Source: Eledone cirrhosa
Taxonomy: Eukaryota
Assembly: GCA_964016885.1 (NCBI GenBank)
Contig: OZ024740.1
Coordinates: 60,698,001-60,762,000 of the forward strand
Length of the DNA stretch: 64,000 nt
Direction: 5' to 3'
A program made the translations under genes and the position numbers. The notes under the pieces are model-generated. The model had not been told where the DNA came from and searched no databases. It saw only the letters and a list, made by a program, of their open reading frames with translations. Shown here piece after piece: positions 1-64,000 of the stretch (the stretch's first letter is position 1; every line of letters begins with the position of its first letter).

Positions 1-700
1 TGCATGCTCCGCTGGATGTGTAATAGTAATATACGTGAATGGCAAAGCATAAACGAACTAAGGGAGAAATTAGGAATAAGAGGGATCAGATGTTGTTTAC
101 TCGAGAGAAGACTACGTTCGTACGGTCATGTGATGCGCATGAAAGACAACAGCTGTATAAAAAAGTGCAGGGCGATAAAAATAGACGGTAGCCACGGAGT
201 AGGCAGACCCAGAAAAACCTGGGACGACTTGATAAGTTCCGACCTCACACACTTTCACCTCTCCAAGACAATGTCACTGGACCGAGATCTTTGGCGCTAC
301 ACAGTCATACAGAAGACCCGCCTGGCCTAAGTACAAAGCAAAACCTACAGTCAGTAGGCACCTCTAACAAAATACACCCCCGTCCCACTACCCCCACCCC
401 ATCCACACTTAAATGTGAAGTTATGTTGGTACCACAACATCCAGTCCGAAACAAATGAGGTCGTGTAGATGCACGACAAAAAAACACACAGTCCATACTG
501 TAATGTGGCTGTGTAGGTAACACGGTAAAAACCTCCCAGTTCTACACTGTAACGTGGTTGGTGTTAGGAAGGGCATCCAGCCGTAGAAAACCCGCTAGAC
601 AGTCCTATACGAGCAGGACAACAAATCTTGCCTCAAGTGGGAAAACTCCCGTCCAAACCCATGCAAGCGTGGAAGATGGACGTTAAACGATGATGATGAT
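1..700 (+). mobile_element. RTE-clade LINE family A, 3' end (RT C-terminus, 3'UTR, (GAT)n tail)
   Basis: ORF 4..330 has RLRSYGHVMRM...GRPRKTW...DRDLWR, typical of the RTE C-terminus. The 3'UTR ends in ...ggacgttaaacga(tga)n. Near-identical to the copy at 56700-59954. Confidence 0.93.
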
Positions 701-2166
701 CATCATCATCATCATCATCATCACCGTTTTACGTCCGTTCTTCCACGCTAGCATGGGTTAGACGGGTTGTCCTGTTGTGGGCAGTGTCTGGTCGGCTGAC
801 CATGCCTTGCTCATACAGGAACTGATCTGGCTTGATTTCTACAGCTGGATGCCCTTCCTAACACCAACCTCATTTACAGTGAGTGCTGGGTGCTTTTTCG
901 TGGCGCCTACACGTCCACTTTACAGTGTGGGCTGGGTGCTTTTTTGCCGTGGCACCTCCACGACCACCTTGCGGTGGGGGGGGGGGGGCATATTGTTTAT
1001 ATGCTTCAGCATGTACCCATGGGAGGTCGGGTACCCTGTATTACTGCATGACGCCAGAAGTCACGGTCGTGTGTCATTGACTTTGAGAGGTGTAGTTGGG
1101 TAAGGTCGGCTTTTATCACCTCATCCCAAGTCATCTTGGGTCTCCCCACTCCGCGGTTTCCATCAACTTCTAGTGCTCTGCACCTTTTTATGCAGCTGTC
1201 ATCCTTCATACGCATCACATGTCCATACCAGCGTAACCGCCTCTCCTGCACGCAGCATTTGATTCCTCTTATGCTCAGTCTCTCTCTCAATTCATTTATG
1301 CTTTGTCGTTCACGTATATTACTGTTACACATCCATCGGAGCATGCAGGCTTCGTTTCTCTCTAATCTACGTAAGTCTTCCACCTTCAGCGCCCAGGTCT
1401 CACTACCATGCAACATCGCTGTTCGGATACACGCATCATACAGTCTGCCTTTCATTCTGAGGGAGAAGCCTTTTGCAGCTAGCAGTGGTAGTAGTTCCCT
1501 AAACTTCTTCCATCCCGTTCTTACCCTAGTTATTGTACTTTCTGAGCACCCACCTCCGTTGCTAATTCGGTCACCTAGGTAGCAGAAGCTGTCTACTGTT
1601 TCTACAGGGCCCTCCCAGAGATTGGTGGTACTTGTTTCCTGTGGCTGTTTGCTTGCTGTTTCAGCACAGCTGCTGCATGTGAATCCTACATTCTTAATTA
1701 AGCTTCCTGAGATCCCGCTACATCTCTTGTGTACCCATTGTTTGCATTTGGGGCAAAGAATGGAGTTCCTACCTACACCTTTCCTACATACTGAGCAAGG
1801 CCATTTCCCTGAGGGGATCTGGGTTCTGTTTTCTCGTCTACTTATAAGGACCTTAGTCTTTGTCATGTTGACTTTGAGGCCCTTTCTCTCTAGTCCCTGC
1901 TTCCAGGTTTGGAATTTATTCTCTAGTTCTACCATAGATTCAGCTATGAGTGCGAGGTCATCAGCATACAGGAGTTCCCATGGGCATCCGGTCTTAAACT
2001 CCTCCGTTATTGCCTGCAGGACTATGATGAACAGGAGAGGGCTAAGAACAGAGCCCTGGTGGACCCCAACCTGTACGCTAAATTCCTCGCTATACTCATT
2101 GCCAATCCTAACTTTGCTGACTGCTCCCCTATACATGGCTTGTACCGCTTTCACAAGCCATTCATG
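701..2166 (-). mobile_element. RTE-clade LINE family B, 5'-truncated, open RT frame 1006..2166
   Basis: Motifs GVHQGSVLSPLLF and LLYADD, a Cys/His finger, RLRWYGHV and GRP. (CAT)n tail at 701-722. The 5' end abuts a (TA)n run; the N-terminus of the called ORF is read-through into that run. Confidence 0.95.
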
Positions 2167-3498
2167 ATGATATATATATATAAATAGATATACTTTATTT
2201 ACATATATACATTTGTCGGGGAGAAGATAATGGAAAAGTGTGATATCAATATGGTACAATTCAATCATTCACATCTAAGATAAGTGACAAATGCTATCTG
2301 AACAGCTATTAAAAATACCTCTGCATATACTCAAAGAAATATAGGCATGCATATATCATAGATAGGCATGTATGTCATAGATAATATATATGTAACAGAA
2401 CTTACAAGAGCAAATTAAATTTGTTTGTGATTTTGAGAAATGTAACTGAAAAGTAAAACTTCAATTTAAAAGTATAAAAAATTACAAGCTACACCAATTT
2501 GTTAAAATTTCTATTTCTTTTCCAAATGATATGTTAAATTGATCCATATTTCCTCCCTTTTAGTTCAGAGATACTTCTTCACGTATCTGTGACTAACTGA
2601 TTTATTACTTTGAATTTCTTTTCCTCAACAGTGTTGAACAGATCAAGATCAGTGTAAGATCAAACAATTCCTCACTTTCTTTTAGTTTTTGAGATTTTTC
2701 TAATATATTTTCTGCAAGTGAATCATTATTTCTTATCTTTGAGTTCATCTAATAAATCTTCAAAATACCAATGGCCTTAGGATAAAAGGAAACTTCGATC
2801 AATAATGTCTTGAAATATAATAGGGTAGGACAGCTAGAAATCTATATATGAAGTGAGAAGGAAAAATAAGAGAAGCTGGACTGATGATTGTAGAAGAATT
2901 GATGAGAAAAAGTAAAAGGGTATAAAAGGAAGTGAGATAGAGGAAAAGAAGTATATAGGAAGGTCAAGGATGTACAAGGATGAGGAAAATAAGAAAAAGC
3001 AAAAGCAAAATAAAATAAAAATAAAGCTATAAAAGAAAAAATATGGAAATACGAGCTGAAAAATTATTTTATTCAGGAATAGTGATCATAAGTGGCTGGA
3101 GTAAGAATATAGATTATATTTCACTGGTACTAGGACAGAATAAATGATTGAAATTAAGGAGAGAGATTTATATTTTACAGATATCATATTGGCATAAGAG
3201 TCGTGAAGGAGCTGTTTGTATTTCATAGTGTATAAATGGAATAAGTCATTTATATTGTAGAAAGAAAAGATGACAGATTGTGAGTAGAATAAGGAATAGG
3301 TTGAATATTGTAGATATAAACCATGACAGAATACTATAAGAGAAAGGTTTCATATTTCTGAGAGATCATGATTGGCAAAGATCAACTTGAGCAAAGCTGA
3401 CCTGAGCTACAGGAAAGCAATAGGAAATTATTAAAGATTCAACAACAACAGCAAAAACAATTGGCTGGTATTTAAATTGAAGACACAGACAAAACAGC

Positions 3499-3880
3499 CT
3501 AATAATAATAATAGTAGTAATAATAATAATTATTTCTTTATTGGCTACCAGGGCTGAAAACATTATGGACAAAACAATAGAGAGAGTCAGTGGGGATTTA
3601 CATATAAAGAAGCATGTAAAGAAAGAAACCAGGTAATATAGTAACAAAGAAACATTCATAACAAAAGAATTCCTCTATAGTGAGGAGCACTACGAAAGGG
3701 TAATTTAGGAACCCTGCAGATCCAAAACCACTCTGTTCAACCAGAGTACCATAGGAAAGTGCCCCTCTCCTTTAAAAACTCTCCAGCCTACTGACAGATG
3801 CTCAGAGTAGGCACACTAATGCAAGCCATCCTTTAAACAAATCTTCTGATGGGGCAAAACCTCCCTTTCATGCTCAGTAG
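3499..3880 (-). mobile_element. Probable decayed LINE 3' end with AATAAA and (TTA)n tail
   Basis: The minus strand ends ...gccaataaagaaataattattatt(att)n. No clear coding motif remains. Confidence 0.35.
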
Positions 3881-4072
3881 GGAGATCTTATATAAGCAAG
3901 ACTAACTAAAATATTTATTTTGCTTGTCTGGCTTATACTCCCATAAATAGAGTTTTTCTCACTTAAATCTAATATGCAATATTGCTTCTCTAAGTGATAT
4001 CTTATCTATATATTTTATCCACTCATTGAGAGTATATATTAATTAACTTTTAATTAATATATATATATATAT

Positions 4073-4413
4073 GGAGGCACATGGCTTAGTGGTTAGAGCA
4101 TTGGCCTTGCAATCAAAAGGTTGTGAGTTCAATTCTCAGACCGGGTGATGTGTTGTTTCCTTGAGCAAGACACTTTATTTCACATTGCTCCAGTTTACTC
4201 AGCTGTAGAAATGAGATGATAGGGACTGGGGTCCCTATCATTCCACTGTAAAGTGGACGTGTAGGCGCCACAGATACAAAGCACCCAGCACTCACTGTAA
4301 ATGAGGTTGGTGTTAGGAAGGGCATCCAGCTGTAGAAATCAAGCCAGAATCAGTTCCCGTCCCACCCTTGCAAGCAGGGAAAAGCGGACGTAAAATGATG
4401 ATGATGATGATGA
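4073..4413 (+). mobile_element. tRNA-derived SINE family 1 with RTE-derived tail
   Basis: Pol III A-box-like TGGCTTAGTGG and B-box-like GAGTTCAATTC, core CCTTGAGCAAGACACTT, a tail matching the RTE 3'UTR, then (GAT)n. Four copies in the window. Confidence 0.85.
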
Positions 4414-4812
4414 TATCCAGGGAGTGTAACGTGAAGTTACTGTAGGTTCACCCAGGTGAGCACTCAATGTTTAGTAGCAAGGTGTAGAGCTAAACAGAGC
4501 GTAAATATAATACTACAAGGACGATTTGTTAAGCCCTCATTACGTTTATTCATTGGTGACACATGTTTCGCTATTGATCAGCTCAAGGTCTGACGAGCTT
4601 CTGATTCCAGAGTCGGGCCAGATCGATACAGATCGAACCTTGAGTTGATTAATAGCGAAACGCACGTCACCAATCAATAAACGTAATGGAGGCTTAACAA
4701 ATCGTCCTTGTATTATTATATTACACTCTGTCTAGCTCTACACCTCGCCACTGACGTGAACCTAAACATTGAGTGCTCGCTACAGTAACTTCACGCTACA
4801 CTTCCTGGATAT
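4413..4812. repeat. Fold-back (inverted repeat) element, arms ~4413-4589 and ~4637-4812, ending at (TA)n
   Basis: Arms are reverse complements by eye, e.g. tacaaggacgatttgttaagcc / ggcttaacaaatcgtccttgta. Confidence 0.9.
4587..4671 (+). ncRNA. Type I hammerhead ribozyme motif, stem I shortened
   Basis: ggt CTGACGA gct...agc GAAA cgcacg TC acc, with a GUC cleavage triplet. The two arms together suggest a palindromic stem III, ACGCGCGT. Confidence 0.7.
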
Positions 4813-4912
4813 ATATATATATATATATATAAAGTAAACAGATACAACAAAGCAGACAATACAGTACAATGAAGATATAAATTATTTAATGCTTGATATA
4901 GTAGGAAAAGTG

Positions 4913-4948
4913 TCTTTATGTTTCAGATACTACTCCTTCATCAGAAGA
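4913..4948 (-). ncRNA. Minimal hammerhead motif (decayed) in a (TA)n-abutting element ~4831-4990
   Basis: Minus strand: tctt CTGATGA agga gtagta tct GAAA ca TA aaga. Flanks are homologous to 34060-34205. Confidence 0.6.
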
Positions 4949-5085
4949 TAAAATGAGAAATAAAAAATGAAATAAAAAGATAGAGTGAGAAAAGGAAAGA
5001 ACGGAAAACAATTTTTTGGAGAAAAAGCATGTGTTCACTCAACCATATTTATATATATGACTGTCTGAGTGGGTACACACATATA

Positions 5086-5288
5086 TCATCATCATCATTT
5101 TACTTCCGCTTTTCCTTGCTTGTAAGGGTGGGACAGGTCCTCTTCAGCACACCATCACTCCATTCGTCACAGTCCTTCGTCATCTCCTCTGATCGCTTCA
5201 GCGATCTGAGGCCAGCTCTCACCACCACTGTCCATGTCTTTCGTGGTCATCCTCTACTGTGTCATCCTTCCACCAGGATTTCTTGGCA
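5086..5288 (-). mobile_element. RTE-clade LINE family C, short 3' fragment
   Basis: Minus strand translates ILVEG*HSRG*PRKTWTVVVRAGL...EEMTKDCDEW and ends gtcccacccttacaagcaaggaaaagcggaagtaaaa(tga)n. Confidence 0.75.
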
Positions 5289-5609
5289 CTTATATATGTG
5301 TGTGTGTGTGTGTGTGTGTACACATATATAAATATGTATATGTATATGCTTAACACCAAAAATGACAGACATCACCCACCCACTTGCTTCAAGCAATATA
5401 TAAACACCTTGTTTAGGCCACCAAGTGAAACCAGGCACTTCCACAATATGTCAGACACCATCCACTTCAATGCCATCACCATAACACCCCCCCCCTCCGT
5501 CCAGCAATACAATGTCTGTACGAAAGCTCCAACGCCCACCAGTGCCACCTAAAATAGTGCTGGTGACACGACAAAAAGTACCCAATCCACCCAATAAAAT
5601 GCTCCTAGT

Positions 5610-7275
5610 ACCTGCTGTAAAGTGGATGGTGTTAGGAAGGGCACTCAGCCACAGAAACCATGCTCCCAGTACACACTGTAGAGTGGTTGGTATAAGGAAG
5701 GGCACCCAGCCACAGAAACCATACTCCCAGTATACACTGTAGAGTGGTTTGTGTAAGGAAGGGCACCCAGCCACAGAAACCATACTCCCAGTACACACTG
5801 TAGAGTGGTTGGTGTAAGGAAGGGCACCCAGCCACAGAAACCATACTCCCAGTATACACTGTAGAGTGGTTGGTGTAAGGAAGGGCACCCAGCCACAGAA
5901 ACCATACTCCCAGTACACACTGTAGAGTGGTTGGTGTAAGGAAGGGCACCCAGCCAAGAAACCATACTCCCAGTACACACTGTAGAGTGGTTTGTGTAAG
6001 GAAGGGCACCCAGCCACAGAAACCATACTCTCAGTACACACTGTAGAGTGGTTGGTGTAAGGAAGGGCACTCAGTTACAGAAACCATACTCCCAGTACAC
6101 ACTGTAGAGTGGTTGGTGTTAGGAAGGGCACTCAGCCACAGAAACCATACTCCCAGTACACACTGTAGAGTGGTTTGTGTAAGGAAAGGCACCCAACCAC
6201 AGAAACCATACTCCCAGTACACACTGTAGAGTGGTTGGTGTAAGGAAGGGCACCCAGCCACAGAAACCATACTCCCAGTACACACTGTAGAGTGGTTGGT
6301 GTAAGGAAGGGCACCCAGCCACAGAAACCATACTCCCAGTACACACTGTAGAGTGGTTGGTGTAAGGAAGGGCACCCAGCCACAGAAACCATACTCCCAG
6401 TATACACTGTAGAGTGGTTGGTGTAAGGAAGGGCACCCAGCCACAGAAACCATACTCCCAGTACACACTGTAGAGTGGTTGGTGTAAGGAAGGGCACCCA
6501 GCCAAGAAACCATACTCTCAGTACACACTGTAGAGTGGTTGGTGTAAGGAAGGGCACCCAGTCACAGAAACCATACTCCCAGTACACACTGTAGAGTGGT
6601 TGGTGTAAGGAAGGGCACCCAGCCAAGAAACCATACTCTCAGTACACACTGTAGAGTGGTTGGTGTAAGGAAGGGCACCCAGCCACAGAAACCATACTCC
6701 CAGTACACACTGTAGAGTGGTTTGTGTAAGGAAGGGCACCCGACCACAGAAACCATACTCCCAGTACACACTGTAGAGTGGTTGGTGTAAGGAAGGGCAC
6801 CCAGTCACAGAAACCATACTCCCAGTACACACTGTAGAGTGGTTGGTGTAAGGAAGGACACCCGGTCACAGAAACCATACTCCCAGTACACACTGTAGAG
6901 TGGTTGGTGTAAGGAAGGGCACCCAGTCACAGAAACCATACTCCCAGTACACACTGTAGAGTGGTTGGTGTAAGGAAGGGCACCCTGTCATAGAAACCAT
7001 ACTCCCAGTACACACTGTAGAGTGGTTGGTGTAAGGAAGGGCACCCAGTCATAGAAACCATACTCCCAGTACACACTGTAGAGTGGTTGGTGTAAGGAAG
7101 GGCACCCAGTCATAGAAACCATACTCCCAGTACACACTGTAGAGTGGTTGGTGTAAGGAAGGGCACCCAGTCATAGAAACCATACTCCCAGTACACACTG
7201 TAGAGTGGTTGGTGTAAGGAAGGGCACCCAGCCAGAGAAACCATACTCCCAGTACACACTGTAGAGTGGTTGGCA
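5610..7275 (+). repeat. 61-bp tandem minisatellite (~27 units) derived from an RTE 3'UTR module
   Basis: Unit ccagtacacactgtagagtggttggtgtaaggaagggcacccagccacagaaaccatactc matches the RTE 3'UTR (cacactgtaaa..ggttggtgttaggaagggcatccagc). It is followed by an RTE-like terminus at ~7360-7410. Confidence 0.93.
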
Positions 7276-8457
7276 TCCAGCCATAGAACCCAAGCCAAAA
7301 CAAAACATACAAGCTGGAACTATTCACCTGACTGGTCTGACCTCAGTATGTGACAGCCATCTAATCTATGCAAGCATGGAAAATAGATGTTAAATGGTGG
7401 TGATAATGATGTGTGTGTATGAGGATAGATAGATAGATAGATGAACATCACATGTGTAGAGAATATATATATATTAAACATAGAATTTCCTTGTATACAA
7501 TACAATATATAAATAAACAATATACATGTACATACACAACACAATACAATACAGTATATTATACACACTCTGTTGAGATGAACTGAAATACATATTTGAA
7601 CCCTAAGTAAAGAAAATATAAAGTTGATCTACACACATGATAAAATACACTAGTAATTCCCATTTTTATTTATGATATCATTGGAAGAAAGATAAATGCT
7701 TGCTTCTCAATGTACCACTTCCATTCTGCTGGTTAGACTTATTTCCTGCCATCAACTTCTCTTTCAAAAGCTTTAATTTGTCCAGTCTTTACGAGCAGCT
7801 TTCATTTCCTAAACTTTAATTTCCTCTCTTGCTCACCACCACAGGTTTCAATTTCCTCTGAATTCACCATCAGTTCATTCACTTGTAAATCATTTTTACT
7901 TCTATCCCTTAGTCAATGGAACCATACACATGCACATGCAAACATACACGTGTTCACTGCTCTGTATCAGGATACAAATTTGCTTTGTTATCTCAATGAA
8001 GCTATGTATCAGTGAGTCACATACATAGAATATTCATGCAAATTCAAGGATATTTTACAAAGCAAAGAATAAACCATTCTAAGTAACTGACTATATATTC
8101 AGATGGTTTAGTTATAACAGACCCAATGCTAACTATTTTTGTTTAATAAACTGAGAATATTACTTCCAGTATTAAATAAATGAAAGAATCAAAATTTTTT
8201 ACAATAAACCACTAAAATAGATTTGGTTTGATTTCTATTCAGAAAACCTATCCCTTCAATTTTATGTTTATTGTCTTTTGAAGTCCTTTGTGTCTGAGAA
8301 ATGAAAACAATATGAATGCATCTCAGCTATGGAGGTCATATATTTAGTTTCTTTATGTATTTAATAAAGGAAGCAAACGGGAAGAACATGAATATAAAGG
8401 GTTGGGTTACTCTTAGTCTGGAGAGAAGGCTGTCTGTGGAGAAATGTTCTTCTTTTG

Positions 8458-8850
8458 GGTGTGTGTGTGAGAGAGAGTGTGTGTGAGTGAGTGAGTGTGT
8501 GTGTGTGTATGAGTGTTAGTGAGTGAGTGTGTGTGTGAGAGAGGGTGTGAGTGAGTGTGTGTATGTGTGTGTGAGTGTGTGTGTGTGAGAGAGAAAGAGA
8601 GTGTGAGTGAGTGTGTGTGTGAGTGAGTGTGTGTGCGTGTGTGAGTGAGTGTGTGTGTGTGTGAGTGAGAGTATGTGTATGTGTATGAGTGAGTGTGTGA
8701 GTGTGAATTTGTGAATGTGTGTGAGAGTGAGTGATTGAGAGTGTGTGTTTGAGTGAGTGAGTGAGTATGAGTATGTGTGCACACATGTGTATGTGTGTGT
8801 GAGGGAGTACATTCACACATGTATGTGTGTGTGTTACACATGTGTATGTG
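8458..8850. repeat. Compound (GT)n/(GA)n/(GAGT)n microsatellite
   Basis: Seen directly; it explains the His/Thr-rich spurious ORFs. Confidence 0.95.
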
Positions 8851-8972
8851 TTACTTAGCCAGTGCTACAAAGATAGTAGTAATGGTCAGTCATTAATGTT
8901 TTCTGGAATCTGGTGAAATTGTAAAAGAAAAGTTTACACTGCAACTGTTTACATAATTAGTAAGTATATTAA

Positions 8973-9300
8973 CTCTTTAGGATTCACATTACTCTATATA
9001 TACTATTGTATTTTCACGGTAAAGGCTTTACCTCACATAATTATCTCACATCGAAACTGTTTACATAATTAGTAGGTCTATTAACCTTTTAACATTTACA
9101 TTATACTTACTATAATATTTTCATAGTAAAGGCTTTATTTCACATAATTATCTCACATAATATTGAATCTATGAGATTTTGATATTATTTATTTTGAGAG
9201 CAATACCTTAGCATTAGTATGAGTGGCTGGTTACAGCCTGTTTGAATAGAAAGAGGTGAGAAAATTCTGGCAGAATATGGCCAGTTTAAATGCTAAAGGC
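8973..9300 (+). mobile_element. TTAA-flanked MITE (piggyBac-type), with a ~110 bp local duplication of its left end
   Basis: Ends ttaa-c(c)ctttagcattta...taaatgctaaagg(g)-ttaa. Same family as 12310, 21402 and 40217. Confidence 0.7.
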
Positions 9301-9308
9301 TTAAACTA

Positions 9309-9489
9309 CCGTATATACTCAAATATAAGCTGACCTCCCCTATTTTATATATCCAAGAATCCAAACCCCATTTATAAGCCAAAGCAGCTAATCAATACAA
9401 TGTTTGGATGATGCATATAAGCCGACCCAACTATTTTGCCATCGATTTTTTGGTCACATATTCATCGGCTTATATTCGAGTATATATGG
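9309..9489. mobile_element. TA-flanked MITE (Tc1/mariner-pogo type)
   Basis: TA-CCGTATATACTCAAATATAAGCTGA ... TCGGCTTATATTCGAGTATATATGG-TA: ~25 bp TIRs with a TA duplication. Confidence 0.8.
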
Positions 9490-9699
9490 TAAATTTTCAG
9501 TATGATACATATGGTAGATTATCAGATTTAAATAATATATTTAAATTTATATACATGGTGTGGTATGGTCCCATAACTCTTGATAGAGTCATCGGGGTGC
9601 CTTAGTGGAATATGGTGTTTCTTGGGCATTTTAAGCTTGGCGGAGCCCATTCCTCTCTAGGTTAGAATACAAGCAATTTCTTACGAAGTATGAAAACCC

Positions 9700-9896
9700 T
9701 CGTGCTTCCCAAAATTCGCCAAAACTACACCTGATGTACCCCATTCCATACACATGCACACATGTGCATATCATGACTCATGCACTGTTCATTTTCCTGA
9801 CGTTTCTGCATTACCCTATGTACTATACATACACTTTTTGATGAGTTGTAGTGCACCTGAGCACTGTACACAATATTTCATTATTATTATTATTAT
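9700..9896 (+). mobile_element. CR1-like LINE 3'UTR fragment
   Basis: Matches 50690-50885 and has a (TTA)n tail. Confidence 0.75.
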
Positions 9897-10135
9897 GTAG
9901 TGATAGAGAAGAAATGAGAAAGAAATAGAGATGAAAAATAAACCCAGTACTACTAGACTGGTACTTTATCGATATCAAAAGGATGAAAGGCAAAATTGAC
10001 CTTGGAGGGATTTGAACACAGAGAAAAGAGAGCCGAAATGAATACTGCAAAGCATTCTATCCAATGTTCTAATGACTCTGCCAATTTGCTGCCTTATCAT
10101 ATATGAACATACACATATACATACATTATATATAC

Positions 10136-10197
<62 letters not shown>

Positions 10198-11185
10198 TAT
10201 ATATATAGAGAGAGAGGGAGAGATACACACACACATATATAAACGATGATGATGATGATGATATATATATACACACATATATATATACACACATACACAC
10301 ACACGCACGCACACACATATTTGAAACACTTCTGAGAAAAAAAGATTCAATAAAACATTTATCACCAGAAATATGTTAGTTTAATCATTTTACACTCTCA
10401 GAGTGATAGCAAAGAAAAACAAAAGCTTAAAACATGAAATATTTCACAACTATGTGATGATGATTTATTGAAAAAGAAATATTGACTTAAATATATTAGA
10501 TAGGAAAATAAAAAATAAAGTGATAAAAGGAAATGTTTTTAATTCATTTCCAGTATGTTTTATTACTCAATCTAGACAATAACTTATTATTGTATTAGAA
10601 TATTTTCTATAATTTGTGATCACATATTAATACAACTATAATGGTTTAAAATCATTTATTCTTTAAAAAGGGGAGGGAGCTTTAAATTTCAACTAAACCT
10701 GGAAAATGGAACAGATGAAGAATATGAAAATTTCTATACTGTCTCTTGTGTAGTAAAACCGAAAAAAAAATGACAACTTTCTCTTTAATTCAAGTTTTAC
10801 CAATATTGACAAACATGCTGTTATCTCAAATTAAGCATGTGACATTTATTTAATAAAACAATATTCAATTTATAATTTATTTTACTTTAAATATAATTAT
10901 AAATATTCTGTACATGTTATAAATATTCAATTCTGACAATACTACTGCTGTGAATTTTATGTATGTGTGTCTGTTTATGAGTGAATTTGTAGATTTATGC
11001 TTGTTTTGTAAGTATCTCTATTTCTGGTTGATAGTTTTAACAGTTTGGTATTTCATTGGCTAAGATGACTGGAAATACATCAATGCATACATCTTCCAAA
11101 AGTCTGTAAATTATATTAAAAAGCTAAAGAAACCTGCTGATATATCTAACAATCTCAACAGTTGCTATTATTCTATAGCTAACAA

Positions 11186-11401
11186 TGGCAGTGAATTGGC
11201 AGTATCAGTAGAGAGTAGTATACCATGCTTTGCAGCACTGAGTTACGGTCCTTTACAGTCTGAGTACAAATCCTGCCGAGGTTAACTTTGCCTTTCATCC
11301 TTACGGGGTCGATAAAATAAAGCACCAGTAACGTACTGGGGTTGATTTAATCGACTTTTCCCTCCCACCGAATTAATGACCTTGTGCCTATAGTAGAAAT
11401 C
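11186..11401 (+). mobile_element. tRNA-derived SINE family 2 (Nin-like core) with 19-bp target-site duplication (TSD)
   Basis: Core TTTGCCTTTCATCCTTACGGGGTCGATAAAATAAAG. Direct repeat attattctatagctaacaa at 11167-11185 and 11402-11420. Other copies at ~9935-10096(-), 27480-27675(-), 27893-28105(+), 36143-36368(+) and 60990-61545(-). Confidence 0.85.
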
Positions 11402-11987
11402 ATTATTCTATAGCTAACAAACAGTGTAGTATTTAAATGTATTCCTAAAATCTCATCTTTGTGTTTCTAACATATAAATGATATTTGCACCATAAGTTAT
11501 TTTCTGAAAAACATTACTTTTGTTCTTTTGAAGACATTCTGACATCAAATAATATATTTGCCAAAATATTTTGTCTTGAAAACTAAAATAGTATTGTACA
11601 AATGACAATAAATATCAATGTTAAACTCATATTCTATTTAATAATCTGCATAAAATATTTTTCTGGATATTTCTATTACTTTATTTGTAATATATATTTC
11701 TGTATTCTATCCTCCCCTTTTCTTTTCTGAAATATTCTAATAGAGATAACATGGTGTTATTACTTTAATAGAAAAAACTACCTACCCCATATTGGAAAGC
11801 AATTGATGCAAAATGCATGGGCTGCAATATGTGAAAAAATAGAAATTTGCAGACATGTCAAAACCAAATTCATATGGAAAATTAGATCATAAAATAAATT
11901 ATTGTAAATAATGTTAAAAAATAATCTCTACATTCTTTTCCATATTTTCTTAATTACATGATGGTATATTTCTTTTATCTTTCACAG

Positions 11988-12047
11988 GAAATCTTTGGAT
12001 GGCAAGTTCTCCAAACATGTAGACAGTTAATATATATCATCAATCAG
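11988..12047 (+). other. Candidate 60-nt exon (possibly 5'UTR of the four-jointed-like gene)
   Basis: Strong acceptor tcttttatctttcacAG and donor CAG|GTAAGA in unique sequence. No transcript evidence. Confidence 0.45.
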
Positions 12048-12309
12048 GTAAGACAAACTTAACCATGGTTAAGAATACGACATATATTATGTTGTTGTAC
12101 AGTCCAACCCATGCTGCTGCTGCTGTTGATGATGACTTTTAGATAAATCACACCTCAATTTTACACACAATATTTACAATGCACTGTATATTTCACTTGA
12201 AGGTTTGTACGTCTAGTAACTAAGTCAAATGCTGGTTTTTCAGGTCATGATCTTCTAGCAAATTGTGTAATTTGTCCATGAGTATATACAATAATTTTCA
12301 GAAGATTAA

Positions 12310-12517
12310 CCTTTTAGAATTTATATTATTCTATATTTACTATTGTATTTTCACAGTAAAGGCTTTACCTCACATAATATCGAAGCAATGAGATTTTTAT
12401 GTTATTTATTTTGAGAACAATACCTTAACATTGGTATGAGCAGCAGATTACAGCTGGTTTGAACAGAAAGAGATGAGAAAATTCTAGCCAGATATGGTTG
12501 GATTAAATGTTAAAGGG
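12310..12517 (+). mobile_element. TTAA-flanked MITE (piggyBac-type)
   Basis: TTAA on both sides; imperfect TIR ccttttagaattta / taaatgttaaaggg. Confidence 0.75.
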
Positions 12518-13029
12518 TTAAATATTACTAACAATTATCACCCTGTTAAAGTTTGGGGGAAAGAGAACCAGACCCTATTAACTCTTTCATTACCATATTT
12601 CTAATGAAAGACACTGTATCTGATTTTCAAATAATTTTGAATATAATCAAAAAGTTTTAAAATAACTTTCTCATTATTAAGCTGGTGTTTGGAACATAAC
12701 TTAACAGGGGTTCTTAGATAAAATTCTGATGGCAATTTCAGATCATTTGGTATCAAAACAGTTAATTTCTTTTAAGTTGTTTTTGTTTTATTTTTTGGAT
12801 GGGTAGGGGATTTTCTTTGCCTGAACACTTTTCCAGTGACTTTCTTTTATGTTCAGTAGGACAAACTAATTTATCTTCACTACACTGGTCAAATACAACA
12901 CAAATAGAAAATAAAGGATTACAGTGAAAACAAAGCAATGGATTCCATCCATTCCAAGAGAAATTTTCATTAAGAACTTAAAAATATGTTTGTTGAACAT
13001 TACCCACTGGTGTAGAGTTGATGTTTTAC

Positions 13030-13369
13030 AATCATCATCATCATCACCATTTTACGTCCGCTTTTCTCTGCTTGCAAGGGTGGGACAGGAACTGATTCTG
13101 GCTTGATTTCTACAGCTGGATGCCCTTCCTAACACCAACCTCATTTACAGTGAGTGCTGGGTGCTTTTTTTCCGTGGCACCTACACGACCACTTTGCAGT
13201 GGAATGATATGGACCCCGGTCCCTATCACCTCATTACTACAGCTGAGTAAACTGGAGCAATGTGAAATAAAGTGTCTTGCTCAAGGAAACAACACATCAC
13301 CCGGTCTGAGAATTGAACTCACAACCTTTCGATTGCAAGGCCAATGCTCTAACCACTAAGCCATGTGCC
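13030..13369 (-). mobile_element. SINE family 1
   Basis: Reverse complement of 4073-4413. Confidence 0.85.
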
Positions 13370-13827
13370 AACATTTCTTCCTAAGGCTTGAATAATAAAA
13401 TAATTGAATTAGACTAAATTCACTTTAGAAAGAAGATTTCTTTGTTGTGGTTCCAGCATGTTGACACTTCACAGAAAGATAAATTAATTTTTAAATAGTT
13501 TGAAACAAAACTAGTGTTGGCAATTCTGCCAGACTGTAATTGTATCACAAAACAATTGTATTAGTTTGTATATAACACAAGCATGGCTGTGTAGTTAAGA
13601 TCACTTTGCAACCACATTGTTTCTGGTTCTATCACACACTACAGGGCAACTTGAACAACTAACACTTTTTCTTTTGAAAGTAAAATTTATATCTACCCCA
13701 CTGTTAATCTGTACTAATAATTACATATATATATATATATATATATACGTTATTCCGGGTTGAATCGGAGGTAACCACAGTAAGTAAGGTACTCAATACA
13801 TAGCAGAGTATAAAAGTTTTAATATAG

Positions 13828-13884
13828 ATGAGATTCTACAGGACTAGAACTGTTTCATTCTTTAGAAATCATCAGGAATCTCAT
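13828..13884 (-). ncRNA. Type I hammerhead ribozyme motif
   Basis: Minus strand: atgagattc CTGATGA tttctaaagaat GAAA cag ttctagtc ctg TA gaatctcat. Perfect 9-bp stem I, closed stem III, GUA site. Confidence 0.85.
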
Positions 13885-14056
13885 ATCATCATCATCATCA
13901 TCATCGTTTAACGTCCATGTTCCACGCTCGCATGGGTTTGGACGGGAGTTTTCCCACTTGAGGCACGAGTGGTTGTCTTGCTCACATAGGACTGTCTGGC
14001 GGGTTTTCTACAGCTGGATGCCCTTCCTAACACCAACCACATTTACAGTGTGGGGC
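13885..14056 (-). mobile_element. RTE-A 3'UTR fragment
   Basis: (CAT)n tail plus a 3'UTR match to 540-700. Confidence 0.85.
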
Positions 14057-14130
14057 ATTATATATATATATAAGTGTTGAAGTTACCGTGGAAAAAGTAA
14101 AAGGAATGGAGAGTGCTCTATTGCTCGTAC

Positions 14131-14202
14131 TGCCTTATCTGACGAACGAATGCGGACGTCTCTTGTGTTCGTCCTGTTCGGGAAACCTCGGGTAATGAGG
14201 TA
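14131..14202 (+). ncRNA. Type I hammerhead ribozyme motif in a ~160 bp segment bounded by (TA)n on both sides
   Basis: tgccttat CTGACGA acgaa..ggacg..cgtcc..ttcgg GAAA cc tcg gg TA atgaggta. 8-bp stem I with GU pairs; extended stem II. Confidence 0.8.
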
Positions 14203-14231
14203 ATTATACTGTGTTGTTTATTATACATTAA

Positions 14232-14258
<27 letters not shown>

Positions 14259-14264
<6 letters not shown>

Positions 14265-14737
14265 CATCATCGTTTAATGTCCATGCTAGAATGGGTTGGA
14301 CGGTTTTGTCCCAATTGAGCCAAGATTGGTCGAGTGACCGTGTGTCTCACTCGTACAGAACTGTCTCTGGCAGGTTTTCTACAGTTGGAAGCTCTTCCTA
14401 ACACCAACCATATTTACAGTATGGACTGGGAGCCTTTTACCGTGTTTCCTACACGACCACTTTACAGTGTAGACTGGGTGATTTTTGTTGTGTCACCTAC
14501 ACGACCACTTTACAGTGGATGGAAATGGGAGGATAGAGTAGGTGTGTGGGGTGGGGTGTACATTGGGTTAAAAGGTGCCTACTGACTGTAGGTTTAAGTT
14601 TGTATACAAGGGAAGGCGCTAAAGATCTCAATCCAGTGACATTGTCTTAGAGAGGTGTAAGTGAGCAAGGTCAGTTTTTATCACCTCGTCCCAGGTTTTT
14701 GTTGGTCCACCCACTCCATAGCTTCCATCAATTTTGA
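14259..14737 (-). mobile_element. RTE-A-related 3' fragment (diverged)
   Basis: Tail, 3'UTR, and a GRPTKTWDEVIKTDL-like C-terminus on the minus strand. Confidence 0.8.
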
Positions 14738-15053
14738 TATAGAGTGAAAAAAAGTGTGGACGTTAGAAAATGTTCTATCCAGATCACATCATATAAAGAA
14801 AATGATAATTTTTAAAAAAGGGTTCGCAAAGCGCGCTTGGTATATATATAAAAAGGATCTTTATAATATACAAAAAAATTGATGTGAGCAAAGCTTGCTT
14901 TCTACGTTCTAGATCATCAAAACATTTCTTATTAGATTAAATTGTCCTTTTGTTAAAACTCCTGCATGCTGGTTTTCAATTGCATGGTTTGGGTCGTTTC
15001 TATCCTTGCTAAAGTAAGGGATACAACTTATTTTTTTTGTTGTGTCTTGTGTG

Positions 15054-15104
<51 letters not shown>

Positions 15105-15219
15105 CAGATGTGATGTTTTCATTGCTGATGGATGGACATTGGTAATGAAAACACCATATCTGTCCATTTCCTTGTCTTTCAATTGGATTACCTTGAAAAC
15201 ATAACCTTATTACATAAGA

Positions 15220-15275
15220 TGTGGTCTGATGATGTAGCGTGACGAGTTATGCGATTGAAGCATCATGTAGCCATA
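15220..15275 (+). ncRNA. Degenerate hammerhead motif (GAAA changed to GAAG)
   Basis: tgtggt CTGATGA tgtagc..gttatgc..GAAG cat c atg TA gccata, downstream of (TA)n and a 60-nt hairpin (15103-15165). Confidence 0.5.
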
Positions 15276-15502
15276 ATTGCCATTGAAATATGTATCACTG
15301 ATTTATTAATTAAATATCTGCACTGAACTTTGCATATTCTACATATAATCCGTCACAGACTGACAAATTATATTTGGAAGAAAACATGATGTTGAGTGCT
15401 TAAATGGAATTATATCATTATTCACTGATTGGTGTGTTGCATACACAAACCTGTTTAGTCAACATGTTTATGTATATGTGTGTGTGTGAGTATCTATCTA
15501 TG

Positions 15503-15554
<52 letters not shown>

Positions 15555-15607
15555 CACATACATACATACATATATGTGTATGTGTATCTATATATATATA
15601 TATACAT

Positions 15608-15650
<43 letters not shown>

Positions 15651-15654
<4 letters not shown>

Positions 15655-16512
15655 AATATGTTACACAAATAGAAGTGTGTTACACAGTGAGATGTGTGTA
15701 AAGAATTATTACAAGTGATTTTTACCGTTACTGTATAGAAAACAATATCTACAGGTTTAGCAATTAAATAGAAAAAAACCTAAGTCAGAATCAAATCTCT
15801 GAAGTAGAGTTTTAAATTACTAACCTTAAGACTTGCTGATACGAATTAAGTTTGTTTCCCCCACAGAAATGTGCAGTTTAACAGAGAAAGCTAATATACA
15901 CGCTGCCCTGGGTAGGGAAAAATCACGTGTTATTTGCATCAAATAACGGCTCTCATGGATTGGGGAAAATGCTAGAGAGAGCAGCCCAACCATTCAAATT
16001 TATTAGCTCAACAATTTGGAGCTCGTTAAGTGTACTAGGATCGGAATTAAGAGTATTCCGCAGTTCACAGTAATAATAATAATATTAGCTCAAAGAAGAA
16101 TAAAGAATTTTCTTCTGAGCTCAGATACAAATATATTATACAAATATTTGCTTTCTCTCTATCCATGAGGTTAGATGTGTAGTAATCAGAATCCACATTT
16201 GCTGACTGATGAACCTGTGGCTGTTAAACTGCACATTTCTGTGGGGAAACGAACTTAATTCGTATCAGCAAACTTATAGTTATAAGGTTTGCAATTTAAA
16301 ACTCTACTTCAGAGATTTGATTCTGACTTAGATTTTTTTCTATTTAATTGCTAAACCTGTAGATATTGTTTTCTATACAGTAATGGTAAAAATCACTTGT
16401 AATAATTCTTTACACACATCTCACTGTGTAACACACTTCTATTTGTGTAATATATTTGTATCTGAGCTCAGAAGAAAATTTTCTATTCTTCTTTGAGCTA
16501 ATATTATTATTA
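15651..16512. repeat. Fold-back element between (TA)n tracts; arms 15651-15884 and 16221-16460; 16071-16146 is also inverted to 16440-16512
   Basis: ~235 bp near-perfect reverse-complement arms. Confidence 0.93.
16198..16272 (+). ncRNA. Type I hammerhead ribozyme motif
   Basis: tttgctga CTGATGA acctgtgg...ctgtggg GAAA cgaa cttaa ttcg TA tcagcaaa. Perfect 8-bp stem I and 5-bp stem III. Confidence 0.88.
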
Positions 16513-16649
16513 TATATATATATATATAAATATATATATATACATACATACACAAGTATATATATATATATATATGCATACATATCCACATACATATTGC
16601 ATATGCATCCACACACATCACACATACATATATATATATATATACATAT

Positions 16650-17026
16650 GTCATGACAAAAAAAACACACAGTCCACGCTGTAATGTGGCCGTGTAGGTA
16701 ACACGGTAAAAACCTCCCAGTACACACTGTAAACGTGGTTGGTGTTGGGAAGGGCACCCAGCCGTAGAAAACCCGCCACACGTGTAGGTGTCATGACAAA
16801 AAAACACACAGTCCACGCTGTAATGTGGCCGTGTAGGTAACATGGTAAAAACCTCCCAGTCCACACTGTAAACGTGGTTGATGTTAGGAAGGGCATCCAG
16901 CCGTAGAAAACCCGCCAGACAGTCCTATACGAGCAGGACAACCAATCTTGCCTCAAGTGGGAAAACTCCTGTCCAAACCCATGCAAGCGTGGAAGATGGA
17001 CGTTAAACGATGATGATGATGATGAT
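16650..17026 (+). mobile_element. RTE-A 3'UTR fragment with internal module duplication
   Basis: 16650-16780 is repeated at 16789-16917; (GAT)n tail. Confidence 0.85.
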
Positions 17027-17667
17027 ATATATAAATGATGAATATATATATTTATACACAACACATCACATAACATAAGAAATGTGGAAAAGGTGAAAAA
17101 TATATATGGTTTCCCTACTATAATCCTTGAGATAAGGAAACAACAGTGTAATTTTGAAAAATATTGTTTTAAATATATTATCAGTTATAAAATAATTGAG
17201 TTTTGATTATTATTATGTTTATTAAGAATCTTTCACTCTCTCTAACAATGCAAACATTTATATATCTGTATGCACTGTACACAATATTATAAATTCTTAT
17301 TATTTCTTCCCTTTCCAAGCCCTTAACTCTTTATGATGTCCTAATCATATGGTATGTCTTGGACATTTCAAATATGGCTGAATCCAGCCGTTTCCAGATT
17401 TGAGTATATCCAATTAATTCAAGACAGAAGAATAAAATACAGTATTTATCAAACTTAATAGGATGAAAGGCAAAATTCAATTCAGTTGGATTTTAATTCA
17501 GAGCCTAAAGAGCCAGATCAAATCCTGCAAGGGTCTATGCCAATTCACAACCTTATTGCAGCAGTATTTGTTTGATTCTTTATGTTTTGAGTTCAAATTC
17601 CATCAAGATTAACTTTGCCTTTTCTCCTTCTGGGGTCAGTAAAATCAAGTACCTCTTTGCCTCAAAA

Positions 17668-18104
17668 TTGGTGTCATGACTAAAGCACCAAACCTACACT
17701 GTAAAGTGATCGTGTTGGTGTCATGACTAAAGCACCAAACCTACACTGTAAAGTGGTTGTGTTGGTGTCATGACTAAAGCACCCAACCCACACTGTAAAG
17801 TGGTCATGTTGGTGTCATAACTAAAGCGCCCAACCCATACTGTAAAGTGCTCATGCTGGTGACACAACAAAAAATGCCCAGCCGACACTGTAAAGTTGTC
17901 GTGTAAGTGTCACAATAAAAGGCACCCAGCACACACTGTAAATCCCATTGGCGTTAGGAAGGGCATCCAGCTGTAGAAACCAAGCCAAAATCAGTTCTGT
18001 GTGAGCAAAACACGGTCCTTCAACCTGGATCTCTCCCAATTGGACAGCTCGTCCCACCCCTCAAGCATGGAAAATGGACGTTAAACAATGATGATGATGG
18101 TGAT
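17668..18104 (+). repeat. ~47-bp tandem repeats of an RTE 3'UTR module, ending in an RTE-type terminus
   Basis: Unit ggtgtcatgactaaagcaccaaacctacactgtaaagtg(a/g)tcgtgtt, 4-6 copies; ends ggacgttaaacaa(tga)n. Confidence 0.8.
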
Positions 18105-18527
18105 ACAGTAAGTGCTAAATAGAGCCCCAGAGTGATTACTAAAGCTAGTAAAAGACTATAAGAATGTGGTACAAAAGCACCAATTCAGCTGTAAATAATC
18201 ATCTCATAAATGTGACACGCCTCTCTTGTCTGACCAAACGTATTGTTACCCTTTATGTTACACAATATGTTCATGTGATAAAACAATGTTCTTGTGATAT
18301 TAATCTGTCAAATCTCCATAAAAATACACCTCCCACCGTCTTTAAAATAGAAGCCAGATGTTTCAAGGTTTAGATCTTGTCTGTATGCCCATAAAAACAA
18401 AATAATGTAACAATTATCTCTTGAGTTTTAATAAAACATAGACATGAATTCATTTATTCCCTTAAGAGTTTTAGTCAATAGACTATAGCCATTCTTGGGA
18501 ACCATCTTCAAGAGTTTTAGTTACCAA

Positions 18528-18866
18528 CTAGACCACCTGTGACCCGTTGGGTCACGTTCAATTAAAAATAATTTTTAAATAATTAAAATATACACAGACA
18601 TGTATATAATGTGAAATGAAACTGGAAGGTATATATGTGTGTGTATGTATATGTATAAATGTGTGTGTGTGTATATAAATACATATATATATATATAAAT
18701 ATGTATGTGAGTGTGTGAGTATATATATGTATGTGAGTGTATGTGAGTGTGTGTGTATATATATATATGTATGTATGTGTGTGTGTATATATATATGTGG
18801 GTGCCTGTGATCTATATGCACTGGTCATAGACACACACACATATACACACACTCATATATACACAC

Positions 18867-18902
<36 letters not shown>

Positions 18903-18903
18903 T

Positions 18904-18938
<35 letters not shown>

Positions 18939-19759
18939 GAACAGCAATGTTGCATGGCAGTGAGACCTGGGCATTGTGTGCAGAGGATATATGTAGACTA
19001 GAGAGGAACGAAGCTTGCATGCTCCACTGGATGTGTAATAGTAATATACGTGAATGGCAAAGCATAAACGAACTAAGGAAAAAATTAGAAATAAGAGGGA
19101 TCAGATGTTGTTTACTCGAGAGAAGGCTACGTTGGTATGGTCACGTGATGCGCATGAAAGACGACAGCTGTATAACAAAGTGCAGGGCAATAAAGATAGA
19201 CGGTAGCCACGGAGTAGGTAGACCCAGAAAAACCTGGGACGACCTGATAAATTCCGACCTCACACACTTACACCTCTCCAAGACAATGTCACTGGACCGA
19301 GATCTTTGGCGGTACTCAGTAATAGAGAAGACCCGCCTTACCTAAATACAAAGTAAAACCTACTACAGTCAGTAGGCATCTCTAACAAAATACACCCCCG
19401 TCCCACCACCCCCACCCCATCCACACCGCCCCTCTCAATGTAAAGTTATGTTGGTGCCACAACATCCAGGCCGAAACAAATGAGATCGTATAGGTGTCAC
19501 GACAAAAAAAAAACATACAGTCCACGCTGTAATGTGGCCGTGTAGACAACATGGTAAAAACCTCCCAGCCCCACACTGTAAATGTGGTTGGTGTTAGGAA
19601 GGGCATCCAGCTGTAGAAAACCCGCCAGACAGTCCTATGCGAGCAAGAACCACTCTTGCCTCAAGTGGGAAAACTCCCGTCCAAACCCATGCAAGCGTGG
19701 AACATGGACGTTAAACGATGATGATGATGATGATGATGATACACACATATATATATACT

Positions 19760-19791
<32 letters not shown>

Positions 19792-20100
19792 CACAACAAC
19801 ACCACCAGCTCTCTTCCATTCTCCTTCTCTGTCCCCTTTCCCCTCTCTCTACGTATCACTTTAAATCTTCTCTGTCATAACTACTATCTCTTCCCCTCTA
19901 TCTTTCTCTCTCTTTGTTTATGAAGGTACCCGGAAAAAGCCCATACCTCAAGAACCTGTGCTCCGATTTACGTGAAGCTTATTTTATTCCATTTGTATTC
20001 CCATTTCAGGGGCAAAGTATTTTCCCATTATACACCCTTTTGGCTGTATTATAGTACAGACAAGCAAGCAAGCAATCACAGATTTTTAGTAATATATAGA
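18528..20100 (-). mobile_element. Non-autonomous Helitron carrying microsatellites and a nested RTE
   Basis: The minus strand starts TCtatatattactaaaa and ends with hairpin gtgaccc-aac-gggtcac, 7 nt, then CTAG. It sits between A and T with no TSD. Confidence 0.7.
18936..19740 (+). mobile_element. RTE-A 5'-truncated copy
   Basis: RTAMLHGSETWAL...RLRWYGHVMRM...EKTRLT*, then 3'UTR and (GAT)n. Confidence 0.93.
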
Positions 20101-20396
20101 TAGATAATGATCCCAGTACTTTGTCTGGTACTTCATCATCACCATCATCATCATCATTTAACGTCCATTTTCCACGCTAGCATGGGTTAGTTATTTTATG
20201 AAATGTGAAGAAGCAAAGATATTTTCTCCTATGCCCACCTGGTGATATTCATTAAACAACTTCTAACTTAGCATCATCATGTCAAGTAAGAGCTTCTGAG
20301 TGAAATTTGGTAGGCAGAAACTATGTGAGGGCCTACAAGCTAAATGCTGGGTCCTCATATTGAAAAATTTGGAAGTTGCTTGATTAAATATCTATT

Positions 20397-20477
20397 GCTA
20401 TCTGATGAACTCAGGCTGATAGGTGGGTAGGAATCACACCACCTAATAGTCGACCCCAGGGAAATATATATAATGGC
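20397..20477 (+). ncRNA. Type I hammerhead motif with long stem II
   Basis: gctat CTGATGA a...ggtgg..ccacc...gg GAAA tatata TA atggc. Palindromic AU-rich stem III. Confidence 0.6.
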
Positions 20478-21401
20478 TAAATAAATAAACTTATAAACTT
20501 ATACACATGGCCTTCACTATGTTTACTGTTCTGTAAACTTTGGCTTGTGCTACCAAAACAAACATGGATTTATCATGTCATTGAGCACATTATTTCATTT
20601 GCATCACAATTGACCAACTGGTGTGTGAATTTGCACAACACTAGTCATATATTTCATTTATATTATATTAATAAGTGGAAGTTACTTGCAATACAAGTTT
20701 CACCCAGTAGATAATCATAACTGCAAGGTGTTTCTGCAGTGGGATCAAACCTGGAACCATGTGGTTGCAAAGCAAACTTCCTAACCACATGGCCATAACT
20801 GCACCTATGGACATATAGGTATGTTTCGATGTAACACCATAAAAAAACTGTTCACTTCTGTGTTCTAGTCTTCATTCAAACATTAGTTTTGTACATCGAG
20901 AAATCAATGAAATCAATTTACTCTTCAACTAATTAGAGCAGATACTGTGATCTTATGTTATTGGGAAACATTTTTAACACATTACTTGCTTATAGTTTGA
21001 TTTGCCCCAAGTTCTTGTTTGTATACTTCAGAGAACTTACACTTCATTTAGTACCTGTGTTATTTACACACTCTATAATTACATGTTGTCCCTTTACTTT
21101 TCCTGATATTTATTTTTTCATGTTGAAAATCAGATATTTATTAATAGCACCTCATCAAAGTATTTATGAGAAAATATCTTATCTTATCTAAACCCAACAA
21201 CTCTTCTTATTGGAAAATATATGCAAGTAAGAAATACACTCAACAAGCCACTGAAGGAGCCTCTACATGATCACTTCAACAGCTAAAAATAGTAGAAAAA
21301 TATCCTAAAAATATCATAATAAACCATCTTATTAACTCTTAACATCCTGAAATAATTCTCTAGAAAATATTTAACATGGGTTTGTTAATTTAAATGTTTA
21401 A

Positions 21402-21621
21402 CCCATTAGCATTTACATTACTGTATATTTACTATTGTATTTTTACGGTAACAGCTTTACCTCACATAATTATCTCACATAATATCGAATCTATGAGATT
21501 CTGTTATTATTTATTTTGAGACAATACCTTAAAATCAGTATGAGCGGCCAGTTACAACTGGTTGGAACAGAAAGAGGTGAGAGAATTCTGGCCGGATACA
21601 GCCGGTCTAAATGCTAAAGAG
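21402..21621 (+). mobile_element. TTAA-flanked MITE (piggyBac-type)
   Basis: ttaa-cccattagcattta...taaatgctaaagag; internal match to 12310-12517. Confidence 0.75.
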
Positions 21622-22040
21622 CTAAAGTACATTTACTAGTGGACCAACTGTTGCTAAAATTGGTAGTAAACTAAAGTAATGACTTTAGTTTTTAATGTAA
21701 TCAGCCATAGTGCTGTTTTACACTTTTCAACCATGTTTTGCTAATGTGGTTTCATGCAATACTCGACATTAAAAGTTAATAGTAAATCATACATTGGACA
21801 ATGTAGTCATTGATATAGAAAAAGATATGGTGGTCACAGTTGAAATATATTTTCATTATGTGTCTGTTAAGTTAGAGCTGATCTGAGCCTTGGAAAGAAC
21901 AACACAACATAGATTCCATTAGCAGCTACATTTTCAATTTTAATTTACCCGATTTTACTAAGCTATTTATAGTAACCAACTATATTACAGTTATTTTCTG
22001 CATCTGACCCTTCTATCAACTTCATAAATACACACATATA

Positions 22041-22081
<41 letters not shown>

Positions 22082-22227
22082 TAAGTCAGTCCCCAACTTA
22101 CAAATGGGTTATGTTCCAAGAGATGGTTCGTTAATTGATTTGATTGTAAGTTGATCATCTAACACAGTATGTACCAGTAAGCCCATATATGTTACATTGT
22201 TATATATATACCTCTATATACTGTGTA

Positions 22228-23666
22228 GAAGCCATGTATAGGGGAGCAGTCAGCAAAGTTAGGATTAGCAATGAGTATAGCGAGGAATTTAGTGTACAGG
22301 TTGGTGTCCACCAGGGCTCTGTTCTTAGCCCTCTCCTGTTCATCATAGTCCTGCAGGCAATAATGGAGGAGTTTAAGACCGGATGCCCATGGGAACTCCT
22401 GTATGCTAATGACCTCACACTTATAGCTGATTCTAAGGTAGAACTAGAGAAGAAATTCCAAACTTGGAAGCAGGGACTAGAAAGAAAGGGTCTCAAAGTC
22501 AACATGACAAAGACTAAGGTCCTTGTAAGTAGACGAGAAAACAGAACCCAGATCCCCTCAGGGAAATGGCCTGGCTCAGTATGTAGGAAAGGTGTAGGTA
22601 GGAACTCCATTCTCTGCCCCAAATGCAAACAATGGGTACACAAGAGATGTAGCGGGATCTCAGGAAGCTTAATTAAGAATGTAGGTTTCACATGTAGCAG
22701 CTGTGCTGGAGCAGCAAACAGCCACAGGAAACAAGTACCACCAATCTCTGGGAGGGCTCTGTAGAAACAGTAGACAGCTTCTGCTACCTAGGTGACCGAA
22801 TTAACAGCGGAGGTGGTTGTTCAGAAAGTACAATAACTAGGGTAAGAACGGGATGGAAGAAGTTCAGGGAACTACTGCCACTGCTAGCTGCAAAAGGTTT
22901 CTCCCTCAAAATGAAAGGCAGACTGTATGATGCGTGTATACGAACAGCAATGTTACATGGTAGTGAGACCTGGGCGCTGAAGGTGGAAGACTTATGTAGA
23001 TTAGAGAGAAACGAAGCCTGCATGCTCCGATGGATGTGTAATAGTAAAATACGCGAGCAACAAAGCATAAATGAATTGAGAGAGAGACTGAGCATAAGAG
23101 GAATCAAATGCTGTGTGCAGGAGAGGCGGTTGCGTTGGTATGGACATGTGATGCCTATGAAGGATGACAGCTGCATAAAAAGGTGCAGAGCACTAGAAGT
23201 TGATGGAAACCGCGGAGTGGGGAGACCCAAGATGACCTGGGATGAGGTGATAAAAGCCGACCTTACACAATTACACCTCTCAAAGGCGATGACACACGAC
23301 CGTGACCTCTGGCGTCACGCAGTAATACAGAGTACCCGACCTCCCATGGGTACCAAGCTGAAGCATATAGACAATATGCCCCCACACCCTCCCACTGTAA
23401 AGTGGTCGTAGAGGTGCCACGGCAAAAAAGCACCCAGCCCACACTGTAAAGTGGATGTCTAGGCACCACGGAAAAGCACCCAGCACTCACTGTAAATGAG
23501 GTTGGTGTTAGGAACGGCATCCAGCTGTAGAAATCAAGCCAAATCAGTTCCTGTATGAGCAAGGCATGGTCAGCCAACCAGACACTGTCCACAACAGGAC
23601 AACCCGTCTAACCCATGCTAGTGTGGAAGAACGGACGTAAAACGGTGATGGTGATGATGATGATGA
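22228..23666 (+). mobile_element. RTE-B 5'-truncated copy with one frameshift
   Basis: ORFs 22189..22764 and 22911..23411 are near-identical to 1006..2166; YADD is mutated to YAND; (GAT)n tail. Confidence 0.95.
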
Positions 23667-23844
23667 TATATATATATATATATATACATATTCTTAAAAT
23701 ATATTACTCACACACTCTCTCTATTGATTCTATTACGTTTTCTCATGTTCTCAATATTAGGGTATAAATATTGAGTTTTCTCATAAGTTAATCACTACCT
23801 TGATTAAATCTTAACCATCTACCATTCAGGGTTTGTCATGTATC

Positions 23845-23914
23845 ATTTTATTTTATCTGATGAGGACGTACTGTTGAACTTAATTCAGTACCTCTGAAAT
23901 ATGTATAATAAAAT
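23845..23914 (+). ncRNA. Hammerhead motif (slightly decayed) in a (TA)n-bounded segment 23690-23965
   Basis: attttattttat CTGATGA ggacgtactg..cagtacctct GAAA tatg TA taataaaat. Stem I register is imperfect. Confidence 0.65.
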
Positions 23915-23959
23915 TTAATTGATCACAAGAATATCTATATTTGTTAATATTTGAATTAA

Positions 23960-24290
<331 letters not shown>

Positions 24291-25200
24291 ATCATCTTCG
24301 TTTAACGTCCATTTTCCACGCTAGCATGGGTTAGATATGTATATATATATATACAGTATATATACAGTATATAGAGGTTTATGTATATATATATATATAA
24401 CACCAACCACGTTTCCCAGTCCACACTGTAAACGTGGTTGGTGTTAGGAAGGGCATCCAGCCATAGAAAACCCACCAGACAGTCCTATACGAGCAAGGCA
24501 ACCAATCTTGCCTCAAGTGGGAAAATTCCCGTCCAAACCCATGCTAGCGTGGAAGATGGACGTTAAATGATGATGATGATATACACGGTATATAGAGGTA
24601 TATATATATATATATATATATATAGAGGTATATATAACTTGTAATAATGAATTTAAATACTGTAAAGCTAATGACAATAAATTGTTAAAGAAAAAAGTAC
24701 TTTTTGAATTCTGCAAAAGCAGAATTGTATCCCATACCATTGTGAAAGGTAAATTGTTATGGAAATCAGATGATAAAATAAAATCGAGATGATAGCAACA
24801 CAACCACTTGTCTTTTGGGCGCAGGTAAACACTCTGATAAATTTTTTTTTTCTACATGAGACTGTTCATATCTGTGGAAGTTCATAAGTAGGATGTTCGT
24901 AAGATGGGGAGTTGCTGTATGTATGTATATATATATATATGTATATATTATAATAATAATAAAATGTGGAGAAGGAGCACACGAGTTGGAATATATATAT
25001 ATATGTACACGTACATACATATATGTATACAGACGTACAGTAGTATGTATATATATATACATACATGCACACATATATATATGTACGTATGGATTCACTG
25101 AACATTTATTATAATGCTCGGTGTGTTTGTAAACAAACATCCCGTATTAAGCCGTAGTGTCCAGCAACCATTGTTGCTCGTTTGTTCAACAGACAAAGGA

Positions 25201-25243
25201 ACGCTGTACTAGTTTCAAGCTTATTAGCTATCGTCAGCAACAT
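25201..25243 (-). ncRNA. Minimal hammerhead motif (left arm)
   Basis: Minus strand: atgttg CTGACGA tagctaataagctt GAAA ctag TA cagcgt. Stem III is the palindrome ACTAGT. Confidence 0.8.
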
Positions 25244-25369
25244 ATACCTTCCTGCCAGATTGTTGAACGTATATACTTACCTTATGCATATTAACAGCTG
25301 AGAAGCCCAATTTGCATATCGAGTGGGTTAATCGGCCGGGTGCACTGAAAACGATAAATGGAAAGGTAT

Positions 25370-25412
25370 ACGTTGCTGACGATAGCTAATAAGCTTGAAA
25401 GTAGTACAGCGT
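25370..25412 (+). ncRNA. Minimal hammerhead motif (right arm)
   Basis: acgttg CTGACGA tagctaataagctt GAAA gtag TA cagcgt. One stem III substitution relative to the left arm. Confidence 0.75.
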
Positions 25413-25704
25413 TCCTTTGTCAGTGTTGAACAAACGAGCAACGATGGTTGCTGGACACTACGGCTTTATACAGGATGTTTGTTTACAAACACACCGAGCA
25501 TTATAATAAATGTTCAGTGAATCCATACGTACATATATATATGTGTGCATGTATGTATATATATATACATACTACTGTACGTCTGTATACATATGTGTAT
25601 GTACGTGTACATACTTATATTTAAGTAACAGCCGTACTAAGAGTGGGAAATGAAATTTCGTTTCATTTTTTCCGTTTATATATATATATATATGAAAGCA
25701 CGAT

Positions 25705-26039
25705 GGAGGCACATGGCTTAGTGGTTAGAGCATTGGCCTTGCAATTGAAAAGTTGTGAGTTCAATTCTCAGACCGGGTGATGTGTTGTTTCCTTGAGCAA
25801 GACACTTTATTTCACATTGCTCCAGTTGCTGTAGAAATGAGATGATAGGGACTGGGTTCCCTATCATTCCACTGCAAAGTGGACGTGTAGGCGCCACGGC
25901 AAAAAAGCACCCAGCACTCACTGTAAATGAGGTTGGTGTTAGGAAGGGCATCCAACTGTAGAAATCAAGCCAGAATCAGTTCCTGTCCCACCCTTGCAAG
26001 CAGGGAAAAGCGGGCGTAAAATGAAATGATGATGATGAT
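25705..26039 (+). mobile_element. SINE family 1
   Basis: Matches 4073-4413. Confidence 0.85.
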
Positions 26040-26413
26040 ATGAAAATAGGGAGAAAAAGACGATTATAAGGAAGAAAAATGTTTTTTTTTTCCATTTTAT
26101 TTTTTCTCTTTTTTCTGGGTTAGAAAATGTTTAAAACAAAATATTTTACTTTGTGTGAAGTGTTAAGGTATTAGTTAATTTATTTATTAATTAACAATGG
26201 CATTTATTTATTTATTTATATATTTAATAATTGTCTATTACCGGTTTCAGCATTTTATGCATTATCAAATTATAATAAATAAATTAACTAATAAATAAAT
26301 TAACTAATACCTTAACACTTCACACAAAGTAAAATATTTTGTTTTAAACATTTTCTAACCCAGAAAAAAGAAAAAAAAATATTTTCTTACTAATAATCGT
26401 CTTTTTCTCCCTG

Positions 26414-26468
<55 letters not shown>

Positions 26469-26512
26469 ATAGGGAGAAAAAGACGATTATTAGGAAGAAA
26501 AATATATTTTTC
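26038..26512. repeat. Fold-back element (arms ~26038-26194 / ~26284-26422) plus a third terminal copy at 26461-26512 after (TA)n
   Basis: Reverse-complement arms. The spacer holds a decayed minus-strand hammerhead core, TTGATAA tgcat aaa atgct GAAA ccgg TA (~26235-26270). Confidence 0.85.
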
Positions 26513-26750
26513 GCTTTTACTCTATGGGGTTTAATTCAAGAATTTGTCTCCCCTGCCTTTCTTGACCAGTGTTATCCATTGAGATATATGTGTATGTATG
26601 TGTGTGTATCTACAAGTAGAACACATGTCTTCTATCGTAGCTTTAATTTTACCAATACCTTGTTAGTGACTGGGTGAATTTAAAATAATGTCTGCACCAT
26701 TACCTCATTTATATTTATTTTTGCCATCACTTTTGAAGTTTTTACTATTA

Positions 26751-27407
26751 CTAGCAGAAAAACCACCATTCAGGTGGTTTTCTGTTAGCATGTGTAGTGT
26801 GTATATTGATATTATATGCAAGTATATATACATGTAGATATGATACATCAAATAAAACCGTAATTGACAATATACACAGAAATTGAACGAAGACTGCGTT
26901 ACACTGTCTTATGTAATCAGTAACGTAATCCATGATACATTAAAAAAAGACGATATTATATATCTGCTATCATGGGTAGTGTGTTATTGATATTATACGC
27001 AAGTATATGCATGTAGATATGATCAAATAAAATCATAATTGACAATATACACAGAAATTGAACGAAGACTGTGTTACACTGTCTTATGTAATCAGTAACG
27101 TAATCCATGATACATTAAAAAAAGACGATATTATATATAAACTGCATTAGGAGAAAATTAGTGACGGAAATATATGAATATTTATTTAAGCGATCGCAAA
27201 CCGGAAATGTCGACATTTGAACATTTTAAAGAAGTGAATCTTTAAATAAGTAATAAAATATATTTAATGAACAGCCACGAAATTTAGTAGATAAATTATG
27301 TAATATTCATTCATTATTTATTCAAAGTAATCCAACTTATTTTACTAAGGGATAAAAAATGATAAACCGTACGCAGTCCCGCGCTTCTTACTTTATTATA
27401 GTTTAGA
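26751..27407 (-). mobile_element. Non-autonomous Helitron with an internal ~175 bp tandem duplication
   Basis: The minus strand starts TCtaaactataataaag and ends with hairpin aaaaccacc-tgaat-ggtggtttt then CTAG, inserted between A and T. 26790-26963 is repeated at 26971-27138. Confidence 0.75.
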
Positions 27408-27892
27408 TTACTATTCCTATTAGTCCTTGTTGCTGTTGTTGTCAAGCCCCATGTTAACTCTAATTAAGAGGACATTTTCTGATTTAGGTACAAATCCAAC
27501 AATTTTGGGGACCGAGGAAAGTCAATTAAATTGACCCCAGTGCATTACTGGTGCTTTATTTTATCGACCCTGGTAAAGCTAACCATAGCAGGATTTGAAC
27601 TCAGAACATAAAGGCTGTAACTAAATGTCCCAAAGCATGTTGTCTGATGCTCTACCAATACTGCCAATCCACCACTCTGAAAAGACATATGATATAATGA
27701 AAGGCATTCTAGCTGTCACCATCTCATATTGTTGCAACTTTAAGATTACATTATACAATGTACCTCTCCAGTAGGATATAATTTCAGAGTATTTGACAGC
27801 TATTTCTCCCCAGTTGATTGTCCATATAGAGACTCTGACATTTCTTCTTGTTTTAGTCACTGTTACTGTTGTTATTATTTATCTCCAGGTTT

Positions 27893-28105
27893 AGGTCGGT
27901 GGATTGGCACGATCAGTAGAGCACCGGACACCATGCTTTGCAGCATAAAGTTATGGCCCTTTACGTTTTGAGTTCAAATCTCACTGAGGTTAGCTTTGCC
28001 TGTCATCCTTACAGGGTCGATAAAAGACCAGTAATGCACTGGAGTCGATTTAATCGACTTTCCCTTCCTCCAAAATTGCTGGCCTTGTGCCTAAATCAGA
28101 AACAA
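27893..28105 (+). mobile_element. SINE family 2 with 12-bp TSD
   Basis: ttatctccaggt at 27879-27890 and 28106-28117. Confidence 0.8.
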
Positions 28106-28371
28106 TTATCTCCAGGTCAGTCCTGATGTAGCAGACTTATGATCAAAAGCTTGCCAAATTTAGGGCTATATTGTCTAGTGTGTTCTTTCCTTATTTAAAA
28201 TGGTAGGATGTAATTTGAAGGGGCTTTGGTTGCAATTTCCAGCAGGGTGAGCAACCACAAAGAGACTCTAGCAATGACCACTGCAATTGCTGTTGTTATT
28301 GCTATTGTTGCTACACATGTTAACATTTTGATATCTGGTGGTCAAATTTACTATTTCTTTCTTTTTTTACT

Positions 28372-28515
28372 GTTGTTGTTGATGATGACAATGATGATGA
28401 TGATGGTGGTGGTGGTGGTGGTGGTAGTGGTGGTGGTGGTGGTGGTGGTGGTGGTGGTGGTGGTGGTGGTGGTGGTGGTGGTGGTGATCATGATGACGAT
28501 GAAGATGGTGGTGAT
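28372..28515. repeat. (GAT)n/(GGT)n trinucleotide tract
   Basis: Seen directly; it gives the poly-Val spurious ORF. Confidence 0.95.
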
Positions 28516-28587
28516 TCATTTATTAGAGTTGTCATCAGTAGTGAGAATCACAAACACACACATGTGCGCACGCACGCACGCACGCAC

Positions 28588-28625
<38 letters not shown>

Positions 28626-29017
28626 GTGGTCTTGTTTGGTCTATTACCATTTTTCTTCTTGCAACAGATTCAATTAAATGGTGCTTCATAGATACAATAG
28701 AGAATAGAGGCAAGAGAGGGGGCTAGTATAAAGGAGAGAGAGAGTGAGAGAGAGTGTATGAGAGAGAGAGTGAGTGAGAGTATGAAAGAGAGAGGGAGTA
28801 AGATAGAAGAGAAGAGAAAGAGAATGGGAAATAATAAACTATGATAGTAAGAATGAGAAAGACAAATAAATAAAAAGTTAAAAAAATAAAATGAAATGTT
28901 AATGAATTCTTTTCCAATAAATATATTAGCACTTCATTAATGTCACATCAGTTCTCAATCTTACACCCACTAAATACCATTTTCTCACAATCAATAAGCT
29001 TCTAGGGAATAATCATG

Positions 29018-29774
29018 GCACTACCACCACAACTACACTATCACAACTACACCATCACAACTACCATCATAACTACACCATCACAACTACCATCATAACT
29101 ACACCATCACAACTACACTATCACAACTACACCATCACAACTACCATCATAACTACCAGCACCAATTACCATCATCACTACCACCATCATTATCATCAAA
29201 ACTACCATCATCACTACCATCACCACTATAAATCATCACAACTACCATCATTACTATCATCATCACTACCATTACAGCAACCACCTTCACTAATACCATC
29301 ACTACCATCATCTCTACTATCACAGCTACCATCACTACTACTATCATCACTACCATCTCTACCCCCATCACTACCATTATCATCACAACTATCATCATCA
29401 CTACCATCATCACTACCATCACAGCAACCATCTTCACTAATACCATCCCTACCATCACAGCCACCATCATCCCTACCATCACAGCCACCATCATCTCTAC
29501 CATCACAGCCACCATCATCTCTACCATCATAGCCACCATCATCCCTACCATCACAGCCACCATCATCTCTACCATCACAGCCACCATCATCACTTTCATT
29601 GTCACTATCATCACCATTACCATCACAACTACCATCATCTCTACCATTACAGCTAATGTCATCTCTACCATCACAGCTACCATCATCTCTACTATCACAG
29701 CTATCATCATCACTTTCATTGTCACTACCATCATCTCTACCATCGCAACTACTATCATCAGTCCCATCATCATC
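29018..29774. repeat. Degenerate (CAT/CAC/ACT)n low-complexity array with ~24-bp higher-order units
   Basis: Repeated ctaccatcacagccaccatcatct; it gives the Met/Val spurious ORF. Confidence 0.9.
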
Positions 29775-31977
29775 TTATAATTTGATATAAGAATGTATAT
29801 TTATGCTTCTATTATTCTTCAACTGTTTCTAGCTTTGGCCAATGTTCCTATTAACCCTTTAGTTACTGATTTGCATGAAATGACAAAGGTTTTATAATTA
29901 AAAAAATATTCAATTTTAAAGAGTTCATATTTCAATTTAAACTTCCCAAACATAACCTTTTGTTAAGATATACTCTTTACACCATCTTAATAATGAAAAG
30001 GTCAGTTATTTTACTAAATCTTTCCTAATTCTTGCTTATTTTCAAAATTAATTGTAACATATGAATACATAGTATATTTCAATCAAAATTTGAAATATGG
30101 CAATGAAGAGGTTAACCTCTTTTGCAACCTGTCACAATTAGCATATTGACACCCCCTTCAGCCCTGAATTTCAGAGACATGGTTATGTGGTTAAGTAGTT
30201 TTCTTTGCAACCACATGGTTCCTGGCTTCATCGACGAAATGTCTTTGATGATTTGAATGTGACCTAGTTTTTACTCACTCATCTGAAATCATATGGATCT
30301 AGCAGCAAAACACAATCAGAGAGGTTGGAGGTGAGACTGGATTCAGGAATTGACAGACACTTGGCAGAGTTGATAAAAAGAAACAGTATGCAGGGCTGAC
30401 TGCACTCTTGTATTTGCTCTTTAATATTTAATTGTAGCCCCTCCTCTTTCAATGATTCCATATTAACTATTAGTTAAAGATGAAACAAAACAAAGTAGAA
30501 GTGTCTTTATTCTCTAACTTCTCTTCACAAAGAAGTCTATGAATTACTTTCTGCAACTCCCTTTCTATGAATAATCCTATAAATGTACTCATAACTGGAA
30601 TATGTGTCTTTCTTGCCATCCCCCAGGGCCATGATTTATCCACTCTGTCCACTGAGACCATGAGGCAGTTTATGCCTGGAGTTCTGTATGCCAGAGAGTG
30701 TTCGCCAACACCCACTATGCCCATATGATTGAGGAAGCAATGACTGAGTAGTCTTTCTCATATTTTCATCATCCGGCCTCTCTCTTACACACACACATTA
30801 GCAGCTGACAGGAATAGCAAATTACTAAAATTAAAAGCAGTTAAAATGAATGTTCCTTTTTAGCTTTTGTGATGTATGTGAGGAGTATGTTATCATAAAC
30901 TTACACACAAGACAAGCTTATTAACATGATAAAATAACAGGAAACAAGAACACAAAGATACGGACATAAAAAAGGGTCACAATGTCCAGTAATTATAATG
31001 ATGCTAATGTGACTCAACAGTTTTTCTCAAAATTTATTCATTTTAGTAAACAGGACACAAGAGTAACAATCATGTCATTTTTATGGGCTGCCATCAAATG
31101 TTTATACATAACCTCTGTTTCCTTTCTTCTTGTTGATAAATTTTTATGGCATCTAATATCTTGTTTTAACACTTTCATGACCATATTTCTCAAACGGAAA
31201 CACATTGCATATATATTTCAATTTATTTTGAAAATAATCAAGAATATGATTGATGCTTGGAATATAACTTAACCCCTTTGGAACCTAAGAATCTGAACAT
31301 GAAAGGAAAACGTCACTGGAAAAGTCTTCAGGCAAAAACAGATCCCAACTACTACCAAGGAATACAAAACAAAACAAAAAAGAAAAACAACTTCAAAATT
31401 CTTGACCATTACCAAACTGCCTGAAACTGCCATCTGGTCCTCTGATACAAAACTGTCTGTTTGAAAGTGTTTACATTTATCTCAAAACTTTCCATCATAA
31501 TTTTATGTAAGAACCTTTGTTTTGTTATGTTCCAAAAAACATCTTAATAATGAGATAGTTATATTACTAAATCCTTCCAAATTCTTGATTATTATTTTCA
31601 AAATTATTTGAAAATTATTGGCAATGTCTTTCATTAGAAATATGGTAAGGAAAAGGTTAAAAGGATCTTAGACACCAAAATTACAATATATATTTGTATA
31701 CATGCCGAGAAATATGTGACAAAAAAATCGATGGTAAAATGAGAGTCAGCTTATATTTGAGGTTAATATTTTGCCAATTTTCACCAACTTCAAAATTCTA
31801 CATTTGAAGGTGAATATTACACCAGTTTCACTTTTAAAGTTTAGAAAAGCCTAGTTTTGGTGTATAAACATTTAGTTATGGTGTCCTCAAAACAAACGTT
31901 GAACAAAGTGAAAGAAATGGCACGGTATAGAAGAATATGGTAATGAAGTTGTGAAACAAAGACTATACTTTAAATGA

Positions 31978-32260
31978 TACAGCCCACACTATAAAGTGGA
32001 CATGTGGGTGTCATGACAAAAAGCACCCAGTCCACACTGTAAAGTGGTCATGTAGGTGCCACAGCAAAAAGCACCCTGTACTCACTGTAAATGAGGTTGG
32101 CACTAGGAAGAGCATCCAGCTGTAGAAACCAAGCCAAAATCAGTTCAATATGAGTATGAAACGATCACCTAACCTAGCATTGTTCACAACAGGATAACTC
32201 GTCTAACCCATGCCAGCATGGAAAAAATGGACGTCAAACGTTGATGATGATGATGATGAT
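31978..32260 (+). mobile_element. RTE-B-like 3'UTR fragment
   Basis: Matches 23430-23666; (GAT)n tail. Confidence 0.8.
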
Positions 32261-32384
32261 ACTTTCCACTCATGAAAATTTCAAAAGCACACCATCTAAA
32301 TATGTGTTGATTATCTGCCTCAACATATAAACAGGGTTTGGATTTTTTACTCTTCCTCAATCACGAAATAGGGAATCAGCTTAT

Positions 32385-32766
32385 ATCATCATCACTGTTT
32401 TACGTCCGTTATTCCACGCTAGCATGGGTTAGACGGGTTGTCCTGTTGTGGGCAGTGTCCGGTCAGCTGACCTTCTCTTGCTCATATGGGAACTGATTCT
32501 GGCTTGATTTCTACAGCTGGATGCCCTTCCTAACACCAACCTCATTTACAGTGAGTGCTGGGTGCTTTTTTGCCGTGGCACCTCCACGACCACTTTGTAG
32601 TGGAATGATATGGACCCCAGTCCCTATCATCTCATTTCTACAGCTGAGTAAACTGGAGCAATGTGAAATAAAGTGTCTTGCTCAAGGAAACAACACATCA
32701 CCCCGGTCTGAGATTGAACTCACAACCTTTCGATTGCAAGCTCTAACCACTAAGCCATGTGCCTTC
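32385..32766 (-). mobile_element. SINE family 1 variant with a complete RTE-B terminus
   Basis: Head and body as at 13120-13369; the tail matches 721-900. Confidence 0.85.
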
Positions 32767-33584
32767 ATATATCTGAGTATATACTGTTATTTAAATATTA
32801 AGACTTTAAAATAAGAAGTTTTGTATATAGATCCACCAATAGCCCTGGGCCTTTCAGCTCTAAAAAAAGGGAAGAAAGAAAACTCAATATCTTCTCTTCA
32901 TTCTCATATAAATCAACCCAATGTTAAAATGCATCAAAACAAACTTAATGTTCTTTTCCTACTTTCTTCTCTTTATCATCTCACTCCTATTCTTGCATTT
33001 TACCTCCTCCCTCCCTCCCACCTCTCTCACTTGCTTCTCTGTTCTGTCTTTTATGTCAGTTTCTCTTCAGCTGTCCAGTTTCTCTTGCAGTGGCTATTAC
33101 AGTCTTGTTTTCTTTAAGTTACCTCAGTAAGACCTAAATGTCAAAATACTAAACACAATCTAATCAGATACTATTCAAAGTCCACTGCAACCTTGAAAAC
33201 TGAAAAGCCCATATTCCATAGCCTTTCAAGACTACTTATTTTCATGGTTACACTTCCTTTATCTATACAATAGCTTTGCACGGTTTCACCCTTGAATATT
33301 TTCAGATTTAAATCTACACTCTTCGAAATAGTACAATTTCTTGTTTACTTTAACCGAGTTGAAATACTGTTCACAGATGTAATAAGCCATTCTCAGAGGA
33401 TTTTGTTCAGTCTAGCTTTATTGCCATACTAACAAATGCTATCCAATTTTAATTTTTGCTTTAAACTCTCTCTCTCTGTTAAAAATATTATTTTGAAAAC
33501 TTGTTTACATTGTACACATGTTAAAATTTAAGCTATTACATCATATAAAAGATATTTTTAGACGGTATATGTCCACATATTATA

Positions 33585-33663
<79 letters not shown>

Positions 33664-33944
33664 CATCATCATCATCGTTTAGGCAGTGTCTCAGTATAGT
33701 CCCAGTTCAATGACTGAAGCCAGTAAAAGTAACAGAATATAACATTATATGGCTGTGTGTATCCAGTACATACACCATATCCCTGCATGTCATTAGAAGT
33801 GACTAATCAGGAAGAGCATTCAGCAGTAAAACATTGCCTCAAAACATCCTATCCAATTTTTGCCAGCATAGAGCTGATGATTACACACACACACACATAT
33901 ATATAAGTGTGTGTGTGTGTGTAGTTGATGACCGAGAGAAAAGA

Positions 33945-34012
33945 ACTAATCTGATGACCCTGTGAGAAGCAGGTGAAACTCCAGAATAACAGGACTCTGT
34001 GGACCTGTTATT
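33945..34012 (+). ncRNA. Partial hammerhead-like motif
   Basis: CTGATGA ccctg tgagaag caggt GAAAC, then hairpin aataacagg/cctgttatt. No clear UH site or stem I closure. Confidence 0.4.
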
Positions 34013-34081
34013 TTTATCTAAAGACATTTTTTTCCAATTCCAACCCGCCCGTCCCCTTAATCTATCTTATTTCTCATTCTT

Positions 34082-34117
34082 TCTTCTGATGAAGGACTAG
34101 CGTCCGAAACGTTAAGA
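34082..34117 (+). ncRNA. Minimal hammerhead motif (Penelope-like type)
   Basis: tctt CTGATGA a ggac tagc gtcc GAAA cg TT aaga. Loopless palindromic stem III. The element ends at (TA)n at 34205. Confidence 0.8.
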
Positions 34118-34204
34118 CCCTCTTCCTGCTATATCAAGCGTTAACCTAATATATTCCTTCCATATACTGTACCGATTGTGTTGTTATTTCTGTTTACCTT
34201 TTAC

Positions 34205-34235
<31 letters not shown>

Positions 34236-34307
34236 CTCTTTATTTAACTTTAATAAAATGAATACATACACACTAAAAAAACATAAATATATATCTATAT
34301 ATCAGAT

Positions 34308-34833
34308 GTAGGCAGACCCAGAAAAACCTGGGACGACTTGATAAAATCCGACCTCACACACTTACACCTCTCCAAGACAATGTCACTGGACCGAGATCTT
34401 TAGCGCTACGTAGTAATACAGAAGACCCGCCTTGCCTGAGTACAAAGTGTAACCTACAGTCAGTAGGCACCTTTTAACCAAAATACACTCCTGTCCCACT
34501 ACGCCTACCCCCACCTCCATCTACACCACCCCTTTCGATGTAAAGTTATGTTGGTACCACAACATCCAGTCCTAAATAAATGAGGTTGTGTAGGCGTCAC
34601 GACAAAAAAACACACAGTCCACGCTGTATTGTGGCCATGTAGGTAACACGGTAAAAACCTCCCAGTCCACACTGTAAACGGGGTTGGTGTTAGGAAGGGC
34701 ATCCAGCTGTAGAAAACCCGCCAAACAGTCCTGAGCAAGACAACCAATCTTGCCTCAAGTGGGACAATTCCCGTCCAGACCCATGCTAGCATGGAAGATG
34801 GACGTTAAACGATGATGATGATGATGATGATAT
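34308..34833 (+). mobile_element. RTE-A short 3' fragment
   Basis: GRPRKTWDDLIKSDL, then 3'UTR and (GAT)n. Confidence 0.9.
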
Positions 34834-36142
34834 ATATATATATCATAATCTATTTTTAGAAATATTGAATGAGTTATGAATTCTTTTTTGAAATAAAGTT
34901 AATTTAACTCAGAGTTAACGGCTACAACACACGTTATGCTTACAATTTTATTATATTGAACTAAAAGCTCATGGATTCTGAGTTTATAGATATGGCCTTT
35001 TGCTATATCTCTGGAAAATAAATTTGGTATGCTCCAGTTCAACTAGATATGTGATATAGTAACTAGATTTTCTGAAAATGTTACATTCCATATCATGACA
35101 TCTAGTCTCAGGAGGCTGTATCTTGCATCTTCTTAATAGTGCAGAAACTGAAACTAAACCCTAGGTTTCTATCAGTTCATAGGTTTTTAGAAGAATATTT
35201 ATCGATGAATTTATTATACTTTCATTTTCTTCTATGTTATAAATGTCTTGGCTAAATGAGTCAGCCATACTGCTCAAATGGGTGAAATTTATATTTCATC
35301 AGCAAAGCTATGTTGTGTTCATGGTAAAGAGAGGGAGGTATTGAACTGGGAATAATGCAGTACACCTAACTGTAAATATGGTACTTTGAAAAATATGGTT
35401 CCCTGCTGTAAGTTGTCAAAGTAATGCTGAGCAATATTCTCCCAAGGGTTTAGATTGAAATATATTGCAATCACTTTAAAATGTACAGATATGAATTTAC
35501 AGATAACTAAGTTGATAGAGTGTTGGTTTACAAATTAAAAGATTTATGGTTCATATTACATTATCAGCACTGATGAGGACTATGTCTCAATGATCCTGTA
35601 TATAAAGCAGTAAAGTAGTACTATTACTCTCTGGTGCAATGCAGTGAATTGGCAGGGTTATTAGAAGATCAGATAGGATGCTTTGTACAATATTTTCTGG
35701 TTCTCTGTGCTCTGAGTTCAAATTCGGTCAATAAATAAAGTACCAGTTCAGTACTGGGGATTTGACACTTCCTCTCTCCCTCTCTGGAGAAATTAGCTTC
35801 ATTCAGACATGGAGAAGGGATGGACTCCACCAGGTTTAAAGAGTCCAAGGCCTGCCATATGTCATGATAGCACTTCTATGACTCCAACAACAATTATGAG
35901 TCTGTACATACACACTTTCTCATGCAAATAATAGTAGTGCCATATGATGGATAATCTTTGACTAACTCTATAAAGTTTAAATTCACCCATGACTATAGTC
36001 TACAGAATATGTAATGAGCATCACTAAATTGATTTGTGTAACCCTAACCCCAACAACTTAATAGGGTTATGAGGGGTTAACCTTGTCTTTTAAAGTTTTC
36101 CTTTCCCCTATACTAATGTCACCCAAATCCCTTTCATCAACA

Positions 36143-36368
36143 TTGGTGGATTGGCAGTGTTGGCAGAGCATCAGACAACCTGCTTCATGGCAGAGAGTTG
36201 CGGCCCTTTACGTTCTGAGTTCAAATCCCGCCGAGGTTAGCTTTGCCTTTCATCCTTGTGGGGTCGATAAATAAAGCACCAGTAATGCACTGGGATCGAT
36301 TTAATCAATTTTCCTATCCCCCATAAAATTGCTGGCTTTGTACCTAAAGTAGAAACATTTATTATTAT
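36143..36368 (+). mobile_element. SINE family 2
   Basis: GAGTTCAAATCCC B-box plus the GGGGTCGATAAA core. Confidence 0.8.
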
Positions 36369-38299
36369 ATGCACTTTCAGTAGTACCCCTGCCACTTCCT
36401 CACCTCCATCATCTACAATTCCAGCAATCAGTGAAGGAGCTTCTGTATGATTACTCCACCTACAAGAAATAACAGCTAAAATCTCCCTCAAATTACACCT
36501 TACCATCTTAAATAAGTAAAGGATACATTGGATAATATAGTACTAGACATACCCTTTAAAAAATAAGATGGTCATGGCTGGAATGCCTTTGATCCTTTGT
36601 CTACCTGAGGTTAAACAATACATCAGGACATCAGCAACACTTGCAGTACCATCACCACCATTACCACATTTCACCAGCATCAATTCTACCACATCACCTC
36701 CACCACTAACATCACCATTACAACCACACCACCACCACCAACACAATCCCCACCACCAAGATCATCACTATTGTCTTTATTACAATTATCATAGCCATTG
36801 TTGCACTGTTGCAACAAAGAATCATATTAAAATACTTAAGCCTACAGCAAAATTTAAAAAATAATATTTCATTCTATATTGTCATTTATTACAACTGACT
36901 TATTTTATTCTTTTACTGATAAGCAGCAATCATTCTTTTCAATTAAGTCTTTGACAAACACTGAAGATGATGATGATGAGGAGGATAATGAAGAGATGAT
37001 AGATAACTCATTCTCTATAGTTCTCACCTTAAATTTCACAATTTCTTTGTAAGGAACAGGGTGTGTGTATTAAATTAATAGTTGATTGGTTTTTAATATT
37101 TGCCATATAATAATAATGTTTTCTCTCTCCACCCACTCCCAAATTTACATGTCATTCCTAATATCAAGTTTGTAAGATTACAGATTACAGTCTTTTTTAA
37201 ATCATTAACCTCACTGTATTACTGTTGCATAATTTATTCACTTTGATGGAGATGAAAAGAAAAGTCAATTTCAGTGTGAAATGAAGCCACAATACTAAGG
37301 TATTCAACTAGAAATGTAAAGTATTTAAATCCCCTCTTTACCATCGTCATCATCATCATCATCGTTTAACATCAGTTTTCCCTGCTAGCCGAGCCAAGAA
37401 GGGAGCCACTTAACATAGCAGCCAAATTTCCCTGTAATCAAAGCCTACAAAAGAAAGATATATTAGACCATGCAGTTTTAGATACACTATGTTAGACAAA
37501 ACTAAAATGAGATGAGTCATAACAGGAATGCCTTTCATGATAAGGTCATGACAATGGTTAACCATGCCTAAGCAGCAAGAACAAAAATCCACACTAATTC
37601 TTATGGTTATATCTAATGATTGTATAGTTTAGCAGTCTATTTTTAAAAAATAGTATTTTACTCTCATCTGAAAATAAATACTATTTCAAATTATAACATT
37701 TCTTTGGATCATATCTATAAATCCCTGATTCTAAAATGTTAATGCGTCTCAAACTTTTGCTATCATGACTTTTTTTGGCAAATTAATCCTCCCAAACTGG
37801 CTCTGGTTCTATTGGGACAAAGCCAAATGTTTTAAAGGATTCGTATTTAAATAAAAATCTTGCAACATAATGTTATTTAAGAACTATATGTTAAGTTACA
37901 ATCTTAATTATGAAATAATTAATAATTTTATCAAACCTCTTAAAGCTCTTCATTAATTAATTGAAATAGAGTGCATTCCTTTAGAAATATGGTTGCAAAA
38001 GGGTTAATATTTAAATAAAAAGCAATCTATATATATGGTGAATTTATTTTCTTTGTCTTTGCATGAACTTTACATTTTGATGCCCCTCCTATCACAAATC
38101 ATTTTATAACATATCTTGGTTAATGTTTCAGCAGCACTAGGGAGGTTCTCTGCAAAAGGACTAAATCTTCTCTTCTACTCTATATCAGTTCTTTTTCAGG
38201 TAGCTTTACCACTTATGGAATCGATACCTTCATGCTTTCCTTTTTCTTCGGCATGTTTTTTTATAGCCAGGTTTCCACAGAAGAAAGGAGGTATTCGTG

Positions 38300-38530
38300 C
38301 CAACCCTAACTCATGGTCATGAATCTTGGGTAATAACCAAAAGAATACGATTGCAAATACAAACAGCCGAAATGGGGTTCCTCAGAAGGGTCTGCAGGGT
38401 AACGTTACTCGATAGAGTGTATAGCTTGGAGATCAGAGAGTCACTTCAGAGAGTTACTTCTCCAAATTGAGAGATCACAGTTCCGATACTATGGGCATAT
38501 GGTTAGAATGTCTCGGGAAAGAATCGATGG
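38300..38530 (+). mobile_element. Old RTE family D fragment
   Basis: Broken translation resembling AEMGFLRRV..VTLLDRV.S.EIRESL...IERSQFRYYGHMVRM. Confidence 0.65.
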
Positions 38531-39589
38531 TTGGATAACATCCACAAGGTTGGCTGGTCTCGTTTGGGGATCCAGCCAGATCAGTTAGAGACGGTTTATT
38601 CTGACAGGACCTGCTGGAAGGGGTGTTTGCGGACTCTGCCACCCCCACCACACACCCATGACCCTCTCAGGAATAAGTGAGCAAAGAAGAAGAAAAAGAA
38701 GGATTCCCTGTGTGAAATGAATGGATTTTAACATGCCAGAACAGACTAAAGAGTCCCTTTTACTGTGAGTGTGTTTTTATTTAGAGATACTCCCTGTCTA
38801 GACAGGTTGCCTATGCTGTGGCTTATGGAATCCACATTTTCATTCATTCCTTTCAGTTCAATTGGTCAAACATCTACAGGGCATGTAGTGAGTGGAAATG
38901 AGATTTGCCCTAAATACTTGACGACTGTAATAATTGTTATTCAGATCATTTTCTTGATAGAAAATGAAAGCAACAAGAAAATAAGAAAATAACTACATTT
39001 TAGCCATCAACATCAATATTCATTTAACATTACATTATCATTTTCAGTGAGAATTCCTTCAAAACCCCCAAACCACTACCATTGTTATGTCTTTCAATGA
39101 ATGGTAGATTCCCACCTCCCCTACTTTCAGTAGTTTTGCTTTATAATATATTTCCTTAATGTAATTACATTAAGAATTTTTTCCTGCTATATTTTGAAAC
39201 ATTACTTTTAATGAACTGTCTTTGGTCATTTAGTTTATCGATTTAAAACTTTAATATCCTTTACATTGAAATAAATTAATTAACCCTTTCAACAAGAATC
39301 CTCCAAAAACTGCCTCGATTAAGGTGTTTAAATTTTAAATTCAAATTTTGGGTTAAGATTTTATTAATGTATGAAAGATGCTAATGAACAAAGATGATAT
39401 AGGGTAGGGCGGAATCTTTAGTCTTGCCAAGGACAAAAGAACTCAGTACATTCTGTAAAGTGATTGCCAAATGAATGGAGAATGTAAAATAAAGAAAACC
39501 CTTTAATTTTACTGTAAACATGGTGTCTTTTCTAGTGATGATACCATGATGAAATGTGTCCAGTACACTCTATAAAGGGGTTGGCAATA

Positions 39590-39918
39590 CAGTGTACCCC
39601 TGGCATTTGCGGTTCTGATTATTCGCAAAATTTTCCTCAGAACCTAACTAATAATTGTTCATGGAAACCACCACATATTCACAGAATCTTAAATATCTTC
39701 TGCAATTTTTTAATGGCTTTTTTCGTGGCAATATATATTTATTTTACGCTTTATAAAGCTAAATTATTAATAACAATATACTGTATTTGCCGACCTACAT
39801 TTTACATTACGTTTTGACATCTATAGACATTTTTATGGACCACATCCAATATTCCTGGTTTTTCCCTCTTCGCGGGTGCTCTAGGAATGTAACTCCCATG
39901 AATACCGGGGGACAACTG
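39590..39918. mobile_element. TA-flanked Tigger/pogo-type MITE
   Basis: TA-CAGTGTACCCCTGG ... CCGGGGGACAACTG-TA. Confidence 0.7.
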
Positions 39919-40216
39919 TATATATAAATGAGACATTGTCCATAACCCATCTAGTAGAGCAACTCTAAATAAGAAATTGGTCAATAACAAATTTGTCCAA
40001 CCCATGCCAGCATAGAAAGGTAAATGTAAAATCATAACGTTGTGTAGGCTGTTAGAATTCTTAATAATTTTGAAAATTAAAACACAAAGACAATAATTGA
40101 TGTTAGAAATAGAGTCACAAAAGAGCTAACTGACATATCTCTTATATATTGTGCTTGGCATTATCAATTATTATACTCTCTTAATATATGTTGTTGCCAT
40201 GGCTGTTGTTGTTTAA

Positions 40217-40424
40217 CCCTTTCGCATTTAAACCCGCCATAACCGACCAGAATTGTCTCACCTCTTTCTGTTCAAACCTGCTGTAAGCAGCTTCTCATAC
40301 TGATTTTAAGGTATTGTTCTCAAAATAAATAATATCAAAATCTCATAGATTCAATATTATGTGAGATAAAGCCTTTACCATGAAAATATAGTAGTAAATA
40401 TAGAGTAATGTAAATACTAAAAGG
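40217..40424 (-). mobile_element. TTAA-flanked MITE (piggyBac-type), inverted copy
   Basis: Reverse complement of 21402-21621. Confidence 0.75.
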
Positions 40425-41669
40425 TATTCAATGAAGAGATCTACAAAGGCATTGCATCCATGGCCATCTCATCTTTTTTAAGGATATCTACTGAGGTTAA
40501 CTACTCTGAGATTTGCCCTAAATACTTAACCATGCTTTGAGAAGTTAACCTCAATTATTTATTTAGTTTTTACATGTAATTTTTGATGCCTCCTCATGTA
40601 ACTTTATGTACCATATTATATATTTACATTGATTGTTTCTCTTCTCTACATTGGGTAGTAATTCATTTTTTACATTGTTCATTTTTCTCTATATAACACT
40701 CTTCAGAGATTGGATTTGTGAAAGAATAAAATCATAGCTAAATCTTTCAATGACCTAGAATAACAAATCCCCATGGTTGTTGTTCTTGTTGTAAATCACA
40801 ACTGTGATAAGAAGATTTTTCTGAACCCATTGAAACTGTGTAGATCCATTCTTAAATATGACTCATTTGTATATTGCTATAGATAATACACACACACATA
40901 CACACATATACACACACACCAAATGCATATATATGTGCATGTAATAAACACACATATTTCCCTTTCATGAACTCTTATAAAAAGATTAGCCTTTGATTGA
41001 CAATCTGCAATAGGTCATTGAGTACAAACCTTGTTGAATGGTTACTAATTAGTATTAAATTTTTGCTTTTTTTTTATTGCAGTGGAAATCTGCTCAAAGA
41101 TTAAACCAGTGGCATTCAGACTGAAATATCTCTGTTGATGAGAGCATTCAACACTACTTGGACATTGCCAGCTATCTTCTAAACAAATAACAATGTGATT
41201 GGTCTGCTCTTAGATACTTTGATGTCATTGTATGAAACCAAAGAAATCAACTTCCCAAATAAAATTATTTAATCTTTCATTTGATATTTGAAGTATGCAG
41301 ATTCTCTCAGTAACAAACCGCTCTGAAAGCTGCCCTGAGTACACTTATTTACTACTATAATGTCAACAGCTCTACTTCATAAACAATGAAAACATCTTTC
41401 TTTGATATATGCTGAACTACAATGAAATAATATATTGGCTTACATGTTTTTTAATGTTGGAGGAGATAAGAGATATCGGGTTTAAAGTTGGCAGTCACTA
41501 AATAACTTCAAAGATGACTTAAAGTAAACTATTTTCAACCTTATAAACTTTATGGGTAAATATACAACAGCCTAGAGCAACGATTAAAACAAAAAGCAAT
41601 TGGATTTATCATGGACTAAGAAAAGTTTAGTATTTCAATGCTGTGGTTATTGAGTAAATTTAAAATATC

Positions 41670-42408
41670 ATGCTGACTTATAAATTCCGAATATCCAAAA
41701 CAGTGCTTTTCTTTTTGGTCATATTTTCTATATTTTTCTTCTTTGTTAATAATGTACTTTTATCTGAACCAAACATGCAAGCACTTGATTATATCACAGA
41801 TGGAAGGCAAATAAATGCTAGGCAAGATGCACAAGCAAAAGCTCACAGAGAACTCAGTAGCTATGACTCTCAGGCTAGAGTACAATGGCTAGAACGAAAG
41901 CCAAAAGCTCATATTGTTACTGCTGATGAGAAAAAGTTGATAAAAATTCATGGATTAAAAACTGCAGACAAAACTCTTCGGTATAAGAAAACTCTTGATA
42001 AAACATATAAAGACAGCTTTAATAAAAACAATGAGAGCGAAGAATCAGATATGAGTGAATATGATGCAAACATTGAATCAACCCTTATAGATGATGTTGA
42101 TTACAGTAATGATATATATACTGAGGATAATTACTACAACAATGTGGCAGAAAATACAATCTCCAAAGAAAAAGAACTAGGCAAAGGGGGAACTATCAGT
42201 ATGAACAAGCCATTATTAAAATTTAAATCATTTGAAACTTTGCCCAACAATTCTAGCAACAAACAATCCAAAGTTTCTAACACTGAAAAAGAAAGTGGAG
42301 AAGAGTCAGTTATAAATTTTCCGAAATCATTGCTACCAGCCCGGCAGGACTTACCAATAAATAATGGAATATTTTGGTCATCAGCTATTGAAAATCTTGT
42401 GCCAAAAG
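41670..42408 (+). CDS. fj: First coding exon of a four-jointed/FJX1-like Golgi kinase (type II membrane protein)
   Basis: ATG at 41670, short basic N-terminus, transmembrane segment VLFFLVIFSIFFFFV, acidic stem, then NGIFWSSAIENLVPK-G, which resembles the FJX1/fj motif G[IV]FWS..LE..VP.GF. Phase-1 donor AAAG|GTAAGA at 42408/42409. Likely acceptor ttttattgcAG at 41082, giving a ~590 nt UTR. The kinase exons were not found in the window. Confidence 0.75.
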
Positions 42409-43283
42409 GTAAGAGGAAAACAATTAATATATTTATATTTATTTCTCAAATATTTTCTTAAATGTTGTAAAACTTAACATGTAGCCATTTAATTACAGAA
42501 TTTTCTTTATCTTTAAAATAAATAGTAAATGGAGAACTAAATTAAGAATTTTCCAATAATTTTCCTAACATTTACATTTCAGTGGATATGTTTTCTAATT
42601 TTCAAATATTCAAACAAGAATAGTCTTCAATTTTTTTGCCTTAAAAAAAATGAACATTTATAGCTCACATTTTATTATTATTTCTAATGCATACTCAAAT
42701 TCCTGGTCTAACTCTCAATCCCTATGAATACTACAGTCATACTAATTCCAATTTAGTGAATCATCTTAAATCACCATTACTATGGTGACATTAGAAATGG
42801 ATGATAAATTCAAATTTACAAGATAACTGGTGAACTGAAACTGAATTCCAAAGTATAAGAATTTTCTGCTACTATGCTGTCACAAAGAAGCCAATGCTGT
42901 GGAAGTATAATATGGCAAATATTTGATGCTTCAACACTGACTGCATCATTAGTTTGATTGTGTCCACTTGGTTGACTCACTATAGTGTCACTGTCTCTAC
43001 TCACACTTAGCTATTTTTATATTTCTCACATTTCCAATGCACTGTTTCTCTGAGTTGTTTCTCTTTAAAAACAAATGGCTACTAACATAGTTTTTTTCTT
43101 TCCTTGCATTTGCAAAAAGTGGCTAAAAGGGTTAGCACCAGTAAAGGCACCAACCCATAAAGCACTGCTTTAAAATGTCCCATTCAACCTACGCCAGCAT
43201 GAAAAAGCAGACATAAAATTGATGATGATGATAACAGCAAAACTACAAACACACGCATGCATACGCACACACACACACACAAA

Positions 43284-43425
43284 CATACATATATATATAT
43301 ATAATATAACTGTGTAAAATTGCCTCCTGTGTTTTGTTTATTCTTTTTTCAACTATATATATATATATATATAGTTGAAAAAAGAACAAACAAAACAAAG
43401 GAGACAATTTTACACACTTATATTA
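43284..43425. repeat. ~140 bp palindrome centred on a (TA)n run
   Basis: tgtgtaaaattgcctcc..ttttttcaac (ta)n gttgaaaaaa..ggagacaattttacaca. Confidence 0.88.
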
Positions 43426-46009
43426 GGTTCACGCTTGGAAAGTTTGGATATATATAATAGAGAGAGAGAGAGATATTTATGCAGGCCAACATAAAAGTGC
43501 TCAAAACAACTTTATGTTAGGAAAGTGTAGCATATTATATATGTTAATTTATGTGAAATAAACAGAAACTACATACTTGAACTTGCAATATGATTCTGTG
43601 AGTCAATCACACACATAAGCAGGTTTGAAAGATTGTTCTAGGTAGTGTAATTCATTAGTTGTCACCTATAATATATTATATATTTATATGTGATAAATTT
43701 ATATGTATACAGTATAGAAGTAACTGAAACTGAATAAATATGTATAGAAATTTACACATTGAATACTTAGGCATGTAAATATGCTAGATTTATGTATTCC
43801 CCAGTAAACTGAAAAAAAAATGATAAATATTTTGAATTGATTTTCAAATCCTTTGGGGATCTCATCAAAAGATATGTATATCAGCTAAACAACTACAAAG
43901 AAATACATAACAGAAACACTCTTATACCACATAACTTTTAGTAGTATCACTGAAATGGACGCACTAATTTGCATATTATTACTGCATGAATTGGTAGTTA
44001 ATTTTAGACATTTACGCACATAGACCTACAGAAAAATTCACCAACTATTAATTCACTGATTAACAAGTTCTCCTACAGGCAATTGACCAATTAGCATATT
44101 CAGTAACAGCTATTCATTAATTAATATCTTTCTATTCATGCCGAAGCTAAATTTTAATTCAACTTTTAAGTTGAGCAAACTTATACAACTTCATATACAA
44201 ATGAGGCTAATCAGCCAATCTACACAGGCACAAAAAACTATATATTTTCGCTTGTTTCAAATTCCAGCAGTAAGCAAAGGGGAGCATTGTCCTGGTGACA
44301 ACAAGAGCTCAAAATGCATAGATAATTATCCTCCACTGCTTCTGCTCGAATTCGCTAGACGACGCTAGCCATCAGTCTTTCTATTCATAGCTGGGCTTTC
44401 AAAATGTTTATTTATTAAACATACCATATATTAGATATATGAAATTCACATACATGTATCTATACAGCTATGCCAAATATAAATTTTAATTATAGAAATA
44501 GAAATTAGGAGGCTTTTCTCTAACATTTGACTAAATTGTCATAATAATGACCAAAAGATGGGTATCAGCACATATGGAAGTCAAACCCATCTTTTTCCAT
44601 TCAGTGAGTTTATATGCCCCCATTATTACTACTGTTTTATTTAACTAAATGTAGCTTTTATTTCAATTTTCAAACTTCACTCACCACTTTCTAAACATAC
44701 TTCATTCAAATTATATTTAAAATGAGATGTTATGATATAAGCCTCCTACATATAGAATGATAGACTCATCAAGTTTGTTGTTCACAACAAGCATTTTTTT
44801 TATATTCTTTTCGCATTGTTGTGATATTTTGAGCTTTCAAATGAGGCTTTTGATCTGCAATATACTGTTTAGTCTTAATGATGTTTAAAGTTTGCTCATG
44901 TTTAATGCATTGTATGAACTTCTAAATATTTGGGTGGTACGTTGTTAGCTGCCCTTCAAAACTATTCTGCTAACCTTAAACAGAATACTTGGTTTTAGGT
45001 AAATTTTACAAGACTGGCTTATATTCATTCCAAACATTATGTCGAAATTGTGATAGTCAGTGAACAAGCCATCATGTAATACATTTATATGAACCCCTCC
45101 ATTACTATGTTTAGAGTGAAAGAGATTACCAATAATCTTCAAATAATTTTGAAAATAATCAAGAATTTAGAGAGATTTAATAATAGAACTAACCTATTCA
45201 TTATTACTTCTTAATATTCTGTATTACTTGAAACCATAATAATATCATTCTTAATACAATGACTGCATCACATTAAAAATTTAAATCTTTATTCTCATAC
45301 TGCAAATTTTTACAATGATAATATATATACATTTATAAACAAAAATATAAACATTTGAATTAACAAATCAGTTTTTAGATATTTTTTGCTAAATCATTAA
45401 AGGATGTTAAGAGTTAAGCTGAAGTGTGGAGCATAACTTAACAACTGTCTTTCCATAAAGTTATGATGAAAGATTGTTAAATAAATATAAACGCTTAAAA
45501 TATACAGCTTGGTATCATAAAACCTGAGATGGCTTCTGGTGGTTTGATATCAAACCAGTTAAACTATGTATTTGAATAGCACACAAGCGCAAATGTTTCT
45601 TAATTCAACACTCACTGTGTCACTTAATTTGGTTGTGTTCCCTTGATTGACACACTATAGTATCATTGGTTGTATTTTTGTACACAACACTTATTTTTAT
45701 CACATTTCCAATGTTTTTCTTAAAGAAAATTAAAAAATAAAAACAAATGGTTACTAACAATAGATTTTTATATTTTGATTTCTGTAATTCACAAAATTGA
45801 AAAACTCTATTTTAAAGGGCTTATAGAAAAATTGACTACTTAAATAGCTGTAGAATGTAAAGCTTGTAAAATTGCTCTGTTCATATAATCTTAATCATCT
45901 TGAGTGAATAAGTTAATCCATTAATTGCTTGTGGGTTAATTTGCAAATTGATGAATTGTTGGTCAGTATAATACTCTTGTTGAATTGCTGTTGAATTTTT
46001 CACACATTA

Positions 46010-46285
46010 TATCATCATCATTATCATCACTGTTTAATGTTCATTTTCCCATGCTAGCATGGGTTAGACAATTTGTTCTGTTGTGAGACAAGCCAGGTCA
46101 GATGACCATGTTTTGCTCATACGGAACTGATTTTGGCTTGGTTTTTACAGCTGGATGCCCTTCTTAATGCCAACCACATTTACAGTGTGTACTGGGTGCT
46201 TTTTATCATGATACCTACATGACCACTTTACAGTGCGGACTGGGTGCTTTTTGTCATGTCACGTATATGACCACTTTACAGTGTT
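46010..46285 (-). mobile_element. RTE-B-like 3'UTR fragment
   Basis: (CAT)n tail and 3'UTR modules. Confidence 0.75.
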
Positions 46286-46883
46286 GGCTGTGTCACCAAG
46301 ATGACCAAATTTGTTCCTTGTGTACACATAACACATATAAAATAAAAACACTCACATTAGGTGTTTTTTTCAAATCTTTATCATTTTTCCTATATAACAC
46401 AATTTATACAGAAATCATTAATTTTCCAACATTTTGACTTTTTCTCTCCCTCCATATATATATACATCATAATCACCATCATTTTTACGTCTATTTTTCC
46501 ATGCTTAAACATGTCTTTTTCAGTACAGTATCTCTCCATTTGCTGCGTTTCTTCATTATAATGATTTAATGTCTGTTTTCCCAGCTGGCAACTATGTAAT
46601 ATGAGAGCTGCAACGTGATAATATCTGTCTCCCCCATTTAGTGACTGGTATGGTCCATGACTGGTTTACAAAATATGGAAATGAAGGTTGGGGTTTGGTT
46701 TAGCAGGAGTTATATGTGCAGGTCTGTGATGGGTTTACGGTATTTTGTAAGTGATTGGTTTATAGGTCAAAGCAATCAATGGTCTTATTTGCATATATAA
46801 ATCAGAATGGATGCAGTAAAATCTGTTAGACCATTACTCACCAGAGTACTCGATACTTGGGGTAGTAGAGTGTGGTAATATAT

Positions 46884-48451
46884 ATCATCATCATCATCAT
46901 CATTTAACGTCCATCTTCCACGCTTGCATGGGTTTGGACGGGAGTTTTCCCATCTGAGGCAAGAGTGGTTGTCCTGCTCGTATAGAACTGTCTGGTGGGT
47001 TTTCTACGGCTGGATGCCCTTCCCAACACCAACCACGTTTACAGTGTGGACTGGGAGGTTTTTACCGTGTTACCTACACGGCCACATTACAGCATGGACT
47101 GTGTGTTTTTTTTTTTTGTCGTGACACCTACACGACCTCATTTGTTTCAGACTGGATGTTATGGTACCAACATAACTTTACATAGAACGGGGTGGTGTGG
47201 ATGGGGTGGGGGTAGTGGGACGGGGGTGTATTTCGTTAGAGGTGCCTACTGACTGTAGGTTTTGCTTTGCACTTAGGCAAGGCGGGTCTTCTGTATAACT
47301 GTGTAGCGCCAAAGCTCTCAGTCCAGTGACATTGTCTTGGAGAGGTGTAAGTGTGTGAGGTCGGAATTTATCAAGTCATCCCAGGTTTTTCTGGGTCTGC
47401 CTACTCCGTGGCTACCGTCTATTTTTATTGCCCTGCACTTTTTTATACAGCTGTCGTCTTTCATGCGCATCACATGACGGTACCAACGTAGTCTTCTCTC
47501 CAGTAAACAGCATCTGATCCCTTATTCCTAATTTCTCCCTTAGTTCGTTTATGCTTTGCCGTTCACGTATATTACTATTACACATCCAACGGAGCATGCA
47601 AGCTTCGTTTCTCTCCAGTCTGCGTATATCCTCTGCACACAATGCCCAGGTCTCACTGCCATGTAACATTGCTGTTTGTATGCAGGCATCATACAGCCTG
47701 CCTTTCATTTTTAGAGAGAACCCTTTAGCGGCCAATAGTGGTATAAGCTCTCTGAACTTTTTCCATCCAGTTCTAACTCTAGCTACTGTACTTTCAGAGC
47801 ACCCTCCCCCACTGCTGATTTTGTCACCCAGGTAACGGAAGCTGTCCACTATTTCTATAGAACCATCTGTGCAATGGAATGAGCTAGTATTCTGTGGGCA
47901 CTTGCTGCTACTTATTGCACCAGAGCACCGGCCACATATAGAATCTATATTCTTAGTTAGCTTAGTTAGCTAGGTACTTCTCCTGTAGTTGTCGTACAAT
48001 GAAGAGAGCGTCTGTTGTACTTTTACCTGACACAAACCCAAACTGCATTTCATCTAGATCAATTCGCTCTCTGATTAGTTGTGCTATTACTTTTTCTGTG
48101 ACCTTCATGACCTGGTCAATTTATTTAATGCCTCTATAGTTACTCCTATCTAGGGCGTCTCCTTTACCCTTGTAGCAGTTAATGATGATGATGCTGCACC
48201 AGTCCTTCGGAACGACCCCATTCTGTATGACTTGGTTTACTATCCGGGTGACCATAGTGTGTCCCACCGTTCTAGATGCTTTCAGCATTTCGGCAACTAT
48301 TTCCGAAGGCCCGGCCGCCTTTCCCGTCTTCATGTCTTTGATCGCCTTACTTATTATACTACCTTCAACTTGCACTGCTGGTCCCTCTATTGGGTCGATG
48401 TGGGGGAGACTGTCTTTCTCCCAATTATTCTCCTCATTTAGTAGCCTTTCG
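46884..48451 (-). mobile_element. RTE-A 5'-truncated copy with a ~560 bp internal deletion removing the YADD region
   Basis: Colinear with 56700-58933, except for a jump at ~47965 (gttagcttagttagctaggtac) from the equivalent of ~57889 to ~58448. Confidence 0.92.
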
Positions 48452-48459
48452 TATATATA

Positions 48460-48584
48460 TACATATATATGAAGGATTTGGGATCCCGATGGCTGAGCTC
48501 CTGCCGTTTCAACAGCTAGATTAGCTGTTGAAACAGCAGGAGCTCAGCCGTCGGGGTCCGAATCCTTCATATATATATATATGT
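48460..48584. repeat. Near-perfect ~125 bp hairpin made of two copies of a hammerhead 3' half, between (TA)n tracts
   Basis: Centre caacagcta-gat-tagctgttg. Arm consensus GAAA cggc aggagctca gccg TC. Confidence 0.85.
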
Positions 48585-48696
48585 AAATCAGGATCGAATC
48601 AGTTTAAAACTAGTTAGACCATTACTCACCAGAGTACTCGATACTTGGAGTAGTAGAGTGTGGTTATATGATAAAGAGTAGATTCCCAACTCTTTA

Positions 48697-48728
<32 letters not shown>

Positions 48729-48861
48729 GCAGACGTTATATTTAATTTGTTGGGATTCCAACAAACTTAAAAGTTTATAACTGATATAGAGCACTCAACA
48801 GTCTACTGGAGTAAATATTCAATATATTATTAAATGGAAGCTATATTTATAAAGCCATAAT

Positions 48862-48926
48862 TATTTTATTATATATATTTCAAGGGCAACCAAGGCAATC
48901 TTGGTACGCTTTCATCAGATAAAATA
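48862..48926 (-). ncRNA. Hammerhead motif (left arm)
   Basis: Minus strand: tattttat CTGATGA aag...ctt GAAA tatata TA ataaaata. Confidence 0.78.
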
Positions 48927-49038
48927 CAAAATTTGTTTTATAAATAGTGACATAACTGTGGAAAACAACCTATCCAGCGAATTTTCAACCGTCAAGGTTG
49001 TTTTCCACGGTATGTCACTATTTATAAAACAAATTTTG

Positions 49039-49103
49039 TATTTTATCTGATGAAAGCGCATCATAATTGCCTTGGTTGCCCTTGAAATATATATAATAAA
49101 ATA
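49039..49103 (+). ncRNA. Hammerhead motif (right arm)
   Basis: tattttat CTGATGA aagcgca...tgccctt GAAA tatata TA ataaaata. 8-bp stem I and palindromic stem III. Confidence 0.8.
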
Positions 49104-49324
49104 ATTATGTTTTATAAATATAGTTTCCATTTATTAATATATTGTATATATTTATATATATAGTTTAAAAATTCACTTATTTAGTATATGCCCACATATG
49201 TTAAGGTTATATTGTCAAATAAATAAATTGTTATTGCTTGTAGAGATGGAGCCAAGAAAGCAATATACAAGGAATTACATAAAGTGATTTGTAAAACAGA
49301 AGTTTACATGTTTTTTAATATAAA

Positions 49325-49655
49325 ATATTTCAGTGACAATATCGTAAGTTACATATTGTAAATTATATATTGTAAATTATTTGTGATAATATTTTTAAAT
49401 ATTTGTGATAATATTTTTAAATATTTGTGACAATGTTGTAAATTTTTTGAGACGATATTGTAAATTATTTGTGACAATATTGTAAATTATTCGTGATAAT
49501 ATTTTTAAATATTTGTGATAATATTTTTAAATATTTGTGACAACGTTGTAAATTTTTTGAGACAATATTATAAATTGTGACAATATTTTTAAATATTTGT
49601 GTCAATATTTTAAAATATTTGTGTCAACATTGTAAAAAATATATGTGTCAATATC
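49325..49655. repeat. ~20-23 bp AT-rich minisatellite
   Basis: Repeated tatttgtga(c/t)aatatt(g/t)taaa. Confidence 0.85.
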
Positions 49656-49871
49656 TATGAGCTGCAAAAGAATTTGCTATCTTTTTGATTCTTTGAAACA
49701 ATATGTCATTATATTTTAGAAATAACTTTCCTGTTTAGATTTTCCCTATCAAGAAAAACAATGAATTTTTCATATTGATTATGGGAAATATAGCTTGTGG
49801 TCTCCGGAAAACCCTAAAATACAAAACCAACAAAAGTATTCAATTTGACAGTAATCAATCACTTCAGAATT

Positions 49872-50354
49872 TCTGTTATGGTCATAATATATATATATTA
49901 TATATCACCCTCTGTTATGGTCATAATATATAAGTTATATATCAACCTACTTCGGGTCATAATATATAGGTTATATATCACCTCTGCTATAGTCATAATA
50001 TATATATTATATATCACCTCTGTTATAGTCATAATATATATGTTATATATCACCTCTGTTATAGTCATAATATATATGTTATATATCACCTCTGCCATAA
50101 TATATAGGTTATATATCACCTCTGTTATAGTCATAATATATAGGTTATATAACACCCCCTGTTATAGTCATAATATATAGATTATATATCACCTATGTTA
50201 TAGTCAGAATATATAGGTTATATATCACCCCCTGTTATAGTCATAATATATAGGTTATATATCACCTCTGTCATAATATATAGGTTATATATCACCTCTG
50301 TTATAGTCATAATATATAGGTTATATATCACCTCTGTTATAGTCATAATATAGG
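49872..50354. repeat. 36-bp minisatellite (~13 units); a further unit at 54615-54660
   Basis: Unit cacctctgttatagtcataatatataggttatatat. Confidence 0.9.
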
Positions 50355-50397
50355 TACTCGTATCGGTTTATTTTGCTCTGAGATGCTATAGGCCATG

Positions 50398-50890
50398 ATG
50401 GCTACCTCTGAACGCCTTGCTTCCCTGGGTATGGATTCATTGAAGCTCCGACGTCTAGCAATGGGCTTGATAAACACCCACAAAGTTATTAACCATCTCG
50501 CCAACAACAACCCTGAGCACCTTTTTGATCTCCATGTGTCTAACACACATAGACATGCCTACAAAGTCAGAAAACAGCACAGCTCCCATGACTTTCGTAA
50601 ACATTTTTTCACGCTTTCACGCTCAGAGTTGCTGAAGCATGGAACAAACTGCCTGCATCAGTTGTTAGCTGCCGAGACACTGCATCCTTTAAAACCCTCA
50701 TGCTTCCCGAAATTTGCTCAAACTACACCTGATGTACCCCTTCCATACACATGCACACATGTGTATATCATGACTCTTGCACTGTTCATTTTCCTGACGT
50801 TTGTACATTACCCTATGTACTATACACGCACTTTTGATGAGTTGTAGTGCACCTGAGCACTGTACACAATATTTTCATTATTATTTTTAT
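50398..50890 (+). mobile_element. CR1-like LINE 3' fragment
   Basis: ERLASLGMDSLKLRR...HKVI...HAYKVRKQ...FRKHFF, then a frameshifted RVAEAWNKLP: a CR1-group C-terminus. (TTA)n tail. Confidence 0.8.
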
Positions 50891-51133
50891 TTTATCTCAC
50901 AATTTCCCTCCCGCCCACCTACTCACACCACCATAGCCTATTCGACCAATCAAATCTCATTACCAACCCCAACAAACTCTGCCATTACTACTACTACCTA
51001 TCTCTCTCCTCACCCGTCCCAGCCCCAACGCACCCTGCCATTATTATCACCACCACTGTTCTTCTAGCCCTGAATTCTCCTACCATTATGTATGGATGAG
51101 CTGAGAATAAATGGAGCAACCCGGAATTAATAA

Positions 51134-54100
51134 ATGAAAATGAATATGAATTCGCGAGCTACGAAGCACCCATGTGAAGCGTCAATTCAGAGACAGGAAG
51201 CATACACACACCCCTGCAAAAATCGACCCTTTCTCACAAATGTTGACAAATGCCCAAAACTCCGAGTTGGTACCATCAATGAAAGCACAATGAAAGGAAG
51301 AGCAGGAGAAATCGTAGAGATGCTAGAGCGAAAGGAAATTGATGTATGCTGTGTGCAAGAGACTAGATGGAGAGGAGAGTCTGCTAGAGTCCTTGTAGAA
51401 AAAAGTCAGTGCTACAAATTTTTCTGGGTGGGAAATGACGATGGAATGGGTGGTGTAGGTATTCTACTAGCTGACAAGTGGGTAGATAAAGTAATCTCAG
51501 TGAACAGGGTAAATGCAAGAATCATTAAACTCAGACTAGTCCTGAATAAAACAATTACCACAATAATATCAGCTTATGCACCCCAATTGGGGTTGCCAGA
51601 CGAACTTAAGGATAGGTTTTACGAGTCCCTAATGCACACTACTGCTCTAACAAACGACAATGACTTCCTAATCATTGCAGGAGATTTTAACGGACATGTA
51701 GGTAAACACCGTGATGGCTTCTATAGAGTCCATGGAAGCCATGGGGTTGGCACAAGAAATGAAGAAGGATTCAGGCTTCTAGAATTCTGCAACGCCAATG
51801 ACATGTTGATATGTAACACAAACTTCAAAAAACCCGACAACCACCTGATCACCTATAGATCAGGGGAGCATTCTAGTCAAATAGATTTTATCCTCATCAG
51901 AGGACGTGACAGATGAACGGTCGTAAACACAAAAGCCTTCCCTAGTGAGGAATGTACCTCCCAACATAGCTTAGTTGTCAGCGACCTCACGGTCAGAACT
52001 AGACGAACCTGGAAACAGAAGCCAACCTGGAGAAGAAAGATCTGGAAGCTGAAAGACCCCTCAGCCAGTAACAGATTTAAAGATATTTTACTCAACGCCT
52101 ATGACAGTAAAGAAGAACAGATAGAGACATTCAATGTAAAAGAGCACTGGGAATTCCTAAAAAATAACTTACTAGAGGCGACGGATGAGATCTGTGGCTG
52201 GAGTAAGACCACAGGCAGGCAGAGAGTGACTTGGTGGTGGAATAATAAGATAGATGAGGCAGTTAAGGCCAAGAGACAGGCATGGAAAGAATGGAAGAAC
52301 AGGGGAAGCAGGGTACATTACATAGAGACCAGGAGGGAAGCTAGGCGACAAGTATACTTAGCTAGGAGAGAAGCAGAGGATAGAAAATTCAAGCATGTTT
52401 TGCAACGTGAGGACCAGAAACAGGAGGTGTTCAAGATTGTGCAGCAGTGTGTCAGAGAGAATTGTGATGTCATTGGAGAGAAGTGTATCCGGAATGATAA
52501 AGGTGAGCTTGCTCTCACAAGTGCTAAGAAGAAAGATGCGTGGAAGAGCCATTATGATAGATTATTAAATGAGGAGAATGCATGGGAAGAAGAGACCCTA
52601 CCCCAAGTAGACCCTATAGAGGAGCCAGCAGTACAAGTCAGCAGCAGCGTAGTAAGTAAGGCAATCAAAGATATGAAGATGGAGAAGGCAACCGGTCCAT
52701 CGAGTATAGCTGCCAAGATGCTGAAAGCAACTGGATCGGTAGGTGACACCATAACCACACGTATTGTTAACCAGGTAATACTAGGTGTCATACCAAAGGA
52801 TTGGTGCAGTAGCATCATTGACAACTGCTACAAAGGTAAATGTGATGCACTAGATAGAAGAAACTATAGAGGTATAAAGTTGATGGACCAGGTCATGAAA
52901 GTAACAGAAAGAGTTATAGCACAGTTGATTAGGGACCGGGTGAAACTAGATGAAATGCAATTTGGGTTTGTGCCAGGAAGAGGCACCACTGATGCCCTCT
53001 TCCTTGTGAAGCAGTTACAGGAAAAGTACCTAGCTAAAAGTAAGCCATTCTACCTGGCATTCTTCAATCTCGAGAAAGCCTTTGACAGAGTTCCCCATGC
53101 TATAATCTGGTGGGCTCTTAGAAAACTAAGAGTAGATGAATGGCTTGTGAAAGCTGTACAAGACATGTATACAGGAGCAGTCAGCAAAGTTAGGATTAGC
53201 AATGAGTATAACGAGGAATTTAGCGTACAGGTCGGTGTCCACCAGGGCTCTGTTCTTAGCCCTCTCCTGTTCATCATAGCAAGCAATAACAGAGGCGTCC
53301 TGCAAGCAATAACAGAGGCGTTTAAGACTGGATGCCCATGGGAACTCCTGTATGCAGATGACCTCACACTTATAGCTGAATCTATGGTAGAACTAGAGAA
53401 GAAATTCCAAACTTGGAAGCAGGGACTAGAAAGAAAGGGTCTCAAAGTCAACCTGACAAAGACTAAGGTCCTTGTAAGTAGACGAGAAAACAGAACCCAG
53501 ATCCCCTCAGGGAAATGGCCTTGCTCAGTATGTAGGAAAGGTGTAGTTAGGAACTCCATTCTCTGCCCCAAATGCAAATAATGGGTACACAAGAGATGTA
53601 GCAGGATCTCAGGAAGCTTAATTAAGAATGTAGGCTTCACATGTAACAGTTGTGCTGGGACAGCAAGCAGCAGACAGCCACAGAAAACAAGTACCACCAA
53701 ACTCTGGGAGGGCTCTGTAGAAACAGTAGACAGCGTCTGCTACTTAGGTGACCGAATTAGCAGCGGAAGTGGGTGTTCGGAAAGTATAATAACTAGGGTA
53801 AGAACGGGATGGAAGAAGTTCAGGGAGTAACTGCCACTGCTAGCTGCAAAAGGCTTTTCCCTCAAAATGAAAGGCAGACTGTATGATGCATGTATACGAA
53901 CAGCAATGTTACATGGTAGTGAGCCCAGGGCGCTGTTTGTGGAAGACTTGCGTGGATTAGAAAGAAACGAAGCCTGCATGCTCCGATGGATGTGTAATAG
54001 TAATATACGCGAACGACAAATCATAAGTGAATTGAGAGACTGAGTATAAGAGGAATCAAATGCTGTGTGCAGGAGAGGCAGTTGCGTTGGTATGGACATG

Positions 54101-54615
54101 TGATGTGTATGAAGGATGACAGCTGCATAAAAAGGTGCAGAGCACTAGAAGTCGATGGAAACCGCGGAGTGGGGAGACTCAAGAAGACCTGGGATGAGGT
54201 GATAAAAGCCGACCTTACCCAATTACACCTCTCAAAGGCGATGACACATGACCGTGACCTCTGGCATCACGCAGTAATACAGGAGACCTGACCCCCCCAC
54301 AGGTACAAGCCAAAGCTGAAGCATATAGACAATATATCCCACACCTTCCCACTGCAAAGTGGTTGTGGAGGTGCCACGGCAAAAAAGCACCCAGCCCACA
54401 CTGTAAAGTGGACGTGTAGACGCCACGGAAAAAAGCACCCAGCACTCACTGTAAATGAGGTTGGTGTTAGGAAAGGCATCCAGCTGTAGAAATCAAGCCA
54501 GAATCAGTTCCCGTATGAGCAAGGCAAGGTCAGCCGACCGGACACTGCTATACAACAGGACAACCCATCTAACCCATGCTAGTGTGGAAGAACGGACGTA
54601 AAACGGTGATGATGA
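51134..54615 (+). mobile_element. Near-full-length RTE-B LINE (AP endonuclease + RT + Cys/His finger), inactivated by stops and frameshifts
   Basis: APE motifs VQETRW, SAYAPQ, AGDFNGHVG, QIDFIL. RT motifs NYRGIKL, QFGF, QGSVLSPLLF, YADD. In-frame stops at ~51914, 53579 and 53828. 3'UTR and (GAT)n tail. Confidence 0.95.
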
Positions 54616-55007
54616 TATCACCTCTGTTATGGTCATAATATATATATTATATATCACCCTCATCATCATTTTACCATACTAGCACAATATTTCACCATTT
54701 GTTGTCCATTGTCATCTTAATAAAGTTCTGCCTCTTGATACCAAGTTTCAGCTCTTTTCTCATGGACATACAATTAGATGTATTAATTTTCACAACCCTT
54801 GTGTTGATAGTTAATTAAGATACATATTAAGAAATAAGCTAAACAGACAAAGTGTACAATAAGGTTATATCTACATGTATACAGAGTGAGTAACTGAGAC
54901 TGCACCAAAGTATATATAAATACACACATAATTTTAATACGTAGATTACCCACTCCATATTTATAAAGATATAACTTTATCATACATGCCAGCTGCTTGC
55001 TGCACTT

Positions 55008-55203
55008 CATCATCATCATCGTTTAACATCCATCTTCCACACTAGCATGGGTTAGACGGGAATTGTCCCACTTGAGGCAAGATTGGTCGGGTGACCGTGT
55101 CTCGCTCGTATAGGTCTATCTGGCAGGTTTTCTATGGCTGGATGCCCTTCCTAACACCAACCACATTTACAGTGTGGACTGGGAGCTTTTTATCGTGTTA
55201 CAG
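55008..55203 (-). mobile_element. RTE 3'UTR fragment
   Basis: (CAT)n tail plus a 3'UTR match. Confidence 0.8.
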
Positions 55204-55789
55204 GGAGAGAGAGAAAGAGAGATAAGGAAATAAAAGTACAGCATCAGAGAACAACACACAGCAACATTGCAATAACAGTATATTTGTTTAAAATGTGTAT
55301 ATATATATATGTATGAGCACACATACATACAATGTTTTACATCAATTTTCATATTTGCATAGGTGGAGATAGTTTATTTGTTGGAGCAATTATTTTTACA
55401 GCTGGCAGCCCTTCCTGGATATCTAGCCATTTAACCATGAAATAAATGTAGAGCCTCTTCCCTATTTAGCAACAGTAGTAAAATTTAAAATTTGAAATGG
55501 GTTTTAACAAATGTGCATTGTATATAAAATGTGGAGAGGGTGTATGTGGGAGGGGTGTGCATGCATAAAATCTGCATATTTCCCTGTATGTTACAAAATG
55601 TACATTTGTGTATTTGTTTGTATGTATTTATGTTACATTATATAAGAGCTTATGAAATATATTATATAGTTATAGGTGTGTATATGTTTGTATATGCATA
55701 CATATATGTATATATATTTATACATGCAGCTGTTGCTTCTTCTTTTTCCTAAGAGGGTTGGTGGGGCAGAGTTCTCAAGCAAGTCTTCC

Positions 55790-58700
55790 AGAGGGTCATA
55801 TCAGAAATGTTTTAAAATGTTATCTAATCATCTTGTGGCCTACCTCTGAGTCTTCTGCAGTTAGATTTGCCCATAAATTCTGTCTAGTGATTCTATCCTT
55901 AGACATTCTAACCACATGTCTATAGTACCATCTCTCGATGCAGAAAAATACTGAATCCCTAATCTCTGGATCACAGACCCTATTGAGTAATATTACTCCA
56001 AAAACCTTTCATAGGAACCCCATTTCAGCTGTTTATATTCACAATCATATTCTCTCAGATTCATAACCATTGTTAAGAGTAAGCAGAAACCAAAATTGAA
56101 CATAGCAAGTTTGGCTTTTACACTTACCTCCCTTCTTCTGATAACAGAAGGATGAAGCTGGCACATTATTGTATCAATTCCAGTTTTTACATTTAATTCA
56201 GCCTCCTGCCTTGCCTCACTCATGAAAACAGCTCAGAGATACTTAAACTGCTCCACCTGTTTCAGTGGAACTCCACTCACATACAGAGTGCACAGTCATC
56301 ACAACACTGATTTTTAATTCCTGCTTTGCGGCACTAGGCCATAAACCTATCCAATGCAAGTCAAAGATTTACCTTCCAATGAGTAAATTAGAACCATATC
56401 ATCTGCAAATAGCAGTGGAATGATCCTACACCCACCACTTCCAACATGGCTGCACATCTGTTCAATGAAGATTATGAACTGGGGAGCTGATAATACACAA
56501 TCTTGGCAGAGTTTGAGACTTACATTGAATGGTTTCAACTTAGCATTTATCTGAGAAGCAATAAAAAGCTGTCCATTGATCCCATACTCTTGCAGAACCT
56601 TCCATAACAAGCCTTGTGGAATGTGGTCATATGCCTTTTCGCAGTCCACAAACAGGCATACACCTCTTAACAATACTCCCAAGATTTCTCAGAGACCTGC
56701 CATCATCATCATCAACGTTTAATGTCCGTGTTCCACGCTTGCATGGGTTTGGACGGGGGTTTTCCCACTTGAGGCAAGAGTGATTATCTTGCTCGCATAG
56801 GACTATCTGGCGGGTTTTCTACAGCTGGATGCCCTTCCTAACACCAACCACATTTACAGTGTGGGGCTGGGAGGTTTTTACCGTGTTGCCTACGCGGCCA
56901 CATTACAGCGTGGACTGTCTGGCGGGTTTTCTACAGTTGGATGCCCTTCCTAACACCAACCACATTTACAGTGTGGGGCTGGGAGGTTTTTACCGTGTTG
57001 CCTACACGGCCACATTACAGCATGAACTGTGTTTTTTTGTCGTGACACCTACACAATCTCATTTGTTTCAGCCTGGATTTTGTGGCACCAACATAATTTT
57101 ACATTGAAAGGGGCGGTGTAGATGGGGGTGGGGGTTGGGACGGGGGTGTATTTTGTTAAAGATGCCTACTGACTGTAGTAGGTTTTACTTTGTATTTAGG
57201 TAAGGCGGGTCTTCTCTATTACTGAGTACCGCCAAAGGTCTCGGTCCAGTGACATTGTCTTGGAGAGGTGTAAGTGTGTGAGGTCGGAATTTATCAGCTC
57301 GTCCCAGGTTTTTCTGGGTCTGCCTATTCCGTGGCTACCGTCTATCTTTATTGCCCTGCACTTTGTTATACAGCTATCGTCTTTCATGCGCACCACGTGA
57401 CCATACCAACGTAGCCTTCTCTCGAGTAAACAACATCTGATCCCTCTTATTCCTAATTTCTCCCTTAGTTCGTTTATGCTTTGCCGTTCACGTATATTAC
57501 TATTACTCATCCAGCGGAGCATGCAAGCTTCGTTCCTCTCTAGTCTGCGTATATCCTCTGCACACAATGCCCAGGTCTCACTACCATGTAACATTGCTGT
57601 TTGTATGCAGGCATCATACAGCCTGCCTTTCATTTTTAGAGAGACCCCTTTAGCGGCCAATAGTGGTATAAGCTCTCTGAACTTTTTCCATCCAGTTCTG
57701 ACTCTAGCTACTGTACTTTCAGAGCACCCTCCCCCACTGCTGATTTTGTCACCCAGGTAACGGAAGCTGTCCACTATTTCTATAGAACCCTCTGCACAGT
57801 TGAAAGAGCTAGTATTTTGTGGGCACTTGCTGCTACTTATTGCACCAGAGCACCGGCCACATGTAAAATCTATGTTCTTAGTTAGCTTACCTGTGATCCC
57901 ACTACATCTTTTATGCACCCATACTTTGCATTTGGGACACAAAATGGAGTTTCTACCTACGCCTTTCCTACACACTGAGCATGGCCACTTCCCGGAAGGG
58001 ACCGCCGCCTTATTTTCTTTCTTACAAACTAGAACTTTAGTCTTAGCCAGGTTAATTTTAAGGCCTTTTGATTCTAGGCCGTGCTTCCATGTTTGGAATT
58101 TCTTCTCTAGCTCGGCCATTGATTCAGCTATGAGTGTTAGGTCATCTGCGTATAGGAGTTCCCATGGGCAACCGGTCTTGAACTCCTCTGTTATAGCCTG
58201 AAGGGCAATAATAAATAGTAGGGGGCTGAGAACAGAGCCCTGATGGACGCCAACTTTTACGCTAAACTCTTCATTATATTCGTTGTTAATTCTAACCTTG
58301 CTGACTGTTTCTTTATACATGGCTTGTATAGCTCTCACAAGCCATTCATCACCACCTAGTTTTCTAAGGGCCCACCAGATAATCGAACGGGGGACTCTGT
58401 CGAAGGCTTTCTCCAAGTCGACAAAAGCTAAGTATAGGAGTTTACTTTTAGCTAGGTACTTCTCCTGTAGTTGTCGTACAATGAAAAGAGCGTCTGTGGT
58501 ACTTTTGCCTGACACAAACCCGAACTGCATTTCATCTAGATCAATTCGCTCTCTGATTAGTTGCGCTATTACTTTTTCCGTGACCTTCATGACCTGGTCG
58601 ATTAATTTAATGCCTCTATAGTTACTCCTATCTAGGGCATCTCCTTTACCCTTATAACAGTTAACGATGATGCTGCTACGCCAGTCCTTTGGAACAACCC

Positions 58701-60730
58701 CATTCTGTACGACTTGGTTAATTATCCGGGTGACCATGGTGTGTCCCACCGTACCAGATGCCTTCAGCATCTCGGCAACTATTTCTGAAGGCCCAGCCGC
58801 CTTATCCGTCTTCATATCTTTGATTGCCTTACTTATTATACTACCCTCGACTAACACTGCTGGTCCCTCTATTGGGTCGATGTGGGGGAGACTGTCTTTC
58901 TCCCATTTATTCTCCTCATTTAGTAGCCTTTCATAGTGACACTTCCAAGCTACCTTCTTATCAGCGTCGGTGATGGCAAGTACGCCGTCATCATTAAGTA
59001 CACACTTCTCCCCGACAATATCACGGTTTTCCTTGACACATTGCCTAGCAATCCTGAACACCTCACTTGAACTTTCTTTCCTCTGCTTCCCTTCTTGCGA
59101 AGTACACTTGTCTCCTAGCTTCCCTCCTGGCCACTTGATAGTCTTCTCTACTTCCCCCATCCCGCCATACTTTCCAAGCCTGCTTTTTGGCCTTAATTGA
59201 CACCTCCACCTTACTGTTCCACCACCATGTTACTCTCCTCCTGCCTACAGGCCTGCTCCAGCCACAGACTTCGTCTGCCGCCATCAGCAGGTTTGCTTTC
59301 AGGAATTCCCACTGCTCCTCTATATTGTACGACTCTAATTGCTCTTCGTTACTGTCGAAAGCATCAAGTAGTATACTTTTGAATTTATTTCTGGCTGTGG
59401 GGTCCTTTAGCTTCCATATTTTTCTCCTGAGGATAGTCCTCTTCTGTTGTCTAGTACGTCTCGTCCTGACTATTAGGTCGCTAATTATCAGTCTATGTTG
59501 GGAGGTGCATTCTTCATGGGGGAGGGATTTAGTGTTTACAACAGACACTCTGTCACGTCTTCTGGTAAGGATATAATCTACCTGGCTTGTGTGTTCCCCC
59601 GATCTATAGGTGATCAGGTGATTGTCACGTTTTTTTAAGTTAGTGTTACAGATAGTTAGGTTATTTGCGTCACAGAATTCCAGGACTCTGGAGCCTTCCT
59701 CATTTCTAGTACCAAACCCATAGCCTCCATGGATTTCATCGTAGCCGTCACAATGTTGTCCAACGTGACCATTTAGGTCGCCTGCAATAATTATATAGTC
59801 ACTGTCGGTTATTTGGGAGGTAGTGAGCATCAGTGTCTCATAGAATCTGTCTTTTATAGTGCCGGGCAGTCCGGATTGGGATGCGTACGCAGATATTACT
59901 GTCACCGTAGTTCTATTGAGGACAAGTCTTATTTTAATTATTCTGTCGTTCACTCACAGAGTGAATATTCTTTCAGTTATTCTGGGGCAAAAACCACACT
60001 GTTCATCAGGTAGTTTGGAATCGATAATATCCCTATATTTCTTTTCTAGACACTTAGCCTTGACTTTTCCAGGGAGGCTTAACAAGATATAACTAATGCA
60101 ATCTCTCTTGTCTCCCTTTTTTGAAATTTGGGATTATCATTCCCGATTGTCATTGCTTTGGTGCCTTTTCAGAAATCCAGGCCACCTGGCAAACAGAAGT
60201 CAGCCAGAGCATATCATCTTTGTTTAAGGCTTTTAACATTTAGAGCTGAATTTCATCTTCCCCAGAGGCCTTGACATATTTGAACACTTTAACTACTTTA
60301 GTGACCTCAGCCTCCTGGGGGTTAGTCTTCAACCCTGAATGCACCTCATGTACATCAGACAATGTTGTTTTGACTGGATTGCACCTATCTTAGTTCCAAC
60401 AGAGGCAAATAGTTCCATCCCATTCTTATTCATGTTACCATATTTTGAAGACACTCCTCACTACATGACCTAGGTGATTGAAACTATCAACTATTTTTAT
60501 GAGGCCTTTCAAGCATTTGAAAGAGTTTATTTCATGCTTGTACTTGTTGCTATTTAGTACTGTGGTGCATCTGCCACATACAAAGACTTCCTATTTAGTC
60601 AGCTGGCCTGGTATTCCACTATATTTCTTGCGCACTTATAGTTTATATTGAGTACACAATATGTAGTTACTACATATCAAGCACAGTCATTTCTGAGAAA
60701 GCCGCAGATTCCTCCCTTCTTTCTTGATAA
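55790..60730 (-). mobile_element. Old decayed RTE family D, split by the RTE-A insertion (parts ~55790-56699 and ~59955-60730)
   Basis: The minus strand reads FKKGDKRDC..Y..LLSLPGKV...DEQCGF..IFTL up to 59955, and resumes QVSEKSWEY..FVDCEKAYD...LFADD below 56700. Confidence 0.75.
56700..59954 (-). mobile_element. Near-full-length RTE-A LINE, 5'-truncated within the endonuclease, one frameshift
   Basis: ORFs 59063..59953 (APE: AGDLNGHVG, QVDYIL, SQHRL) and 57196..59160 (RT: FVDLEKAFD, YADD). 3'UTR has a duplicated module and a (CAT)n tail. Confidence 0.96.
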
Positions 60731-60989
60731 CTTTATTTTGCAGCCCCTCAATTTTAACTTTGGAATTTCTTCAATAAATCTTCATCAGATTCAGCTATTA
60801 GAGCCAGGTCATGTGACATAGATAATGGAATGGAAGCAATCTAATCACTCATGCTTTGAATAAAGGGTTTGATTTAAAATTTCATGTACATTATTCCATA
60901 TTGTTCCTGGAATTCCAAACCAAACCCTTTATTCAAATCAAATACAACAGACCCCTGAAAACAATCAAAGAATACAACAGTTAAATTAA

Positions 60990-61548
60990 TAGTTTCTACT
61001 TTTGACACAAGGCCAGCAATTATCCCAATACGTTACTGGTACTTTATTTTATCGACCCCGTAAGGATGAAAGGCAAAGTTAACCTCGGCGGGATTTGAAC
61101 TCAGACCGTAAAGGGTTATAACTCTATGCTGCAAAGTATGGTGTCTGACCCTCTACCAATACTGCCAATCCACCACCCTTACAACAGTCAAAATAATAAT
61201 AATCATTTCTAATTTAGGCACAAGGCCAACAGGGAAAAGTCGATTAAATTGACCCCTATGTGTTACTGGTACTTTATTTTATCAACCCCGTAAGGATGAA
61301 GGGCAACACTAACCTCGGTGGGATTAGCTTTACCTCAATAATAATTGTTTCTACTTTTGGCACAAGGCCAGCAATTACCCAGTGTATTACTGGTACTTTA
61401 TTTTATCGACCCCGTAAGGATGAAAGGCAAAGTTAACCTCGGCGGGATTTGAATTCAGAATGGCAAGGGCCGTAACTCAATGTGTCAAAGCATGACATCT
61501 GAACCTCTACCGATACTGCCAATCCACCGCTTTACCTCAATAATAATA
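60990..61548 (-). mobile_element. Three adjacent SINE family 2 copies in the same orientation
   Basis: The core ttttatc(g/a)accccgtaaggatgaa occurs at ~61047, 61277 and 61401. Confidence 0.85.
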
Positions 61549-63034
61549 ACCTCAATGAGGACACAAACTGGAATAAATCAGTTTATAATAGTCATAATTC
61601 CTTATCCTGGAAATTTAGATAAAATGTATTTCTTTCCAACTAGTCAATTATTAATAGCCATTTATTGTTGAATTTGTGGTTATGTATTCTAGGTAGTGAA
61701 AAAATGTGTGTGTGCTCGCGTGCTTGTGTGTGTGTGTGTGTGTGTGTCAGTGATGGTTTCCATAGCTCTCAGAGTAAATCTTCACTATTTAAGGGTTAGT
61801 TTGTCTCATGGCCCCAGTAGACAGAATGGAGAAGAAGTTGCCCCAGAGGATGTCAAGGGAGTCATGCTGGAACAGCCACTTCATCTTGCAGAGCTCGCTC
61901 TTATGAGTAGCTAACTCTATCCCTAGAAATCTGTAAGTTTCAACTGCATCCTAAAGCTCAAATGTTAAAACAATTTGGGATTGATGGTGGTGGAGGGTAG
62001 TGTGTATGTAGAAGAGGATGAGATGAATTCTAAACAGTGTGAATATTTGAATGTAAGTATAAGTGTATATACAAAGGCAAGAGACAAGAAGAGTCACTGG
62101 TTGATGTATGAATGAATTTGTAAGTAATTCCATATAATTAAGTGGGTGTGTGTTTTAAGTGCCTGGAGTGCAGTGGGGTTGGCTGAAATGTCAAGGAGCA
62201 GAGGGCTTGGTGGAAAGGGATAACAATTTATGGTTGAGTGCTTTTGTAACTATATTCACATGAATGAATAGCAACATTATCATATAGGTTAACTGAATAC
62301 AGATAGGAATGTGTAGAGAATATATGTAATATGAATTACATAGCCATTTATAAAAGGACAGTTGAGAATTAGAGATCATGGTATGAATACTTCAACCTTG
62401 AATACAGATGTGTAACTTTATGTAATGTTTATAAGAGTTGTAATTTATTGGACTATTAACCCCTTATTTAGAGATAAAACACTTCTTAATATTCACATCT
62501 ATACTGCTTTGATTGGTTTCATCTTTGATCATCATCCGATTAGGCGATAGAGCATATGCTATTTAGAAGCTTAGTTCCTGGTTTTCATGGTCTGATGCAT
62601 GTATATTAGTAGTGTGCAAGAATGACAAGGCATAAATGGACTGAAAGGAAAATTTGACATGAGAGATATCGGATGCAGGTCATGAGTTCAATTCCCAGAC
62701 CAGGTGCTGCTTTGTGCCCTTGAGCTATATATATATATGAGAGAAAGAGAGAGTGTGTATGTGTGTGTGTGTGTGTGGGGGGGTTCTTGCTCTCTCTACA
62801 CACACAAACAAAGCTGATTTTTTTCCCTGAATTGCAATGTTACTCTAAAAACAATAGTTGTGGTACAGAAGGCATGCATGGTATTAAGTGTTACCCATGC
62901 TGCCAAGCTATTACCAAATATTGATCTCAATGATAGACCAATAATAGGTATTGTAATGTTTTAATGAGGAAATTAATAGTTGTACAAAAAGACCTGACTT
63001 CTGAGGCCTTTATTCAAACTATTATTCTTAAACA

Positions 63035-64000
63035 AGGAAGAGGCCTGGAAATGTTACTATGAGAGGCTAATGAATGTGGAGAATGAATGGGTGGAAAAGA
63101 GACTTCCCCCAATGTACCCAATGGAGGTACCAGCCATTGAAATTGATAGTTATAGAGTCAAGGAAGCAATCAAACAAATGAAGAATGGTAATGCCACAGG
63201 ATCATCAGAGATAGTTGCCGAGATGTTAAAAGCTGAACAACCCACACAGTCAGTCAAGTAATACAAGACAGAGTCTGCTTGTCAAAAGTACTACAGATGC
63301 CTTCTTCTTCAGGAAACAACTACAAGAGAAATTACTAGCCAAGAATAAACTGCTATATTTAGCTTTTGTTGATCTAGAAAAGGCCTTTGACAGAGTACCT
63401 TGATCTATTATTTGGTGGTCCTTAATGAAATTGTAGAAGAATGGCTTGTGAGAAAAGTCCTTTGCATGCTATGTACAGAGGAGCTCTAAGTAAAGGGAGA
63501 GTAGGAAGTGAGTTTAGTGAGGAATTAAAAGTACAGGTAGGTTCTCGGCCCATTGCTGTTCCTCATAGTTCTCTAGGCCATAAAAGAGGAGATAAGCATT
63601 GACTGTCCATGGGAACTTCTCTATGCAAATGATCTGGTCCTTATAACTGAATCCATAAAAGAACTAAAGAATAAGTTCTGATGGTGGAAAAAGAATTTAC
63701 AATCAAATGGGTTGAGAGTAAACTTAGAAAAAACTAGTGTTAGTAAGCAGGAAAGAAGACAAACCCTGATTCCATCAGAGAAATGGCTCTGCTCAATATG
63801 CAGAAAGGGATTAGGCAAGACCTGTATACACAATGCAAACCTTGGATACATAAGAGGTGAAGTGGGATAGCAGGTAGACTAATAGGAAAGGAAGTTTTCA
63901 GATACACAGGAGTAATCAATGGAAAGAATGTCAGTAATATAAACCTTTTCCAATCAAATGAAAGATCCAGAGAAGTGGTTGAGAGCTTCTGTTGCCTAGA
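63035..64000 (+). mobile_element. Decayed RTE LINE related to families A/B, running off the window
   Basis: WKCYYERLMNVENEW, AFVDLEKAFDRVP, CPWELLYAND, WLCSICRKG, with many stops and deletions. Confidence 0.88.

Follow-up and report, generated by a model that had tools for sequence, protein, structure and literature searches.

The palindrome lying in (TA)n sequence of the Eledone cirrhosa window (the whole 64,000-nucleotide stretch of DNA that was analysed) is probably a minimal insertion of a Hydra-type Penelope-like element (PLE), whose arms are two 3' halves of a hammerhead ribozyme. On the reading that we favour, two cDNAs were primed on both strands of the (TA)n target, ran toward the likely start of their RNA template and were joined end to end. 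Throughout, +1 is the A of a TYAGT motif in the loop of hammerhead stem II, and GAAAC begins at +19.

The window insert and its family

The preliminary description had announced a palindrome with two arms of given sequence, and this is borne out: the inverted-repeat arms at 48478-48518 and 48522-48562 are 41 nt each and 90% complementary, can be extended to about 48467-48572, and the fold of 48450-48590 reaches -57.6 kcal/mol (z -17.3), a value equalled by 0 of 200 shuffles. The right arm (48522-48572, plus strand), a tail-less copy from +11 to +62 that is 92% identical to the subfamily A reference, reads GAAA (48530-48533) CAGC AGGAGCTCA GCCG TC GGGG, with stem III at 48534-48550, GUC at 48550-48552 and GGGG at 48553-48556, and closes at 48572 on TTCATA, the proximal end of the family. 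The left arm (48467-48521, minus strand), a 5'-truncated pseudo-LTR copy from +8 to +62 that is 91% identical to the same reference, reads GAAA CGGC AGGAGCTCA GCCA TC GGGA; it consists of the end of the stem II 3' strand, GAAA, stem III, AUC (a decayed GUC) and the 3' strand of stem I, and it is the unit that bears the tail. Each arm by itself holds one mismatch, consistent with CpG decay, and a perfect stem III with GUC is read only in the consensus of the two, as had been proposed. A motif check of the insert found no CUGANGA, again in line with the first description; the copy lacks this 5' half of the core and therefore cannot cleave in cis. The arms meet head to head at 48519-48523, on the family's self-complementary CTAGATCTAG stretch, and the centre is at 48520, 10 nt 5' of GAAA. 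That distance had been read correctly, whereas the placing of the centre at the loop of stem II does not hold, as the axis falls in the 3' strand of the long stem II, outside the loop, which is not kept. The (TA)n target flank occupies 48573-48585 on the tail-less side, and a TA-rich junction (48454-48466) lies between the left arm and the 5' end of a LINE.

The insert is larger than first described because this LINE appears to have cut off its tail (46881-46802). The ~78-nt tail (46802-46881, minus strand), which covers +61 to about +140 and is 95% identical over 81 nt to the subfamily A tail, is displaced by 1.6 kb from the palindrome, lies on the strand of the left arm and starts precisely at the arm/tail boundary; from strand, order, subfamily and this exact boundary we infer that it belongs to the window palindrome. 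The LINE itself (46886-48453, minus strand), which is 5'-truncated, carries an internal deletion and is not part of the element, is 89-92% identical to a copy at 56701-58935, and RTE type is the name used here for its RT family. ATATATAT flanks it on both sides and is a possible target duplication. The window palindrome is likely an ordinary one-tailed copy that predates the LINE, whose later insertion would have separated the tail from the left arm.

The surroundings hold further repeats. RTE-type LINE copies occur in the window at 1006-2268, 22150-23411, 51134-54144 and 57196-59953. A second insert of the same family adjoins the first in its (TA)n flank (48588-48693) and consists of a tail and a very short palindrome of another subfamily, with arms ending ACTCTTTATAAT; a similar one is found at locus L085. 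At 48815-49149 there is a 335-bp head-to-head inverted repeat with an outward-pointing CTGATGA..GAAA in each arm, which resembles the minimal hammerhead of a further PLE-like family, the axis being about 60 nt 5' of the core; related motifs lie near 23857 and 34086. A further inverted repeat, of the tail-to-tail form and centred on (TA)n, spans 43308-43419.

In the genome searched (3.0 Gb, 1,796 contigs), the palindrome query yielded 1,780 candidates; all 40 that were scored proved to be palindromes, flanked by (TA)n at both ends and carrying the ~78-nt tail on a single side. Matches to exact 20-nt arm motifs number 513 for the window variant, 5,607 for a sister variant and 53,422 for subfamily C, against 0 for reversed control motifs. 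The tail motif has 31,708 matches, and in subfamily C alone 13,928 short palindromes retain an intact arm on either side of the centre. An ordinary MITE with terminal inverted repeats that came to meet after an internal deletion would account for inverted arms in a TA context and for best BLAST matches that are themselves palindromes. It is scarcely credible and stands refuted in view of the one-sided tail, the variable 5' truncation, the continuity in one orientation with an ORF for reverse transcriptase (RT) and GIY-YIG, and the whole hammerhead of the long copies; the preliminary description had named full palindromes without CUGANGA-bearing copies as the mark of a MITE, and here CUGANGA-bearing relatives exist and the tail is one-sided. 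Such inserts are nevertheless a source of genomic hairpins that annotation could mislabel as MITEs or microRNA precursors: a plant microRNA model of Rfam scored 62 bits on the window copy, within a set of matches that were only sub-threshold and of the microRNA hairpin type.

The parent element and its long-loop hammerhead

The element from which these copies derive is about 3.1-3.5 kb long and encodes an RT with a C-terminal GIY-YIG endonuclease. At locus L280, which belongs to subfamily C, an open 719-aa ORF follows the tail, which makes the tail the start of the ORF leader; its motifs are RWR, DKT, YRDD, CxCx5C, YIG and CxxC..E..N..CxH. Four loci share more than 1.4 kb 5' of the ribozyme, comprising the end of the endonuclease ORF, then the 3' UTR and then the hammerhead, and the remnant ORFs of subfamilies A and B, the window's group, are 53-65% identical to the L280 ORF. 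The atlas placed this ORF at 0.97-0.99 to animal clusters, in some of which GIY-YIG or RVT is assigned to 18-50% or more of the members; Pfam, queried with three pieces of the ORF, and a PDB sequence search gave no match. The available text of PMC8557442 defines the Hydra clade by DKT, an RWK-like motif, a CxCx5C linker, and CxxC and CxH around E and N in an endonuclease described there as devoid of CCHH. The L280 ORF carries this set with RWR in place of RWK, the clade being assigned by motifs, and insertion into (TA)n, another trait of the clade, is likewise found. Membership of the Neptune clade was considered and dropped, since the CxCx5C linker and DKT point to Hydra.

The structure of the copies is also that of Penelope-like elements, with pseudo-LTRs in partial tandem and inverted arrangement, an optional tail and a hammerhead within the pseudo-LTR. 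In ten long insertions two copies, each truncated at its 5' end, face each other head to head, and a terminal tail is present at just one end; the window palindrome is the smallest version of these. Arrays of four whole elements spaced by 3,531-3,543 bp were observed on the contig designated C1 (C1:91476610-91487262 and C1:437200348-437210966). Tandem units of 257-299 bp with a tail-to-ORF junction occur at C2:356030079-356031001 and at L283-L284, where the repeat restarts at -2; they are possibly retrozyme-like derivatives. Three loci (L326, L393, L394) have undergone internal deletions between two GCCGTC repeats that take out GAAA and stem III.

Long copies carry a type I hammerhead motif with a long stem II. 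They read CCCC CUGAGGA G, the stem II 5' strand, a 33-nt loop, the stem II 3' strand, GAAAC, stem III, GUC and GGGG, so that CCCC supplies the stem I partner for GGGG that had been predicted. The same prediction had placed CUGANGA directly 5' of the palindrome axis. Relatives with this half do exist (25 exact matches, and 6,931 copies with a wider core pattern), but none has it within 30 nt of the arm, and CUGAGGA or its U3-A8 form UUGANAA sits 55 nt 5' of GAAA. Among the first 100 listed of the 6,931, the core is U3-A8 in 74, C3.A8 in 24, U3.G8 in 2 and C3-G8 in 0. The available parts of the reports concerned describe U3-A8 as a natural, active covariant (PMC3088659) that also occurs in PLEs (PMC4209133); the 24 copies with a C3.A8 mismatch imply that strict selection on cleavage may be absent. 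In a helix alignment of 18 hand-picked long copies and the two window arms, 92.4% of cells are paired and stem II shows three double-sided changes; its rows are related and the changes are not independent events, so that the alignment counts as support and gives no probability. The long copies thus present three helices with helix I open and compensatory changes, and the GAAA and CUGA halves co-fold into stems I-III, which follows from the sequence alone. Rfam listed no hammerhead among 24 matches to L099 at E up to 10, a miss that the long loop II may explain, and the fold of one full hammerhead was no better than that of its shuffles (z -0.38). No peak of 5' ends was seen at the cleavage site (+42), where 3 of 90 arms begin at +41 to +43 and 1 of 30 ORF-leading units at +42, in agreement with what is described for the Poseidon PLE PAc (PMC11167929). 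More remote hammerheads built on the same long-loop plan were noticed at L097, L103 and L109, the first of which retains TCAGTT exactly 18 nt 5' of GAAAC.

The 5' wall and the joining of the arms

The 5' ends of the arms cluster at a fixed point of the stem II loop, hereafter the wall. Among 114 motif-selected arms (87 from 90 taken of the 513 matches and 27 from 30 of the 5,607), 53 begin between 0 and +2, four of them doubtfully so, and 6 reach 5' of 0; among tail-selected arms (90 of the 31,708 matches), the start falls at -3 to +7 in 49, upstream of this in 9 and downstream of it in 32. The wall is present also in arms without an inverted partner. In subfamily C the loop is otherwise different and has the same TYAGT and the same wall, blurred over -3 to +7, with T-runs at -2. 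Four truncated arms of this subfamily (L231, L236, L015, L163) show T-runs of about 10-25 nt directly before -2, which suggests slippage at the end of an RNA beginning with U.

A capped transcription start at +1, on an initiator-like TYAGT inside the stem II loop, is likely from the sequence features gathered here. All 61 long copies have T or C immediately before +1, whereas 123 truncated arms have G there in 23 cases and A in 6 (p 0.0012); under strict matching, a G stands before 15 of the 35 starts at +2 and before 19 of the 141 at +3 to +10. Extra G is a mark of capped ends in L1 insertions, according to the portions available of PMC11702581; 10 of the 23 found here lie directly against the partner arm, which may have templated them. 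At +1, motifs spaced as in Inr/MTE/DPE promoters score 16-19 of 24, a value that at most 0.5% of window positions attain, the motifs being those of Drosophila (PMC4581360), scored post hoc against an AT-rich background; within the element, this site takes rank 1 or 2 among 66-68, ties included. In D. virilis, the pseudo-LTR of Penelope is known to contain an internal Inr/DPE promoter (PMC2377424). Of 30 ORF-leading units (from 306 loci), defined by a tail that runs into the leader, 6 start at -2 to +7, 7 at +12 to +102 and 17 far upstream, which indicates that read-through or tandem templates are also used. Five of the six that start at the wall have a short inverted arm attached directly and one is a tandem repeat, two of the six coming from one insertion. 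Contigs of three public runs aligned to one long copy show a summed depth that rises across +1, in the run X1 from 72,840 just before it to 924,881 just after; such depth is not a copy number, comes from a run of unstated type that may be the window's own source, and was left out of the evidence.

The wall could also mark a site in the stem II loop where reverse transcriptase stops or where the RNA is processed, with twin priming otherwise unchanged. The GC hairpin of subfamily A that ends 5 nt 5' of +1, the resemblance of TYAG to a splice acceptor and the blurring of the wall in subfamily C would suit this; we hold it to be quite unlikely, since subfamily C has no GC hairpin and still stops at TYAGT, G is in excess before +1 and +2, and the site is read through in thousands of long copies. 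The splice-acceptor reading of TYAG was itself rejected, there being few starts at +3 and no shared upstream exon.

Two-armed copies bear on how the arms came together. Breakpoints were read off local alignments and are accurate to within a few nt; they cover the first matches listed on contigs C1-C2. Before counting we excluded 6 duplicate matches from the arm set and 10 from the two-armed set, 5 mis-called starts at CTAGATC, 6 partners of (TA)n only, 3 internal deletions between GCCGTC repeats and 1 double-tail copy. One tail is present in 90 of 97 two-armed copies, none in 7 and two in 0; the partner of a tailed arm is tail-less in 65 of 66 cases and ends at +61 in 52 of 62. In a set of 85, the tailed arm reaches further 5' in 23, the tail-less arm in 32, and the two are equal within 3 nt in 30; in a set of 62 the corresponding figures are 16, 18 and 28. 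Start positions of the two arms are uncorrelated, and the arms of one copy share their subfamily in 42 of 44 cases, together with rare alleles. Such coupling fits one complex in which one target strand is primed at +140 and the other at +61/+62.

Self-priming would couple the arms as well: a cDNA or RNA would prime on itself near its end at short self-complementary words (GATC, AGCT, AATT), and later trimming would remove one tail and parts of the centre. Priming of this kind on an antisense template is the explanation offered for head-to-head PLE palindromes in the accessible text of PMC3846280. It accounts for the shared subfamily and rare alleles, for the arms of L275, which are 100% identical over 723 bp, for the several subfamily A junctions, the window's included, at CTAGATCTAG, and for the overlap of at least 3 nt at 13 of 62 junctions. 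On this model, however, the tailed arm has to be the template and hence to reach furthest 5'. The tail-less arm extends at least 10 nt further 5' in 21 of 85 copies, 13 of these 21 ending at the wall, and often holds 5' sequence missing from the tailed arm, from which it was thus not copied; later central deletion of palindromes could mimic part of this asymmetry. Moreover, 46 of 62 junctions have an overlap of 0-1 nt (24) or extra bases (22), loop-free junctions such as GAAC|GTTC are not primable by a hairpin, and the wall occurs in partnerless arms too. We therefore regard self-priming as rather unlikely.

The preliminary description had put forward a particular form of snap-back, in which a cDNA stopped at stem II, folded back on that hairpin and copied itself. 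That the arms are 3' halves of a hammerhead with an axis near stem II had made this attractive. Its signature has 15 matches in subfamily C, all of them ordinary arms starting at +2, so that 0 of 15 keep the 33-nt loop, against 13,928 short palindromes; the model is refuted in this subfamily, none of the two-armed copies of subfamily A that were read keeps the loop, and the arms are truncated symmetrically. The wall, in addition, lies beyond the 3' strand of stem II, which means that the RT had already passed this strand. Taken over the whole family, such an origin appears highly improbable.

A further possibility concerns the template. A SINE-like short unit with its own internal promoter, mobilised in trans from an RNA of about 140 nt in place of the 5' end of the full mRNA, would agree with the roughly eightfold excess of short arms over long copies in subfamily C (53,422 arm matches vs 6,931 long copies), with putative downstream promoter motifs inside the short unit and with the window's CAGG variant being common among short copies. 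Junctions vary from copy to copy, however, which means that the palindrome is not copied as a unit, and the same short arm is attached to ORF-leading units; we find the SINE-like reading very unlikely, and it changes the template while leaving the joining step as it is.

The mechanism that we favour for the family starts from an element with RT and C-terminal GIY-YIG, whose type I hammerhead encloses a 33-nt loop in stem II. An internal Pol II promoter would start a capped RNA at TYA+1GT in this loop, and the RNA would accordingly begin with GAAA, stem III, GUC and the 3' strand of stem I and then run through the 78 nt into the ORF. Priming would occur at two TA-like sites, +140 for one target strand and +61/+62 for the other. 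Each cDNA ends at or before +1, mostly at most 10 nt away, presumably on account of the RNA end, and the two cDNA 3' ends would then be joined with little microhomology. Priming in the 5' repeat copy would give a one-tailed palindrome of 100-200 bp and priming in the 3' repeat copy a long insertion with an inverted pseudo-LTR. With a start in loop II the mRNA would be a split ribozyme, GAAA half 5' and CUGA half 3'. It is tempting, as a tentative extension drawn from motifs, to imagine a promoter within the hammerhead with GAAAC as its downstream motif, a split-ribozyme mRNA that might be rejoined through the long stem II, and a dimeric enzyme priming both strands. If true, a promoter in a ribozyme combined with priming on both strands would explain the one-sided tail, the inverted pseudo-LTRs of PLEs generally and the tens of thousands of micro-palindromes. 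With at least 13,928 natural junctions in a single genome, the family bears on the formation of PLE inverted repeats, and it provides a test system in which the 719-aa ORF is open, RT has two start sites and the transcription start is predicted to the base.

Comparison with known systems

How the inverted repeats and one-sided tails of PLEs are formed is named an open question in PMC8557442, in the part available. The literature searched, which took in few subscription journals and lay outside Repbase and Dfam, contained neither a PLE start inside a hammerhead nor twin priming as a source of inverted pseudo-LTRs. The element type, the hammerhead and the inverted repeats are already known; the likely start within a long-loop ribozyme and the counts that favour twin priming over self-priming would be the new part.

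A close relative is Hydra-1_Obim, as described in the accessible sections of PMC8557442. It shares the C-terminal GIY-YIG, DKT, RW(K/R), CxCx5C, CxxC and CxH around E and N, the (TA)n target and a hammerhead, and by eye its ORF is a clear homologue. It is presented there with a canonical short stem II and 'no pLTR'. The family studied here is a different one, with a stem II loop of 33 nt, a tail of ~78 nt and short copies in the tens of thousands; its arm and tail motifs are absent from supplement file 1 of that report. The inverted pseudo-LTRs of other PLEs, in the available portions of PMC3846280 and PMC8557442, have a 5'-truncated inverted copy at the 5' end, a tail at one end and palindromes at the junction, as here, with a tail of 30-40 bp in place of ~78. 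These structures are ascribed to self-priming in the former and left open in the latter, while we favour two cDNAs and a fixed 5' wall. PLE hammerheads, judging from the part of PMC4209133 at hand, likewise are of type I, lie in the pseudo-LTR and have a long helix II, a palindromic loop 3 (GAGCUC) and the U3-A8 variant, and pairs on opposite strands 100-700 bp apart are described; unlike them, most copies here are 3' halves only, cut at a fixed point in loop II.

Non-LTR retrozymes, as far as the accessible text of 10.64898/2026.07.22.740005 goes, are likewise non-autonomous, derive from PLE pseudo-LTRs and carry type I hammerheads. They are tandem direct repeats with whole ribozymes, whereas the copies described here are inverted pairs of half-ribozymes, and the window palindrome was not classed as a retrozyme on this account.

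Two systems offer parallels for the priming step. In PAc, according to the sections available of PMC11167929, both target strands are cleaved and extended in vitro, and two RT start sites delimit the tail; this Poseidon element resembles ours in its AT-rich target, its predicted dimer and insertions without a trace of ribozyme cleavage. It belongs to another clade, and those sections are silent on inverted repeats and on where the RNA begins. In the twin priming of L1, the available text of PMC11702581 reports that the second strand primes internally, that the products are joined head to head and that capped ends carry an extra G, as seems to be the case here. The L1 products are inversions with little duplication, whereas both cDNAs of the present family usually cover +1 to +62, so that a palindrome results, and the start sites, unlike those of L1, are fixed.
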